Below, piece after piece: positions 1-64,000 of a stretch of DNA of 64,000 nt. The notes under the pieces are model-generated. The model did no database searches. It worked only from the letters and a program-made list of their open reading frames with translations, and had not been told where the DNA came from. Each line of letters opens with the position of its first letter. Position 1 is the stretch's first letter. The stretch is from positions 1 through 64,000 of the forward strand of contig CAVTUQ010000017.1 of NCBI GenBank assembly GCA_963737905.1. The letters are read 5' to 3'. The stretch comes from an uncultured delta proteobacterium. GTDB lineage: Bacteria > Desulfobacterota > Binatia > UBA9968. A program made the position numbers and the translations under genes.

Positions 1-348
1 AATCTGATCCACATCTGCTGGGACAACCAGCAGTACGAATCTTCCGGGGGCGAGCCGACAGTCTCGACCATCGGAAAGATCGACTTTGCCGGGATCGCGC
101 AAAGCGCGGGTATCCAAAGTGCGCGCGCGGTCTCGACCGTCGATGAGTTGAAAGAGGCCGTCAGCCATGCCCTGGGCCACGATGGACCGCATTTCATCTG
201 GGCACGCATCGAAGCCGGCAGAGCCGAGGCGCCGCCGCTACGTTACGATGAGCTGGAGAACAAGTACCGCTTCATCCGGCATATCGAGGAGACCGAAGGA
301 ATCAATATTCTACGCGTATCGCCACCGGCCAGTTACCAGCTTAAATAG
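1..348 (+). CDS. TPP-dependent enzyme, C-terminal part (sulfopyruvate/phosphonopyruvate decarboxylase beta-like), partial at window edge
   Basis: Frame +1 is open from base 1: NLIHICWDNQQYESSGGEPTVSTIGKIDFAGIAQSAG, matching the DNxxYxSxGG TPP-binding tail; stop at 346-348. Confidence 0.7.
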   Translation, partial: NLIHICWDNQQYESSGGEPTVSTIGKIDFAGIAQSAGIQSARAVSTVDELKEAVSHALGHDGPHFIWARIEAGRAEAPPLRYDELENKYRFIRHIEETEGINILRVSPPASYQLK

Positions 349-471
349 TGGAGAATTGCTACGGCGCCGGGCTTGTCGCTGTCCGGAAGTACACACGGTG
401 CATTGATCCACTGGAAAAGTAAACGCATCTGGAGTACTGGAGTGGTGGAGTAGTAGAAAGGATCAGATGCT

Positions 472-2187
472 ATGCCGAAGATCACACTCAACAATGTTAC
501 AGTCTCAGATGCTTATATGGCTTTACTGGCCGACCGGGGGATCGACTACTGGTTTGCCAACGCGGGGACCGATTTCGCGCCGGTGGTCGAAACGTTGGCA
601 AAGGCGCAGATGTTGGAAACAAAAGTTCCGAAGCCCGTGACCTGTCCGCACGAGAATACCGCCATGCACATGGCCATCGGCTACTTCCTGGTCACGGGAC
701 GCCCCCAGGCGGTCATGGTGCACGTCAACGTCGGCACCGCCAACGGGATGAACGGCCTGCTCAACGCGGCGCGGGGTCACGTGCCGGTTTTGTTCACAGC
801 GGGCCGAACTCCGACTAACGAAGACGGACTAGCCGGTCATCGCAGCCTGGATATTCACTGGACGCAAGAGATGTTCGATCAGGCGGGAATGCTGCGCGAG
901 TCGGTCAAATGGGACTATGAGTTGCGCAACGGCCAGCAGCTCGAAACGGTCGTCGACAGGGCGCTCACAATCGCCAAGAGCGAGCCCATGGGTCCCGTCT
1001 ATCTTTCTTTGCCGCGGGAGGTACTCTCGCAGCCGATGGCTGAGTTCACCTACACCACTCCATCGCGTCAACATGCGGCGGCTCCGGCGTTTCCCAACGG
1101 CGGCGCAGTCGAAGAGGTGGCTGAGCTCCTTGCGGGTGCGGAGAATCCATTGATCATCACGAGCTCGGCCGGTAGAGACCCGAAAGCCTGGTCGGCACTC
1201 GCCGACTTCACCGAGCGCTATGCGATCCCGGTGATTCAGTATCGTAACCGTTACATGTCGATTCCCAGCAACCATCCGATGAATTTGGGCTATGAGCTTT
1301 CACCCCTGCTGGAAAAGGCCGATGTCATTCTGGCGGTCGATGTCCCCGTGCCATGGCTGCCGGCCTACGACAAGGTACGCGACGACGCGAAGGTCATCCA
1401 CATGGGCCCTGACCCGCTGCATGGATACGTGCCGGTGCGGGGTCATCCTTGCGACATCGCATTAGCCTGCGCGACCGCAGAAGGTTTGCAGGTGCTGAAC
1501 GAAACTATGGCCGAGCACGAGGCTGGAGCAAAACTACGCACCGACAGGCGCCGCGCTTCACTCGCCGAGAGCTGGAGAGCGCTGCGCGACGGTTGGCGAA
1601 AGAAACTAGAGTCGGTCAAAGGCCAGTCGCCGATCCATCCAGCGTGGATCACCCATTGCATTAACGAAATCAAAGACGAAGATACCATCGTCATCAAAGA
1701 ATCGCCGCTGATGCCGGAGCATATCGATTTCTCCAAGCCCGCCACCATGTTTAACGCGGGGGCCGCATCGGGGCTCGGTCACGGCCTGGGCTGCGCGCTG
1801 GGCGCAAAGCTAGCGGCGCGCGATCGGCTGGTCATTGGCACACACGGGGACGGCTCGTATATGTTCGGCAATCCGATCTCGGCGCACTACGTCGGCGCCG
1901 AGCAGGAGCTGCCGGTGTTGACGGTGCTCTTTAACAATCAGCGCTGGCAGGCGGTGCGCCGGGCGACGGTGGGACTCAATCGCGAGGGCTTCGCGGCCAA
2001 GAGTCAGCACCAGCCCATCACATTTCTGGATAGCATCTCGAATTACCAAAAGGCCGTCGAGGTTGCCGACGGCTACGGCGAAAAAGTTACCGATGCAGCC
2101 GAAGTGATGCCGGCACTCGAGCGCGGTCTTCGTGCAGTGAGTGTGGAGAAACGCCAGGCGGTCATTAACATCATTTGTTCGGCGTAG
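472..2187 (+). CDS. Thiamine pyrophosphate-binding protein (acetolactate synthase/benzoylformate decarboxylase-like)
   Basis: 571 aa; FANAGTDF, PHENTA and GDGSYMF...NNQRW TPP motifs. Confidence 0.9.
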   Translation: MPKITLNNVTVSDAYMALLADRGIDYWFANAGTDFAPVVETLAKAQMLETKVPKPVTCPHENTAMHMAIGYFLVTGRPQAVMVHVNVGTANGMNGLLNAARGHVPVLFTAGRTPTNEDGLAGHRSLDIHWTQEMFDQAGMLRESVKWDYELRNGQQLETVVDRALTIAKSEPMGPVYLSLPREVLSQPMAEFTYTTPSRQHAAAPAFPNGGAVEEVAELLAGAENPLIITSSAGRDPKAWSALADFTERYAIPVIQYRNRYMSIPSNHPMNLGYELSPLLEKADVILAVDVPVPWLPAYDKVRDDAKVIHMGPDPLHGYVPVRGHPCDIALACATAEGLQVLNETMAEHEAGAKLRTDRRRASLAESWRALRDGWRKKLESVKGQSPIHPAWITHCINEIKDEDTIVIKESPLMPEHIDFSKPATMFNAGAASGLGHGLGCALGAKLAARDRLVIGTHGDGSYMFGNPISAHYVGAEQELPVLTVLFNNQRWQAVRRATVGLNREGFAAKSQHQPITFLDSISNYQKAVEVADGYGEKVTDAAEVMPALERGLRAVSVEKRQAVINIICSA

Positions 2188-2306
2188 GGTCTTTAGCACG
2201 CTGTTATTCTGAACCCAGCGGATGAGACGCGCCGGACGAACTTTTATTGGTACATGACAGTGAACGTGTTTGGATTTACTGACTCCAATTTTCTGATTGC
2301 ACAACA

Positions 2307-3599
2307 TTGATGATGCGCACAGTGAATGGAGGTTGCATGTCTCCTCTAAACTCCGCTGGATTGACGATTTTCGGTCTGGTTTTGCTGGCGGCGAGTGAAT
2401 CGGTTTTGGCAATAGGCAAACCAGCAGCACGCCAGGATACCAACGCGTGCTACAAATCGACCAAACCGGACCTTGCTATCAGTTATTGCACTCAGATGAT
2501 CGCGTCAGGGCGGCTCTCAGGGAAAGGGCTGGGGTTCGCCTTCTACAAGCGGGGCAACGCCTACAATGAAAAGGGCGATTACGACCAGGCGATCCAGGAC
2601 TACGATCAAGCGATCCGGCTGAATCCTGGGCACGCCACCGCCTTCTCCAACCGTGGCGTCGCCTACGCAAACAAGAAGGATTACGACCGCGCCATCCAGG
2701 ACTACGATCAAGCGATCCGGCTGAATCCTAAACACGACGATGCTTTTTCCAACCGTGGTGTCGCCTACGCTCGCAAGGGGGATTACGACCGGGCGATTCA
2801 GAATTACGATCAGGCGATCCGGTTGAATCCTAAACACGCCAACGCTTTTTATGATCGAGGCAATGCCTATCGGCGCAAGGGGGATTACGACCGGGCGATT
2901 CAGAATTACGATCAGGCGATCCGGTTGAATCCCAAACACGCCAATGCCTTTTCCAATCGTGGCGTCGCCTATGGGCGCAAGGGCGATTACGATCGAGCGA
3001 TTCAGAACTACGATCAAGCGATTCGGTTGAATCCCAACTACGTCAATGCCTTCCATAACCGGGGTAATGCCTACCGGCGGAAGCGAGATTATGAAAGGGC
3101 TGTGCTGGACTACGATCAAGTGATCCGGTTAAATCCAAAGCATGCCAATGCCTACTCGAACCGGGGACTCATGCGCTTTTATCAGAGGCAGTTTACAGAA
3201 GCGGCGCCAGACTTTTCTCAGGCTGTGCAATTGGCGCCGAGCAATTTGTACCGCGTTCTGCTCCTTTACCTCGCGCAGGCACGGGCGGGAAGCGATGCTC
3301 AAGACGGTCTAGAGCAGGCGACGGTAGGTGTAGATCTAAAGGAATGGCCTGGTCCGATAGCTTCCATGTATCTGGGCAAAGTGCCGGAGCAGGCCGTTTT
3401 CGATGCCGCTGCCGATGCCGATCCAACCAGGCAGCGCCAAAAGCGCTGTCAGGCCTATTTTTATGTCGGTCAACATTTATTGATTCGAGAGAATAACAGC
3501 GAGGCGTCTAAGATGTTTCGAGAAGCAATGACTACGGAGGCGTCAACTCTCTTTGAATACGAGGGAGCACAGGTCGAACTGAAGCATCTGGGAAACTAG
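2307..3599 (+). CDS. Secreted tetratricopeptide-repeat protein with NlpI-like C-terminal domain
   Basis: Signal-like N-terminus; about 7 TPRs (AFSNRGVAYxxKGDYDRAIQNYDQAIRLNP); C-terminal WP...CQAYFYVG...FEY; exact start uncertain. Confidence 0.85.
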   Translation: MMMRTVNGGCMSPLNSAGLTIFGLVLLAASESVLAIGKPAARQDTNACYKSTKPDLAISYCTQMIASGRLSGKGLGFAFYKRGNAYNEKGDYDQAIQDYDQAIRLNPGHATAFSNRGVAYANKKDYDRAIQDYDQAIRLNPKHDDAFSNRGVAYARKGDYDRAIQNYDQAIRLNPKHANAFYDRGNAYRRKGDYDRAIQNYDQAIRLNPKHANAFSNRGVAYGRKGDYDRAIQNYDQAIRLNPNYVNAFHNRGNAYRRKRDYERAVLDYDQVIRLNPKHANAYSNRGLMRFYQRQFTEAAPDFSQAVQLAPSNLYRVLLLYLAQARAGSDAQDGLEQATVGVDLKEWPGPIASMYLGKVPEQAVFDAAADADPTRQRQKRCQAYFYVGQHLLIRENNSEASKMFREAMTTEASTLFEYEGAQVELKHLGN

Positions 3600-3747
3600 C
3601 GCACCACTCCATTTCTTCCCTAAAAGCGGTCATCGCCGCTCTGGTGTCTCTGTACACGGAATACGACCAACGTAGGACTTTGCTGGCACGGGCATACAAC
3701 ATTAGAAGCAATTTGCCCAGTTTCGGCTTGAAAATGACTGAGGATAA

Positions 3748-3775
3748 TTGACAACGTACAACCCTCCGATAGCAT
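3748..3775 (+). promoter_or_regulatory. Putative sigma70 promoter for the gene at 3831
   Basis: TTGACA-N16-TAGCAT, followed by an AGGAGGAG ribosome-binding site before the ATG. Confidence 0.5.
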
Positions 3776-3830
3776 TCCTCGTAGGCGACCCTGGAGAGGC
3801 GTCCAACGTTAATTCATAGGAGGAGAATGT

Positions 3831-4160
3831 ATGATGAAAAAGACGGCTGCATTTATTGTCCTGGCTTTCTTGGTTCTGCCATTTGCGGCTTTAGCCCAAA
3901 GTCCTAGCAGTTCTACAAATTCCATCGAGAATCTAAATGTGGCGGATATCGGCGATGACTCGCTAGTCGTGCTCAGCAAGGAGGAAACCGGGGTACCGGG
4001 ATACGTCCATCAAAAGTATGCCTACGCTTGTTTTGGAGAATTAAGACTGGTTGATTACTACGGCGCGGCGTTTGAGTCCAATGACCCGAATATTCTTCAG
4101 ATTGAACGCTCGATGTGTTCACGGCAACACTTTAACGATCTTGACACTTCAGAAGACTAA
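3831..4160 (+). CDS. Small secreted hypothetical protein
   Basis: Strong RBS; Sec-type signal MKKTAAFIVLAFLVLPFAALA; two Cys. Confidence 0.75.
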   Translation: MMKKTAAFIVLAFLVLPFAALAQSPSSSTNSIENLNVADIGDDSLVVLSKEETGVPGYVHQKYAYACFGELRLVDYYGAAFESNDPNILQIERSMCSRQHFNDLDTSED

Positions 4161-4427
4161 TGATTCCGCTTCGGAGTAGCCATCGACTCAACGACTCGTC
4201 CCTCCAGGGTCGAAGGGCTACTCCAGAGTCCAGTGGCCGGCTGTTGATTCGTCTCCCTTTATCCTGCAACGATTTTCCCTTCGACTTGTGAAACACCGTC
4301 TATAAACGTCAAACGTCTGTATTGTTGTCCCCTTCTATCACGTAGATTCTGAGCGGTGGACCTCGTTCATCGACTCCATTTCTCCAGAAGACCGGCTATG
4401 GTGGTATAGGGGAGGGCGGGTTCAAAC

Positions 4428-5820
4428 TTGCGAAGGGAAGAATCACGGGTTCTCTTAGTCGTTTGCCTGGGAACGTTTTTCCACATGCAGAGCGTCGGTA
4501 GCATCGGCGTATCGCTTTCAGCTATCCAAAAGGAATTTAACACGAGCCTAGCCGCCGTCCAATGGATTGGCTTGATGGGGTCGATTATGCTCTCCAGCCT
4601 TTCGCTTGGCTTTGGACGGGCCGGCGATCTCATCGGGCGAAGAACAATTTTCAAGACCGGGCTCGCTCTGTACACGACGGGAGCGGGCTTGGCAGCGGTT
4701 CTGTGGAACCTTTCCGCAATTGGTCGCGTCACGGTGCGTGATGGCGCTCGGCTTGGCCATGGCAGCACCTATGGCCGCGGCCATCATAGCCTCCGTGCAT
4801 GGACACGATCACCGGGGGCGCGCTCTGGGCCTGCTGGCGGCCTCCATCGCCTTGGGGAGGACGACTGGACCGACAATCGGCGGGGCCATTCTTCAGTTTT
4901 GGGGTTGGAGAACGGTGTTTCTTGCCAATTGCATTTTTGGAGTCGCCACCTCCGTGACTATGTTCTTGATCTTTGAAGGCAGGGAAGAACGCCGCAAGGT
5001 TTCGGTCGATTATTTGGGTGTGCTTTCCTTGGTAGTCGGCTTTCCTTCGTTTCTGATTGCCCTGACAGTCGGGACGCGCCTGGGCTGGGATGCCTCGGAT
5101 ATCGTTCTCTGGCTTGGCTTGGCGGCGACGGGAATCGTCAGTTTCGTATGGCGAGAGCTGCATGCCGAAGCGCCCCTGATGAATCTCCGTTATTTCAGGA
5201 GCATTCCCTTCGCCAGGTCCATGTTGTCGTTAGTTCTTGCGACCCTGGCGTTCTACCCGGTCGCCATCTTCGGCCCCATTTATCTGCTCAACGTCATCGG
5301 GACGACTCCACTGGCGGCCGGTCTAGCGATGGCGACGCTGCCTCTGTGCACCACAGTGCTCTCCCCGCTAAGCGGCCGGCTGGCGGATCGATTTAATCCC
5401 AGATGGGTGGCCGGACTCGGTTTGTGCGTTATTTTTTTAGGTGTGTTCTTTTACGCCAGACTCGGTGAGGACTCGACTCTTATTTGGATCGTTTTTGTCC
5501 TGTCCATTTTAGGAGTGGGCATCGGGCTCTTTGTTCCCGCCAATGACAAAGCGGCCTTCTCGACGGTGCCGAGTCGAGATTACGGAATGCTTGCAGCCAT
5601 GCTGACCACGTTTGGCACGGGTTCCGGCGCGCTGGGTACAACCGTAGCGGTAGCGCTAGCCGAGATCGCAAAGAGAAGTCGAATAAGCGGTGATGCCGCG
5701 GGATTTGCCTATGACCAGCAATTTGCTTTCTGGACGCTGCTGCCGCTGGCTGCTCTGGCGGTCCTTGTCAGCCTGCTGGGAAAGCGCGAAAGGGGTAAGG
5801 GAAGCGGTTACGAACCTTGA
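4428..5820 (+). CDS. MFS transporter (EmrB/QacA DHA2-like), split by a +1 frameshift near 4697
   Basis: GRAGDLIGRR motif in ORF 4428 continues into the TM helices of ORF 4606-5820; removing one G in GCGGTT restores AAFCGTFPQL. Confidence 0.8.
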
Positions 5821-5870
5821 CGGCTTAGGTTGGCATGTACTAAGTAGCTCCATGAGGATAATATTCACCA

Positions 5871-6617
5871 ATGGCCGAACCCATTTCGCATTCGGTACTT
5901 GCTGATCTCGCGCCGACGGGCAAGTTACGCGTCGGGATCAATTATGGAAACCCGGTGCTCGCGACGAGAGATCCGGCCAGCGGAGATCTTCGTGGCGTAG
6001 CCGTCGATCTGGCGCGGGAGCTTGGTAAGCGCGTCAACCTGCCGATGGAGCTTGTCGCTTTCGACTCGGCTGGAAAAATGTTCGATGCGGTGAAAGCTGG
6101 CGCTTGGGACGTTGCATTCTTAGCGATAGATCCGGGTCGTGCGGACCAAATCGACTTCACCGCTCCTTACATTGAGATCGAAGGTACATATCTCGTGCCG
6201 GCCGGATCGCCGCTTCACGTCATCGGGGACGTCGACCGGGAGAGAGTGCGGATTGGTATCTCTTCGGGAAGTGCTTACGATCTGTTTCTGAGCCGCAGCA
6301 TTCAACATGCAGAATTGATCCGCGCGCCGGATCCTAACGGAGCGTTCGAACTGATCCTCTCCGGTAAAGTGGACGTCCTCGCCGGCGTGAGACAACATCT
6401 CGTTGCGAACGTCGAGAAACTGCCCGGATCGCGGGTGCTCGACGGCAGGTTCATGGCAATTCAACAAGCCCTCGGTATTGTCAAAGGTCGCACCGCTGGA
6501 GCTAGGTATCTGCGGGAATTCATCGAAGAAGTAAAAGCTTCCGGGCTGGTTGCTGACGCGATCGAAAAAGCCGGCGTTGGAGGAGTTTCAGTCGCGCCCA
6601 GAGCGACGGCTCAGTAG
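5871..6617 (+). CDS. ABC transporter substrate-binding protein (family 3, amino-acid type)
   Basis: LAPTGKLRVGIN...GVAVDLARELG...WDVAFLAIDP...IDFTAPY. Confidence 0.85.
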   Translation: MAEPISHSVLADLAPTGKLRVGINYGNPVLATRDPASGDLRGVAVDLARELGKRVNLPMELVAFDSAGKMFDAVKAGAWDVAFLAIDPGRADQIDFTAPYIEIEGTYLVPAGSPLHVIGDVDRERVRIGISSGSAYDLFLSRSIQHAELIRAPDPNGAFELILSGKVDVLAGVRQHLVANVEKLPGSRVLDGRFMAIQQALGIVKGRTAGARYLREFIEEVKASGLVADAIEKAGVGGVSVAPRATAQ

Positions 6618-6686
6618 GCAAGCACAGCATAATCTCCAACAGCCATTTCATCATCACCCCGCTAATACGCGGCGGAGACAAGACCA

Positions 6687-7778
6687 ATGAGCATTAAGAG
6701 CCGAGCGGCGATCCTGGTCGAACCTAACAAACCTCTGGTGGTGGATGAGGTCGAGATTCCTGATCCTAGGCCGGACCAGGTTTTAGTGAAGCTCTTTTCC
6801 AGCGGTGTCTGTCATTCGCAGCTCCACACGATGCGCCGGCCGCCACGGGCCGGTCATCGTCTCCCTGCCTTGCTAGGTCATGAATCGACGGGAATTGTGA
6901 CCGCAAGAGGACGTGAGGTGACGCATGTCAAAGAGGGCGACCATGTCATCACGACGTGGGTGGATCGCGATAATTCCACGACCACCCAACCGCTCGTGGC
7001 GCACGCTTTGAATGACCGAGCCCAGTCCATAGCCGTCTGGCGGGGAAAAGAAGTTTCGCATTCCGCCGCAACCTGGGCTGAATACGCTTTGGCGTCCGAG
7101 CGTGTTGTGCTGCCGATGCCCAGCGATATACCCACGGATGTTACGGCGATCATCGGTTGCGCGGTCATGACCGGGGCGGGCGCGATCATGAACACGCTGC
7201 AAGTCAGGCCGGGGCAATCGGTGGCCGTATTCGGTGCCGGCGGCATCGGCCTCTGTGCGATTGCGGCGGCGGCCATCGTCGATGCTCATCCGATCGTTGT
7301 CGTCGATGTGAGCGAAGAAAAGCTGGCCTTTGCGCGGCGCTTCGGCGCGACCCACACGGTTGACGCGCGGAGTGGCGACGCCGTTAAAGCTATTCAGGAT
7401 CTGAGCGGCGGTGGGGTTGACTACGCCATCGATGCGGTGGGGTTACCGGAAACCCAGCAACAAATCCTCCGCGCTGCCAGGATGGGTTATTCCGGCCTCA
7501 ATCGAGGCGGAACCGCGTTGTTGATCGGCATTACGCCGCCGGGTGCGAAAGCGATATTGGATACCAATCTCTTCATCGGAAGCCGCACTTTCACCCGCAC
7601 GAGCGGCGGCGATTGTCGCCCGGACCGGGACTTTCCGCTGTTCGTGCGCTGGTACCGCGAAGGGAAATTGAAGCTAAACGATCTCGTGACGCACCGTTAC
7701 AAACTGGAGCAGATCAATTCAGCAGTTGAGGATTTGGAGCATGGACGGATCCTCGGTCGCGGAATTATTACCTATTGA
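6687..7778 (+). CDS. Zinc-dependent alcohol dehydrogenase (MDR family)
   Basis: GVCHS, LGHE, GCAVMTG and GAGGIG motifs; no structural-Zn Cys lobe. Confidence 0.9.
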   Translation: MSIKSRAAILVEPNKPLVVDEVEIPDPRPDQVLVKLFSSGVCHSQLHTMRRPPRAGHRLPALLGHESTGIVTARGREVTHVKEGDHVITTWVDRDNSTTTQPLVAHALNDRAQSIAVWRGKEVSHSAATWAEYALASERVVLPMPSDIPTDVTAIIGCAVMTGAGAIMNTLQVRPGQSVAVFGAGGIGLCAIAAAAIVDAHPIVVVDVSEEKLAFARRFGATHTVDARSGDAVKAIQDLSGGGVDYAIDAVGLPETQQQILRAARMGYSGLNRGGTALLIGITPPGAKAILDTNLFIGSRTFTRTSGGDCRPDRDFPLFVRWYREGKLKLNDLVTHRYKLEQINSAVEDLEHGRILGRGIITY

Positions 7779-8026
7779 ATTTTGGTGGGTTTCTTAAGAT
7801 CGTCAGGGACGTCAGCGACAAGCACGTTCTGTGAATTGACTACGTAGATGGGTTCGCCGTTGGGAGTAAACTCGTCGGTTCGTATGATATTGGTTACCAC
7901 CGTTTTCATTCTGATCATGGAGCCGTCTGAGAGTTTGTATGCGTTGTACTCTTCCCGTACGGTCTCGAAATCGACCAGGGTTCCCCCGATGGTTTTATCG
8001 CCGACTGTCAGCTCGACTCTCTTCAT
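7772..8026 (-). CDS. Small hypothetical protein (84 aa)
   Basis: GGAGG RBS upstream of ATG at 8026; MKRVELTVGDK...EEYNAYKLSDGSMIRMKTVV...GEPIYVVNSQN. Confidence 0.7.
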   Translation of the reverse strand: MKRVELTVGDKTIGGTLVDFETVREEYNAYKLSDGSMIRMKTVVTNIIRTDEFTPNGEPIYVVNSQNVLVADVPDDLKKPTKIQ

Positions 8027-8276
8027 CCTTTGCCTCCCGGCTCCAATCCTGCCACTTCGGCTATTGTGCCATAAGCCTCGGTCTTGAACCATCCATACCA
8101 ATCGCTAATGCCCTGGCGCGGTGCAATGGACTCTCGAATACAGAACTGAACAACCCCTTGGACGAATTGTTGACACCATTCAATGGTATGGATACTGTTT
8201 ACTCAAACCGCGGGATCGTTTAACCGCTTGATCCACTAACCGTTGTTTCAGACTCGCGAAGCGAAAGCTTTTACCG

Positions 8277-9632
8277 ATGAACTATAACGCATGGTTTCAG
8301 TGCATTAAGGGCTGCCCGGGCCAGTTCAGTCTTCTCGAAATTATCTACCGCTGCCCGTCCTGCGGCGACCTGCTAGAGGTCCATCACGATACTGAGGCCC
8401 TCAAAACCAGGGCCGCATCGGCGTGGATCAAGCTCTTCGATGAGCGATTGCGCCAAAACGCCTACCCCTATGGCTCGGGCGTATGGGCGAAGAAGGAGTG
8501 GGTCGTTCCGTTTATCGACAATGAGAACATCGTTTCCACTTTCGAGGGCAACACCAATCTGTTCTGGGCGAACCGGTACGGCAAGCAGCTGCACCTTGAG
8601 GATCTCTGGGTCAAGCAATGCGGCAACTCGCACACAGGATCTTTCAAGGACCTCGGCATGACCGTTTTGGTATCCGTGGTGAATCAAATGATCGCCAACG
8701 GCGAGCCCATCGACGCGGTGGCCTGCGCCTCCACCGGCGACACCTCGGCGGCACTCGCGGCCTATGGCGCTGCCGCAGGCATTCCAACAGTCGTATTCCT
8801 GCCACGGGATAAAGTTTCGCCTGCGCAGCTCGTGCAGCCGCTCGCCAATGGCGCCCTGGTGCTCTCCCTGGACACCGACTTCGATGGTTGCATGGCTGCG
8901 GTTCAAGAAGTGACTAAACACAAACATATCTACTTGGCGAACTCGATGAACAGTTTGCGCATCGAGGGACAAAAAACCATTGCCATCGAAATCGTGCAAC
9001 AGTTTGATTGGGAAGTGCCGGATTGGGTGGTCCTGCCGGGCGGAAATCTTGGCAATGTGAGCGCCATCGGCAAAGGCTTTCTCATGATGCGGGATCTCGG
9101 ATTAATTTCGAAGCTGCCGCGTATTTGCGTGGCGCAGGCGGAGAACGCCAATCCGTTTTATCTTTCCTATTTGAAAAACTTCGAGCACTTCGAACCGATC
9201 ACCGCACGGAAGACCTTGGCGAGTGCGATTCAAATAGGCAATCCCGTTAGCATTCGTAAAGCGATCGCGACGATACAGCGCTTTGAGGGCGTTGTCGAGC
9301 AGGCGTCGGAGCTGGAGCTTGCCGAAGAAGTGGCCCGCGCTGACCGCACGGGCATGTTCAATTGCCCACACACGGGTGTGGCACTGGCCGCGTTGCGAAA
9401 GCTAGTCGAACGTAAGGTGATCCACGGCCACGAGCGGGTAGTCGTGGTTTCGACGGCTCATGGTCTCAAGTTTGCGGAACAGAAAATAGCTTATCACACC
9501 GGCACCCTCGAAGGCGTTCAAGGAAAGGGGACTCAACATAATCGCCCCGTAGAGTTGAACGCCGAGCCAAAAAAGATCAGCGATGCGATCTCGCGTTACG
9601 TCGAGCGGATGCGGCTCTTGGACCACTCATGA
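8277..9632 (+). CDS. thrC: Threonine synthase (plant/class I-type)
   Basis: [12 protein letters not shown] lysine motif, [34 protein letters not shown]. Confidence 0.92.
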
Positions 9633-10870
9633 ATGACCGTCAGAGCAAAAACAACGGCGAGACCGCCGTCGCGGCAAATCATAGAGGAGCCGGCGAAAAG
9701 ACACACGGCATCAGCACTCTCGCCGTGCACGCCGGCGAGCCGCGGCCGAAGTTCGGCAATGCTCTCGCTACACCCATCGTACAAACTGCAACTTACACGT
9801 TCAGCGGCACCCAGGAGTTGCGTGACCATTTTGAGCGACGCATCAAGCGCGAGGAGTACGGACGCTACGGCAACCCCACACAGCACATCGCCGAACAAAA
9901 ACTGGCCGCGCTTGAAGGCGCCGCGGACTGCTTGCTCTTCGCCAGCGGCATGGCCGCCGTTACCACGACCTTGTACGCCGTGCTTTCACACAATTCTCAT
10001 GTCGTCGTAACAGACGACTCTTATCGCCGGACCCGGCAGTTTCTCACCCAAGTGCTTCATCGCTACGGTGTCGAGGTATCGGTAGTGCCCGCGGGTGACT
10101 ATGAAGCGATGGCAGACGCGATTCGCCCCACCACGCGGGTGCTCATCAGCGAGTCGCCGACCAACCCATACAACTACATCGTTGACCTCGAACGCTTCGC
10201 CGATATCGGCCGGCGCCACCGCGTAAAAACGCTCATCGACGCCACGTTCGCAACACCTTTTAACCAACGGCCGCTGGAGTTCGGCATCGATCTGGTTCTG
10301 CACTCGGCGACCAAATATCTCGGCGGCCACAACGATCTCCTGGCCGGCGCCGTGCTCGGGTCAGCCGAGCTCGTGGATGGGATTCGAGGGTTGCAGGCGG
10401 TAACCGGAGCCATCGTCGATCCTTTCGTCGCGTACCTTCTTGTCCGTGGCCTTAAGACTTTTGCGCTCCGAATCGCGCGGCAGAACGCCAATGCTCAGGC
10501 GCTCGCCGAGTTTTTGGCGGCCCACCCGCGGGTCAGCGCCGTTCACTATGCCGGTTTGCCGACTCACCCACAGCACCAGGTGGCGCGGCGCCAGATGCGG
10601 GGGTTCGGCGGGGTTGTCTCGTTTGAGGTTGCCGGTGACCTCGAAGCCGCTTCCAGGGTCGTGGATGCTTGCCGCATTCCTCAGATCGCGCCCTCGCTGG
10701 GAGGCGTCGAGAGCCTGATCGAGCAGCCTGCGTTGATGAGTTTTTACGAGCTCACCACGGAAGAGCGTCTCCAGGTCGGGATCAAGGACAACTTGATCCG
10801 CTACTCGGTGGGCATCGAAGACGCGGAGGATTTGATCGTTGATCTCGCCGCTGCCCTCGAAAACGTGTGA
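9629..10870 (+). CDS. metB: Cystathionine gamma-synthase (Cys/Met metabolism PLP enzyme, plant-like)
   Basis: [40 protein letters not shown] and SLGGVESL motifs; overlaps the thrC stop (ATGA). Confidence 0.8.
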
Positions 10871-11132
10871 AGCTAGGCTCGGCCCGACCAAGCACACAAT
10901 TCTCACAGTCCGCACAAGAGGTTTTTCCATTTCATCGGGTAAACCCTCCGTCGTGGACAGCATAGGACCACCCTCGGGTCGGCTTGTCACGAAACTTTCA
11001 CAATCTCGTTTATTCGCGGATAGCGCAGAGAATGTGCTATACCAAACTGTCAGTAACATCTTTGTGTTCTCGGTAGTGAAATTCCTCCATATCCACCGCA
11101 AAGAATGCAAAGAGAAAACGGGGTATTCACAT

Positions 11133-12239
11133 ATGCCAACCATTGATTCCGATGCTCACGTGGTTGAGACGGAACACACCTGGGATTTCATCGAGCGTGA
11201 GAATCAAAAATATCGCCCCCTGATTGTCCGCCCGCGCGGCGAGGGTGGCGGAGAGTACTGGTTCATTGACGGCAAAATCCGCGGCTTGGTGCGGATCGTT
11301 ATGACCGCCCGGGAGCTCGCCGAAGTCTCGGAGCGTACGGGCCGCGACATGCAAACGCCGCGAGAGACCCGGGAGATGGAGAATGTGCCGGCCCGTCTAA
11401 GACACATGGACGAGTTGGGGATCGACGTTCAGGTGCTCTATCCGACGATTTTTATCGAGCAGATAACCGACAAAGTCGAATGGGAAATCGCCATCTGCAA
11501 GGGCTATAATCGCTGGCTGGCTGATATCTACCGGCAAGGGAAGGGGAGGCTAAGGTGGATTTGCGTCTTGCCGTTGCTGGACATGAGCGCGTCGTTAGAG
11601 GAACTCAAGTTTTGCCAGCAGCACGGCGCCTGCGGCGTATTCATGCGCGGCATCGAAGGATACCGGCTGATTACCGATCCGTATTTTTATCCCCTTTACG
11701 AGGAGATGAGCCGCCTTAATCTGGCGGCGGGGGTGCACGTTGGCAACGGCAACCCGCAGGTCATCGATCTGGTGTCGCAGCACAACGGGGGAGGTAGCTT
11801 CTGGAAATTTCGTATTCCGGTCATCGGCGCATTCCATTCGGTGATCATGAGCGAAGTGCCAACCTTATTTCCCAGGCTTCGCTTTCACTGGGCGGAGGCC
11901 GCCGCTCAATGGATACCCTACGTCGTAAAGGATTTGCAGCGCCGCTGGTCAACCCAGGGGAAGAAACTGCCGGAGAATCCGATGAAGGAGTACCGGCAAT
12001 ATGTTTCCTGCCAGACGGACGATGACGTGGATTACATCCTTCGCTACTCGGGGGAAGATAACATCACCATAGGCACCGACTACGGCCACAACGACCAGTC
12101 CACCGAGGTCGAAGCGCTCCGCAATCTGAGCAAGATGGGAACTATCACTTCCAGCCAGTACGAGAAAATCATCTATCATAACCCCAAGGCGCTGTTCGCG
12201 GTTGATGACTTAACCACAAAAAACGCAGAGGTCACATAG
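11133..12239 (+). CDS. Amidohydrolase family 2 protein
   Basis: IDSDAHVVE, GIDVQVLYPT, GTDYGH; start placed at MPTIDSD. Confidence 0.88.
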   Translation: MPTIDSDAHVVETEHTWDFIERENQKYRPLIVRPRGEGGGEYWFIDGKIRGLVRIVMTARELAEVSERTGRDMQTPRETREMENVPARLRHMDELGIDVQVLYPTIFIEQITDKVEWEIAICKGYNRWLADIYRQGKGRLRWICVLPLLDMSASLEELKFCQQHGACGVFMRGIEGYRLITDPYFYPLYEEMSRLNLAAGVHVGNGNPQVIDLVSQHNGGGSFWKFRIPVIGAFHSVIMSEVPTLFPRLRFHWAEAAAQWIPYVVKDLQRRWSTQGKKLPENPMKEYRQYVSCQTDDDVDYILRYSGEDNITIGTDYGHNDQSTEVEALRNLSKMGTITSSQYEKIIYHNPKALFAVDDLTTKNAEVT

Positions 12240-12314
12240 AAGAATCTTGCTTGAGTTTCATGCGTTCTATTTAGACGCAAAGTTCACAAAATACGACTTC
12301 TTCAGGGGATAAAA

Positions 12315-13358
12315 ATGAAAACTTGGATAGCGGCCATCCTGGTTGCAATTAGCCTTGGAGTAAACGCTTGGGGCCAAAGCTCCCGGCCTCAGACCGCGGC
12401 TGAGCTGGGGAAATATTCAGGCGCTGACCGGGAGCGTTTGCTATACGAAGGGGCGAAGAGAGAAGGCAAGCTTGTATGGTACACGTCGCTCACGCCGTAC
12501 AAGGAGTTTGCCAAATCCTTCGAAGCCAGATACCCGGGTGTGACGGTTGAGCCCTATCGTGCTCCGGCTGTCAACTTAGCCACGCGAACATTAGGCGAGG
12601 CTCAAGCGCGGCGTTACATTGTCGACACGTTCGAAACGACACAAGGTGCGCTGATGTTGCTGCGCGACAACAAGCTGCTCTTACCCTATACCTCCCCGCA
12701 TCTAAAGGACTATCCGGAAGGCTCCAAAGAAAAAGCGCCGGGCGGTTTGTCTTTTTACGTCGTCGATCGTGAATCGTATCCCGGCATCGGTTACAACAAG
12801 AACGCGATCCACGACTCCGACGTGGCCAAGAGCTTTGACGACTTGTTGAGGCCGGGATTGAAAGGCAAGATCGGCATCAGCGGAGAAGAAATCGGCAACC
12901 GGGTCATCGGCGCGATGCTGAAATCCAAAGGCGATGAATTCATCAAAAAATTGGCGGGACAGGATATCAAGGTGTATGGGCTCCCCGCCCTCGGCCTGAA
13001 CGAGTTGATCGTCTCCGGAGAGGTGCCGCTCACGTTTACGGCAGTGGATAGCAACATTCGACTGGCCGCGGCTAGAGGGGCCCCGGTGGCATGGCTGGCG
13101 CCAGATTTGGTCCCTGTCAATTCGGGCAGCGTCGCTGTCTTCACGCATGCTCCGCATCCTCACGCAGCGCTGCTGTTTATCGACTTTCTCATCGGTCCGG
13201 AGGGCCAGAAACTATTCTCCGATAAATTCGGTTATGGCACGCCGCGCAAAAATGCCGGATTCAAACGATGGTACCCGGAGCAGGGTTTGTCGACCTACGA
13301 TTACGCGGAGACCATCGAGCGATGGAACAAGATCCTTTTAGAAATCTCCCGCAAGTGA
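12315..13358 (+). CDS. Extracellular solute-binding protein (Fe3+/thiamine/2-AEP-type, SBP_bac_6-like)
   Basis: Signal peptide; GAKREGKLVWYTS and APHPHAALLFIDF. Confidence 0.85.
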   Translation: MKTWIAAILVAISLGVNAWGQSSRPQTAAELGKYSGADRERLLYEGAKREGKLVWYTSLTPYKEFAKSFEARYPGVTVEPYRAPAVNLATRTLGEAQARRYIVDTFETTQGALMLLRDNKLLLPYTSPHLKDYPEGSKEKAPGGLSFYVVDRESYPGIGYNKNAIHDSDVAKSFDDLLRPGLKGKIGISGEEIGNRVIGAMLKSKGDEFIKKLAGQDIKVYGLPALGLNELIVSGEVPLTFTAVDSNIRLAAARGAPVAWLAPDLVPVNSGSVAVFTHAPHPHAALLFIDFLIGPEGQKLFSDKFGYGTPRKNAGFKRWYPEQGLSTYDYAETIERWNKILLEISRK

Positions 13359-13362
13359 ATAT

Positions 13363-14337
13363 TTACGCACCCAGGGCAACGGCCGTAATGGACGGGAGTC
13401 CGCTGATGATTGTGCGCGATCCGGATGAATCGACGTGTACGACGTCGCCTTCCGATGTCGAAGCGAAAATACCGTCCTCCCCCAACCCAGCACACATAGC
13501 CATGATGCCACCCTGCAGTCCTTCAACGGCGATGTTCCAATGGGCTCCGTCATTGCTGGCGAAAAGCGCGGCATCGGCGCGCGCTTCGCGCAGCCAGGTG
13601 TTTGGGCGGCCGAGAGCCATGGCGAGGTAAATGATTCCATTGCTGTCTTCCGCGACGGACGAGCCGAAGGTCCGATTTCCCGGCGGCGTGATATTTTCCC
13701 AATGTTCCCCGCGATCCGTGCTGCGATAGGCGCCTTCACCGCAGGCGGCGATGACGAGTCCCTTGGTCTTCGCACTGGGGAGAATTTGGTGGACGTCGGG
13801 ATCATCCAAACCTTTCGTAGCGGCCGTCCACTGCCGGCCCGCATCGTCGCTAACGAGCAAGCCTCCGACCTCGATTGCCGCGTAGAGGCGCCGCGGCGTT
13901 TCATTGTCCGCGGCGAGAAAGCGGGTGCGCGCTCCCAACTCGGGACTCGGGGGAAAGCTGCCGCCGGTGGCGCCAAGACGTACGCCCGCCAGCTCCTGCC
14001 AACCGCTGCCATTGCTCGCGGTGTAGAGCGCTGCCGGCACGGTGCCGGCAAGTATCTTGCCAGGCAGCGCCAGCAGTGACGTGGTTGTTAAGCGGGGAAC
14101 GTTAGGTTTAGCGCGATTCCATTTTGCACCGCCATCGTCGGTGACGAAAAGTCCGGAATGTTCCGTGGCGATGTAGATATGGCACGCATTCTCCGGATCC
14201 ACTTGGAGGGACGTCATCTTCCAGAAGGTCAGTGCCCTATCGCTTTGCATCCATTCTTGACCGTGTTGTTCAAACCGATACCAGCCCGAGTAAGTGGCTA
14301 TGTGCAGTGCTTGTGCTTTTCCATCGTTGCGGCTCAT
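13363..14337 (-). CDS. BNR/Asp-box beta-propeller protein (YCF48/sialidase-like)
   Basis: Repeated S/TxDxGxxW boxes (TDDGGAKW, SDDAGRQW, STDRGEHW, SNDGAHW). Confidence 0.8.
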   Translation of the reverse strand: MSRNDGKAQALHIATYSGWYRFEQHGQEWMQSDRALTFWKMTSLQVDPENACHIYIATEHSGLFVTDDGGAKWNRAKPNVPRLTTTSLLALPGKILAGTVPAALYTASNGSGWQELAGVRLGATGGSFPPSPELGARTRFLAADNETPRRLYAAIEVGGLLVSDDAGRQWTAATKGLDDPDVHQILPSAKTKGLVIAACGEGAYRSTDRGEHWENITPPGNRTFGSSVAEDSNGIIYLAMALGRPNTWLREARADAALFASNDGAHWNIAVEGLQGGIMAMCAGLGEDGIFASTSEGDVVHVDSSGSRTIISGLPSITAVALGA

Positions 14338-14500
14338 GGTAGACCTCCTTCGAGGTTAGGCGGCACGCTACGGGTTAGATTTGAGTGAGACTATATCGGC
14401 GAGTCGGTTCCCGTCAAGTTAGACTGAATTTTACCCGCTACGATTTGTGTAGATAACCTTTTAGCATACATCAAATTGGACATGAAAAGGAGAAAAATCG

Positions 14501-15319
14501 ATGGCGACGAATTATGAGACCCTGCTTTTGACCAAGGACGGCGGCATTACGACGATTACGTTCAACCGTCCGGAGAAACGCAATGCGATGAGCCCGCAGC
14601 TCCACCGGGAAATGTTTGAGCTGCTCACCGAGCTCCGTTACGATAAAGAGTCGCGGGTGATCGTGCTGACCGGCGCCGGCGAGAGTTTTTGCGCCGGCCA
14701 AGATCTAAAACAGTATGCCCTCGAGTTGGAAAGCCAGCCGGCGAGGGTGCGCGACGAGGTGCGCGAGAAGGTCCGGCGTTGGCGCAACGAGATGCTGCGA
14801 ACCTTGCCGCAGCCGATTATCGCGCGGATCACGGGTTGGTGCCTGGGCGGAGCCCTCACCGTGGTGGCCGGATGTGACATCGCCATTGCCGCGGAGGACG
14901 CGCTTTTTGGTCTTCCAGAAGTCAACTTCGGTCATTTCCCCGCCGGCGATACCACTCCCGTTCTTACTGAAAATATTCAGGCCAAGCATGGGCTTTACTA
15001 TGCCCTGACAGGAGAGATGATGACCGCCAGAGAGGCGGAACGGATCGGCCTCATCACGAAAGTCGTTCCGCGCGCAGATCTGGACAAAGAAGTTGCGAGG
15101 GTTGCCAAATGTCTCGCCGAAAAAAGTCCCATGGCACTGAAAGCGGTAAAGGAGGCTTGGTATTACAGTTCGTATTCAACACCGGCGGTTGCCTACGAGA
15201 TCTCAAATTTGATTTCCCAGCGCACGATACGCGAGCATGGCGGGCGGCCAGGCCTGGAGCAGTTTGTGCAAAAGAAGTTTCGCCCGGTATCCGGCGTCAT
15301 GAACCTTGAAAAGGAGTGA
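14501..15319 (+). CDS. Enoyl-CoA hydratase/isomerase family protein (hydroxycinnamoyl-CoA hydratase-lyase-like)
   Basis: NRPEKRNAMSP, FCAGQDLK, GWCLGGA, FGLPEVNFG; C-terminal GLEQFVQKKFRP resembles HCHL. Confidence 0.85.
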   Translation: MATNYETLLLTKDGGITTITFNRPEKRNAMSPQLHREMFELLTELRYDKESRVIVLTGAGESFCAGQDLKQYALELESQPARVRDEVREKVRRWRNEMLRTLPQPIIARITGWCLGGALTVVAGCDIAIAAEDALFGLPEVNFGHFPAGDTTPVLTENIQAKHGLYYALTGEMMTAREAERIGLITKVVPRADLDKEVARVAKCLAEKSPMALKAVKEAWYYSSYSTPAVAYEISNLISQRTIREHGGRPGLEQFVQKKFRPVSGVMNLEKE

Positions 15320-15457
15320 GAGTCACGGAATTGTTACTCGCAAGAAACGAAGAAATCCTGGATTTTGGAAGCGAGAGATGGGCTTACTGCGCAAAAAATT
15401 TTGCCGGCCATATTTGAAAATCGGCGTTAAAATGCCAAACTACCGGCAAGGAGGTAC

Positions 15458-15673
15458 GTGATGATTTCTGAAGTTAAAACCATTGGTGAAACTGCCGGTT
15501 TGGTGTGGCAATTTTTGCGCTCCAACGGAGAATCCAGCCTTAGCGCATTGGAGAAAGGCGTTAAAGCTCCGAGATCGACAGTCTCGATGGCGGTGGGGTG
15601 GCTTGCGCGCGAAGGCAAGATAGAAGTGAAGGACGAGAAGCGAGCTGTCCGAATCTCCTTAAGAGACGCTTGA
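15458..15673 (+). CDS. Winged helix-turn-helix protein (DUF2582-like)
   Basis: IGETAGLVWQFL...MAVGWLAREGKI signature. Confidence 0.8.
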   Translation: MMISEVKTIGETAGLVWQFLRSNGESSLSALEKGVKAPRSTVSMAVGWLAREGKIEVKDEKRAVRISLRDA

Positions 15674-15988
15674 TGCGATACATCAGGTAAGTCCCCATGG
15701 ATTTACCTGCCAGAAAATACTCTGAGTGCAACATCACTAGCCTTACCGTGTCCGCAAATCTCGCTTTTCAACGAGACCCCCCGAACTGCGGACCCGCCGA
15801 CCTAAGTCCAAGTGATTCGGAACAAAGAAAACTAGTCAGAGTACAGGACTTTGCTGTCCCTAGGCTTTGAAGTCCACTCTTCGCGGTGCGGAAACTATGG
15901 GTTCCAGACGGCGCGGCACTTCTTTGAGCGCCGCTTTTTGACCCTGCGGAGAATCAAAATTCACCCCGCGAAAATATTGGCGTCGCGC

Positions 15989-16414
15989 TCATTTCTGCGG
16001 CAGCACTTCTTTGACAACTTTGAAGATCGGCGTCAGATGCGCCGGTTTAATCGGTTCCTGCGCTTTGTAAAGCACATCGTGGATCGTATTTGCACCCGCG
16101 CTGAAAACGTCCGGCAAATATTTATCGCCCCGTCTTTCGGCGAGAACCCGCGCGCCCAGTTGTCCTCCCGCCCCTAGAACGATGCTCACTTTGATTTTCG
16201 GATACTTCTTCCTAAAGCCTTCAAGAATACGATCATATTCATAGCAGCAGCCATATAGCGTTAACTGGCCTTCCGCTTCAGCCGCGCGCGCCGTTTTTTC
16301 CCAGTCGTCTTTCCAGCTGGCCTGCGCCCCAAGGACAGCAGGGGATATCACGATGAAAAGAAGGAACGCGCTGATGAAAGATATTACGTCTATGGCAAAG
16401 CGATAGAAGTGCAT
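15989..16414 (-). pseudogene. Truncated (internally deleted) solute-binding protein
   Basis: Signal peptide plus WEKTARAAEAEGQLTLYG...AERRGDKYLPDVF, but only 141 aa against about 350 for its paralog at 12315. Confidence 0.6.
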
Positions 16415-16529
16415 GAGGCAAAGTTATTGATGCAACGCAACTATGTCAACCACGCTGAAGCGAGAGAACAGGGTATAAGCAAAGATTGCGTATTTTTTAA
16501 GAAAATTCCGCTTTTTTCTTTGACCCTAG

Positions 16530-17855
16530 GTGAATAATGCTGTAGGGTTGGAAAAGTTTTTGTTCACCGTGATGAAGCAGCGAAAATATTTTGATGCCTC
16601 GATTCTGCATCGTTTGCGCGCATCGCTGGTCCGTGTCACTGGACTTGCTTTCGCTACAATAGTTTTGGTGTTGTGCACGCCGTTTGTAACTCCTCCGCAA
16701 AAGGAACATGAGCCCAAGCTTTCTCCGCCGGTTGCTGCCGAGGAACCGCCGCGCGTCGGCGTCAAGTTGCGTCGCGGCGACACCCTGGCTTCAGTGCTCA
16801 AGCGTTTCGGCGTAAAGCCGCCATCGGCTCACGCCATCGTCGACAAAGTGCGGCCTTTCTTGAATCCACGCCAGATTCAACCAGGCCACAACGTCCAGAT
16901 GCTTTTGAGTCCTGAAGACAAAACGGTGCAGGGGATGGAGTTGGTCGTCGATAATAATCTGGTGCGCGTAAAGGCGACGGCGGACGGGTGGTTGGCAGAG
17001 CGCGAAGAGATTCCCTTTGTCCGGGAAACCCGGGTGATTGCCGGTACGATAGACGACAGCCTCTATCAAAGCGGTGTCGCCGCCGGACTCACGCCGCGAC
17101 ATATTATGGCGCTCGCGAAGATCTTCGAATACGACATTGACTTTTTTTCTGACTTTCATCAGGGCGATGGTTTTTATTTCGCCGTTGAGGAGTTGCGCTA
17201 CGCGGATGGCCGGCGGGTACTGGGACGGATTCTCGCTGCTGAGCTGGAATCGGGGGATGAAACATTCAGCACCTTTTATTACGCGGCGAAGGACGGTCGC
17301 GGCGCCTACTATGACAGCGAAGGGCGATCTGCTCGACGCTCTTTTCTGCGCGCGCCTCTGAGTTATGTGAGAATCTCTTCTCCGTTTAGTTTCAACCGGC
17401 AGCATCCCATCTTCCGCACCGTGCGTCCGCATATGGCCATCGATTATGCGGCTCCGGCGGGGACACCGGTGGTCGCCATAGGAAAAGGGGTTGTAGACTT
17501 TGTCGGTTGGCGTAACGGGTACGGCAACGTCGTCGATATCCGCCATGCAGGCGAGTACATGTCGCGCTACGCTCATTTCTCCCGGTTTGCCAAAGGCATC
17601 CGCAGAGGAATGGCGGTAGAGGCGGGAGATGTTGTGGGTTATGTCGGGCAAACCGGCCACGCGACCGGTCCCCATCTTCACTTCGAATTCTTACGCGGCG
17701 GGCAAAAAATTAACTTCCTCAGTCTGCGGCTTCCGAAGAACGATCGTTTGGAAGGTCAAGACTTGCGGCGCTTTAAACAGCTGCGCGATGAACGGCAGGT
17801 GCAGTTGCACAGTAGAGAGAACCAGGTCGTGCGTAGCGTCACTGAGGGTTTCTAG
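16530..17855 (+). CDS. M23 family peptidoglycan DD-metalloendopeptidase (MepM/OapA-like)
   Basis: N-terminal TM, LysM-like RRGDTL, HMAIDYAAP, GYGNVV, YAH and ATGPHLHFE. Confidence 0.9.
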   Translation: MNNAVGLEKFLFTVMKQRKYFDASILHRLRASLVRVTGLAFATIVLVLCTPFVTPPQKEHEPKLSPPVAAEEPPRVGVKLRRGDTLASVLKRFGVKPPSAHAIVDKVRPFLNPRQIQPGHNVQMLLSPEDKTVQGMELVVDNNLVRVKATADGWLAEREEIPFVRETRVIAGTIDDSLYQSGVAAGLTPRHIMALAKIFEYDIDFFSDFHQGDGFYFAVEELRYADGRRVLGRILAAELESGDETFSTFYYAAKDGRGAYYDSEGRSARRSFLRAPLSYVRISSPFSFNRQHPIFRTVRPHMAIDYAAPAGTPVVAIGKGVVDFVGWRNGYGNVVDIRHAGEYMSRYAHFSRFAKGIRRGMAVEAGDVVGYVGQTGHATGPHLHFEFLRGGQKINFLSLRLPKNDRLEGQDLRRFKQLRDERQVQLHSRENQVVRSVTEGF

Positions 17856-17909
17856 TGGTCCGAACCCACCCCCCCAAACGACGACACAGCATCAGAGCCT
17901 CCAGATTAG

Positions 17910-18089
17910 CTAGGCGTCACGAATGTTCGCTTTGACGCGCTCGATCAGCTCCGGCGTCACTTGCCGGATGCCGTGTTGCATGGCGTGCTCACCTGCTTTC
18001 TGCAGTACCTCCTCTTCTGTCTCACCCCGTACGATGTGCTGACACCCGCTCGACGGGTCTACTTTGGCGCATTCCAGGATCTTTGCCAT
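17910..18089 (-). CDS. DUF1059 small metal-binding protein
   Basis: MAKILECAKVDPSSGCQHIVRGETEEEVLQKAGEHAMQHG; AAGGAGG RBS. Confidence 0.8.
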   Translation of the reverse strand: MAKILECAKVDPSSGCQHIVRGETEEEVLQKAGEHAMQHGIRQVTPELIERVKANIRDA

Positions 18090-18177
18090 GACGGCCTCCT
18101 TATTTTTAACGTGATCCACTAATATCTAGGGTCGCTGTGAATGCAATGCTTTTAGCAGGCCCTATACACTGATATTT

Positions 18178-18309
18178 TTACGAGGTGATCAGCCCGCCCA
18201 AAATGTCGGAGATGCCGGCGAATTCGGCCGTTAAGTGCGAGCAACAGTACTGCGGCAAGACCGATAAGCGCACCCCGATCAAACCGCCAAGGAAGTTCGG
18301 TTCAGTCAT
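18178..18309 (-). pseudogene. YeeE/YedE (sulfur transport) N-terminal remnant
   Basis: With two frameshifts it reads MTEPNFLGGLIG-GALIGLAAVLLLALNGRI-AGISDILGGLITS*, matching the family motif GGxLIGxA...NGRIAGISG. Confidence 0.6.
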
Positions 18310-18341
18310 AAACAGTCGAGGCTAGTGAATAGCCGTTGCAA

Positions 18342-19419
18342 TTATTCCTTTTGGCTTCCCTTTACCTTGGCTTTCGCCTCGTCAATAATCGGTTGAATTT
18401 TTTTCTTTAGCCCGGGATTAAGTTGGAAGGCCTTTTGAAAATCCGCGTCTCCTTCCTTTTCCTTGCTCTGGTAGAGGCGGGCGATTCCTCGATAGACATA
18501 GGCCTCCGCGTTGCGTGGCTGCATACGTATCACGTCGCTAAAATCCCGGACTGCATAATCGTATTTTTCGGCGCGGAGATAGGCCAGGCCGCGGTTGTAG
18601 GGTGCCTCTGGATCTTTTGGCGCGAGCCTAATCGATTCGCTGTAGTCCTCGATGGCCTCATCGGTCTTTCCCAACTTGGCGTTCGCCAGTCCCCGATTAT
18701 AATAGGCGTCGGCGTTTTTTGGTTGCTGCTGGATTGTTTCGCTAAAATCGCGAACCGCCTTTTCCTGCTCTCCGAGAAAAGCGTAGGCAATGCCGCGATT
18801 GTAATAGGCGGCGGCAAGTTTGGAATCTAAGCTCAGGGCTTGATCGTAGTCCGTTGTGGCTTCATCGTGCTTGCCCAGTGCGAGGTAGGCGTTGCCCCGA
18901 TTATAGTAGTTATTTGCGTCTTGCGGGCTAATTCGGATCGCTTCGCTGAAGTCTTTCACGGCGGCCTCATATCGTCGCGCATCGAAGTGAATGCTGCCGC
19001 GATTGACGTAATTCTTCGCGTCTTCCGGGCTCAGCTTGATCGCTGCTGTGTAGTCCTTGAGCGCGATCTCTTCTTTTTTGAGACGGCGATAGGCATTGCC
19101 GCGGTTATAGTAGGCCTCCGCGTCCTTGTGGATTAAGCGGATCACTTCGCTGTAGTCCTTGATCGCCTAGCTCGTTCTGGCCCAGATCGTAATAGGCGTT
19201 GCCGCGATTGAAATAAGCGTCCGCAAGTTTCGGATTCATCTTGACTGCGCGGTCGTACTCCCGGATCGCCTCTTTAGGTTTGCCGGCATCGTGCAGCTTC
19301 AAGCCCTCATTCAGCGCCTCCTCGGCTTGGCCCGACCAAGCCGGGGTGACAATCAAAAAAATCCAGAGCGCGGCAAGAAGGGCACATGTTTTTTGTAGAT
19401 GCGGCATACCTGCCTTCAA
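18342..19419 (-). CDS. Secreted TPR protein, split by a single-base frameshift near 19167
   Basis: ORFs 19105-19419 and 18342-19145 join into a continuous TPR register (ELAIKDYSEVIR) if one base is removed. Confidence 0.8.
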
Positions 19420-20468
19420 CGTTGAGTGGACGGTGCTTTTTGATCGGTGATCAGGGGATCAAGTTTTTCTTTCAGACTTGGCTCCAACTCGACGGCTTTT
19501 TTAAAGTCTTTCTGCGCATCCTCGTTTTTTCCCTGGCGCAGCTTCACCATTCCCCGGTTGCCGTAAATCCGGGCATTTTTGGGGTCGAGTTTTATGGCTT
19601 CATCGTAATCTCGTAACGCCTGGTCGTACTTGCCGAGCAGCGAGTAAGCGTTGCCGCGGTTGTTGTAAGCCTCGGCATCCTTGGAATTGAGTTTGATTGC
19701 CTCGGAATAATCTTTTACCGCCAGCTCATGGTTGCCCAGCCGGCGCTGCGCGAGTCCACGGCTGGAATATATTTCAGAGTCCTTGGGGCTCAGTTTCTGG
19801 GCCTGATTGAAATCTTGAATCGCTTTTTCGAACTGGCCCAGGCGCGTGTAGGCTTCACCCCGCTGGTAGTGGGCTTTAGTTGATTTCGGCGTGTGCTTGA
19901 TGACCTCGTCGTAGTCTTTTATCGCGGCCTGGTACTGCTTCTGCGCGAAGTGAGCATTGGCACGGTTGTAGAAAACATCGGTGAGTTTGGGATTTTGTTG
20001 CAACGCTTCGTCAAAGCTCTTGACGGCGTTGTCGTACTGTCCGAGCTTATAATAGGCCAGGCCACGGTTGTTGTAGACCTCCGTGAGCTTTGGATTGCGG
20101 CGCACGGCTTCGTCATAATCTTTGATAGCCGCTTGGTATTGTTTAGATTCGTCGTGGGCATCACCTCGCTTGTAATAGGCGTCTGCCAGATCCGGATTTA
20201 GCCTAATGGCCTCATCGTAATCCTTGATGGCCCGATCTGACTCCCCAAGTTTGGCATAGGCGGAACCCCTGCCGAGATAAGCTTCAGCGGCTTTGGGTGC
20301 AGCCTTGATCGTTCTGTCGTAGGCGGCGATGGCTTCCTTAAACTTTCCGGCGCGGTAGAACTTCACCCCCTCGTTAAAGGCGTCTTGTGCTTCGCCGGCA
20401 AAAAGCAGGCTTGCTATTCCGATAAAGACAACGCCCGAGATCCACCCCATGCCTGATTGCGCTCTCAT
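19416..20468 (-). CDS. Secreted TPR protein
   Basis: About 9 TPRs (AYNNRGNAY...AIKDYDEAIKLDP); overlaps the next TPR gene. Confidence 0.88.
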   Translation of the reverse strand: MRAQSGMGWISGVVFIGIASLLFAGEAQDAFNEGVKFYRAGKFKEAIAAYDRTIKAAPKAAEAYLGRGSAYAKLGESDRAIKDYDEAIRLNPDLADAYYKRGDAHDESKQYQAAIKDYDEAVRRNPKLTEVYNNRGLAYYKLGQYDNAVKSFDEALQQNPKLTDVFYNRANAHFAQKQYQAAIKDYDEVIKHTPKSTKAHYQRGEAYTRLGQFEKAIQDFNQAQKLSPKDSEIYSSRGLAQRRLGNHELAVKDYSEAIKLNSKDAEAYNNRGNAYSLLGKYDQALRDYDEAIKLDPKNARIYGNRGMVKLRQGKNEDAQKDFKKAVELEPSLKEKLDPLITDQKAPSTQR

Positions 20469-20597
20469 GCTGTCAAGATGTTTAACTTATGGCGTCAAGA
20501 ATGTCCACTTTGTGCGCGGGCGCCGATCGTGCCTGGACAAAACGGCCAAAAAGGAATAAGGGTGGGAGATAATGATTAGCGACAGGAGGATAGAGTT

Positions 20598-21653
20598 ATG
20601 AGCACAGCCGCAGCATCGACGGCAGAGTCGGTTCTCGCCGGTGAATCAATCGTTTCGGCGGATTCCCATATCATGGAACCGGTGGATCTTTGGGAAAAGA
20701 ATTTGACGCCCAGCCTAAAGGAGAAATACCCCAAATTTCCTCCGCGCAACTCGCCGGGGGAAAAGCCGGGAGGGTGGGATCCCAAAGCACGTCTTGGAGA
20801 AATGGAAGTCGACGGGGTTAGCGCCGAGGTGCTTTATCCGACCTTCGGCCTGCGCTTGTTTGCTTTGGAGGATGCCGATGTACAAGAGGCCTGCTTCCGA
20901 ATCGCCAACGATTGGCTGATCGATTACTGCAAGGTTTCGCCGGGCCGGTTAGTAGGAATCCCGATGATCTCCCTTTACAACCTCAAGAACGCGATTAAAG
21001 AGCTCGAGCGTTGTAAGAAAGAGGGATTGGTGGGCAGTTTGATCTGGCAGGTCCCGCCGGAGCATCTGTCGTTTACCAGCGACTATTACGATCCGTTTTG
21101 GGAAGCCTCTCAGGATTTGAACATGCCGGTCAACCTGCACATTCTCACCGGCTTCAACTACAGCCGCTTTGATCGCAAGGGACTCGATACTTACAGAATG
21201 ACGGTGAATCAGAAGCTGGCCGATGCCGCCAATACTTTGTTTGATCTCGTGTTCAGCGGCGTCATGGCACGGTTCCCCAAGCTGAAGTTCGTCTATGTGG
21301 AGAACGAAGTCGGCTGGATCCCGTTTTTCGTTCATGAATGGGACAAGTATTTCGTCCGCCACAGCCCGAAAATGCCTCTCCCGTATATGAAGAAATTACC
21401 CGGAGAGTACGTCGCCGAACAGGTTTACGCGACGTTTTTCAGCGACCCGGCGGGCGGGCGGCTGATGGAGGATTTCGGTCAAGACACCTTCATGTGGTCC
21501 AACGATTATCCCCATGCAGCGTCCACTTGGCCCCATTCGCGCGATGTTATTGCCAGGGAGCTTGGTCACCTACCCAAAGATATCCTTCGAAAAGTCGTGC
21601 GCGATAACGTGATTAAGCTCTACGATCTCAAGATTGACGGAATAAATAATTAA
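20598..21653 (+). CDS. Amidohydrolase family 2 protein
   Basis: SADSHIMEP, DGVSAEVLYPT, WSNDYPH. Confidence 0.9.
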   Translation: MSTAAASTAESVLAGESIVSADSHIMEPVDLWEKNLTPSLKEKYPKFPPRNSPGEKPGGWDPKARLGEMEVDGVSAEVLYPTFGLRLFALEDADVQEACFRIANDWLIDYCKVSPGRLVGIPMISLYNLKNAIKELERCKKEGLVGSLIWQVPPEHLSFTSDYYDPFWEASQDLNMPVNLHILTGFNYSRFDRKGLDTYRMTVNQKLADAANTLFDLVFSGVMARFPKLKFVYVENEVGWIPFFVHEWDKYFVRHSPKMPLPYMKKLPGEYVAEQVYATFFSDPAGGRLMEDFGQDTFMWSNDYPHAASTWPHSRDVIARELGHLPKDILRKVVRDNVIKLYDLKIDGINN

Positions 21654-21684
21654 AGGACTAATCCAATATTGGAAGGAGCCAGAG

Positions 21685-22176
21685 ATGCAAGCAACCGCAG
21701 CCGCAAGAAAAGAAACAGAGGAAAAGCCAAAAGCCTATACTTTCTCGCTGAAAACCCCGTACATGCAGCAGGGGCGCGTTACCCAGCTCGTCGCGGAAAC
21801 CGCGAACATGTGGATCCACACGAAAATCAACGCCGAGGGCGGTGAAAACGAAATCCATTCTCACCTCGACGAAGATCATTCCTTTATCGTGCTGGAAGGC
21901 GAGATGAGCGTGTTCGACGAAAAAGGCAATGAGATGAAGGTGGAAAAGTACCAGGGAGTCATGATTCCCAAGGGCGCGTACTATCGTTATCTGAACACCG
22001 GGTCCGGAAATTTGGTCGTCCTGCGTATCGGGGCGGGCATCAAGGGCCAACCCCAGGGTGGCGTGGACATGCGCGTTCGCCCCGATGGCCGGCCGCTGCT
22101 CGCGGGCTCGGTTGAGAACAAGACGCTGCCGCCCATCGAAATGCCCGGTAAGTTTTTCGCCGAATCGGCAGGATAA
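21685..22176 (+). CDS. Cupin domain protein
   Basis: GGENEIHSHLDEDHSFIVLEGE...VMIPKGAYYRY. Confidence 0.85.
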   Translation: MQATAAARKETEEKPKAYTFSLKTPYMQQGRVTQLVAETANMWIHTKINAEGGENEIHSHLDEDHSFIVLEGEMSVFDEKGNEMKVEKYQGVMIPKGAYYRYLNTGSGNLVVLRIGAGIKGQPQGGVDMRVRPDGRPLLAGSVENKTLPPIEMPGKFFAESAG

Positions 22177-22266
22177 CAGTAGACCAGACACAAGGAGACA
22201 GAGGACAAGGAGAAAACAGAGGGAGACAATGAGACGCGGTCTCCTTGTCTCCTTGTCTGATTTTTC

Positions 22267-22836
22267 ATGTCCCAAGCTGAACAAATCTTCTCGTGGGAAA
22301 CGCCGCCGGAACTGTGGCGCGGCTTCAAAACCACCAGCCCCGGTTGGCAAGGCAACGTCGTCTCTCTTTACATTGCGCCGCAACCAGCCCAGCTGATGGT
22401 TCCTGTGTCCCAAGTGCGCGCCTTTGCGGACCGAGGCTTGGAAGGCGACCGCTTTTTTCGCGAATCGTGGAGAGCAGCGAACCGCCCTGACAAGGCGGTG
22501 AGCCTCATTGAAGAGGAGACTCTTGAAGCGGCTGCGGCCGAACTGGGTACCGAGACGTTTGGCGACAAAACGCGGCGTAACATCGTCACCCGCGGCGTGC
22601 CGCTTGTTGAATTGCTAGATCGCGAATTCATCATCGGTGGCGTGGTCATGCGGGGTATCCGGCTATTCGAGCCCTGCGGCCATCTGGAAAAGGTTTCTAA
22701 AGTTGCCGGAATATTTCGCGCCTTAGAACACCGTAGCGGCCTCAAGGCGGCGATCCTGAGTGACGGTGTCATCCGTGTCGGCGATCCGGTTGGGCTACGC
22801 GGAGAGACTCGGCCGGCGACCTCGTCATCGGCGTGA
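22267..22836 (+). CDS. MOSC domain protein
   Basis: GLEGDRF, RRNIVTRG, EPCGHLE, GVIRVGD. Confidence 0.85.
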   Translation: MSQAEQIFSWETPPELWRGFKTTSPGWQGNVVSLYIAPQPAQLMVPVSQVRAFADRGLEGDRFFRESWRAANRPDKAVSLIEEETLEAAAAELGTETFGDKTRRNIVTRGVPLVELLDREFIIGGVVMRGIRLFEPCGHLEKVSKVAGIFRALEHRSGLKAAILSDGVIRVGDPVGLRGETRPATSSSA

Positions 22837-23781
22837 CGGCCATGGAGTTTGGACTCCACCTGCCGGCTTCCAGCTCGGGGGTCAATTCAGAAGATCTGAT
22901 CCGGTTTGTTCAAAAGGCAGAAGCGCTGGGCTTTTACTGCATTACTGTCGCCGATCACATTATTGTCCCCAAAAGTATATCCATCCCCTATCCTTACACC
23001 ATCGACGGCAAGTATCCCGGCACGGGTTACCACCTGGAAACATTGACGACCATGTCCTTTCTCGCCGGTGCCACAGAGCGTATCCGGTTTATCACCAGCG
23101 TCATGATCGCACCTTACCGCAATCCGGTGATTACGGCCAAGATGCTCGCAAGCCTCGACGTTCTTTCGCAGGGCAGGGTGATCGTTGGCTTGGGCGTGGG
23201 CTGGATGAAGGAAGAATTCGACAACCTGAAGGCGCCACCGTTTAACGAACGCGGCCGGGTAACGGACGAATACATCAAAGCCTTCAGAGAACTTTGGACC
23301 CAAGAAAAGCCGTTGCTTTAACGGCAAGTACTGCAACTTTTCCGACATCATCTTTCTGCCCAAGCCGGTGCAAAAACCAACCATTCCGATCTGGATCGGC
23401 GGCCACAGCAAACAAGCGCTGCGCCGCGCCGGTGAATTGGGCGACGGCTGGCATCCCATCGGCGGTGTGCCAACCATTCCTTTGGAGCCGGAAGATGTGG
23501 TGCGAGATTTGGAGATGCTGGCGGGCTACGCCCAAAAGGCGGGAAGAAACCCTAAACACATCCGCGTCGCTCTAAAAGGCTCGCTGTTCGATCGCGAAAA
23601 GCAAACCACGCCTGGTAAGCGAAGGAGATTTCTCGGCAATGCAGAGGAGATCGCCTCCGACATTCGGGATTACCGCCAGGCGGGCATCGATACCATGATC
23701 TTCGACGTGCGGCGTCCGACTCCCGCAGAGACCCTCGAGCGCATGGAGTGGATGGCGAAAGAAGTGATTGCGAAGGTATAG
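22833..23781 (+). CDS. LLM class (F420-dependent-like) oxidoreductase, split by a +1 frameshift near 23313
   Basis: ADHIIVP, GRVIVGLGVGWMKEEF, then PVQKPTIPIWIGG; removing one T restores KPCFNGKY. Confidence 0.8.
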
Positions 23782-23861
23782 ACTGTTGGAAGTGTTTCAC
23801 CTTGGCGAACACTTTGCGTCTTTGCGGGAGTCATAGTTTCCCTTAATAAAGATCAATCATC

Positions 23862-24875
23862 ATGCGTTTCTACATCAACATCCTGACCACTTATTATCCC
23901 GATCTCGATCCGCCCTACGACGTTTACTATCAGCAGATTCTCGAGCAAATCGAGCTCGCCGAAGAGTTGGGCTGGGAATGTTTCATGTTCAACGAGCACC
24001 ATTTCCTCGGCTACGGCGGCCTCGTCGCCAACCCCGCAGTGCTGCTGGCCGCCGCCGCGGCGCGCACCTCGCGCATTCGCTTGGGTCCCTGCATCGCGAT
24101 TCTGCCGTTACGCCATCCGCTGCAGAGCGCCGAAGACTACGCTATGGTGGATGCGGTTTCAGGTGGCAGGCTGGAGTTCGGTATCGGCTCCGGCAATACG
24201 CCTTTGGATTATCACGTGTTCGATATCGAGAGGGAGGAGGGGCAGGCGAGGATGGAAGAAGCGCTGGAGATCATTCTCAAAGCTTGGCGTAGCGAACGTT
24301 TCAGCCACGAAGGGAAGTTCTGGCGCTTTCAGGAGATAACGCTCTACCCGAGGCCGGTGCAGCAACCGCATCCGCCGATTTGGGTCGCAGGCACATCGGC
24401 GAGGACTCTGGAATGGGCGGGGCGCCGGGGGTATGACATTATGACGGTGGGCCATCCGCATCCACCGGAAAAAGTGGGTCCGGGTGTCGAGGCGTGGAAA
24501 AAAGCGTTAATCGAGAGTGGCATCGACCCAAAGGAGCGCCGTTGCCAGTTCCACACGAGAACTCACGTTAACGAGAATAGCGAGCGTGCGCGCGACGTCG
24601 CCATGGCGGCGGTCACTCGCTACGACGCGATTTCCAGAATCGGTCGCAGATCAGTAAAGCCCGAAACGGACAACTATGATTGGGATGGGATGTTGGCAAC
24701 CGGCCGAAATCTCTACGGCAATCCCGACCAGTGCATTGAGATCATTCACAACGCCATGCGTCATTACTATTTCAATATCTTGACTACAACTTTTAATTTC
24801 GGCGGCATCCCCCACGAAGAGATCAAAAAATCCATGCGTCTCTTCGCCCGAGAAGTGATGCCGGCCCTCCGCTAA
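23862..24875 (+). CDS. LLM class flavin-dependent oxidoreductase
   Basis: AEELGW, NEHHF, TSRIRLG, AEDYAMVDAVSGGRLEFGIGSG, PRPVQQPHPPIWVA. Confidence 0.9.
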   Translation: MRFYINILTTYYPDLDPPYDVYYQQILEQIELAEELGWECFMFNEHHFLGYGGLVANPAVLLAAAAARTSRIRLGPCIAILPLRHPLQSAEDYAMVDAVSGGRLEFGIGSGNTPLDYHVFDIEREEGQARMEEALEIILKAWRSERFSHEGKFWRFQEITLYPRPVQQPHPPIWVAGTSARTLEWAGRRGYDIMTVGHPHPPEKVGPGVEAWKKALIESGIDPKERRCQFHTRTHVNENSERARDVAMAAVTRYDAISRIGRRSVKPETDNYDWDGMLATGRNLYGNPDQCIEIIHNAMRHYYFNILTTTFNFGGIPHEEIKKSMRLFAREVMPALR

Positions 24876-24947
24876 AATCGGTTTGTTGTCTTGAGCACTA
24901 GAGAATCATGCTTCTATTGGTAGGGGTGGATGTAGTACATTCCTCCC

Positions 24948-25934
24948 GTGCCGCGGAACGATCAGATAACCCGTCAGTGGCACTTGTTGCGGCGGCTCGA
25001 AAACACCCGGGGCCTGACTCTCTCGGAGCTTGTCGAAGCGGTCCCTGACGATTACCCAAAGAACGATCGCACGGTTCGGCGGGATTTAGAGGCGCTGGAA
25101 GCGGTCGGTTTTCCGCTCGTGACAGAACACCACAATGGGCAGACACGCTGGCGGTTGATCGAGGGCTTCCGAAATATTCCCGCGCTCGGGTTTTCGGCTA
25201 CGGAGCTGATGGCTCTGACTTTTAGCCGGAAACTACTCGAACCGTTACAAGGCACGGAGATTCAGTCAGCGCTCAACTCCGCATTGAACAAAGTCGCGAG
25301 CGCGTTACCGCCGCAGGCGCACGGGTATGTTCGCTCGCTCGATAACTTGTTTTCCATCGGCCTCGGCCCGCACAAGAATTATCAGCAATACAAGACCATC
25401 GTCGACCTCATCACCCAAGCCATCGACAAAACTCGAACCGCACAGATCAGGTATTTCTCCGCATCGCGTAACGCAACCAGTCGGCGGGAAGTCGGTCCTT
25501 ATCGTCTCTGGTACGCTTCCGGCGGCCTCTACTTGATCGCCTATGACCACCTGCGAAAAGATGTGAGGATGTTCGCTGTCGAGCGGATTCGCTCCATCAC
25601 TCTCACGGATCATCCGTATCAAATGCCGCTCGGCTTCGAGGTGGAGGAGTACGTCCAGGACGCGCTCATGATTATGAGAGGACGGCGGATCGACGTGGAA
25701 CTTCTCTTTTCCAAGAAAGTGGCGGCATGGATGAAGGACAAGCTCTGGCATGCCAGCCAGGAGGCGTTCCTCATGAAAGACGGACGGTTGAGAATGACCT
25801 TGAAGGTGGCGGACACCGATGAGCTTGTAGGCTGGATCTTGAGCTTTGGCAGCCAGGTCCGGGTCGTCAGCCCCGAAAGTCTGTGGAAAAAGGTGCGAGA
25901 CGAAGCGAGAAAAATAGCGGGTTCAAAAGGATAA
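24948..25934 (+). CDS. WYL-domain transcriptional regulator (HTH-WYL-WCX, PafB/PafC/DriD-like)
   Basis: wHTH RTVRRDLEALEAVGFP; WYL REVGPYRLWYASGGLYLIAYDHLRKDVRMFAVERI; WCX WILSFGSQVRVVSPESL. Confidence 0.92.
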   Translation: MPRNDQITRQWHLLRRLENTRGLTLSELVEAVPDDYPKNDRTVRRDLEALEAVGFPLVTEHHNGQTRWRLIEGFRNIPALGFSATELMALTFSRKLLEPLQGTEIQSALNSALNKVASALPPQAHGYVRSLDNLFSIGLGPHKNYQQYKTIVDLITQAIDKTRTAQIRYFSASRNATSRREVGPYRLWYASGGLYLIAYDHLRKDVRMFAVERIRSITLTDHPYQMPLGFEVEEYVQDALMIMRGRRIDVELLFSKKVAAWMKDKLWHASQEAFLMKDGRLRMTLKVADTDELVGWILSFGSQVRVVSPESLWKKVRDEARKIAGSKG

Positions 25935-26012
25935 GGTCGGAGACGGCGTCATTTTTAACTTTGAACTGAGCGAAGCAAACGGTTTCCCGATCGCATTTAA
26001 CGCCCGGCTATT

Positions 26013-26028
26013 ACATCAAAAATGATGT
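26013..26028. promoter_or_regulatory. Palindromic operator, probably for TA autoregulation
   Basis: ACATCA-AAAA-TGATGT perfect inverted repeat 9 bp upstream of the toxin ATG. Confidence 0.55.
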
Positions 26029-26037
26029 TGCATCCCT

Positions 26038-26391
26038 ATGGATTTCACAGTAGAGTTTTATGAGACGGAGACGGGGAAGTGCCCGGTGCGAGAATTCCTG
26101 GACGAGTTGAAGGCCAGTGATCCGGACGATTTCGCGGCGGTGGTCGCCGGTCTGGCAAAACTGCGGAGCCGGCAATATCACCGGGAGCCGTTATCCAAGG
26201 CGCTCGGCGATGGGTTGTTTGAACTGCGCCACGTCGGCAAGCTTAATACCCGTGTGTTGTGGTTTTTCATGAAGAATCGCCGAATCGTTGCGCTGCACGG
26301 CATCCGCAATAAGAGGCGCGCGATACCGTCTCGCGATCTCAATACTGCGCGGGAGCGGATGCGTGACTGGCGGAAAAGAGCAGAACAATGA
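26038..26391 (+). CDS. Type II TA toxin, RelE/ParE superfamily (HigB/Gp49-like)
   Basis: VEFYETETGKCPVREFLDEL...EPLSKALGDGLFELR...RVLWFF...IVALHGIRNK. Confidence 0.88.
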   Translation: MDFTVEFYETETGKCPVREFLDELKASDPDDFAAVVAGLAKLRSRQYHREPLSKALGDGLFELRHVGKLNTRVLWFFMKNRRIVALHGIRNKRRAIPSRDLNTARERMRDWRKRAEQ

Positions 26392-26768
26392 AAAAAACCA
26401 ATTTCGACCGTTACCTCGAAAAGCAGTTGCAGGATCCGACGTTTGCCGCCCGTTTTAAGAACGCGGGCGAGGCGTGGGATGTCGCGCTGCAAATAGCCGC
26501 CCTTCGCGAGCAGGCCGGGCTTTCGCAAAAGGACCTCGCGAAGCTGCTCAAAACCTCGCAGCAGCAGATTAGCCGGCTTGAGTCGCCGGGCTACGAAGGC
26601 CACTCCCTCAGCACCCTGCGCCGCGTCGCCGGCGTCTTGCACGCCCGGGTGCGCATCGTATTCGAGCCGACAAAAGTCACAAATGAGATGCATGTAGCCG
26701 AACCGCCAGGGCCATATCGCGCCAAGCGTGCTAAGGCTAAAAGAAAACAAACCGGAGTTGGTCCTTGA
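26388..26768 (+). CDS. XRE-family HTH antitoxin (HigA-like)
   Basis: LREQAGLSQKDLAKLLKTSQQQISRLE; ATGA overlap with the toxin. Confidence 0.88.
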   Translation: MKKTNFDRYLEKQLQDPTFAARFKNAGEAWDVALQIAALREQAGLSQKDLAKLLKTSQQQISRLESPGYEGHSLSTLRRVAGVLHARVRIVFEPTKVTNEMHVAEPPGPYRAKRAKAKRKQTGVGP

Positions 26769-26811
26769 ACCCGTTCGCCAGGCTCAGGGCAAGCTTTGAA
26801 CATTGAACCAA

Positions 26812-26904
26812 CGCCAGGCCCTACGGAGCGAAGCGGTTGAACGGTTGGAACGACGTGAACGTTTTGAACGGTAGTTTTCTTGGCGATCGTGACCTTGGAT
26901 GTCA
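26812..26904 (+). repeat. 93-bp direct repeat, copy 1
   Basis: Matches 27874-27966 with 8 mismatches by eye; contains TTGAAC tandem motifs and the GTGAC-N7-GTCA palindrome. Confidence 0.9.
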
Positions 26905-26921
26905 CTCGTATGTGGTAGAAA
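26889..26921 (+). promoter_or_regulatory. Putative WYL operator/promoter for the nucleotidyltransferase
   Basis: GTGAC-CTTGGAT-GTCAC-N10-TAGAAA, 7 bp before ATG 26929. Confidence 0.55.
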
Positions 26922-26928
26922 TCACGGC

Positions 26929-27474
26929 ATGAGCGAGGAACTGGAGGTTTTGAAGGAGGTGGCGCGGCGCCTCGACCGCGTCAACATCGGCTACATGATT
27001 ACCGGATCGATTGCGACAAACTTTTACACGGTCCCGCGCATGACTCGTGATATCGATATCGTCGTGGAGTTGTTCGAGCAAGACATTGGCCGATTCATTC
27101 CGCTCTTTGAAAACGACTATTATCTGGAACCGCAGACCGTCGGAGAAGCGGTTCGGAACAAAGGGATATTCAATCTGATTCATGATCAATACATCATCAA
27201 AATCGACTTCGTGGTACGGAAAGATACACTCTACCGGCGCCGCGAATTCTCCAGAAGAAGGAAAGTTACGGTCGATAATCAGGATCTCTTCGTCGTATCA
27301 CCGGAGGATCTCATCCTATCCAAGCTGGACTGGGCGAAAGATTCGCGATCCGAAGTCCAGCTCAATGACGTGCGAAATCTCTTGAAGTCCGTCAAAAGGC
27401 TTAACCGAAGCTATCTTGCCCGCTGGGCAAAGGCATTGGGCATCGAATCCCTTTATCGCGAGGTGAGTAGGTGA
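26929..27474 (+). CDS. Pol-beta-type nucleotidyltransferase (AbiEii/MenT/DUF6036-like), putative toxin
   Basis: YMITGS...PRMTRDIDIVV catalytic GS/DxD motif, KIDF, SPEDLILSKL. Confidence 0.8.
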   Translation: MSEELEVLKEVARRLDRVNIGYMITGSIATNFYTVPRMTRDIDIVVELFEQDIGRFIPLFENDYYLEPQTVGEAVRNKGIFNLIHDQYIIKIDFVVRKDTLYRRREFSRRRKVTVDNQDLFVVSPEDLILSKLDWAKDSRSEVQLNDVRNLLKSVKRLNRSYLARWAKALGIESLYREVSR

Positions 27475-27902
27475 AAGACACGCCTTTGGCAATCGAACGG
27501 AAATTTCGAAAGATGCTGATGAAACGGTCCGGAGAGGAGCGTCTTAAGATGGGATGTTCGATGCATGGGACCGCGCAGGCGCTTGCTAAAGCGTACATAT
27601 CGCAGCAGCATCCGGGTGCTCATCCGGCTCAGTTCAAGCGGCTATTCTTTCTTCACTTTTACGGCCCAGACTTTGAGCCCAAAGAGCGAAAACGAATCGC
27701 GGCAGCCTTGTCCGAGAAACCGCGCGTCCGCCGGAGTGCTGGAGCCGGGCAAGCCGGCAACGCGCAACCTATCACGCCCAAGAATGCCGGCCATCGTGAA
27801 GGTTTCGCCGCGGGTGCGGTCCGGGAAAAACGCGAGACTTATGGAGCAAAGAGAAAAAGCAAAGCTAAACGACCGCCAGGCCCTACGAAGCGAAGCGGTT
27901 GA
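27471..27902 (+). CDS. Small basic hypothetical protein coupled to the nucleotidyltransferase (putative antitoxin/partner)
   Basis: GTGA start/stop overlap; MKDTPLAIERKFRKMLMKRSGEERLKMGCSM...LFFLHFYG. Confidence 0.7.
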   Translation: MKDTPLAIERKFRKMLMKRSGEERLKMGCSMHGTAQALAKAYISQQHPGAHPAQFKRLFFLHFYGPDFEPKERKRIAAALSEKPRVRRSAGAGQAGNAQPITPKNAGHREGFAAGAVREKRETYGAKRKSKAKRPPGPTKRSG

Positions 27903-27966
27903 ACGTTTTGAACGGCTTGAACATTTTGAACGGTAGTTTTCTTGGTGATCGTGACCTCGGATGTCA
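27874..27966 (+). repeat. 93-bp direct repeat, copy 2
   Basis: Offset of 1062 bp from copy 1. Confidence 0.9.
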
Positions 27967-28006
27967 AAATGGTGTGACCTGATCTGTCACAGAGGTACTG
28001 TAGAAT
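27951..28006 (+). promoter_or_regulatory. Putative WYL operator pair and cas3 promoter
   Basis: GTGAC-N7-GTCAA (27951-27967), then TGTGAC-CTGATCT-GTCACA (27973-27991), with TAGAAT at 28001-28006. Confidence 0.6.
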
Positions 28007-28037
28007 CCAAATGTAAACTGCCAACAGAAAAAGACCA

Positions 28038-30532
28038 ATGGTGTCGTTCCCATATATTGCACATCAACGAAAACAGGATGGTGCCGAACAAAGTTTGGAA
28101 GAGCATCTATTCGGCGTTGCTGAAACAGCGAAATCTTTCGCGGCAAAGATTCGTTTAGAGGAGCAAGGTGAGCTAATCGGGCTGCTGCATGATTTGGGAA
28201 AATACAGCAAAGAATTTCAAATTTATTTCCGGTCCGCCGTTGGACTTATCAACCCGGATGAAGATGATTTCGTCGATGCGCGGGGACTAAAAGGAAAGGT
28301 AGATCATTCGACCGCTGGAGCTCAGCTTGTTTGGGAAGAACTCTCGACGCGAGGTCAGTTGGGGAAGATCGCCGGTCAAATCCTCGACTTGTGTATAGCG
28401 TCGCACCACTCTGGCTTGATCAACTGCCTTTCCTCCGATACCAAAAGCGTCGGCGCGGACGTTTTCGCAAAACGGATGCAGAAGTTGGATGATCGAACCC
28501 ACCTCCAGGAAGCCCGGCGCAACATGGACACGGTTATCGCCGAAAGATTCCGCGAGTTGGCTAATAATCCGAAAATAATTGACGGAATCAAAGAATCTAT
28601 CCGGCAAGTGGCAATTTGCGATATTAGGTCAGGAATACGGCCCCACGAAAACCCAATCACGCAATTTAAAACCGGTTTGCTCGTACGATTCCTCTTCAGT
28701 TGCCTGATCGATGCAGACCGCATCAATACAGCCGACTTCGAAAGCCCAGAAACCGCTGGGAAGCGGCTGAATGGTAAGTATTCCGAATGGAATCTACTGA
28801 TCGATCGGTTGGAATTGCATCTTCAGAAGTTCACAGACCAATACCCGATAGATGAATTCCGTCGTCGCATTTCGGACCAATGCAGTCAGAGTGCAACTCG
28901 GGATAAAGGCATATTCACGCTTACCGTACCAACTGGTGGCGGTAAGACGCTCGCCAGTCTTCGGTTTGCGCTACGCCATGCTCAACGGCACGAGATGGAT
29001 CGGGTGGTTTATGTGATTCCGTTCACGTCTATCATCGACCAGAATGCTGACGTCGTGCGGAAGATTTTTGAATCATCAGCGGATGGCGTAGAGCCAGGCA
29101 GTATCGTACTCGAACACCACTCGAATATTACGCCGGAAGAACAAACGTGGAAAAGTAAGATTCTGTCCGAGAACTGGGATGCGCCCGTTGTTTATACGAC
29201 TAATGTTCAGCTATTAGAGACTTTTTCGGGGCCGGCACACGCGGAGCGCGGCGGATGCACCAGTTAGCCAATGCCGTGATTGTCTTTGATGAAATCCAGA
29301 CCCTTCCCGTCAATTGCATTCATCTGTTCTGTAACGCGGTCAATTTCCTTGTCGAACATTGCGGAAGTAGCGTCGTGCTGTGCACGGCCACACAACCACT
29401 GCTGAATCGTGTGGAACCGTCGAAGGGCGCGCTGCGCATGGTTGCAAATAGTGAAATCATGCCGGGCGTGGCGAAACTTTTTGAGGATTTGAAGCGGGTT
29501 GAGGTGGTGAATGGCAGAAAGCCCGGAGGCTGGACGAATGAGGAAATTGCCCGTCTTGCGCTGGACGAAGCGGATCAGAGTAATAGTTGTCTGGTGATTG
29601 TGAATACCAAGAAATCAGCGCAGGCGCTTTTTCAGCTCTGTGAAAGCGCGAAGCAAATGCCGACCTACCACCTGAGCACAAACATGTGCGCCGCGCACCG
29701 CAAGAAGAGGCTTGGTGAAATTCGCGGACGTCTCGCTAACTCTGAGCGTCTTTTGTGTATCAGCACCCAACTAATCGAAGCTGGAGTCGATATAGATTTT
29801 GGATCGGTAATTCGATTCATCGCGGGGATGGACTCTATCGCGCAAGCGGCTGGAAGGTGCAATCGTAATGGACGTCCGAAGTTAGGTAGAGTGCATATCG
29901 TTAACCCATGCGCCGAAAACGTTGATATGCTCAAGGACATAAGCAGAGGAAGGGATACTACCGCGAGACTACTTGATGAGTATGAGAAACAGCCCGCTAG
30001 ATTTGGCAATGATTTGCTCGGACCCGACACGATGGGCTGGTATTTCAATTACTATTTTTTTGACCGGCGCGGAGACATGGATTACCCGGTTCGGGCTGGG
30101 ACGCTTGGGCATGATGACACTCTACTCAATTTGCTCTCGGTCAATCCAAACGCAACCGAAGAGTTTCGTCGTTCCCATGGCGCGTCTCCCAATATGTATC
30201 TTCGCCAATCGTTCATGGCTGCGGCCAAGGCGTTCAAGTCAATCGATGCACCGACCAGAGGCGTAATTGTACCGTATGGCGAAGAAGGCAAGGCTCTTAT
30301 CAATGAATTATGCGCTGCCTTTGCAATTGAAAAACAGTTTGGGCTTCTGCGAAAGGCGCAGCAGTACACGGTCAACGTGTTTCCCCATGAGCTACAGCGA
30401 CTACGGGACGCCCAGGCCGTGCACGAAGTGCAGGACGGTACGGACATTCTCTATCTTGATGCCCGTTATTATAGCGATGAGTTCGGACTGAGCCTGACGC
30501 CCAACGGGGACATGGAGGTGTTATATGCCTGA
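28038..30532 (+). CDS. cas3: CRISPR-associated HD nuclease/helicase Cas3, split by a -1 frameshift near 29222
   Basis: HD motifs (QSLEEHL, LHDLGK, VDHS, SHHSGL, DADR), [40 protein letters not shown]; one extra T in the T5 run restores ET(F/L)[12 protein letters not shown]. Confidence 0.92.
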
Positions 30533-31247
30533 ATTGAATCGGAACATTATTCAGTTTCGCGTCTGGGGACGGTTCGCGCTTTTCACCGATCCAATAACCA
30601 AGATCGGTGGAGAAAAGTGCTCGTATCACATTCCAACCTACGAGGCGATTAAAGGTATCGCCAAGTCGATCTATTGGAAGCCCACGTTCGTTTGGGTCAT
30701 TGACGAAGCGCGTGTCATGAAGCGTATTCGCACCCAAACGAAAGGAACTAAACCGTTGGAATACGGTGGTGGAAATACTTTAGCCATCTACACATTTCTG
30801 GCGGATGTCGAGTATCGGGTAAAGGCTCATTTCGAATGGAATATGCATCGGCCAGAGCTTGCAGATGACCGTAACGAATCGAAGCACCACATTATCGCTC
30901 AACGCATGTTGGAACGCGGCGGGCGGCAGGATATTTTTCTCGGCACTCGCGACTGCCAGGGCTATGTGGAACCTTGCGAGTTCGGCTCTGGAGTCGGTTA
31001 TTACGACAAGTCGGGAGAACTCGCGTACGGTGTGATGTTTCACGGGTTCGATTACCCCGATGAAACAGGGGACGGCAAGCTTCACGCACGTTTCTGGCGA
31101 CCAACCATGACCGATGGCGGGATTCGGTTCGCGCGGCCAGAGGATTGCACGATCAGAAAGTTTGTCAGGGAGATGACCGTGAAGGAATTCGATAAAAAAA
31201 GGAATTTCCGCAGCGTGGAATCCGAAGTTAGCGGATTGGAAGACTGA
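30525..31247 (+). CDS. cas5: Type I-C Cas5 (Cas5d)
   Basis: GRFALFTDP...[16 protein letters not shown]...IYWKP, FLGTRDC. Confidence 0.93.
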
Positions 31248-31248
31248 T

Positions 31249-33144
31249 ATGAGTTGGCTTCAGAAACTCGATGAAACTTACCAGAGATGTGCACGTAACC
31301 CAAGGTTCGTCGGCGAAGCGAAGCCGCTGTTGCCAATCAGCCATGCGACACAGCAAGCTCATGTCGAGATCGTCATAGACGATCAGGGGAAGTTTCGGCG
31401 GGCAACCGTTCTTCCCAAAGTAGAAACGATCCTGCCTGCTACGGAGCAATCGGCTGGCCGGTCCAGTGGCGAAGCACCGCACCCACTCTGCGATAAAATT
31501 CACTATTGCGCCGCCGACTATCCTAAGTATGGCGGTCAGAAACCTGCGTATTACGTCGGATACGCCGAACAGCTGTCGCAATGGTGCAATTCCAGCTTTT
31601 CTCACGCCAAAACCAAGGCTGTGCTCAAGTATGTCAGCAAAGGAACCGTCGTTGCTGATCTTCTCCGCGAGAAGATTTTGCACGTGGGCGATGACGGGAA
31701 ACTCGTGACTTCTTGGGACTCCGATGCCCCTGGACCCGACATATTTAAGTATTTGGCTGCCAAGAAAGAGTCAGGCGTCACGATTCGAGACCAAGGGGAT
31801 GCGTTGGTACGCTGGCGCGTTGAGACGGTAGGAATTCCCTTGTCCGCAACATGGGAAGACCAAGACTTGATGCAAGCTTGGATTGGCTTCTATGCAAGTC
31901 AGAAACAAAGCCGGGGGCTTTGTCAGGTGACTGGAGAAGAATCGATATTGGCGGATCAGCATCCTGCCAGGCTGAGGCACGGTGGAGACAAAGCGAAGCT
32001 GATTTCCTCCAACGATACTAGCGGATTTACTTTTCTCGGACGGTTTATTGATGCCGATCAAGCGTGCGGCGTAGGATTTGATGTCACCCAAAGAGCCCAT
32101 AATGCTTTGCGCTGGTTGATTGGGCGACAGGCATACCGAACTGGGGATCAGGTTGTTGTGGCGTGGGCCGTGTCAGGTAAGCAGATTCCCGATCCTTTCA
32201 AAAACTCGCATGAGTTATTTGGTATTGAGACGCACCAACTGGAAGTAGAGCTGGCATTGCAAGGAGATGTGGGACAGGCGTTTGGAAGGAGACTCGCCCA
32301 GTTGATTGCCGGCTATCGAGCAGAACTCGGTTCGACCAATGAAATTGTCGTCATGGGACTCGACTCGGCTACGCCAGGCCGTATGGCGATCACATTCTAT
32401 CGGGAACTGAGAGGTTCGGAATTTCTCGAGCGCGTTCAAGCGTGGCATGAAAACCTTGCCTGGTTCCAACACTATTCCAAAGAAATTCGCTTCATAGGAG
32501 CGCCGTCTCCTAGAGAAATTGCCGAGGTCGCTTTCGGGCGGCGATTGGACGACAAACTACGGAAAGCAACGGTAGAGCGCCTGCTGCCCTGCATTATTGA
32601 CGGGCAGCCGATTCCTCGCGACCTCATGGAATCGGCGGTACGCAAAACCTGTAACCGGGCAGGTCTCGAACCTTGGGAGTGGGAAAAGAACCTAGGCATC
32701 GCTTGCGCCTTATTCAGAGGTTATTTCGCAGAAAGGAGCTACCAGATGGCGTTAGAATCGAATCGGACCACACGTGATTATCTTTACGGCCGGCTGTTGG
32801 CAATTGCGGAACATATCGAAGACCGTGCACTTTATATCGCTGGTGAAAGACGGGATACGAGCGCAGCCAAGCTCATGCAACGTTTTGCCGACCGTCCCTA
32901 CTCAACCTGGAGAACAATTGAGCTTTCGTTAGGACCATACAAGACACGTCTCCGTGCCAAGCGTCCATCGTTCCTGAATGAAATGGGAAGAAAGCTCGAT
33001 GAGGTTATCGGCGCGTTTCATGAGCCGGATTTCACGGACGAACGACGGCTTTCCGGTGAATTCCTGCTTGGATATCATTGCCAGCGACAGGCGTTGTGGG
33101 CCAAACCAGAGAACGGAACAGATGAAGAGGATAATGATAGCTAA
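31249..33144 (+). CDS. cas8c: Type I-C Cas8c/Csd1
   Basis: MSWLQKLDETY, PHPLCDK, GLCQVTG, AKLISSND, RDYLYGRLLAIAE, FLLGYHCQR. Confidence 0.93.
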   Translation: MSWLQKLDETYQRCARNPRFVGEAKPLLPISHATQQAHVEIVIDDQGKFRRATVLPKVETILPATEQSAGRSSGEAPHPLCDKIHYCAADYPKYGGQKPAYYVGYAEQLSQWCNSSFSHAKTKAVLKYVSKGTVVADLLREKILHVGDDGKLVTSWDSDAPGPDIFKYLAAKKESGVTIRDQGDALVRWRVETVGIPLSATWEDQDLMQAWIGFYASQKQSRGLCQVTGEESILADQHPARLRHGGDKAKLISSNDTSGFTFLGRFIDADQACGVGFDVTQRAHNALRWLIGRQAYRTGDQVVVAWAVSGKQIPDPFKNSHELFGIETHQLEVELALQGDVGQAFGRRLAQLIAGYRAELGSTNEIVVMGLDSATPGRMAITFYRELRGSEFLERVQAWHENLAWFQHYSKEIRFIGAPSPREIAEVAFGRRLDDKLRKATVERLLPCIIDGQPIPRDLMESAVRKTCNRAGLEPWEWEKNLGIACALFRGYFAERSYQMALESNRTTRDYLYGRLLAIAEHIEDRALYIAGERRDTSAAKLMQRFADRPYSTWRTIELSLGPYKTRLRAKRPSFLNEMGRKLDEVIGAFHEPDFTDERRLSGEFLLGYHCQRQALWAKPENGTDEEDNDS

Positions 33145-33162
33145 GTTGGCCAAGGAGGAAAT

Positions 33163-34011
33163 ATGAGCACGTTGCAACAAAAGATAGACTTTGCCGTTGT
33201 TCTTCGCGTCAAGAACGCAAATCCCAACGGCGACCCTCTGAACGGGAACCGACCGCGCACGGACTATGATGGACTCGGCGAAATAACTGACGTGTGCATC
33301 AAGCGCAAGATCAGAGATCGGCTTCTCGAAAAAGGCAGCGCGATTTTCGTTCAGTCGGACGATAGAAAGGTGGACGACGCGAAAAGCCTGCGGGGTAGGG
33401 CCGAGGCTGCCCTTGGGAAAAAGCTTGGTTCCACCGACACAGCCAAAATCGCTTGTGAGAAATGGTTCGATGTCCGTGCCTTCGGTCAGCTTTTCGCGTT
33501 TAAGTCTGACAAAAAAGGTAAGAAAAAAGACGAGGGTGATGATGGAGATACGGGCGTTTCCATCGGAATACGCGGACCTGTCACAGTCCAATCCGCGTTC
33601 AGCGTAGAGCGTGTGAGTATTACAAGCACGCAGATTACGAAAAGCGTCAGCGGTGAAGGAGATGGTAGCAAGCGCAGTTCTGACACAATGGGTATGAAGC
33701 ATCGTGTGGATCAGGGTGTGTATGTATTCTTCGGTAGCATGAACCCGCAGCTAGCGGAGAAAACCGGGTTTAGTGACGAAGATGCTGATGCAATCAAACA
33801 GCTATTACCACGGCTTTTCGAGAACGACGCTTCATCAGCCAGACCCGAAGGCAGCATGGAGGTATCTAAAGTGTTCTGGTGGAAGCATAACTGCAAAGCG
33901 GGACAATACTCCTCCGCCAAAGTTCACCGCACGTTGTCCGTCAAACCTGATGGCAGTTACGAACTCGGGAGTCTTGAAGGCCTGAAACCTGAAGAAATTG
34001 ACGGCTTTTGA
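33163..34011 (+). CDS. cas7: Type I-C Cas7/Csd2
   Basis: ANPNGDPLNGNRPR, TDVCIKRKIRD, DVRAFG, IRGPV, SSARPEG. Confidence 0.95.
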   Translation: MSTLQQKIDFAVVLRVKNANPNGDPLNGNRPRTDYDGLGEITDVCIKRKIRDRLLEKGSAIFVQSDDRKVDDAKSLRGRAEAALGKKLGSTDTAKIACEKWFDVRAFGQLFAFKSDKKGKKKDEGDDGDTGVSIGIRGPVTVQSAFSVERVSITSTQITKSVSGEGDGSKRSSDTMGMKHRVDQGVYVFFGSMNPQLAEKTGFSDEDADAIKQLLPRLFENDASSARPEGSMEVSKVFWWKHNCKAGQYSSAKVHRTLSVKPDGSYELGSLEGLKPEEIDGF

Positions 34012-34050
34012 GAAACATCGGATTCGTCAGTTCACGAAGCGAATTGAACC

Positions 34051-34674
34051 ATGAGCGCCAACATCGAAGACGACCTCGTCATGATCTCCGCCCTGGAGCA
34101 TTACAGTTACTGCCCGCGGCAGTGTGCGCTGATTCATGTTGAGCAAACATTTGACGAGAACCTTTATACGTTGCGCGGCCGGGTTGTGCATGAGCGGGTG
34201 GATGAGCCGTTGGCTGAATTTCAGGAAGGCGTGCGGGTCGAACGGGCGCTGCCGTTGTGGTCGAAACGGCTGGGGCTAATCGGCAAGGCGGATGTCGTCG
34301 AATTTCACGGTGTAATTCCCTATCCCGTCGAGTACAAGCATGGCTCAAAGCGTGAACGGGAGCATGACGATCTGCAACTCTGTGCGCAGGCGATCTGTCT
34401 TGAGGAAATGGCCGGAAAAGCTGTTCCGAAGGGCGCGATCTTTTATCACAGCTCGCGCCGGCGGCGGGAAGTGGCATTTACAGACGCCCTTCGTACCGAC
34501 GTAGAAGCCGCCACGGATGCGATTAGGACAATGATGAAGGAACAAAACCTGCCGCCACCTGTGAATGACAGCCGGTGCCGTCACTGTTCGCTTAAAGATT
34601 CGTGCATGCCTGCGGTTGTGGGGGAGAAGGCGAGGGCCGCTGCTTTGCTACGCAGCTTATTCGTGGCGGTTTAG
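34051..34674 (+). CDS. cas4: Cas4
   Basis: ISALEHYSYCPRQCAL, GKADVVE, PVEYKHG, QLCAQAICLEEM, CRHCSLKDSC. Confidence 0.95.
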   Translation: MSANIEDDLVMISALEHYSYCPRQCALIHVEQTFDENLYTLRGRVVHERVDEPLAEFQEGVRVERALPLWSKRLGLIGKADVVEFHGVIPYPVEYKHGSKREREHDDLQLCAQAICLEEMAGKAVPKGAIFYHSSRRRREVAFTDALRTDVEAATDAIRTMMKEQNLPPPVNDSRCRHCSLKDSCMPAVVGEKARAAALLRSLFVAV

Positions 34675-34688
34675 TATATGAGGAAAAT

Positions 34689-35720
34689 ATGCATCAACTT
34701 CTGAATACCCTTTACGTAACCACAGAAAATTCTTTCTTGCGCCTCGATCATGAAACCCTGAAAGTAAGCGTCGAGAAGGAAACGAAGCTTCAGGTGCCGC
34801 TGCATCATCTCGGGGGCGTAGTTTGCTTCGGCGACGTGATGGTCAGTCCGGCGCTGATGCGGCGCTGTGGCGAGGATGGGCGCTCGCTGGTTTTGCTCGA
34901 CCGTAACGGTCGCTTTAAAGCACGACTTGAAGGGCCGGTATCGGGTAACGTCCTTCTTAGGCGGGCGCAACATCAATGGTCGACCAACGCAGAAAAGTCG
35001 CTTGGCATCGCTAAGAAGATCGTTGCCGGTAAGATCCAGAACTCGAGGCAAGTTCTCATGCGTGCCGCGAGGGAAGCGGCGGATGCCGACGATGAAAAGG
35101 GTCTAAGAGAGGGCGCGGAGGCGCTAGCTGATGCGCTGGTACGGATTCCCAACGGCGACGATATCGATCAGCTTCGCGGATTTGAAGGGGAATCCGCCCG
35201 CGCATACTTCAACTGTTTCGATCACATGGTTCTCGAAGACCGCGAATCGTTTCGTCTCGACGGCAGAAACCGCCGCCCGCCTCTCGATCCAATGAATGCG
35301 CTTCTCTCATTTATCTACTCGATGCTGACGAACGACTGCGTTTCGGCAGCGGAAGGCGTAGGATTGGATCCTCAAGTCGGATTTCTGCACGTCCTGAGGC
35401 CGGGCCGACCGGCGCTTGCTTTGGATTTGATGGAAGAGTTGAGGGCGATTCTCGCGGACCGTCTGGCTCTGACATTGGTGAATCGCCGGCAGGTGACCTC
35501 CGCAAACTTCGAAGATCGTCCAGGTGGTGCCGTACATCTCGGCGAAGAGGGAAGGAAGGTTGTAGTGGTCGCATATCAGACTCGGAAGCAGGAAGAAATC
35601 CTTCATCCGTTGCTGGAGCAAAAAGTTCCCTTGGGGCTTGTGCCGCATGTGCAAGCGCGTTTATTGGCGCGCGTCTTGCGCGGCGACATGGAGGAGTATG
35701 TTCCGTTTCTCTATCGGTAG
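34689..35720 (+). CDS. cas1: Type I-C Cas1
   Basis: LLNTLYVT, GNVLLRRAQ, RGFEG, RNRRPPLDPMNALLSF, GLDPQVGFLH, LALDLMEELR. Confidence 0.96.
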   Translation: MHQLLNTLYVTTENSFLRLDHETLKVSVEKETKLQVPLHHLGGVVCFGDVMVSPALMRRCGEDGRSLVLLDRNGRFKARLEGPVSGNVLLRRAQHQWSTNAEKSLGIAKKIVAGKIQNSRQVLMRAAREAADADDEKGLREGAEALADALVRIPNGDDIDQLRGFEGESARAYFNCFDHMVLEDRESFRLDGRNRRPPLDPMNALLSFIYSMLTNDCVSAAEGVGLDPQVGFLHVLRPGRPALALDLMEELRAILADRLALTLVNRRQVTSANFEDRPGGAVHLGEEGRKVVVVAYQTRKQEEILHPLLEQKVPLGLVPHVQARLLARVLRGDMEEYVPFLYR

Positions 35721-35728
35721 CTCTGACT

Positions 35729-36019
35729 ATGCTGATTCTTGTTTCCTACGACGTTTCAACGAAAACTGCCGAAGGCGAGAAACGTCTTCGCAAGGTAGCA
35801 CAACTGTGTAAAGACTTCGGCCAGCGCGTGCAAAAATCAGTATTCGAGTGTTCTGTAGATCAGGCGCAGTACGAGGATCTTGTTCGTCGCCTTCGTCAGT
35901 GTATAGAGGAGGATGAAGATAGCATCCGGTTCTATAGGCTCGTCGAGCCGCGTGATCGCTATATGAAAGTGTATGGTGTCAACCGTGATGTTGATTTTGA
36001 GGCGCCTCTTATTTTTTGA
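35729..36019 (+). CDS. cas2: Cas2
   Basis: LVSYDV, RLRKVAQLCKDFGQRVQKSVFEC, DSIRFY. Confidence 0.96.
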   Translation: MLILVSYDVSTKTAEGEKRLRKVAQLCKDFGQRVQKSVFECSVDQAQYEDLVRRLRQCIEEDEDSIRFYRLVEPRDRYMKVYGVNRDVDFEAPLIF

Positions 36020-36207
36020 CTACTGGAACGCGAACCATGAGTGATGAGAAACAACGCATAAGGATCGCGGCAAGTTCAATCCCTGAAGAATTAAAGATTT
36101 TTCCGATGTCGTCGGCGATTGAGAACCACCTGGAAACGTCGGTGTCGTGGTGGTTCGCGCTTGGTGCCGATAAAAATGAAAGGAGACAAGCACTTATCAT
36201 ATGCACT
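36020..36207 (+). promoter_or_regulatory. CRISPR leader
   Basis: Lies between cas2 and the first repeat; inverted CGCGAACCA (36029-36037) / TGGTTCGCG (36151-36159) motifs of the kind seen in I-C leaders. Confidence 0.75.
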
Positions 36208-38062
36208 GTAGCGCCCGCTCTTCGGAGCGGGCGAGGATTGAAACGTACCTGAGCGCCGTACTCCTGCGCGATGTTGCCGTGTAGCGCCCGCTCTTCGGAG
36301 CGGGCGAGGATTGAAACATCTGATTTGGCTCCCGAAGCTACATCACTGCTGTAGCGCCCGCTCTTCGGAGCGGGCGAGGATTGAAACTCCATTCATACCG
36401 GAGGCTGCACGGTAGAAGCCGGGTAGCGCCCGCTCTTCGGAGCGGGCGAGGATTGAAACATAATGATCGTACCGGAAATGCTTAAATCCTCTATCGTAGC
36501 GCCCGCTCTTCGGAGCGGGCGAGGATTGAAACCTACATATACGTGTGCCATCGTAGATCGGCATCAACATGGGTAGCGCCCGCTCTTCGGAGCGGGCGAG
36601 GATTGAAACATCCTGTCCGCCCTGCATCTAATATCGCCGGGTCAGGTAGCGCCCGCTCTTCGGAGCGGGCGAGGATTGAAACTGTCTGCGATGCAGCGAA
36701 GCTCGCCTACGCATGAGTAGCGCCCGCTCTTCGGAGCGGGCGAGGATTGAAACGTTCCTACCGCCGAGGCACCCTGACGGGCAGGCACGTAGCGCCCGCT
36801 CTTCGGAGCGGGCGAGGATTGAAACGGTGGGGCGATATATCGGCAGCGAGTTTGCTGCTACGTAGCGCCCGCTCTTCGGAGCGGGCGAGGATTGAAACAC
36901 GGTGGACAATGGAAGTCGCCACAATATTACCAGGTAGCGCCCGCTCTTCGGAGCGGGCGAGGATTGAAACTCACGGAGGTCAGTCACCACGCCATTGAGC
37001 CAGTTGGTAGCGCCCGCTCTTCGGAGCGGGCGAGGATTGAAACATTTTTAGCGACGTATCTGTCTAAGCTGCAAGGTAGAGTAGCGCCCGCTCTTCGGAG
37101 CGGGCGAGGATTGAAACGGGCGAAATCCACTATCGACGCAGGGTGAAACCGGGTAGCGCCCGCTCTTCGGAGCGGGCGAGGATTGAAACTATATTTTGTC
37201 ATCGGTCCCCGCATCAGTCATTTAAGTAGCGCCCGCTCTTCGGAGCGGGCGAGGATTGAAACTTTTTGTAACGAGATTACAGACCACACGACGCTTACTG
37301 TAGCGCCCGCTCTTCGGAGCGGGCGAGGATTGAAACTCGTTACAATAATCACAGTAGCACCGTAACAGGATACGTAGCGCCCGCTCTTCGGAGCGGGCGA
37401 GGATTGAAACCTTCATGGAAGTTACGCTCCAGAGTCTCATGCCGCGTAGCGCCCGCTCTTCGGAGCGGGCGAGGATTGAAACCCAACCTAAGTAATCAAA
37501 GCGAAACGCGGCGATAGTAGCGCCCGCTCTTCGGAGCGGGCGAGGATTGAAACCATGCAAATGGCTGCTAATCATGCTGGAATTACCTAGGTAGCGCCCG
37601 CTCTTCGGAGCGGGCGAGGATTGAAACCTCGAATCCGCCTATTAGATCGGCCTTGCTGATTTTGTAGCGCCCGCTCTTCGGAGCGGGCGAGGATTGAAAC
37701 ACCAGTAACGGCAGCAGGCCACGCCCTAGGGGAGGTAGCGCCCGCTCTTCGGAGCGGGCGAGGATTGAAACCCAACTGTTCTTTTGCGAGATGGGATCGA
37801 CGCCGATGTAGCGCCCGCTCTTCGGAGCGGGCGAGGATTGAAACATTGCCTGCCACACAACTGAAGCGGCGGTTTTGTCGTAGCGCCCGCTCTTCGGAGC
37901 GGGCGAGGATTGAAACCGTGGGCGAATAACCTCGGGCTACAGGGGATAAACGGGTAGCGCCCGCTCTTCGGAGCGGGCGAGGATTGAAACCAGCCGTTGC
38001 TGATCGTGTTTGTGTGCCTGCGAGCGTAGCGCCCGCTCTTCGGAGCGGGCGAGGATTGAAAC
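36208..38062 (+). CRISPR. Type I-C CRISPR array, 26 repeats and 25 spacers (33-40 nt)
   Basis: 37-bp repeat GTAGCGCCCGCTCTTCGGAGCGGGCGAGGATTGAAAC with a CGCCCGCTC-TTCG-GAGCGGGCG hairpin and ATTGAAAC 3' end. Confidence 0.98.
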
Positions 38063-38136
38063 AATGCCGACCCGTTGATTGTTCCTTCAATCGTTGGCTC
38101 GATCCCCGACCGTCCTAATGTGATACTCTCGCCCCG

Positions 38137-38337
38137 ATGGCGCGGGTAAAGCCAAGAACTATTCGCCTGATTGGCCGGCTTCACGCATGCTTGTGGAAGC
38201 TAACCGACGGAAAACTAGGGAATGGGTTCGAAACGGCACCGTTCATGATCCTCACCACGTCTCCGGGTAAATTCCACCGCAGGTGGAAAGCGCGATCGAC
38301 CGCTCATCTTATCGGCCGGAACTTGGGCAGGGTATAA
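38137..38337 (+). pseudogene. Truncated deazaflavin-dependent nitroreductase (DDN) family gene
   Basis: GRLHACLWKLTDGKLGNGFETAPFMILTT matches the DDN N-terminus, then similarity is lost. Confidence 0.55.
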
Positions 38338-38741
38338 TCCTCATTGTCTTCGTACACGACCTCCACCGGCATGCCGATCTTGACTTCTTCCGGCGGGCAT
38401 TCGATGACGTTGCTGATCAGGCGCGGTCCCTCGTCGAGATCGACCAACGAAACATTGTACGGCACTTTGCCTTCGTAGGACGGATGCCAGGCGCGGTTGT
38501 AGCTGACAAAGGAATAGACTTTGCCTTTGCCGCTGAGGGTTACCCATTCGTAGTCGGGCGACAAGCAGTGCGGGCACGATCCCTGCGGCGGAAAGGTGAA
38601 TAATTGGCTGCACGCTTTGCAGCGCTGAGCCGACAGTTTGTGCTCTCGAAGGTTGGCCCAGAAAGGCTTGGCTTCAAGCTCCTCTAGAAAGGGTTTGACT
38701 TTGCGAATGGCTCGGCCGCGGCTATCACTGGATTCGCTCAT
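38304..38741 (-). CDS. Zn-ribbon/OB-fold protein (DUF35, ChsH2-like)
   Basis: PFW...QRCKAC...FPPQGSCPHC...SGKGKVYSF...VDLDEGPRLISN. Confidence 0.88.
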   Translation of the reverse strand: MSESSDSRGRAIRKVKPFLEELEAKPFWANLREHKLSAQRCKACSQLFTFPPQGSCPHCLSPDYEWVTLSGKGKVYSFVSYNRAWHPSYEGKVPYNVSLVDLDEGPRLISNVIECPPEEVKIGMPVEVVYEDNEDYTLPKFRPIR

Positions 38742-39892
38742 AGGGCCCCCAAAATGAGTGTTGCGTGCATGCACAAGCTGCCGCCATGGCCACTGACGAT
38801 GCCGGCTTTGGCATCTTTCACCTGGCGCTCGGGTTCGACTTCGTTGCCGCGCAGCTGTTTCACGGCTTCCGTTACATGCAACATGCCTTCGATGTGCGCT
38901 TGCGACAGCAGACCGCCGTGCGTGTTGACCGGCAGCTCACCGCCGACTTCGATGCGGCCGTTCTTGACGAAATCTCTGCCGTCGCCCTTTTTACAAAAGC
39001 CGTAATCTTCGAGCGTGATCATTGTCGTGATCGTGAAGCAGTCGTAGATCTCGGCGAAGTCCATGTCCTTTGGGGTGAGGCCCGCCTGTTTGTAGGCCAG
39101 CTCCGAAGATTTTTTGCCGCCGAGGGTAGTCAAAGTCGGCGCGTCCATCAAACTGAAGTGCGGGTGATGTTGGCCCATGCCCAGGATCGCCACGGGCCGC
39201 TTTGGAAAATCACGCGCGCGCTCGGCGCTGGTAACGAGAACCGCCCCGCCGCCGTCGGACTCCAGGGCGCAATCGAACAGGCGGAGCGGATCGACGATGG
39301 TGCGCGATGCCTGGTGATCGGCGATGGTCATGGGCTTACGCATAGTCGCGTTCTGGTTCAAGCAGGCATGCTTGCGCGTCGCCACCGCGATGTGCGCGAG
39401 GTCTTCGCTGGTGGTGCCGAACTCGTACATGTGACGCTGGGCGGCAAAGGCATGATTGGCGACAGCGGAAAAGTGTCCCCACGGCTCTTCCCAGTGTTCG
39501 TCACCGTGTCGGATCGGATGGCCCGGCGTCGGATCGGGAGTGCCGCGCTTGCGCGCGTGCACGCACATAACGGTGTTGGCCATCCCGGCTTCGATAGCCA
39601 TCACCGCGTTCTGGACCATGGCGATGGGCGTCGCGCCGCCGAGGGCAAGATCCGTGGCATAGTTGGGACGCATACGCGCCATGTTTGCCATCCTCACTGC
39701 GTAACTTCGGTGCGCATCGTTGAGCGGCTGGTTGGTGACGAATCCGTCGACGTCGGCGGCTTTGATACCGGCGTCGTCCAGACAAGCTTTGATGCATTCT
39801 AAATGGAGTGAATGTGTGCTGGCATCGGGTCGCTTGCCGACTTTGGTTTCCGCGACACTGACGATGGCGTATTTCCCACTAATGTTTGCCAT
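38738..39892 (-). CDS. Thiolase family protein (SCP-x/Ltp2-like)
   Basis: PLRLFDC, SDGGGAVLV, AEIYDCFT, PVNTHGGLLS; paired with DUF35. Confidence 0.88.
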   Translation of the reverse strand: MANISGKYAIVSVAETKVGKRPDASTHSLHLECIKACLDDAGIKAADVDGFVTNQPLNDAHRSYAVRMANMARMRPNYATDLALGGATPIAMVQNAVMAIEAGMANTVMCVHARKRGTPDPTPGHPIRHGDEHWEEPWGHFSAVANHAFAAQRHMYEFGTTSEDLAHIAVATRKHACLNQNATMRKPMTIADHQASRTIVDPLRLFDCALESDGGGAVLVTSAERARDFPKRPVAILGMGQHHPHFSLMDAPTLTTLGGKKSSELAYKQAGLTPKDMDFAEIYDCFTITTMITLEDYGFCKKGDGRDFVKNGRIEVGGELPVNTHGGLLSQAHIEGMLHVTEAVKQLRGNEVEPERQVKDAKAGIVSGHGGSLCMHATLILGAL

Positions 39893-40116
39893 AAAGCCCT
39901 CCGGTCGAAATCGTTGGAGTGTTGGGATACTGGCGTATCGCCGAAGGCGCAAAGTGCAGTACCCAAGCTTTCCATTACTCCAATCGCCGCAATATTTCCA
40001 ATCTCCATCGCGTCCATTTCGATATCACCCGACGACCTGGAGTTTCCTCAGCGGAGGATCGGCTGGTGGTTTAGCGAGATTGCTGGATCCAAAAGGGGGA
40101 AAATATTAAAGTTAGC

Positions 40117-40845
40117 TCACGCTTTTAAACCGGCGAAGGCCGGTTCAATCCATTCATCCGGTAGCTCATTCACCGAGGCGCGCAACCGCTCCTGCCACCA
40201 GTTGGAGGCATGCTCAAGATCTTTTTTTTCGTAGCGATGCTCGATGATCCGATAGCTGCCGCCCTTATAAAGAACGACGTCAATGGGAAAATCTACGCCC
40301 GCTGCGCTCACTCGGGTGGAGTCGAAGGCCAAACAGCCGACCTTGAGAGCGAAGCGCATCGGATCCTGGTATTTGAGCGTGCGGTCGAGAATGGGTTTAC
40401 CGTAACCCGACGCACCGATGATCTGATAGGGCGTGCCCTGGCCGACCTCGGTCCAGTTTCCTTGCGGGTAGAGTAGAAAAAGCTTGTGTTCTTTATCGTC
40501 TTCGAACTGGCCGCCGATCAGAGCTGAAAAATCAAAGCTCAAACCGCTTTCTTGGAGCGATCCCCTGTCCTCCTGGGCGACCCGGCGGATCTGCGCAGCA
40601 AAAAGATTGACCGCTTTGAACAGGTGGTCGAGCGGCTCCTCATGTTGCGCCATAGATTCTTCGAAATAAGTCACCGCTTTGTCCCTCAATGACCGTAGGC
40701 CCGCGGTCACCACAAACATCGCTTGACGATCTTGTTGGTAAACCGACACTTTTCGGGCCACCACCATCTCGTTGCCGGACAAAACCCGAGTGTCGGCGAT
40801 GCCGACAAGGCCATCCGCTAATTTGATTCCCAAGCAGAAGGTCAT
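40117..40845 (-). CDS. Proteasome-type Ntn peptidase (Anbu-like)
   Basis: N-terminal MTFCLG (Thr nucleophile), ADTR, LYPQGNW, QIIGASGYGKPILDR. Confidence 0.88.
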   Translation of the reverse strand: MTFCLGIKLADGLVGIADTRVLSGNEMVVARKVSVYQQDRQAMFVVTAGLRSLRDKAVTYFEESMAQHEEPLDHLFKAVNLFAAQIRRVAQEDRGSLQESGLSFDFSALIGGQFEDDKEHKLFLLYPQGNWTEVGQGTPYQIIGASGYGKPILDRTLKYQDPMRFALKVGCLAFDSTRVSAAGVDFPIDVVLYKGGSYRIIEHRYEKKDLEHASNWWQERLRASVNELPDEWIEPAFAGLKA

Positions 40846-41831
40846 CCACTACCCTGTATTTGAGCTTGGCCAGCCGATTCCCCTATGGGTCGGAGGGCAA
40901 AGAAGGTATCGAAAATAGAATGGTCCACCAGATTGAGTTTCTTTTGCAGCCCGTCGAGAAATTCATGGAGCCCTACCGCGATGATCTGCCGAGTGTCCGT
41001 GTAGGCGAGCTCGGCGCGCAACCGGCCAAGGTGTTGCTCGGCCGGGTTACGGTACATACCGATGGGAGTGCCGGACATGGCGTGGAGAGAATCGTTGGCC
41101 GTGGTTAGGCAGTAATGGATGGAACGTGGAAATTCACGGTCGAGCAGAAGGAACTCGATAATCTGATCAGGCACGATAGGACCATGGCGTTTGCGGTACA
41201 TTTCCAGGGCGCTCGCCGATCGCAACACGGCTGCCCATTGAATATCGTCCAGCGGGGTTCCCACGTCCGTTACAGAGGGAAGCAAGATGAAATATTTCAC
41301 GTCGAGCAGTCTCGAAGTCTTGTCCGCCCGTTCCAAAAGACGACCCATGCGGTAAAAATGCCACCCCTCGTCATGCAGCATGGTCGCTTCGGTGATGCCG
41401 TCGAAAAGATGGCTGGCCTTTTTTACTTCGCTAAAAAAGCTATAGGGCGACTCCATGATGCGCGGATCGAATGCTGCGGCGTTGACCATCAAATAGCAAG
41501 TATTGATCTGCTCCCACATTTCAGGGGAAATCGCTTCCCGTATCGTGCGGGCATTCTCACGGGCGGCCCGCAAACAGGAAATAATCGAGTTGGGATTATT
41601 GGTATCAAAAGTGAGAAAACGGATCACATTTTCCCGGCTTGGGCCGCTAAAGTGCTCGGCAAAAGCCGCGTCGTCACCGGTGATGATGACGAGCGGTGCC
41701 CACTGCTCCGTGGACCCGCTGGGGAGGTCGAGGATCATCTGCAGATTCACGTCGATGAAGCGCGCAACGTTTTCGGCCCGTTCCGTATAACGGCTCATCC
41801 AGTAAATGGAATTGGCGACTCGGCTCAGCAT
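40842..41831 (-). CDS. Alpha-E domain protein (DUF403)
   Basis: MLSRVANSIYWMSRYTERAENVAR, ARENARTIRE, GRLLERADKTSR, FPRSI. Confidence 0.92.
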   Translation of the reverse strand: MLSRVANSIYWMSRYTERAENVARFIDVNLQMILDLPSGSTEQWAPLVIITGDDAAFAEHFSGPSRENVIRFLTFDTNNPNSIISCLRAARENARTIREAISPEMWEQINTCYLMVNAAAFDPRIMESPYSFFSEVKKASHLFDGITEATMLHDEGWHFYRMGRLLERADKTSRLLDVKYFILLPSVTDVGTPLDDIQWAAVLRSASALEMYRKRHGPIVPDQIIEFLLLDREFPRSIHYCLTTANDSLHAMSGTPIGMYRNPAEQHLGRLRAELAYTDTRQIIAVGLHEFLDGLQKKLNLVDHSIFDTFFALRPIGESAGQAQIQGSG

Positions 41832-41920
41832 AAATCGGGGAGAATGGGTTATTGGAGTACTGGACTATTGGAGTGTTGCTTTTCCATCCTATACTCCATC
41901 ACTCCCAGTACTCCAATCGC

Positions 41921-43354
41921 TTAGGGGAGCAGCACCCACGTGTCCTTGCTGCCTCCGCCCTGGGAGGAGTTGACCACCAGAGAGCCCTTTTTGAGTGCGA
42001 CTCGAGTTAATCCCCCGGGAAGAACATAAATATCCTTGCCATAGAGAATGTAGGGGCGCAAATCGATATGCCGGCCGGCAAACTGGCTATCGACAATCAC
42101 CGGCGCGCGGGAAAGCCCCAAAGTGGGCTGCGCAATGTAGTTCCGCGGATTGGCCTGTATCCGCCGCGCGAATTCCGCGCGTTCGTTCTCCGTGCTGTGC
42201 GGGCCCACCAACATGCCGTAGCCGCCGGATTCATTGACTGCTTTCACGACCAGGTGATTCAACTGTGAAACGACGTAAGAACGGTCTTTTGCCTCGGCAC
42301 AAATATAAGTCGGCACGTTGGGAATGATGATTTTCTCCCCGAGATAGTACTCGATGATCTTTGGCACATAGGCATAGATGGATTTGTCGTCCGCGATGCC
42401 GGTGCCCGGCGCATTCGCTAATGCCACGTTGCCCTTCTTGTAGACATCCATGAGACCGGGAACGCCCAGCAATGAATCAGAGCGGAAAACCTGGGGATCT
42501 AGAAAATCGTCATCGATGCGCCGATATAAGACATCAACCCGCTCAAACCCCTTGGTGGTGCGCATCATGACTCGCCCGTTGACGACGACCAGGTCGCGCC
42601 CTTCCACCAGTTCCACGCCCATCTGTTGCGCCAGGAAGGCGTGCTCGAAATAGGCGGAATTGTAGATTCCCGGCGTCAACACGGCGACCTTGGGCGACTC
42701 CAAAGCCGTTGGAAAAAGCGACTGCAGCATAGAGAGCAGGCGGCTGGGATATTCATCCACGGGACGAACTCGAGAGGCCTCAAAAACCTGGGGAAAGGTT
42801 CGTTTCATTACCCGGCGATTTTCCAGGACATAGGAAACACCCGACGGGCAGCGGAGATTGTCCTCCAGAACATAAATTTGGCCGTCCCGGTCGCGGACTA
42901 AGTCTGTGCCCGTGATGTGGCACCATATACCCTGCGGAGGATTGAGCCCCACGCAGGCGTCCCGAAAAGAACGGGCGGAGCGAATGAGATATTCGGGAAC
43001 TACGTTGTCTTTGACGATTTTTCTGTCGTGATAAATGTCGTCGATAAAAAGATTGAGCGCAAAGACACGCTGCTTGAGCCCTTTTTCAATCCAGTCCCAC
43101 TCTGAAGCTTCGACAATGCGTGGAATAACGTCAAACGGAAAGATTTTCTCGGTGGCGGCGCTGTCGCCATAAACGTTAAACGTGATGCCGCTTTGCAGCA
43201 ATAAACGCTCGGCAGCCTCCTGGCTAAGCAAGAGCTCGCCGTTTGGCAAAGACTCAATCCGCTCTTTGAGCAAGCGAGCGCCGGAACGGGCACAGCCGTC
43301 AGGCAGGAACATCTCGTCGAAGAATTCGGCAGTGTCGTAGGAGGCAAAATTCAT
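41921..43354 (-). CDS. Circularly permuted ATP-grasp type 2 protein
   Basis: GITFNVY, VLEDNLRCPSGVSY, SAYFEH, YRRIDDDFLDP, GGLTRVAL, NSSQGGGSKDTWV. Confidence 0.93.
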   Translation of the reverse strand: MNFASYDTAEFFDEMFLPDGCARSGARLLKERIESLPNGELLLSQEAAERLLLQSGITFNVYGDSAATEKIFPFDVIPRIVEASEWDWIEKGLKQRVFALNLFIDDIYHDRKIVKDNVVPEYLIRSARSFRDACVGLNPPQGIWCHITGTDLVRDRDGQIYVLEDNLRCPSGVSYVLENRRVMKRTFPQVFEASRVRPVDEYPSRLLSMLQSLFPTALESPKVAVLTPGIYNSAYFEHAFLAQQMGVELVEGRDLVVVNGRVMMRTTKGFERVDVLYRRIDDDFLDPQVFRSDSLLGVPGLMDVYKKGNVALANAPGTGIADDKSIYAYVPKIIEYYLGEKIIIPNVPTYICAEAKDRSYVVSQLNHLVVKAVNESGGYGMLVGPHSTENERAEFARRIQANPRNYIAQPTLGLSRAPVIVDSQFAGRHIDLRPYILYGKDIYVLPGGLTRVALKKGSLVVNSSQGGGSKDTWVLLP

Positions 43355-43763
43355 TCGCCGGCCTCAATACAACCTAGTTGTTAAATGGAGCTTGAAACAT
43401 CTAGCTCCTTCTTGGCGCGAGGGTTTTACGTAGCTTAGGGTCGAAGCTGACTGATATAGTCACACAAGTTTATAGCGCTAAGGTCTAGTTCTATTCAAGC
43501 TAATAGATGGGTCTCTTGCGCCGCCAGTTAAATTATTCTCTTCAAGTGATCGCAATCAACATGCCATTTGGCTCTACCGGTTCGGTTAGTCGTTTTTGCG
43601 TTTGAATGATGCAGCTGATTAATCTTTCGCCACCAGCGTGCCTAAAAGGCAGTCAGACAGACCAGACCAACCGGTTCCTGCTCGTCGGTACCTGTTCGAA
43701 ATCGCGTTTCGCTTTGGAGATACTTCCGAAGCGAAATATGCTAAAAATGAGCTTGAGGTGATC

Positions 43764-44558
43764 ATGTTTACAAAAGCGCACGGGATCGTTCAACACTTCG
43801 TGTCCCAGGGATCAAAGGATAAGCCGGTCCTAGTTTTTGCTAACTCTCTTGGGAGCGATCTCAGGATCTGGGACGGCGTCGTTGGTCATCTGGCGGGCGA
43901 TTTTAGAACCATCCGTTATGATAAGCGGGGGCACGGACTGAGTGACGTGCCCGCGCCGCCGTATTCCCTGGATGATCTTGTCCTGGATCTGGTGGGACTA
44001 CTCGATGCTCTGGAAATCAAAGAGGCGACGGTCTGTGGACTGTCGGTGGGTGGAGTCATCGCCCAGGGCTTGGCGATCAGCCGACCCGATCGTGTGAGCG
44101 GGCTTGTGCTCTGTGACACTGGCATGAGGATTGGTTCCTTCGCCAGCTGGGAGGAGCGCATAGCGACAGTCAAAGAGTCTGGATTGGCTAAGCTGATCGC
44201 TCCCTCGATGGAGCGGTGGTTTACCGCCGCCTTCCGGAAGCATCGAAGCGTCGAAATGCAAGGCTACGCCAACATGCTTCTGCGCATTCCTCGGGATGGG
44301 TATTTGGGCGCATGTTATGCGCTGCGGGACGCTGATCTGACGCAGGAGACCCCTAAAATCACTAAACCGACACTTGTCCTCTGCGGTGATCAAGACATTG
44401 CGACACCACCGGATCTCGGGCGTGAGCTTGCCCAGGCGATTTCCAACGCTCGTTTCGTCCTGATTGAACAGGCGGCACATTTGATTTGTATAGAACAGCC
44501 GGAAACCATGGCACGCCGGATGATGGAATTTTTGCGCGGGGTGAATATCAGTTATTGA
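43764..44558 (+). CDS. pcaD: 3-oxoadipate enol-lactonase
   Basis: LVFANSLGSDLRIWD, YDKRGHG, CGLSVGG, MERWFT; pca context. Confidence 0.85.
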   Translation: MFTKAHGIVQHFVSQGSKDKPVLVFANSLGSDLRIWDGVVGHLAGDFRTIRYDKRGHGLSDVPAPPYSLDDLVLDLVGLLDALEIKEATVCGLSVGGVIAQGLAISRPDRVSGLVLCDTGMRIGSFASWEERIATVKESGLAKLIAPSMERWFTAAFRKHRSVEMQGYANMLLRIPRDGYLGACYALRDADLTQETPKITKPTLVLCGDQDIATPPDLGRELAQAISNARFVLIEQAAHLICIEQPETMARRMMEFLRGVNISY

Positions 44559-44694
44559 TAAACTTGCCAATGACAGCATGGCCGAGCTAGCCATCGACGG
44601 CAACACGGAGTCCATTGAAGATAAGCAGAAGATCTACAAGCAGAATGCCCGAAAGCTATTACGACTCGACTAAATTGGAACCTGGAGGTGAACC

Positions 44695-45081
44695 TTGGCT
44701 AACGATCGATTTGATCAAGGCATGGCCATGCGCAAGTCAGTCCTAGGGACCGAGCACGTTGCGCGGGCAGAGGCTAACAAGACCGATTTCGACGCTGACT
44801 TTCAGCGCATCATAACCGAAAGCGCATGGGGAACCGTTTGGACACGGCCTGGGATCGATAAGAAAACGCGGCACCTGCTGACCTTGGCCATGCTCGCGGT
44901 GATGGGAAAGCACGACGAACTCGCCATGCATATCCGCGCGACGCGCAACACCGGCGTCACTCAAGAGGAGGTCAGGGAAGTTTTTCTACAAGTTTGGGCT
45001 TATGCCGGGGCGCCGGCGGCAAACAGCGCTTTTGGGATTGCGAAACGAGTTTACAAAGAGCTAGAGAACGAAGGCAAATAG
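44695..45081 (+). CDS. pcaC: 4-carboxymuconolactone decarboxylase
   Basis: GMAMRKSVLG, FQRIITESAWGTVWTRPG, YAGAPAANSAF. Confidence 0.9.
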   Translation: MANDRFDQGMAMRKSVLGTEHVARAEANKTDFDADFQRIITESAWGTVWTRPGIDKKTRHLLTLAMLAVMGKHDELAMHIRATRNTGVTQEEVREVFLQVWAYAGAPAANSAFGIAKRVYKELENEGK

Positions 45082-45100
45082 ATCCGGGAGGTAGCGTCCT

Positions 45101-45817
45101 ATGGAAGTCAAACCGTACAATCCGCGTGATTGGAAATCCCATCCGCCTTATCGCTTCGAGGGCTACAGGTCATCGATGAAGCGCGCTCCACTGAAGCGGC
45201 TCGTGAAAATGACGCAGACCCTGTCCGAGATCACCGGGCCGCTCTTCGATCACGAGACAGTGCAGCCGGGCGACAGCGATCTCACCCGCAACGCTGGCAC
45301 CGATAGCGAGGCGATGGGGGAACGGGTGATTATCGTCGGGCGAGTGTTGGACGAGGATGAGCGAGTGGTTCCTGACACGTTGATCGAGATCTGGCAGGCG
45401 AACGCCGCCGGTCGTTACCATCACGAGGTGGATCAGCACCGCGCGCCGCTGGATCCCAATTTTATCGGAGCGGGGCGCTGCATGACTAATGAGCAGGGCG
45501 AATATCGATTCCTCACGGTGAAGCCCGGCCCTTATCCGTGGCTGAACCATCCCAATGCGTGGCGACCGTCCCACATCCATCTATCGTTGTTCGGACCAAG
45601 CTTCGTGACCCGCCTAGTGACTCAGTTTTTCTTTCCCGGCGATCCGTTGATCCCCATGGATCCGATCTTGAATTCGGTGCCGTCCAAAAGTGGCCGCCAG
45701 CGGCTGATCAGTTCCTATGCGCATGACGCCACGGAACCCGAGTGGGCGTTGGGCTACCGCTTTGACATTGTCTTGCGGGGGCGGCGCCAGACACCTTTCG
45801 AGGGGAACGCACGATGA
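45101..45817 (+). CDS. pcaH: Protocatechuate 3,4-dioxygenase beta subunit
   Basis: SEITGP, EIWQANAAGRY, PYPW...NAWRPSHIH. Confidence 0.93.
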   Translation: MEVKPYNPRDWKSHPPYRFEGYRSSMKRAPLKRLVKMTQTLSEITGPLFDHETVQPGDSDLTRNAGTDSEAMGERVIIVGRVLDEDERVVPDTLIEIWQANAAGRYHHEVDQHRAPLDPNFIGAGRCMTNEQGEYRFLTVKPGPYPWLNHPNAWRPSHIHLSLFGPSFVTRLVTQFFFPGDPLIPMDPILNSVPSKSGRQRLISSYAHDATEPEWALGYRFDIVLRGRRQTPFEGNAR

Positions 45818-46383
45818 AGCAAACGCCGTCACAAACCGTCGGACCGTTCTATGCGTTGGGACTGACGGAAAAAACGATGAACGTGCTGGCGACCGATACG
45901 ACTCAGGGCGAAAAGATTCGGATTGAGGGTTATGTATTCGACGGAGATGGGCAGGCCGTGCCGGACGCGATGGTGGAAATCTGGCAGGCCAATGCTTATG
46001 GGCGCTACAACCATCCGGATGACAAGCAGGAGAAACCACTGGATCCGAGTTTTCTCGGTTGGGGCCGATCCGGCACAGATAAAACGGGTGTGTTCTCATT
46101 CGAGACGGTAAAACCGGGGTCGGTGCCCGGGCCGGACGGATCCGTACAGGCTCCCCATATCAATGTGACGGTCTTTGCGCGTGGAATGCTCGTTCACGCC
46201 TATACGCGAATCTATTTCGGTGACGAGCCGGGAAATGAGACGGACCCGGTGCTGTCTTCGATCAAGAACAAAGTCCGGCGTCAGACGCTGATCGCATCCC
46301 GTGAAGAAAAGAATGGCAGGCCGGTCTATCGCTTTGACATCCGGCTGCAGGGAGAGAGCGAAACCGTCTTCTTCGATATGTGA
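45814..46383 (+). CDS. pcaG: Protocatechuate 3,4-dioxygenase alpha subunit
   Basis: TPSQTVGPF, QAPHINV, FARGML, TRIYF, ETVFFD. Confidence 0.93.
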   Translation: MKQTPSQTVGPFYALGLTEKTMNVLATDTTQGEKIRIEGYVFDGDGQAVPDAMVEIWQANAYGRYNHPDDKQEKPLDPSFLGWGRSGTDKTGVFSFETVKPGSVPGPDGSVQAPHINVTVFARGMLVHAYTRIYFGDEPGNETDPVLSSIKNKVRRQTLIASREEKNGRPVYRFDIRLQGESETVFFDM

Positions 46384-46384
46384 T

Positions 46385-46432
46385 GCCCCCTCACCCTAAC
46401 CCTGTCCCGCGAGGGGAGCGGGGAACGGAGGG
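46385..46432. repeat. REP-like GC-rich palindrome (CCCTCACCCTAACCC family)
   Basis: CCCCTCACCCTAACCCTGTCCCGCGAGGGGAGCGGGG; a related element lies at about 56201-56253. Confidence 0.5.
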
Positions 46433-46468
46433 CGCTTCGCCGAAAGAAAACCGATAACGTAGCGACCC

Positions 46469-47824
46469 ATGACCACTACGCTCGATTCGAAAATTTTTGG
46501 CCCTCTCTTTGGCGACTCCGAAATCGACCAATTGTTGGGCGATGAAGCCTACGTTCGAGCGCTCGTGGAAGTCGAGATCGCACTGGCGCGAGCCGAAGCT
46601 AGTCTCGGCGTTATCCCCTCAAGGGCGGCGGAACAGATCTCTAACGCTGCACAGTGGAACAAAATCGATATCGCCGCGCTCGCTAAAGGAACGGCTCGCT
46701 CCGGGTTTCCGATCATCGCTCTGGTCCAGGAATTACGCAAAGCCGTTGGAACGGAGGCGGCGTCCTACGTGCACTGGGGCGCGACGACGCAGGACATCAT
46801 GGATACGGCTGGCAGCCTGCAACTGCGTGCGGTAATCAAGCTAATCAAAGTACGCATCGCCGAGATGGCGCGTCTTCTGAGCGAACTTTCAAATCGGCAT
46901 CGCGTCACGGTCTTGGCGGGGCGCACCCATGGGCAGCAGGCGCTGCCGGTGAGCTTCGGCTTGAAAGTTGCCGCGTGGCTTGCGCCCTTTATTCGCCACG
47001 CCGAGCGGCTTCATGAAATTTCGCCACGGCTCCTGGTGGTTCAGTTCGGCGGCGCGGCCGGCACTCTCGCGGCCCTCGGTGACAAGGGTCTTGAGGTGAT
47101 GCACGGACTAGCGGATGAGCTGGGATTGGGTGCGCCGGTGATGCCGTGGCACGCCCAGCGTGACAATCTAGTAGAATTCGCCGGCTGGCTTAGTCTAGTG
47201 ACGGGCAGTCTCGGCAAGATGGCACAGGATATTATTTTGCTGGCCCAGACCGAGGTCGGGGAGGTTTCCGAGTCGGCAGAAGAGGGGCGAGGCGGCAGCA
47301 GCACGATGCCGCAGAAGAGCAATCCCATCGCGAGCGAGCTGATCGTGGCTGCCGCGCGCACCAATGCGTCCTTACTGTCGGCTCTCCACCAGGCGCAGAT
47401 TCAAGAGCACGAGCGGGCAACCCATGGCTGGCAGGTGGAATGGTTGACCTTGCCGCAGATGATTGTGCTTACCGGCGGCGCCCTAAAGCACAGCCTCTAT
47501 TTGGCGAAGAATCTGCAGGTGGACCAACCTAAGATGCGCGAGAATATTGCGCGTGGGGATGACGTCATTCTCGCTGAAGCTGCCGTGTTCACCTTGGCAA
47601 AAGTGATGCCACGCTCTAAAGCGGATGATCTCGTCAAAAAGGCATGCGGCATCGCCGTGTCCGAAGGAAAGCCTCTCATCGAAGTCGTGAGAAATTTGGC
47701 CGCAAGCACAATAACCAACGATGCTATAGATTGGCAGGCGTTGGCAGCGCCTGAAAACTATCTAGGGGCAACGGAAAGAATCATCGACCGGGTGCTCAAA
47801 AGTGCAAATAATCTTTTGAGCTAA
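46469..47824 (+). CDS. pcaB: 3-carboxy-cis,cis-muconate cycloisomerase
   Basis: HWGATTQDIMDT, GRTHGQQA, GGSSTMPQKSNP, QEHER; pca context. Confidence 0.88.
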   Translation: MTTTLDSKIFGPLFGDSEIDQLLGDEAYVRALVEVEIALARAEASLGVIPSRAAEQISNAAQWNKIDIAALAKGTARSGFPIIALVQELRKAVGTEAASYVHWGATTQDIMDTAGSLQLRAVIKLIKVRIAEMARLLSELSNRHRVTVLAGRTHGQQALPVSFGLKVAAWLAPFIRHAERLHEISPRLLVVQFGGAAGTLAALGDKGLEVMHGLADELGLGAPVMPWHAQRDNLVEFAGWLSLVTGSLGKMAQDIILLAQTEVGEVSESAEEGRGGSSTMPQKSNPIASELIVAAARTNASLLSALHQAQIQEHERATHGWQVEWLTLPQMIVLTGGALKHSLYLAKNLQVDQPKMRENIARGDDVILAEAAVFTLAKVMPRSKADDLVKKACGIAVSEGKPLIEVVRNLAASTITNDAIDWQALAAPENYLGATERIIDRVLKSANNLLS

Positions 47825-47846
47825 CGAACGTTCAGCGATTGACCTT

Positions 47847-48779
47847 GTGAGCAAGCCAGCAAAAGCCAACAAACTTGTGTCCATGGGAAAAGCCGTCGCT
47901 ACCTACGTCAGCGACAACTCTTCCGTGGCCATCGAAGGTTTCACCGGGTTCATCTGCTTTGCGGCTGGCCACGAGATCATCCGCCAGCGGCGGCGCAACC
48001 TGACCTTGATCCGCATGACGCCGGACTTGATCTATGATCAAATGATCGCCGCGGGCACCGCGAGCAAACTGATTTTTAGCTACATGGGCAACCCCGGGGT
48101 CGGCTCGCTTTATTGCATCCGGCGCGCCGTGGAGAAAGCCATTCCTTGCCCGTTGGAGCTGGAAGAGTACTCCCACTACGGCCTGGTCGGTCGTTTTGCG
48201 GCCGGCGCATCCCGGTTACCCTTCTTTGCTTTGCGCAGCTATATCGGCTCCGACATGCTCACGGCAAATCCGCTGATCAAACTGATTGACGATCCCTATG
48301 GCACGGGCAAGATCGCGGTGGTGCCGCCGCTCAATCCCGATGTCGCCATCCTCCACGCTCAGCGCGCCGATGCGAAGGGCAACACTCAGCTGTGGGGACT
48401 GCTCGGCATGCAAAAGGAAATAGCGTTTGCCTCCAAGCATGTCATCGTGGTGGTCGAAGAAATGGTGGACGAATCGGTGATCCGCGCCGATCCCAATCGT
48501 ACGCTGATCCCCGGGTTGATCGTCGATGCCGTCGTGCACGAGCCCTACGGCGCGCACCCCTCCTATGTCCAGGGATACTACGACCGCGACAACGAATCCT
48601 ACCTGGCTTGGGACAAGCTTTCCCAAGATCACGCGGCGGTTTTGGAGTGGCTCGACGAGTGGGTTTACGGCTTGGAAAATCATGCCGCTTACGTGCGCAA
48701 GTACGGGCAGGCTTACTTTGATAAGCTCAAGCCGGGGCCTTTGCCGGCGCCGCCGGTTGACTATGGAAGGTATCGATGA
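47847..48779 (+). CDS. CoA-transferase subunit A (glutaconate CoA-transferase-like; probable 3-oxoadipate CoA-transferase)
   Basis: EGFT...FAAGHEIIRQ, PDVAILHAQRAD, GAHPSY...YYDRD. Confidence 0.85.
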   Translation: MSKPAKANKLVSMGKAVATYVSDNSSVAIEGFTGFICFAAGHEIIRQRRRNLTLIRMTPDLIYDQMIAAGTASKLIFSYMGNPGVGSLYCIRRAVEKAIPCPLELEEYSHYGLVGRFAAGASRLPFFALRSYIGSDMLTANPLIKLIDDPYGTGKIAVVPPLNPDVAILHAQRADAKGNTQLWGLLGMQKEIAFASKHVIVVVEEMVDESVIRADPNRTLIPGLIVDAVVHEPYGAHPSYVQGYYDRDNESYLAWDKLSQDHAAVLEWLDEWVYGLENHAAYVRKYGQAYFDKLKPGPLPAPPVDYGRYR

Positions 48780-49543
48780 GCGAAGTAACTTACACCGATT
48801 CAGAGATGATGGTCGCAGTGGCCGCGCGCATGTTGAAAGGAGCGCGCACTGTTTTCGTCGGCGTGGGTCTGCCCAACATCGCCTGCAACCTGGCGCGCTA
48901 CACCGTCGCGCCTGATCTGGAGCTCATCTACGAATCCGGGGTCTATGGGGCCCGTCCCGAACGGTTGCCTCTGTCCATCGGCGACCCGACCCTGGTCAGC
49001 GGCGCCGCTTCGGTCGTTTCGATGGCAGACCTTTTCGGGCTTTACCTGCAACGTGGATTGGTCGAGATTGCCTTGTTGGGCGGAGCCCAGATCGATCGCT
49101 TCGGAAATCTCAATACCACGGTCATCGGCGACTACAAGAAACCCAAAACGCGCCTCCCCGGCAGCGGGGGCGCTTGCGAGATCGCCATCAACGCTCAGCG
49201 GACGTTTATGATCATGCGTCTGAAGCGCCGGGCGTTTGTCGACCATCTGGATTTTCTGACCAGCCCCGGCCACCTGACCGGCGGCGATAGCCGCGCTCGA
49301 TTGGGTTTGCCCGGCGGTGGGCCGGAGCTGGTGATCACCGACAAGGCGATCTTGAACTTCGAGAACCCTGAGCGCGAGATGCAGCTCTGCGAGCTCTATC
49401 CCCGGGTCACTCCAAAGGATGTACAGGCCGAAGTCGGATGGCCGCTGCGGGTCGCGGAGACGGTGGGCGAGACAGCCGCGCCAACTGCTGAAGAGCTACG
49501 TTTGATCCGTGACGAGGTCGATCCCCAAGGAATGTATCGGTAG
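48776..49543 (+). CDS. CoA-transferase subunit B
   Basis: VFVGVGLP, LIYESG, GGAQIDRFGNLN, RLPGSGGA. Confidence 0.87.
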   Translation: MSEVTYTDSEMMVAVAARMLKGARTVFVGVGLPNIACNLARYTVAPDLELIYESGVYGARPERLPLSIGDPTLVSGAASVVSMADLFGLYLQRGLVEIALLGGAQIDRFGNLNTTVIGDYKKPKTRLPGSGGACEIAINAQRTFMIMRLKRRAFVDHLDFLTSPGHLTGGDSRARLGLPGGGPELVITDKAILNFENPEREMQLCELYPRVTPKDVQAEVGWPLRVAETVGETAAPTAEELRLIRDEVDPQGMYR

Positions 49544-49643
49544 AACATCGGGGGATGGCCGTGACGATGGTTGTTTCAATTAGGGAGAAAAAGTTGGATG
49601 GGCTCGACCATTCGCGCAGCAATCGGTCGGACAGGAGACGGAG

Positions 49644-50027
49644 ATGCCTAAGAAAGAAGTGATTCAGGTGAATCTCGCTGCGGCCAACCCCAACCTCTCG
49701 CCCGCGACCCGGTTCGGTAACCTGGTCTTCGTGGCCGGGCAGACGGGGAGGCACCCGGTTTCGGGGAAAGTCGGCAAAGGCGTTCGCGAGCAGACCCTTT
49801 ATGCCCTGCAGCGCGTCGACGCGATCTTGGCCGCCGCCGGCACATCCCTCGATAATGTCCTAACCGTGACTACACATCTTACCAAACGGGAGGACCTGGC
49901 GGCCTATAATGAGGAGTACGCCAAGTTCTTCCCGAGTAACAAGCCGGCCAGGACCACCGTGGAAGTGATGTTAAACTCGCCCGATCTCCTGGTGGAGATC
50001 ACCGTAACCGCGTGCATCCCCGATTGA
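49644..50027 (+). CDS. RidA/YjgF family protein
   Basis: LVFVAGQ, AGTSLDNV, PARTTV, LVEI. Confidence 0.88.
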   Translation: MPKKEVIQVNLAAANPNLSPATRFGNLVFVAGQTGRHPVSGKVGKGVREQTLYALQRVDAILAAAGTSLDNVLTVTTHLTKREDLAAYNEEYAKFFPSNKPARTTVEVMLNSPDLLVEITVTACIPD

Positions 50028-50395
50028 CCCTTGTCTGTGACGCGGAGGATGATCAGACTTTCGATGAGGTGCGAAACAACGGCTTGACAGGCTTCGCGCA
50101 TGGGTTTAGCCGCAGCTTTTTCGCTTTGAAACACTTAAGTTCCGGGATGAGTGGCTAACCCTTCGCGCTGCGGAACGCCCCATCCGCAACAACCCGCCGA
50201 TTTATCGGCGCACAAGGAGAATAAGCATGAAGCAGGACGCACGGAAAAATTCGCATAGGCGCAAAAGACAAAAGAGGCGCCTCGCTTTGAAAAAGTACGT
50301 AGCAGAAAAAAAATCAAAGAATGGCGAGAGATAGTACTGTCGTAATTGGTCTGGTATAAGAGTCGGCGGCGCCGGCAGCATGAACAGGCAACCGT

Positions 50396-50704
50396 TTATT
50401 TTGCCTGCGGCTCTTGCGGCTCTCCGGTGCCGCCCGGTCGTTTAGGTTTCCGCCGCGGATCCTCTGAATCAGGCAAGCAATAGTAGGTCATCGTGGTCTT
50501 GTTTTCGGTAAACGTAACTGCGTTGCCGGCAAACTTTGCGTCTCCGAACTGCCGCCATGTATCCAGCTTTTCTTTCATGCTGGCCAGACATTTTTCCTGA
50601 TTTAGGAATCCAGCGACCCCCAACCAACTATCTACCGCCGGTCCTTGGGTTCGAATCCAGAGCACCCACGCGAGCAAAAGCACCAAGTAGCATGAATGTT
50701 TCAT
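50396..50704 (-). CDS. Small secreted hypothetical protein
   Basis: Hydrophobic N-terminus AWVLW, two downstream Cys, YYCLPDSEDPR. Confidence 0.7.
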   Translation of the reverse strand: MKHSCYLVLLLAWVLWIRTQGPAVDSWLGVAGFLNQEKCLASMKEKLDTWRQFGDAKFAGNAVTFTENKTTMTYYCLPDSEDPRRKPKRPGGTGEPQEPQAK

Positions 50705-50872
50705 AGGCTGAACTCCCCCATCGTCCGGTCCTGTTTAGGCCAAAAAGATCTTTCCTCCCGTTGTTGACCAGCCAGAAGGCATGTCCTTCATTTCGTAACA
50801 CAATTCTCTCTTGACACGCTACTCCTTTGAGGCGTAGACGAGTGGCAAGAGGTAAGTAGAAAGGAGCCGGCC

Positions 50873-51895
50873 ATGGCAAACCATTTCGAAGTGATCGACG
50901 CGGACGGTCATATCACCGAGGAAGACAGTCAATTGAAGCAATATATGGAAGCACGCTATCGCGACAGATCGGCCACTCTTACTCCCAGAGATAGTTGGGA
51001 CCGCTCCTTGGGAGGAACGTTGGGCACTCGTGCAAGAGATGCGAAAAGTTGGCTTGATGCTATGGACAAGGGGGGCGTGTCGACTGCGGTCCTGTATCCG
51101 ACGAACGGCCTCAGTGTGGGCTGGATTAGGGAGCCGGACGTGGCCGTAGCGTACTCAAAAGCCTGGAACGACTTCGTAGCAGAAGAATTTCAAAAAGTTA
51201 GCCCGCGGCTGAAGGCGGTGGCGCTGGTTCCTTTTCAGGATGTGCCCGAAGCGGTCAAGGAACTCCGTCGGGCCGTCAGAGAGCTGAAGCTCGTCGGCCT
51301 CATGTTGCCCGCCGTGGGATTGCGGCTCCCTCTAGGACACGAGAGCTTCTGGCCGATCTATGAAGAGGCGGAAAAATTAGACTGCATGGTCGGAGTCCAT
51401 GCCACAGTAAGGGGTCCGCACTATTTTGCCGGCGACATGTTCGATCAGTTTATCGAAGTGCATACTCTGTCCCATTCGTTTGCCCAAATGCTGCAATGCA
51501 CGAGCATGATGTTTCGCGGCGTGTTCGACCGTTTTCCCAAGCTTCGCGTCGCCTTCATGGAGGCGGGTTGTAGTTGGGCGCCCTATTGGTTCGGGAGAAT
51601 GAACGAGGAGTGGGAAAAACGCGGCAAAATCGAAGCGCCCAACTGTAAGAACAAACCCACCGAGTATTTTAAAGACGGGCGGATCTATTTTCATGCAGAA
51701 GATTACGAACCCTTGATCGGCGCCACGGCAAATCTTCTGTCGCACAAAGTCATCTACTATGCGTCGGATTATCCCCACTGGGATACCGAATTTCCGGAAA
51801 ACATCGAACAGCTGAGCCGGCGTGAAGACTTGAACGAAGAGGCCAAAAAATGGCTTTTGGCAGAAAGCGCCAAGAAGCTCTACAACTTGCATTGA
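50873..51895 (+). CDS. Amidohydrolase family 2 protein
   Basis: IDADGHITE, AVLYPT, FMEAGCSW, ASDYPHWD. Confidence 0.9.
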   Translation: MANHFEVIDADGHITEEDSQLKQYMEARYRDRSATLTPRDSWDRSLGGTLGTRARDAKSWLDAMDKGGVSTAVLYPTNGLSVGWIREPDVAVAYSKAWNDFVAEEFQKVSPRLKAVALVPFQDVPEAVKELRRAVRELKLVGLMLPAVGLRLPLGHESFWPIYEEAEKLDCMVGVHATVRGPHYFAGDMFDQFIEVHTLSHSFAQMLQCTSMMFRGVFDRFPKLRVAFMEAGCSWAPYWFGRMNEEWEKRGKIEAPNCKNKPTEYFKDGRIYFHAEDYEPLIGATANLLSHKVIYYASDYPHWDTEFPENIEQLSRREDLNEEAKKWLLAESAKKLYNLH

Positions 51896-51903
51896 GGACA
51901 TCT

Positions 51904-52929
51904 ATGGCGGCAAAACGTAAAGTCTGTTTCACGGGGCCCATGAGGCTAAAGCTTGCCGAAGAATTGTTGCGGAGCGCGGGCTGCGAGCTGGTGTTAGGTA
52001 AAAACGCCGACGACTTTCGCACCTATAAGTACGAGCGGCGGGAGTTGGTCGATCTCATCGGTGATTGTCCGGTGGTCTATCCGTCGGGCCGCGACGTGAT
52101 CGGCGCGGAGATCTTGGATTCCTGCCCGGATCTGCAAGCGGTGGTGAAGTCGAGTATCGGGATCGAAACCGTGGATGTGGATGCCGCCACGGATCTCGGG
52201 ATCCTTTGTTGCAATAGTCCGACTCCAGAGAACTACCTGGGAGTCGCCGAAGCGACCGTCGGTTTCGCGGTGGCTCTGTTCAAACGGCTCAAGTTCAACG
52301 AGGCCTTCCTGCGGGTCGGACAGTGGAAAGAGCCGGAAAACCGCGGGACGCTGATGGTCGGCAAAACCATCGGGATCATCGGCGTCGGCCGCATCGGCCG
52401 CAACGTTGCCAAGAGGCTCGGCCCCTGGGAGATGAAGTTTCTAGGCTATGATCCCTACGTGTCCCAGGAAACGGTGGCGCCGCTTAATATCAGAATGGTG
52501 AGCCTCGAGGAACTGCTGCGGGAGTCGGATGTCGTGACGCTTCACGTCGTTCTTACACGGGAAACCCGTAACCTGATTACGCTTCGGGAATTGAAGATGA
52601 TGAAGCCCACGGCCTACATTATTAATACCTCGCGCGGTCCGGCAATCAACGAAGCGGATTTAGCCCGGGCCTTGAATGAGAAAATCATTGCGGGCGCGGC
52701 ACTGGACGTTTTTGCTGAAGAGCCGACGCCGATAAGTAATCCGTTGCGGGAGGTCGATCCAGCGAGGCTGATCATGACGCCGCACATCATCGGCAACAAT
52801 CCCGGCTCCGCGGAAGCTGGACAGCGCATGGCAGCCGAAAGCATTCTTTCGATCCTCGACGGCAAAGCTCCCGATACGGTGGTAAACCCGAAGGCGATCG
52901 ATCAGTGGAAGGAGCGATTCTGGGCATAG
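51904..52929 (+). CDS. D-isomer-specific 2-hydroxyacid dehydrogenase
   Basis: GIIGVGRIG, INTSRG, AALDVFAEEP, TPHI. Confidence 0.9.
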   Translation: MAAKRKVCFTGPMRLKLAEELLRSAGCELVLGKNADDFRTYKYERRELVDLIGDCPVVYPSGRDVIGAEILDSCPDLQAVVKSSIGIETVDVDAATDLGILCCNSPTPENYLGVAEATVGFAVALFKRLKFNEAFLRVGQWKEPENRGTLMVGKTIGIIGVGRIGRNVAKRLGPWEMKFLGYDPYVSQETVAPLNIRMVSLEELLRESDVVTLHVVLTRETRNLITLRELKMMKPTAYIINTSRGPAINEADLARALNEKIIAGAALDVFAEEPTPISNPLREVDPARLIMTPHIIGNNPGSAEAGQRMAAESILSILDGKAPDTVVNPKAIDQWKERFWA

Positions 52930-52930
52930 C

Positions 52931-53962
52931 ATGGGGCGGGGATGGCGGGAGAAGATGAACGTACGTAGGCTGGTCGAAATTTCCCTTCTGGTGATTCTCA
53001 CCATCGCTCTTTCATCGACATTCAGCCGGCCGGGTTTTTCTGCCGTAGCTTCCTCCGTCGTGCGCATGGGTTATCCGCAGCCCAGCGGCGCCATGATGCC
53101 GATCTGGGTTATGTCGGACGCTAAGATCGACCACAAATACGGCGTCGATCTCCAGAACATCTATATATCGGGCGGTGCTCGGCTAACGCAGACTCTGGTT
53201 GCCGGAGATATCGACCTGGCGTCGTCAGGCGGCGCCGTGGTAAACGCGATCTTGAGCGGCGCCGACATCGTCTGCATCGCCGCTAGCATTCCCACCTATG
53301 GCTTCTCGCTCTATGCACGGCCCGACGTGAAAGACGTGTCGAGCTTGAGGGGAAAAGTAGTCGGGGTGATGACGAAGGGAGCTTCCTCCGATCATGCCGC
53401 CGTAGCGCTGCTGCGCCGGAACAACATGCAAGCCGGCCAAGATGTAAAGCTTCTTTATCTCGGTGGTGTGCGGGAGGTATTGGCTGCCCTGGAACGAGGC
53501 ATCGTCTCGGCCGGGGTGTTATCGGCCCCGACGACCCTGATGGCGCGTCGGCTCGGGTTTAAAGAGATCGTCAATATCGCCGATCTGAAACTGCCTTACG
53601 TTCATAGCGGTGTGGTGGTGCGCCGTTCCCTGGCGCGACAACAACCCGACCGAGTAAGAGCGTTTCTTAAAGGTTATGTCGTGGCGATTAAAGTTAGCAA
53701 TGAGGATCCTGAAACCAGCAAGCGGGCCCTTGCCCGATATCTAGCTACGACTGACAGCGCCGTCATCGACGAAGCCTATCAATCTTTTCGGGGTGTCTTT
53801 CCAAAAGTGCCCTATTTTAGCGAAGAATATATCAAGTCCGTGCTTTCGGTAACCGATCACCCCAAAGCTGCTACCGCAGATCCCAAAGAGTTCTTTGACA
53901 ACCGGTTCCTAAAGGAGTTAGAAGATAGTGGATTCGTGCAAGAGCTTTACGGTAAACGTTAG
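52931..53962 (+). CDS. ABC substrate-binding protein (SsuA/NMT1-like)
   Basis: Signal peptide, KYGVD, LVAGDIDL, LRGKVVGV, FDNRFLKELEDSGF; start uncertain. Confidence 0.85.
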   Translation: MGRGWREKMNVRRLVEISLLVILTIALSSTFSRPGFSAVASSVVRMGYPQPSGAMMPIWVMSDAKIDHKYGVDLQNIYISGGARLTQTLVAGDIDLASSGGAVVNAILSGADIVCIAASIPTYGFSLYARPDVKDVSSLRGKVVGVMTKGASSDHAAVALLRRNNMQAGQDVKLLYLGGVREVLAALERGIVSAGVLSAPTTLMARRLGFKEIVNIADLKLPYVHSGVVVRRSLARQQPDRVRAFLKGYVVAIKVSNEDPETSKRALARYLATTDSAVIDEAYQSFRGVFPKVPYFSEEYIKSVLSVTDHPKAATADPKEFFDNRFLKELEDSGFVQELYGKR

Positions 53963-53977
53963 GAGGGGACCAGCTGA

Positions 53978-54991
53978 ATGAATATCCGAGCAACTAGATT
54001 AGCAGCAGGGTGTTTTGCACTGTTCCTGCCAGTCACGATGTTCTTGGCCAAAGGTTTAGCCGGGGCGGCGGATAAACTGGTGGGGATACATTCCGCGCGG
54101 GTGATGTCGCAATCGATGCCCTGGATGGCGCAGGAAGCGGGCTTGTTCAAGAAATACAATCTAGATTTCAGTTTAGTCTTTATCTCTTCGTCGGGAATCG
54201 TGACGGCGGCATTGTTGGGCGGCGACGCGGAGATGACGGTGACCGGCGGGGTCGGGAACGTCGCTGCATATACCCGGGGATCCACCGATGTCGTGTTCAT
54301 CGGCGGCGTAAAAAACACCATGACTCAAACACTGGTGGCCGGCGGAAATATCAAAAAACCTGAAGATCTCAAAGGAAAGAAGATCGGCGTGAGCCGGATC
54401 GGCGGCAATTCCCACTATTTTACCATCCAGGCACTGCGTCGCTTCGGCATGGACGCCAGTCGCGACGTACAATTCATTCAAACCGGCGGCGATCCCGAGA
54501 CTTTTGCGGCTTTTGTCAGCGGATCGATCGATGTCGCCAATCTCACGCCACCGACGGATGCGCTGGCGATTGCGCGCGGGTATCATTACGTAATCTACGG
54601 CCCCGATCTGAAAATTCCCTACGCTGCGACCGCGTTTGTGACCAAGCGCTCCGTGATCGCGAAACGCCCCCAGGTCATCGGCAATTTTATGCGCACGATG
54701 GCGGAAACCGCCAAGCTGATGCACACGGATCGTGAGTTTGTTTACAAAGTGCTGGGCAAGTATCTGCGAGTAACCGACCGCAATGTTCTGGACTCGGCGT
54801 ACAATGCTGAAATCAAGGTCTTGGAGCCGCGTTTGGTGATCAAGACGGAATCGTTACAGGCGATTCTGGATGAACTCTCGGCAACCGACCCTCGGGCCAA
54901 GAAAGTCAAACCCCAGGAAATGATCGACACTCGTTATCTGGATGAAATGGAAAAGAGCGGTTTTTTCGATCAACTATGGGCTAAGAAATAG
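53978..54991 (+). CDS. ABC substrate-binding protein (SsuA/NMT1-like)
   Basis: EAGLFKKYNLD, DLKGKKIGVSR, IDTRYLDEMEKSGFF. Confidence 0.88.
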   Translation: MNIRATRLAAGCFALFLPVTMFLAKGLAGAADKLVGIHSARVMSQSMPWMAQEAGLFKKYNLDFSLVFISSSGIVTAALLGGDAEMTVTGGVGNVAAYTRGSTDVVFIGGVKNTMTQTLVAGGNIKKPEDLKGKKIGVSRIGGNSHYFTIQALRRFGMDASRDVQFIQTGGDPETFAAFVSGSIDVANLTPPTDALAIARGYHYVIYGPDLKIPYAATAFVTKRSVIAKRPQVIGNFMRTMAETAKLMHTDREFVYKVLGKYLRVTDRNVLDSAYNAEIKVLEPRLVIKTESLQAILDELSATDPRAKKVKPQEMIDTRYLDEMEKSGFFDQLWAKK

Positions 54992-55008
54992 CAAAAAAAG
55001 GAGGAGCC

Positions 55009-56178
55009 ATGGAAGAATTAATAATCTCGGCAGATTCTCACGTTATCGAGGTTCCCGACCTCTGGGAGAAGGGTATGCCTCAGACCCTCCAGGCGCGGGC
55101 ACCCAAAGTCTATTTCGACGAAAAGAAAGACGCCTGGCTTTTCGGCTCCGAGGAAGTGATCCCGCAAGCCGTCGGCGGCTTGTTCATGGCTGGGCAGCGG
55201 CCGGACAATTTGGAGAATTTTCGCAGGGCCGGATTCTCCGTAGCGCGTCCCGGCGGTTGGGACCCCATCGTGCGCATGAAGGACATGGAAACGGACGGCG
55301 TCTCCGCCGAAGTGCTTTATCCCAGTTTGGGACTGGGCTTGTATTGCGTTGAAGATGCAGCCCTCCAGGAAGCTTTGTTTCGAACCTACAACGACTGGCT
55401 GATTGATTACTGCCAGAAAGTACCGGATCGCTTGTTCGGCATCGCGCTTATTTCCATGTACGACATCGACCACGCTATCGCCGAGACGGAGCGCTGCAAG
55501 AAAGCGGGGATGGTCGGAACCATGATCTGGCAAGTGCCAGACCCGAAGTTGCCCTTTACATCGGAGCACTATGAACGCTTCTGGGCGGCGTCTCAAGCGT
55601 TGGATATGCCTATCCACCTCCATATCCTTACGGGTTTCGGTGCCAGCATGAATCGCGGGTCGGCCAAAGGGATAACCCGGTATCGTAACAGTGTGAATCA
55701 GACCCGAGAGATAGAAGACGCTCTGTTCGATATGATCTTTTCCGGAGTTCTCGAGCGCTATCCCAAACTTAAAATCGTTTCCGTTGAGAACGAAGTGGGC
55801 TGGATGCCGTTTTGGCTAGGGCAGTGTGACAAATCCTTCAGGCGCCATCGGCACGCCGAAAAACTTTCCATCGATAAACCGCCGAGCGAATATTTCCAGC
55901 GGCAACTCTACGCCACTTTCTTCAATGACCATGTCGGCGGACGGCTGTTCACGTGGTGGGGTAGTGACAACTGCATGTGGTCGAACGATTATCCGCACCA
56001 GAACTCGACCTGGCCGCACTCTCGCGACGTTATCGCGCGTGACATGGGCCATTTGGCAGCGGCCGACCGCGCGAAGTTGCTGAATACCAACGTCACGAGA
56101 CTGTACAATTTGAATATTCCCGCTTCGGCGGCAGCGAAGTTACCGAGTAACGGCGAAGCTGTGGCGGCGAACGCTTAG
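55009..56178 (+). CDS. Amidohydrolase family 2 protein
   Basis: ISADSHVIE, DGVSAEVLYPS, WSNDYPH; paralog of the gene at 20598. Confidence 0.9.
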   Translation: MEELIISADSHVIEVPDLWEKGMPQTLQARAPKVYFDEKKDAWLFGSEEVIPQAVGGLFMAGQRPDNLENFRRAGFSVARPGGWDPIVRMKDMETDGVSAEVLYPSLGLGLYCVEDAALQEALFRTYNDWLIDYCQKVPDRLFGIALISMYDIDHAIAETERCKKAGMVGTMIWQVPDPKLPFTSEHYERFWAASQALDMPIHLHILTGFGASMNRGSAKGITRYRNSVNQTREIEDALFDMIFSGVLERYPKLKIVSVENEVGWMPFWLGQCDKSFRRHRHAEKLSIDKPPSEYFQRQLYATFFNDHVGGRLFTWWGSDNCMWSNDYPHQNSTWPHSRDVIARDMGHLAAADRAKLLNTNVTRLYNLNIPASAAAKLPSNGEAVAANA

Positions 56179-56302
56179 CATTTCGTCGACTTATGCAGTA
56201 GCCCCTCTCTTCTCTCCCCCGCGGCGGGAGCGGCGGGGAGATGGAAGAGGGGGATTCCGAAAAACCTTGAACTTGAAGGTGGAACAACCGAGGAGATAAA
56301 TT

Positions 56303-57322
56303 ATGGATTTACGCGATGCAATCAAAGTATTGGATTCCGATGCTCATGCGCGGGATTTCGACAACGATATTAGACCCTATTTGCCCGAGCCCTATCGCAA
56401 TCAGCGCGCGTCATTTATTCCCAGTGAGCATTACGACCGCAATCTCGGTGGTACCCTCGGCCAGTCCGGCGCCAAGGTCGAAGACCGTTTGGCCGCGATG
56501 GACGTGCAACAGATCCATACCGCCGTGATGTTTCCCACCAGCGGTCTCGGCGTCGGCCGAGTTCGGGACTCGCAATTCCAGACCGCGCTCTGCCGGGCGT
56601 ATAACGATTTTATCTCTGACTATTGCAAAGCATCGCCGCGCCTAAAAGCGGTGGCAAATTTGCCGGTGAATAATCCGGCGGAATGCGCCAAAGAGCTCAA
56701 TCGCGCGGTGACCAAACTGGGCTTGTGCGGCAGCATGCTGGTAGCCCAAGCGCATAGAAAAAATCTTGGCAGCCCGGAGTTTTACCCTCTGTATGAGGAA
56801 GCCCAGAGGCTCAACACGCCCGTCACCGTGCATGCCTTTGGCGGTGACGAGCCCGGGAGCGAGGTATTCGATTCGTTTATCTGTTTGCATACGACAGGTC
56901 ATCCTTTCCCGGTTCTGCGCCAACTGACTGCGATGATTTTTGGCGGCATCCCGGAGCTGTTTCCCAAGCTCAAGATCGGTTACCTCGAAGTCGGCTGCGG
57001 CTGGCTGCCCTACTGGGCGGAGCGTATGGATGAAGAGTGGGAAAAACGCGGCAAAGTCGAGGCGCCGCTCTGCAAGAAGAAACCGAGCGAATACTTGTCC
57101 AGTGAAAACATCTACTACGGTTGCGAGCCGGAAGAGAAGATGATCAGCTACGTGGTCAAAGAAATCGGTTCGAAGACGCTGATGTACGCTTCGGATTATC
57201 CGCACTGGGATATGAGTTGGCCGGAATCGGCGTCAATCCTCTGGCAGCGAGATGATATTTCCTGGAGGCAAAAAAGGACCTGCTGCTCAATAACGCCAAA
57301 CGGTTTTACAGACTTGAGTTGA
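56303..57322 (+). CDS. Amidohydrolase family 2 protein (probable single-base frameshift near 57262)
   Basis: LDSDAH, ASDYPHWD; adding one C restores ISLEAKKDLLLNNAKRFY; paralog of the gene at 50873. Confidence 0.85.
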   Translation: MDLRDAIKVLDSDAHARDFDNDIRPYLPEPYRNQRASFIPSEHYDRNLGGTLGQSGAKVEDRLAAMDVQQIHTAVMFPTSGLGVGRVRDSQFQTALCRAYNDFISDYCKASPRLKAVANLPVNNPAECAKELNRAVTKLGLCGSMLVAQAHRKNLGSPEFYPLYEEAQRLNTPVTVHAFGGDEPGSEVFDSFICLHTTGHPFPVLRQLTAMIFGGIPELFPKLKIGYLEVGCGWLPYWAERMDEEWEKRGKVEAPLCKKKPSEYLSSENIYYGCEPEEKMISYVVKEIGSKTLMYASDYPHWDMSWPESASILWQRDDISWRQKRTCCSITPNGFTDLS

Positions 57323-57471
57323 CGACGAGGATTCCGTGTGACGACGCAGGTCCATGCAACACCAAAAGCTTATTCCTCGTCGTCAGCTACTCAGGACGAC
57401 AGATAATATGACGGGTCATTCTCATATTGCAAAACGCGATATTAAACTAACAATTGATTAAGGAGTTTTAA

Positions 57472-59208
57472 ATGATTCAAACCAAAGGATTGTCAGGTGC
57501 CCAGACCATGCTGCGTGTTTTGGGCAAAATGGGTGTGGAGCGGATCTTCGCATCGCCGGGGTCTGAATGGTCACCCTTGTGGGAAGCGCTGGCGGAACCC
57601 GGCGTGGAAGGCATGCCGATTTATATGAGCACGCGCCATGAGGAAATCGCCGTCGGCATGGCGAGCGGCTACGCAAAGTCGACAGGCAAATTGCCTGCGG
57701 TGGTAATTCACACCACCGTCGGCGCGCTCCACGCGACCATGGCGATGCGCGGTGCCTTGCACGAGCAAGTCCCGATGGTTGTCTTTGCCGGGGAATCCAT
57801 CGGTTTTGGCGAAGACGAGGGGCCCGATCCTGGGGGACAATGGGGAAGCCATCTGGGAGACATGGGCGGTCCGGCCAAACTCGTGGATCATACAGTCAAG
57901 TGGAGTTTCGGGATTAATACCAAGTCGATTCTTCCGGCCACGATTCAGAGGGCGTGTCGCCTCGCAATGGCGGGTCCACGGGGCCCTGTTTTCCTCTCGA
58001 TGCCCATGGAATATCTGTTCGAGACGATGACCAAGGATGTGCCGTCGGATCTGGGTGCCGCGCCGCTGGCGACCGCCGACCCGAAGGGCATCGAAGAGCT
58101 GGCGGATATGTTGGCTGGGGCGAAGAACCCGGTGATTGTTACGGAGGACTCCGGACGGACGGCCAAGGGTGTGGAGTGTCTGGTGGAGATCGCCGAATTG
58201 CTCGGTTGTCCCGTGGTCGAAACACGGAGCACCGGAGCGATCAACCTTCCAAGGACACATCCGCTTCACAGCGGCTTCGATCCACGGGAAGTCGTCCAGG
58301 GAAGCGATGTGATTTTTCTTCTGGCGGTTATAGCGCCGTGGCATCCGGCATCGATTACTCCATCGCCGGGCGCCAAGGTCGCGGCGCTCGACGAAAACCC
58401 GCATCGAGCCGAACTGCCTTACTACGGCTATCAAGTGGATCTCTGCCTGGCGGGTGAGGTCGAGTCTTCCTTGGAGCATCTGCTCGCCGCTCTCAAAAAG
58501 CGAGTGTCCAAGGGGGATGCTGCACGGAGCCGCCGCGCCGAGGAACTCAAGACCAAAAACGAAGCGCGCCGGAAAAAGTGGCGCGAGGAAGCGCAAGCCC
58601 TTGCCAATCAAAAGCCGATGGACACCCGTTGGGTAGCCCACGAAATCAGCCAGGTGTTGCCCGCGGACGCCATGGTGGTGGAAGAGACCATTACCCATCG
58701 TTTGGCCATTCACCGCTACCTCGACAAGCTCAAGCCAGGATCTTTCTTCGCCGGTTGCATCGGCGGTTTGGGAACGGGTTTGGCCACCGCGTTGGGCGTG
58801 AAGGCCGCCAATCCCAAGCGTCCGGTGATCTGTCTGATCGGCGACGGCTCTTTTAGTTACGATCCCGCGCCGGCGGCCTATGGAGCGGCGCAGGAGCACA
58901 ACCTGCCCTTCTTAACCATAATGTTTAATAACCAAGGCTATCTCTCTCAAAAGTCTGGGATTCCGAGATACTATCCCGATGGCTGGGCAGTCAAGTCCAA
59001 CAACTTTTCGGGACTCCATATCGTACCTTGTCCGGAATATTCGACGATCATCAAAGCCTTTGACGGCTACGGCGAGAGAGTTGAAGAACCAGGTGAGGTG
59101 CGCAAAGCCGTCGAGCGAGGGCTCAAAGCCGTGGCAGCAGGGCAATCCGCGCTCATCGATGTTCGCCTGAAGCCGGTGGAAGAAATCGTCCAACGGGGAG
59201 AGGGTTAG
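57472..59208 (+). CDS. Thiamine pyrophosphate-binding protein
   Basis: FASPGSE, RHEEIA, IGDGSFSY...FNNQGY; paralog of the gene at 472. Confidence 0.9.
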   Translation: MIQTKGLSGAQTMLRVLGKMGVERIFASPGSEWSPLWEALAEPGVEGMPIYMSTRHEEIAVGMASGYAKSTGKLPAVVIHTTVGALHATMAMRGALHEQVPMVVFAGESIGFGEDEGPDPGGQWGSHLGDMGGPAKLVDHTVKWSFGINTKSILPATIQRACRLAMAGPRGPVFLSMPMEYLFETMTKDVPSDLGAAPLATADPKGIEELADMLAGAKNPVIVTEDSGRTAKGVECLVEIAELLGCPVVETRSTGAINLPRTHPLHSGFDPREVVQGSDVIFLLAVIAPWHPASITPSPGAKVAALDENPHRAELPYYGYQVDLCLAGEVESSLEHLLAALKKRVSKGDAARSRRAEELKTKNEARRKKWREEAQALANQKPMDTRWVAHEISQVLPADAMVVEETITHRLAIHRYLDKLKPGSFFAGCIGGLGTGLATALGVKAANPKRPVICLIGDGSFSYDPAPAAYGAAQEHNLPFLTIMFNNQGYLSQKSGIPRYYPDGWAVKSNNFSGLHIVPCPEYSTIIKAFDGYGERVEEPGEVRKAVERGLKAVAAGQSALIDVRLKPVEEIVQRGEG

Positions 59209-59215
59209 AATAGTA

Positions 59216-59288
59216 GGTTCAAAGTTCAAAGGTTCAATGTTCAAAGTTCCGGGACCGACGTTGAACCTGGAACATTGAACCTTGAACT
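59216..59288. repeat. GTTCAA/TTGAAC tandem-inverted intergenic repeat
   Basis: (GTTCAA..)n followed by (TTGAAC..)n; relatives near 26765-26870, 27898-27930, 56266-56286, 60031-60054, 60541-60564 and 63121-63163. Confidence 0.7.
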
Positions 59289-59300
59289 ACCCAATCGGTT

Positions 59301-60010
59301 ATGGGAACTGGTTTTCACGACCAGCTAGTCACAACTCGCAATAAGAAACATAGCAAGGATCATCCCTTCTTCGAGCTGTGGGCGCAGGGGAAGCTGACCA
59401 AGGAGCAGACCGCTTTCTACTGCGCCCAGCATTTTCACTACGTCGTCGAGTATTTGAATTGGATGGCCTATGAGGCGTCCCAGATCCCTCAACGGGACGT
59501 AAAGGCCTATCTGTTTGAAAATCTCGGCGATGAAGAGAACCCCGAAGATCGCCATCTCGACATGCTCAAGGATTACGTCGCTGCCTGCGGCGTGAACCGA
59601 GACAGCGTCGAAAACTCGGTCGTACTGGGTGGCACCGATCAGTTGCAAAACTGGGGCTGGCGGCTGGTATATCAAAAGCCCTGGCAAGCCGCTCTGGCGG
59701 GCATGTTCATCGGTTTAGAGTCTCAGTTTTTGGATATCTGCAAGAAGATCGTTCCGGCACTGCACAAATATTACGGCCACAAACCCGGCGCGAGAGAGAG
59801 CCGATTCTTCGAAGAGCACATCACGCCGACGAAGTTCACGGATCGAAAGGTTTCGCAATCGTCGAGAAATATGCCGATACTCCGGAGTTGCAAGCGCTCG
59901 CTCTCAAAACTGTGGAAGAGGCGGGCATCCGGCGGTGGCGATATATGAACAGCATTTACTGGTATGCGCTCCACGGCAAAGAGGACGACACGCCGCTTCT
60001 CGGGACCTAA
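59301..60010 (+). CDS. Heme-oxygenase-like diiron enzyme (CADD/PqqC/TenA-like), frameshifted near 59823
   Basis: HPFF...GKLT, ENLGDEENPEDRH, ESQF; the duplicate copy at 60212 supplies intact FFEEHINADEVH. Confidence 0.8.
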
Positions 60011-60721
60011 CAGGCTCGTGATCAAAGAAGCGGTTCCAGCCGTTCAAATCGTTCTGTGTGTTTACTGCTGAGATCTTATGGCAAGAAAGAATCCAAAATG
60101 AAGATTCGTATCGACGGTAGTGTCGTAGTGGGTTGGTCCGGTATCAACCGACAAGACCTTAAAGAGAAAGTATTGCTACGACTTAGCCTAGGTAAGTGAA
60201 TACAACTATGTATGTTCATCGGTTTAGAGTCTCAGTTTCTCGATATCTGCAAGAAGATCGTTCCGGCACTGCACAAATATTACGGCCACAAACCCGGCGC
60301 GAGAGAGAGCCGATTCTTCGAAGAGCACATCAACGCCGACGAAGTTCACGGATCGAAAGGTTTCGCAATCGTCGAGAAATATGCCGATACTCCGGAGTTG
60401 CAAGCGCTCGCTCTCAAAACCGTGGAAGAGGCGGGCATCCGGCGGTGGCGTTATATGAACAGCATTTACTGGTATGCGCTCCACGGCAAAGAGGACGACA
60501 CGCCGCCTCTCGGGACCTAACAGGCTCGCGATCAAAGAAGCGGTTCCAGCCGTTCAAATCGTTCCGGGTGTTTACCGCTGAGATCTTATGGCAAGAAAGA
60601 AACCAAAATGAAAATTCGTATCGACGGTGGCGTCGTAGTGGGTTGGTCCGGTACCAACCGACCAGACCTTTAAGGGAAAGGATTGCTACGACTTGGCCCA
60701 GGTAAGTGAATACAACTTTGT
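59703..60721 (+). repeat. Tandem duplication, about 509-bp unit (59703-60211 and 60212-60721)
   Basis: Direct alignment by eye: about 21 substitutions and one indel; contains the 3' part of the diiron gene and downstream DNA. Confidence 0.92.
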
Positions 60722-60767
60722 GAAGTCGGCCACAGGTGCCGTTCTCCATCTCGATCGCTTAATAACT

Positions 60768-61676
60768 TCACAATCGCACGGAAGCTTCTCGTTCGAGCCA
60801 GAAGTTTGCTATATCGATGCAAGGGTAAAATCGTACGCCATCGTGACCCTGGGCATAATCGATGAACCGAGCCAGCAGTTGACTCATCCCGGGTCTCCCG
60901 CTGATGTGCACATGGCAGGCGTAGCAGAACTTCATGGGATGCCTGAGAGACTCCTCGTAACTAGCATCAAAGGCATCCTTTAATTGCGCGAGACCAGCAG
61001 CCAGACCGAGCGGCACGAGAGTGTTATCAGTACAATTCGGCATGACATAGCCCACCGACACGATCTTTTTCCCGTTCACGTCGATGACGTATGGCACGTC
61101 AGAGTCGGAATAGTCCGCCGTCCAAACAAACCCCAGCTCCGTGCAGATCTCCAGCGTATTCGGCGTCGGCCGCGGCCCCTGCGACATGTAGCCGACGATT
61201 CGCGATTTAGTGGCCTGTTCGAGTGCAGTAATAGATTTAGCGATGGAGTTTCTTTCTTCATCCTTGGTCTTGAAGACAGGAGGGTGCATCGATTGGTCCC
61301 ACCCGTGGGTGGCAAGCTCCTGCCCTCGCGCTCTGACCTCTCGCACGCTCTCCGGGAATAGCTCAGCGACCAGACCGCTTGCGATGACCGTGGCCTTGAC
61401 ATCATGCCGGTCCAATACGTCGAGGAGGCGCCAGATACCGGATCTGGCGCCATATTCACGCGCGCCCAGCGCCAGGTAGTCGAATGTGTGGTGTGCTCCT
61501 TTGGGCATCGGCCTGGTGGGTGCGGGTACGGACTCCCATTCGTGCAGCAAGATGAGCATCACCGCCATCCTGGCGCCGCCAGGCCACTCCCTGAACCAAT
61601 CCGGTCGCCCGGGACGTTGCGGCCGGTAATTCCACTGGTACGCTCCGACGAAATCGGGAAAGGTCATGATGGTCAC
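60768..61676 (-). CDS. Polysaccharide deacetylase family protein (PuuE/allantoinase-like)
   Basis: WPGGARMAV, EYGARSGIWRLLDVLD, ATHGW, HVHISGRP. Confidence 0.85.
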   Translation of the reverse strand: MTIMTFPDFVGAYQWNYRPQRPGRPDWFREWPGGARMAVMLILLHEWESVPAPTRPMPKGAHHTFDYLALGAREYGARSGIWRLLDVLDRHDVKATVIASGLVAELFPESVREVRARGQELATHGWDQSMHPPVFKTKDEERNSIAKSITALEQATKSRIVGYMSQGPRPTPNTLEICTELGFVWTADYSDSDVPYVIDVNGKKIVSVGYVMPNCTDNTLVPLGLAAGLAQLKDAFDASYEESLRHPMKFCYACHVHISGRPGMSQLLARFIDYAQGHDGVRFYPCIDIANFWLEREASVRL

Positions 61677-61944
61677 CCTCCTTCACACGAACTCGACAAC
61701 TGTTTTCGGACGCTTCACGTGTCCTCGGTATGTGACAATACGATCACCGACCGGTCAGTTGCAAGGCGATACTTTGGCCCCCTACTTTCCACACCAAGTG
61801 ATTTTTCTAAGTTGTAAGTCAAACGGAAAAAGCTGTTGCGCCTTAAATGGCTTTCATCGGGGGAGAGTCTTGTTATATATAAGATTGAAGCCGACTTCGG
61901 GTGGGATGGGCCGCAAGGATCGTGCTTGCTGGAAGGAGAAGCAG

Positions 61945-63114
61945 ATGGTCGATTTCAAGTTGATTTCCGCTGATGGCCACATCAACGAGCCTCCTGCTGC
62001 ATGGGAAAGAGCGCATAAGGAATACGGCGACAGAGCTCCAAAGGTCGTCAAAGATCCCGAGGGGTTCAAAGGAATCTGGGTGATAACGGATGGGCTCCCT
62101 CCCAGTCCTTGCTCCAACTATTCCATTGGACACGTTGTGAGTAAGCCCGGGGGTCTTGGCAGCGTCGAGATGGATAAGCACCACGAGCGCATTCATTTTC
62201 ACGAGAATTTTAAGTACGAAGATTTTCCTGCGTCTTGGGAGCCGGCAGCGCGCATCAAGGATCAAGACGCCGACGGCGTCGCGGCGGAAGTCTTATTTGC
62301 GAGTGTTGGAAGATTTTTCTATGGTCTCACTGACGGCGCATTTCAGCGTGCCATCTTTCGCTCCTACAACGCCTGGCTTTATGAGTTTTGCAGCTACGAC
62401 CCGAAACGTTTCGTTGGAGTTGCCCTGCTTTCGATTCTCGACCCGGAAAAAGCCGGACAAGACATGCGGGAATATGCTGGACTGGGTTTCAAAGCGGTGC
62501 AGATCCCTTACGCCATCAAGGATGGCGGTTACTATGACCCGGTCTATGAACCAATCTGGAGCGCAGCGGAGGATAACGCGCTGGTTGTTCACATTCACCT
62601 CGGAGGACCGGCGCAAGGAGTCAAACCGCGCTGGTTCGGGTTTCAGCGTTTGACCGCAGAGGGGTCGAGTGATTTTTTCGGCGCGCAGCGGATCGCGACG
62701 GCAACAGGTTTCATCAGCCATTTGATGTTTTCCGGCGTTTTTGATCGCCATCCCAACCTTAAGATCGTTTGCACGGAATACGATGTGGGGTGGGTCGCGA
62801 TCATGTACGAACAGGCCAATTACCGTTATGGACGCGCCACCGCCTACGGTTCGGATGTCAAGTTGAAGATGGCGCCCGGAGATTACATGAAACGCCACAC
62901 CTGGTTCACTTTCCAGGACGATCGCGCGGGGATGCTTACCACTCCCGTCTTCGGCGCCGACAATTTCATGTGGGCAAGTGACTATCCGCATGGCAACACA
63001 ACATGGCCCTATTCCCGGAAGACACTGGAGCGGGTTGGCATCGGCGTAAGCCCTGACGTGCAGCGCAGGGTCGGCCGTGAAAATGCGAACCGGTTGTATC
63101 GCATGGGGCTGTAG
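61945..63114 (+). CDS. Amidohydrolase family 2 protein
   Basis: ISADGHINEP, DGVAAEVLF, WASDYPHG; AAGGAG RBS before ATG 61945. Confidence 0.9.
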   Translation: MVDFKLISADGHINEPPAAWERAHKEYGDRAPKVVKDPEGFKGIWVITDGLPPSPCSNYSIGHVVSKPGGLGSVEMDKHHERIHFHENFKYEDFPASWEPAARIKDQDADGVAAEVLFASVGRFFYGLTDGAFQRAIFRSYNAWLYEFCSYDPKRFVGVALLSILDPEKAGQDMREYAGLGFKAVQIPYAIKDGGYYDPVYEPIWSAAEDNALVVHIHLGGPAQGVKPRWFGFQRLTAEGSSDFFGAQRIATATGFISHLMFSGVFDRHPNLKIVCTEYDVGWVAIMYEQANYRYGRATAYGSDVKLKMAPGDYMKRHTWFTFQDDRAGMLTTPVFGADNFMWASDYPHGNTTWPYSRKTLERVGIGVSPDVQRRVGRENANRLYRMGL

Positions 63115-63255
63115 GGATGATTCGTTCCAGTCGTTCTAAACGTTCAAGCCGTTCAAATCGTTGACGGAAGCAGACTAGGACGGGAAAGCGCAAACAGCGC
63201 AAAAAGGAATCCCCGTTTCGGGGGAGAGTTCGAGAGGGGGCAAACGCAAGCACAA

Positions 63256-64000
63256 ATGATTCAGCGTCGTGAGAAAAACGTTTTTCCGCTCGGCTCGCGC
63301 AAAGTAAACTCTTGGTTTCGGGCTTGGCTGATTTGGGTCGTTATCGCTCTGATTCAGAACCTGAATCCACAAGATGCAGTTTCCGCGGAGAAGTTTGTTT
63401 GCATTCTAGGCGGCACGGGGACGAGACATGCGATCCCAGTCCTGGCAGCGACGTTCGGCCTCTATCCAAAATACGGGCTAGACGCAAGCATTATTCGGAT
63501 CGGTAGCGGCACGGTTGCGACTGCTGCGCTGTTAGGCGGCGAGGCGGATGTGATTAATACGTCCGGCCCGGCTCTGATCAACGCACGTCTCGCAGGATCG
63601 CCCATTTTGTACGTGACTAACTTCAATGACTGGAGCGACGCCCACCTCCTGGTTCGACCTGAAGTGACCAGCATGGAACAGTTGCGCAGCGGAAAGTTTG
63701 CGGTCCCGGGGTTGGGAGGAGGCTATGCGCACATGCTGCGCGCTTTCATTTTTCCCAAGTACGGCCTTGACAAAGGCGCCCAACAGCCGACGATCCTCTC
63801 GGCGGGAGATACTCCTTCCGCCCTAGCCGGGGTCGTAACCCGTCAATACGACGCGGCGCTCGCCTCCTACGAAAATTACATGGCCTTTCGCAAACGAGGA
63901 CTCAAGGCTCTCGTTACGCCCGAAGATGTCAACGTAAGGTGGTATACGGGTCTCATTACGCTGGAAAAGAAAGTAAAAGAGCGCCGGCGCGCCATGATTT
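63256..64000 (+). CDS. ABC substrate-binding protein (SsuA/NMT1-like), partial at window edge
   Basis: Open to the end of the window: GLYPKYGLD...AALLGGEADV...QLRSGKFAV; absent from the ORF track because it has no stop. Confidence 0.8.
   Translation, partial: MIQRREKNVFPLGSRKVNSWFRAWLIWVVIALIQNLNPQDAVSAEKFVCILGGTGTRHAIPVLAATFGLYPKYGLDASIIRIGSGTVATAALLGGEADVINTSGPALINARLAGSPILYVTNFNDWSDAHLLVRPEVTSMEQLRSGKFAVPGLGGGYAHMLRAFIFPKYGLDKGAQQPTILSAGDTPSALAGVVTRQYDAALASYENYMAFRKRGLKALVTPEDVNVRWYTGLITLEKKVKERRRAMI

Follow-up and report, generated by a model that had tools for sequence, protein, structure and literature searches.

The question raised by this locus is whether the inverted repeats in front of a cas3 gene and of a small nucleotidyltransferase gene serve a nearby WYL-domain protein as binding sites and, if they do, whether that protein would switch the genes behind them on or off. 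The window, i.e. the whole 64-kb stretch of DNA that was analysed, holds the following regulatory elements in front of the two genes.

26889-26905, + strand: site 1, GTGACCTTGGATGTCAC, a predicted WYL-dimer site at the nucleotidyltransferase promoter
26916-26921, + strand: -10-like box TAGAAA, 10 nt after site 1 and preceded by TGG
27951-27967, + strand: upstream auxiliary site, GTGACCTCGGATGTCAA, with one mismatch and ending GTCAA
27974-27990, + strand: cas3 promoter site, GTGACCTGATCTGTCAC
28001-28006, + strand: -10 box TAGAAT, 10 nt after the cas3 site and without a -35

Direct reading of the sequence placed GTGAC (26889-26893) and GTCAC (26901-26905) on either side of an N7 spacer in site 1, and TGTGAC (27973-27978) and GTCACA (27986-27991), also around N7, in the cas3 promoter palindrome, where GTCAC ends at 27990. 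A first-pass annotation of this DNA had described GTGAC-N7-GTCAC followed after exactly 10 nt by TAGAAA or TAGAAT, a third and imperfect site at 27951-27967, and no -35 at either promoter. All three descriptions were borne out: the coordinates agreed, the third site was present with one mismatch, a sigma-70 scan of the + strand from 24700 to 28300 returned no -35/-10 pair, and no likeness to TTGACA was found in the hexamers 16-18 nt upstream of TAGAAT. If TAGAAT is taken as -12 to -7, the cas3 site would span about -39 to -23. Allowing up to one mismatch, the palindrome was matched five times in the window, compared to 1.23 expected (sd 0.96; 0 of 100 shuffles reached five), and three of the five matches were within this 1.1 kb. 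The auxiliary site starts 23 bp before the cas3 promoter site (start to start), and paired sites recurred in homologous loci, either 23-34 bp or about 100 bp apart. Helical phasing of the pairs is not claimed, as the spacings (23, 32-34, 98-105, 113 and 184 bp) were not cleanly in phase.

The promoter proposed for the nucleotidyltransferase held up in part: the box was found at 10 nt, but TAGAAA lacks the final T of TAnnnT. This variant was kept in three independent loci, with TAAGAG and TAAGAA as conserved forms at the same offset in the homologous loci L010 and L054, where the orthologous sites were 39-42 nt before the nucleotidyltransferase start. The start codon (ATG at 26929) is 7 nt downstream of TAGAAA, and with this predicted start the mRNA would therefore be leaderless. 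The ATG of cas3 is at 28038. The genes around the sites are listed below.

24948-25934, + strand: regulator gene, 328 aa, with wHTH, three-helix bundle, WYL and WCX, and a GTG start (MPRNDQ...)
26038-26391, + strand: HigB-like gene (Gp49/DUF891, Pfam), between the regulator and site 1
26388-26768, + strand: XRE-HTH antitoxin-like gene (Pfam), pairing with the HigB-like gene
26929-27474, + strand: small nucleotidyltransferase, 181 aa, DUF6036/DUF2204/AbiEii-like
27471-27902, + strand: partner ORF, 143 aa, no family match (Pfam, PADLOC, NCBIfam)
28038-30532, + strand: cas3, as two overlapping ORFs (Pfam, NCBIfam)
28038-29267, + strand: cas3 ORF a, with HD and helicase motif I
29255-30532, + strand: cas3 ORF b, helicase motif II onward
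30525-36019, + strand: rest of the type I-C operon (cas5c, cas8c/csd1, cas7/csd2, cas4, cas1c, cas2)
36208-37845, + strand: CRISPR array, 37-nt repeat ending ATTGAAAC, period about 73

The type I-C gene set was found complete (Cas5c, Cas8c/Csd1, Cas7/Csd2, Cas3, Cas4, Cas1c and Cas2, plus the array), with NCBIfam E-values of 5.9e-77 for Cas5c, 8.7e-113 for Csd1, 7.4e-95 for Csd2, 3.8e-43 for Cas4, 2.9e-158 for Cas1c and 9.8e-21 for Cas2. The soil runs gave no read cover at the cas3 junction, and an assembly error and a real frameshift were therefore indistinguishable as the source of the split. No palindrome site was present at 25935-26037, ahead of the HigB/XRE pair; L054 has the same layout, with a HigB 83% identical. 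The nucleotidyltransferase gave only sub-threshold Pfam scores (DUF6036 19.8 bits, E 7e-4; DUF2204 19.2 bits, E 1e-3; both below the curated cut-offs) and no match in PADLOC or NCBIfam, and in its nearest Atlas look-alike clusters DUF6036/DUF2204/AbiEii was assigned to 10-42% of members. A toxin role, as put forward in the earlier annotation, is only a lead. Of its partner ORF, only the first 80 residues were conserved beside the nucleotidyltransferase elsewhere.

The nucleotidyltransferase cassette is flanked by a direct repeat.

26806-26904, + strand: copy 1 of the 99-nt direct repeat, with a dispersed TTGAAC-N3 array, a T-rich stretch and most of site 1
27868-27966, + strand: copy 2, with its TTGAAC-N3 array at 27899-27931

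The repeat had previously been given as 93 bp with the cas3-proximal site outside it; the latter is correct, but the length is 99 nt, at 90% identity between the copies. TTGAAC arrays do precede the sites in L005, L006, L007 and L010. They were rejected as a specific part of the regulatory module, the array being a genome-wide repeat. Both 27899 and 27931 are positions at which many unrelated soil contigs stop. The four soil DNA runs gave short contigs only, none of which joins across the cassette, and their joints have sides of 28-38 letters, probably from other organisms. A look-up of RNA runs for 24900-29200 listed none with this region.

For comparative analysis, homologues of the WYL gene were collected in a first set of 33 loci and a second set of 63 further loci. 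In 25/33 first-set loci a site with no more than one mismatch was located in the 1300 nt that follow the WYL gene, and 39/63 second-set loci likewise had a site over this distance (at least 300 nt of downstream sequence was available in 61 of the 63). These counts are not independent events, as the loci are mutually related. Four more second-set loci had sites further downstream, and about 17 of the 63 had no site at all. Across the 33 loci and the window, site density was 50 in 39.0 kb downstream of the gene and 27 in 227 kb elsewhere, with none in the 29.9 kb upstream of it (1000 nt each, some contigs ending sooner). In the first set TAnnnT followed at an offset of 10 in 25/64 sites, of 5 in six and of 12 in two, with no other offset between 5 and 15 represented; in the second set it followed at 10 in 22/58 sites and at 11 in one. 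At spacers of 16-18, 56 of 57 distinct promoters had a best -35 match of only 1-3 of 6 positions, and a TGn extended -10 box was present in 19 of the 57. On the opposite strand, 12 first-set sites gave TAnnnT at offsets of 9-11, mostly owing to an A/T-rich upstream tract, eight of them in Nitrospirales-type loci. The resulting consensus is gTGACCT-N4-TGTCAc-N10-TAnnnT, and the cas3 site of this locus shares its spacer type and geometry with sites before cas3 or other defence genes in other loci. Conservation beside WYL homologues, which the first-pass annotation had named as a test of its proposal, was strong in both sets and in the geometry it had specified.

The sites are linked exclusively to this regulator family. 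They follow the WYL gene in records from Binatia, Deltaproteobacteria, Nitrospirota, Acidobacteriota, Rokubacteria and Tectomicrobia, in loci with or without HigBA or the nucleotidyltransferase, and the genes behind the promoters encode Cas3 (of at least four subtypes), Ssp, HsdR, Fic, Schlafen-like proteins, VWA/helicase proteins and nucleotidyltransferase cassettes. The family has more than 170 relatives in one species-representative collection, including Nitrospira records not labelled as MAGs (e.g. Nitrospira sp. NS4). The locus of this last record, L082, carries a site together with TAGGAT. The alignment-based search recovered relatives only of 57-85% identity, all with the same recognition helix and motif.

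Half-sites of the TGTGA/TCACA kind recall CRP boxes (TGTGA-N6-TCACA, usually centred near -41.5 or further upstream), and the sites lie at the borders of swapped cassettes, inside the 99-nt direct repeat, where a 5-bp stem could make a small hairpin. Another factor (CRP/FNR-type or an XRE antitoxin), or recombination or terminator hairpins at the cassette borders, might thus account for them, the spacing to the -10 being incidental. We regard this as highly improbable, given that the sites track the WYL gene across phyla regardless of HigBA or nucleotidyltransferase, that the TAnnnT offset is fixed and oriented to the downstream gene, and that no T-run follows the stem and no terminator is listed there. 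A CRP/FNR-type site was rejected on its spacing (TGTGA-N9-TCACA, N9 rather than N6) and its centre at about -31.

Elsewhere in the genome the sites occur at background level and without a -10 box, which likewise speaks against another factor or hairpins. The 6.7-Mb genome contained eight exact sites (two for the reversed control), two of them at this locus. GAC-N7-GTCAC-N10-TAnnnT was matched four times, compared to 0-3 for shifted controls. Of the three matches outside the locus, all in or next to unrelated genes, one falls within coding sequence, another is close to a PIN-like gene and the third precedes a pilT-like gene. TGACCT-N4-TGTCA was matched eight times, three of them at this locus, and a -10-like box at N10 was present in none of the ten matches listed outside it (five of TGACCT-N4, five of the looser TGACC-N5-TGTCA). 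The regulon in this genome is confined to this locus, and further sites, for which a genome scan had been suggested, do not extend it.

The regulator was characterised by profile searches and a structure model. Pfam assigned WYL (PF13280, 1.4e-19, 70.3 bits, cut-off 21.8) and WCX (PF25583, 5.2e-18, 65.6 bits, cut-off 23.9), and the PADLOC profile for cas-associated WYL proteins matched at 8.8e-41. Pfam gave no HTH match; residues 3-70 aligned with the DriD wHTH, in an alignment to DriD that is full-length. The model comprises helices 2-17, 25-31 and 40-52 and a beta hairpin at 57-70 (the wHTH), followed between HTH and WYL by a bundle of helices 84-96, 104-118 and 122-134; pLDDT was 68 for the first ten residues and mostly 76-91 for residues 11-70. 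Homologues begin with ATG at the same MPR. A whole-genome search found no paralogue, so the gene is single-copy.

Against PDB sequences, the profile matched PafBC (1.9e-21), PafC (1.5e-17) and DriD (3.3e-14) over the full length, but CapW (0.003) and BrxR (0.0031) over the WYL domain only (residues 150-217). Foldseek ranked DriD (5.5e-17) and PafBC (8.3e-16) above CapW (5e-8) and BrxR (7.7e-8), the repressors scoring nine orders of magnitude weaker than DriD. By sequence, modelled fold and three-helix bundle the regulator is assigned to the PafBC/DriD activator branch; the earlier view of it as an activator agrees with this grouping, which in sequence, profile and Foldseek comparisons sets it apart from the repressors. 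R41 and R45, invariant in 18/18 homologues, align with R37 and R41 of DriD, which read two guanines of the half-site. E40 of DriD, the reader of C1, is Arg in the regulator, and this fits the half-site change from CGAC to TGAC.

The promoters of the two activators provide the closest parallels. The PafBC motif is described as tGTCgg(N10)tA(N3)T without a -35, the GTC being read by an arginine pair (PMC8635444), and the form given in the first-pass annotation agrees with this account. DriD is described as binding ATACGAC-N7-GTCGTAT, with no -35 and a fixed distance to the -10 (PMC13004042). The didA oligonucleotides given there read as GTCGC-N10-CAATCT, with an engineered TTGACA 17 nt before CAATCT; the DriD offset is taken from this one oligonucleotide.

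As a description, PafBC-like promoter is accurate for the geometry and the absent -35, but DriD is the closest analogue. PafBC of mycobacteria (sigma adaptation, -26 element) is the best sequence match and shares the GTC triplet 12 nt from TAnnnT and the lack of a -35; it is a PafB/PafC heterodimer or fusion of paralogous chains, in which one HTH reads a non-palindromic half-site and about 150 genes are controlled, whereas here a single gene with no genome paralogue, full inverted repeats and a local target set were found. DriD of Caulobacter crescentus (PDB 8TP8, 9PFQ), the best fold match, is a homodimeric wHTH-3HB-WYL-WCX activator, and a dimer is likewise predicted here. Shared with it are the full palindrome with a GAC-N7-GTC core, the lack of a -35, the site over the -35 position, the GTCxC-N10-hexamer offset and the arginine pair of the recognition helix. 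It differs in its sequence (about 23% identity), in its half-site (ATACGAC, compared to GTGACC/GTGACA here) with Glu rather than Arg at position 40, in ssDNA contacts that are only partly kept here, and in controlling a chromosomal damage regulon, its own promoter also carrying a site; the gene studied here has none upstream, and its predicted targets are the defence cassettes next to it.

The palindromes are thus fairly likely, judging from these sequence comparisons, to be docking sites of the WYL protein encoded at 24948-25934, acting as a DriD-like homodimeric activator of the local defence island; that they switch defence genes is probable. The WYL domain would load a ligand, the most likely candidate being single-stranded nucleic acid that arises in phage replication or DNA damage, and the loaded dimer would bind the promoter-proximal site, which would occupy the -35 position (about -39 to -23) with GTC exactly 12 nt upstream of the -10. 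From there it may recruit or position the housekeeping RNA polymerase on these -35-less promoters, turning on the type I-C cas operon as well as the leaderless nucleotidyltransferase cassette, whose -10 is a weaker variant, and the upstream auxiliary site would probably add cooperativity. This reading follows from the recurrent linkage, the rigid geometry, the PafBC/DriD promoter grammar, the likeness of the protein and the defence genes behind the promoters. It also has a precedent in DdaA of Moraxellaceae, a WYL activator which is described as recognising CGWCA-N5-TGWCG and raising transcription of R-M and I-F cas genes (PMC12392091). DdaA, likened here by motif and role alone, shares the palindrome with a GAC-N7-GTC core; it differs in being a global regulator that replaces the SOS response, with sites at many repair genes.

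Several observations count against this reading. A protein bound over -39 to -23 would also stand in the way of polymerase, and the characterised defence-linked WYL regulators BrxR and CapW are repressors that also sense ssDNA (PMC11662680). The missing final T at the nucleotidyltransferase -10, the roughly 17/63 siteless loci, the opposite-strand TAnnnT at 12 sites and the TGn box in 19/57 promoters, which could allow some activator-independent activity, point the same way. The same protein on the same sites might instead be a BrxR/CapW-type repressor which, when unliganded, blocks polymerase at -39 to -23 and is released by ligand, with the auxiliary site also occupied, perhaps by looping; the outcome on ssDNA, induction of defence, would be the same. 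We consider this unlikely. In its favour, cis-encoded defence-island WYL regulators characterised so far repress, as described in PMC11662680, site and core promoter overlap, site pairs at distances of about 23-34 or about 100 bp suit cooperative repression, and extended -10 boxes occur. On the other hand, the promoters have no usable -35, the -10 lies at a rigid offset that is the same as in PafBC and DriD promoters, and CapW and BrxR match the WYL domain only, at E 0.003 compared to 1e-14 to 1e-21 for the activators. Like BrxR and CapW, this regulator stands beside diverse, swappable defence systems, with palindromes in the promoter of the neighbouring system. Repressors of that group are said to bind generally at their own promoters, whereas here the sites are found downstream of the regulator gene only, in promoters without a -35. 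E. coli capW has a bidirectional promoter in common with its CBASS operon (PMC11662680).

A DriD-like activator could also respond to a signal other than ssDNA, such as another nucleic-acid species or a nucleotide second messenger, which we hold to be unlikely. PafBC, DriD and CapW all bind ssDNA, and about 6 of the 11 DriD ssDNA contacts are kept in the regulator (Y, S, R, Y, R and W>F), as hand-read from an alignment of ~23% identity that is possibly misregistered; this partial retention counts against activation by ssDNA as well. Among those retained are the WYL-motif Tyr and, in the R-x-F/W-R strand, the first Arg, and the block RKDVRMFAVER is invariant in 18 homologues. The other five contacts (R176, R189, R207, Y240 and R288, in the same possibly misregistered alignment) differ, among them those corresponding to R207 and Y240, two residues at which mutation impairs DriD, and a c-di-GMP-sensing WYL factor has been described (PMC11880434).

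For cas-adjacent WYL proteins, no operator or promoter logic was found to be defined in the papers that our literature search covered. It was in cas-associated proteins that the WYL motif was originally found; cas-adjacent WYL genes are said to have been noted since 2014 by Makarova et al., and Sll7009 of Synechocystis reportedly has a negative effect on one CRISPR array. The regulator resembles this group (Makarova et al. 2014; Sll7009) in its PADLOC profile match and its cas-adjacent position.

Activation by the regulator would carry a wider consequence, which is possible, though doubtful: the cas-associated WYL proteins of this clade may act as DriD-type activators, rather than as repressors, with a portable, -35-less promoter module of their own, the cassettes behind it being fired together and swapped by recombination at the module. 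Cassette gain and loss of this kind is suggested by the 99-nt repeats around the nucleotidyltransferase cassette and by an apparent duplication of the WYL 3' end in L010. If so, any cassette behind a copy of the module would come under one nucleic-acid sensor, CRISPR interference and abortive-infection-type toxins would be fired together, and the island would amount to a platform for expressing defence genes that resembles an integron but has no integrase. A precise and testable promoter grammar is now given for this regulator family and, if activation holds, the PafBC/DriD mechanism would apply not only to damage regulons but also to CRISPR-Cas and other defences under a locally encoded regulator, which would explain the co-induction of unrelated cassettes in one island.

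The genes around the regulator, a wHTH-3HB-WYL-WCX protein, were arranged as follows (coordinates of the forward strand):

23862-24875, luciferase-like monooxygenase gene
24948-25934, regulator gene, 328 aa (Pfam WYL and WCX)
26038-26768, HigB-like/XRE pair
26929-27474, small nucleotidyltransferase
27471-27902, partner ORF of the nucleotidyltransferase, 143 aa, no family
28038-36019, complete type I-C operon (cas3, cas5c, cas8c, cas7, cas4, cas1c, cas2)
36208-37845, CRISPR array

The cas3 gene consisted of two overlapping ORFs (28038-29267 and 29255-30532), broken just ahead of helicase motif II; no sequencing contig spanned 29200-29270, and the split may be a frameshift or an assembly error. 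No site precedes the HigB-like/XRE pair, which separates the regulator gene from the first site. Another homologue locus (L054, 4552-4899) has this insertion too, straight after its regulator, with a HigB-like protein 83% identical to that of the window.

The first-pass annotation had proposed PafBC-like promoters before the nucleotidyltransferase and cas3, and its coordinates were all correct when the sequence was re-read. The first site, GTGAC-N7-GTCAC at 26889-26905, is followed after 10 nt by TAGAAA, with the nucleotidyltransferase ATG 7 nt further. At the second, TGTGAC-N7-GTCACA at 27973-27991, GTCAC and TAGAAT are likewise 10 nt apart, and cas3 begins with the ATG at 28038. An imperfect palindrome copy lies at 27951-27967. 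A sigma-70-type -35/-10 pair was not found on the forward strand, in agreement with the earlier remark that no -35 was visible. A 99-nt direct repeat, 90% identical, was mapped on both sides of the nucleotidyltransferase cassette, and its extent bore out the placing of the cas3-proximal site outside it. With at most one mismatch, the palindrome occurred five times in the window against 1.23 expected (0 of 100 shuffles reached five), and exact copies numbered eight in the 6.7 Mb genome, two of them at the locus, versus two for the reversed control.

To follow the site in other genomes, a protein search with the regulator was used, which gave 33 loci (52-85% identity) in records of Binatia, Deltaproteobacteria, Nitrospirota and Acidobacteriota. 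In 25 of these, the 1300 nt behind the regulator gene contain a site with no more than one mismatch. The eight siteless at that cut-off include L022, which ends at the gene, L030, which ends about 130 nt past it, and L033, L034 and L037, which carry sites with two mismatches. Two arrangements recurred: in one, a site of either orientation closely follows the regulator stop codon (by 9-12 or about 60 nt); in the other, a second site with a -10 box after it lies a further 100 bp or so downstream, or 23-34 bp in the Binatia/Deltaproteobacteria type. Counted by position, the 29.9 kb ahead of the regulator genes contained no site, the 39.0 kb behind them 50 and the other 227 kb 27. Offsets from the end of GTCAC to TAnnnT were counted on the forward strand downstream of the regulators, requiring the core GAC-N7-GTC and allowing at most two flank mismatches. 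Among 64 sites the offset was 10 in 25, 5 in six and 12 in two, with none at the other values from 5 to 15.

Of 171 relatives from a second search, based on alignment, 80 were kept, 63 of them on previously unseen contigs. At least 300 nt of downstream sequence was available for 61 of the 63, and 39 had a site within 1300 nt; TAnnnT offsets at 58 sites were 10 in 22, 11 in one and nothing elsewhere. Four further loci have sites farther downstream, behind inserted cassettes, and about 17, the Candidatus Nitrospira defluvii type among them, had no site at all. Nine of the homologue loci (L093, L096, L099, L100, L103-L106 and L108, including the Candidatus Nitrospira defluvii chromosome) had no site in 3.5 kb downstream. 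This siteless subgroup may comprise orphan regulators or have a different target arrangement.

Pooling both sets gave 57 distinct promoters with the consensus gTGACCT-N4-TGTCAc-N10-TAnnnT, one of which, within the coding sequence of a regulator, is probably a chance match. Likeness to TTGACA at spacers of 16-18 reached at best 1-3 of six positions in 56 of the 57, and 19 have a TGn extended -10 box. The spacer of the auxiliary upstream site, CCYNGGAT, is also conserved. Read on the opposite strand, 12 first-set sites (eight in Nitrospirales-type loci) had TAnnnT at offset 9-11, mostly from an A/T-rich tract immediately upstream of the site; a divergent promoter is possible there. Many loci, L020, L021, L024, L026 and L034-L036 among them, have such a tract with a T-run 12-40 nt ahead of the promoter-proximal site, and by its position we read it as UP-element-like. 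Between the -10 box and cas3, the leaders of four Nitrospirales loci (L021, L023, L025, L036) contain TGTCATTCCGAAC-type repeated units.

Genes behind the promoters were identified with Pfam and PADLOC. Cas3 was found in L005, L020, L021, L023, L024, L026, L029, L036 and L037, and in L035 by tblastn with the window's Cas3; L025 has a GSU0054-type (I-G/U) protein. Other loci carry SspB-like DUF4007 and SspC (L016, L028), HsdR (L006), Fic/SoFic (L006, L008), VWA proteins with an RNase H-like/MkoA-like helicase (L013, L017), Schlafen/AlbA_2 with a PDC-S41 helicase (L007, L027), ORF6N (L010, L033) and an RNase T-like exonuclease (L005). A family scan covered 92 of the 93 forward-strand ORFs of at least 120 aa within 3.2 kb behind the promoters, the omitted one being part of a regulator gene. 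The commonest families were DEAD (12), Cas3 C-terminal (10) and Cas3 HD (9), followed by ResIII, RNase_H_2 and VWA (5 each) and Fic (3); Cse1, RAMP, Cas6, GSU0053/54 and N6_Mtase were also present. Three independent loci (window, L010, L054) have a site ahead of the nucleotidyltransferase, and their -10-like boxes (TAGAAA, TAAGAG, TAAGAA) all come after TGG and lack the final T. Since these boxes end only 7-9 nt ahead of the start codon, the mRNA would be leaderless.

The 99-nt repeat contains TTGAAC-N3 units with a 9-bp period (26835-26870 and 27899-27931), which belong to a dispersed, REP-like family. The three-unit pattern occurred 389 times in the genome versus once for the control. Arrays of at least three units numbered 179, mostly with four; only 75 of the 179 lie wholly within long open frames, which make up 85.5% of the genome, and 28 close inverted pairs were counted. 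Many unrelated soil contigs terminate at 27899 and 27931. TTGAAC-type arrays also stand directly upstream of site pairs in L005, L006, L007 and L010, and may reflect cassette capture at repeats or a mere preference for intergenic DNA. In L010, the stretch at about 7870-7951, just upstream of the nucleotidyltransferase site, resembles by eye a duplicate of the WYL gene's 3' end, which suggests that cassettes are inserted via duplication of the regulator-end/site region.

No other member of the regulator's family is encoded in the genome. Queried alone, the regulator matched PafBC (8e-17), PafC (7e-13) and, over the full length, DriD (2e-10), and the repressors CapW and BrxR scored 0.75 and 0.95. 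A profile of 18 homologues gave 1.9e-21, 1.5e-17 and 3.3e-14 for the former, and 0.003 for CapW/BrxR in the WYL domain only. The AlphaFold model (mean pLDDT 78) has a winged HTH, a disordered linker, three helices, a WYL barrel and WCX. With Foldseek it ranked DriD (5.5e-17) and PafBC (8.3e-16) far ahead of CapW (5e-8) and BrxR (7.7e-8), where differing domain orientations keep the TM-scores down at about 0.29, so that only the order is informative. R41 and R45 of the regulator, invariant in homologues, are aligned by HMMER with DriD R37 and R41, which are described as reading two guanines per half-site (PMC10853764); PafB R46/R50 read its GTC triplet likewise (PMC8635444). DriD E40 contacts the C of CGAC, whereas the regulator has Arg and the motif T at these positions. 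By a hand count on a low-identity alignment, six of DriD's 11 ssDNA-contact residues are kept (one conservatively) and five changed.

PafBC promoters are given as tGTCgg(N10)tA(N3)T without a -35 box, with PafBC located at -23 to -28 (PMC8635444). In the promoter descriptions of PMC13004042, DriD promoters have the pseudo-palindrome ATACGAC-N7-GTCGTAT across the -35 position, lack a -35 box that could be recognised as such and keep an invariant spacing to the -10 box. The didA oligonucleotide printed there reads GTCGC, 10 nt, CAATCT, and in the variant with an 'optimised -35' TTGACA stands exactly 17 nt ahead of CAATCT, from which we infer that CAATCT is the -10 hexamer. The -10 hexamer thus follows the GTC triplet at a distance of 12 nt in the present family as well as in PafBC and DriD promoters. 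DdaA of Acinetobacter, a WYL activator of R-M and I-F cas genes, recognises CGWCA-N5-TGWCG, the same GAC-N7-GTC core (PMC12392091). This architecture has been described in two branches of opposite sign, both ssDNA-sensing (PMC11662680). Three points favour activation over repression: the promoters are without a -35 box, they keep a rigid offset that equals the one at promoters of proven activators, and the protein falls in the activator branch. We regard the regulator as probably an activator; a repressor, the sign of the other branch, is unlikely, and readings other than these two take the remainder.

WYL genes adjoining cas genes have been known since 2014. The mechanism class was published for PafBC (2021) and DriD (2022-2026), and a WYL activator raising CRISPR-Cas expression for DdaA in 2025 (PMC12392091). 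A limited literature search found neither an operator/promoter grammar for cas-adjacent WYL proteins nor any account of a defence-island regulator of the activator type that is encoded locally.

In the window's genome the regulon is confined to the locus. The full geometry occurred four times versus 0-3 for shifted controls, and the three matches outside the locus look like chance; TGACCT-N4-TGTCA occurred eight times, three at the locus, and of the ten matches listed from outside it, five to this core and five to the looser TGACC-N5-TGTCA, none had a -10-like box at the right position. Comparative sequence evidence strongly supports binding of the palindromes by the regulator, because sites are linked exclusively to its family across phyla, are absent upstream of its gene and at background level elsewhere in the genome, and the base-reading residues are conserved. 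A regulator dimer would sit on the palindrome, covering about -39 to -23, and when ligand-bound would aid the housekeeping polymerase at promoters unable alone to recruit sigma region 4.
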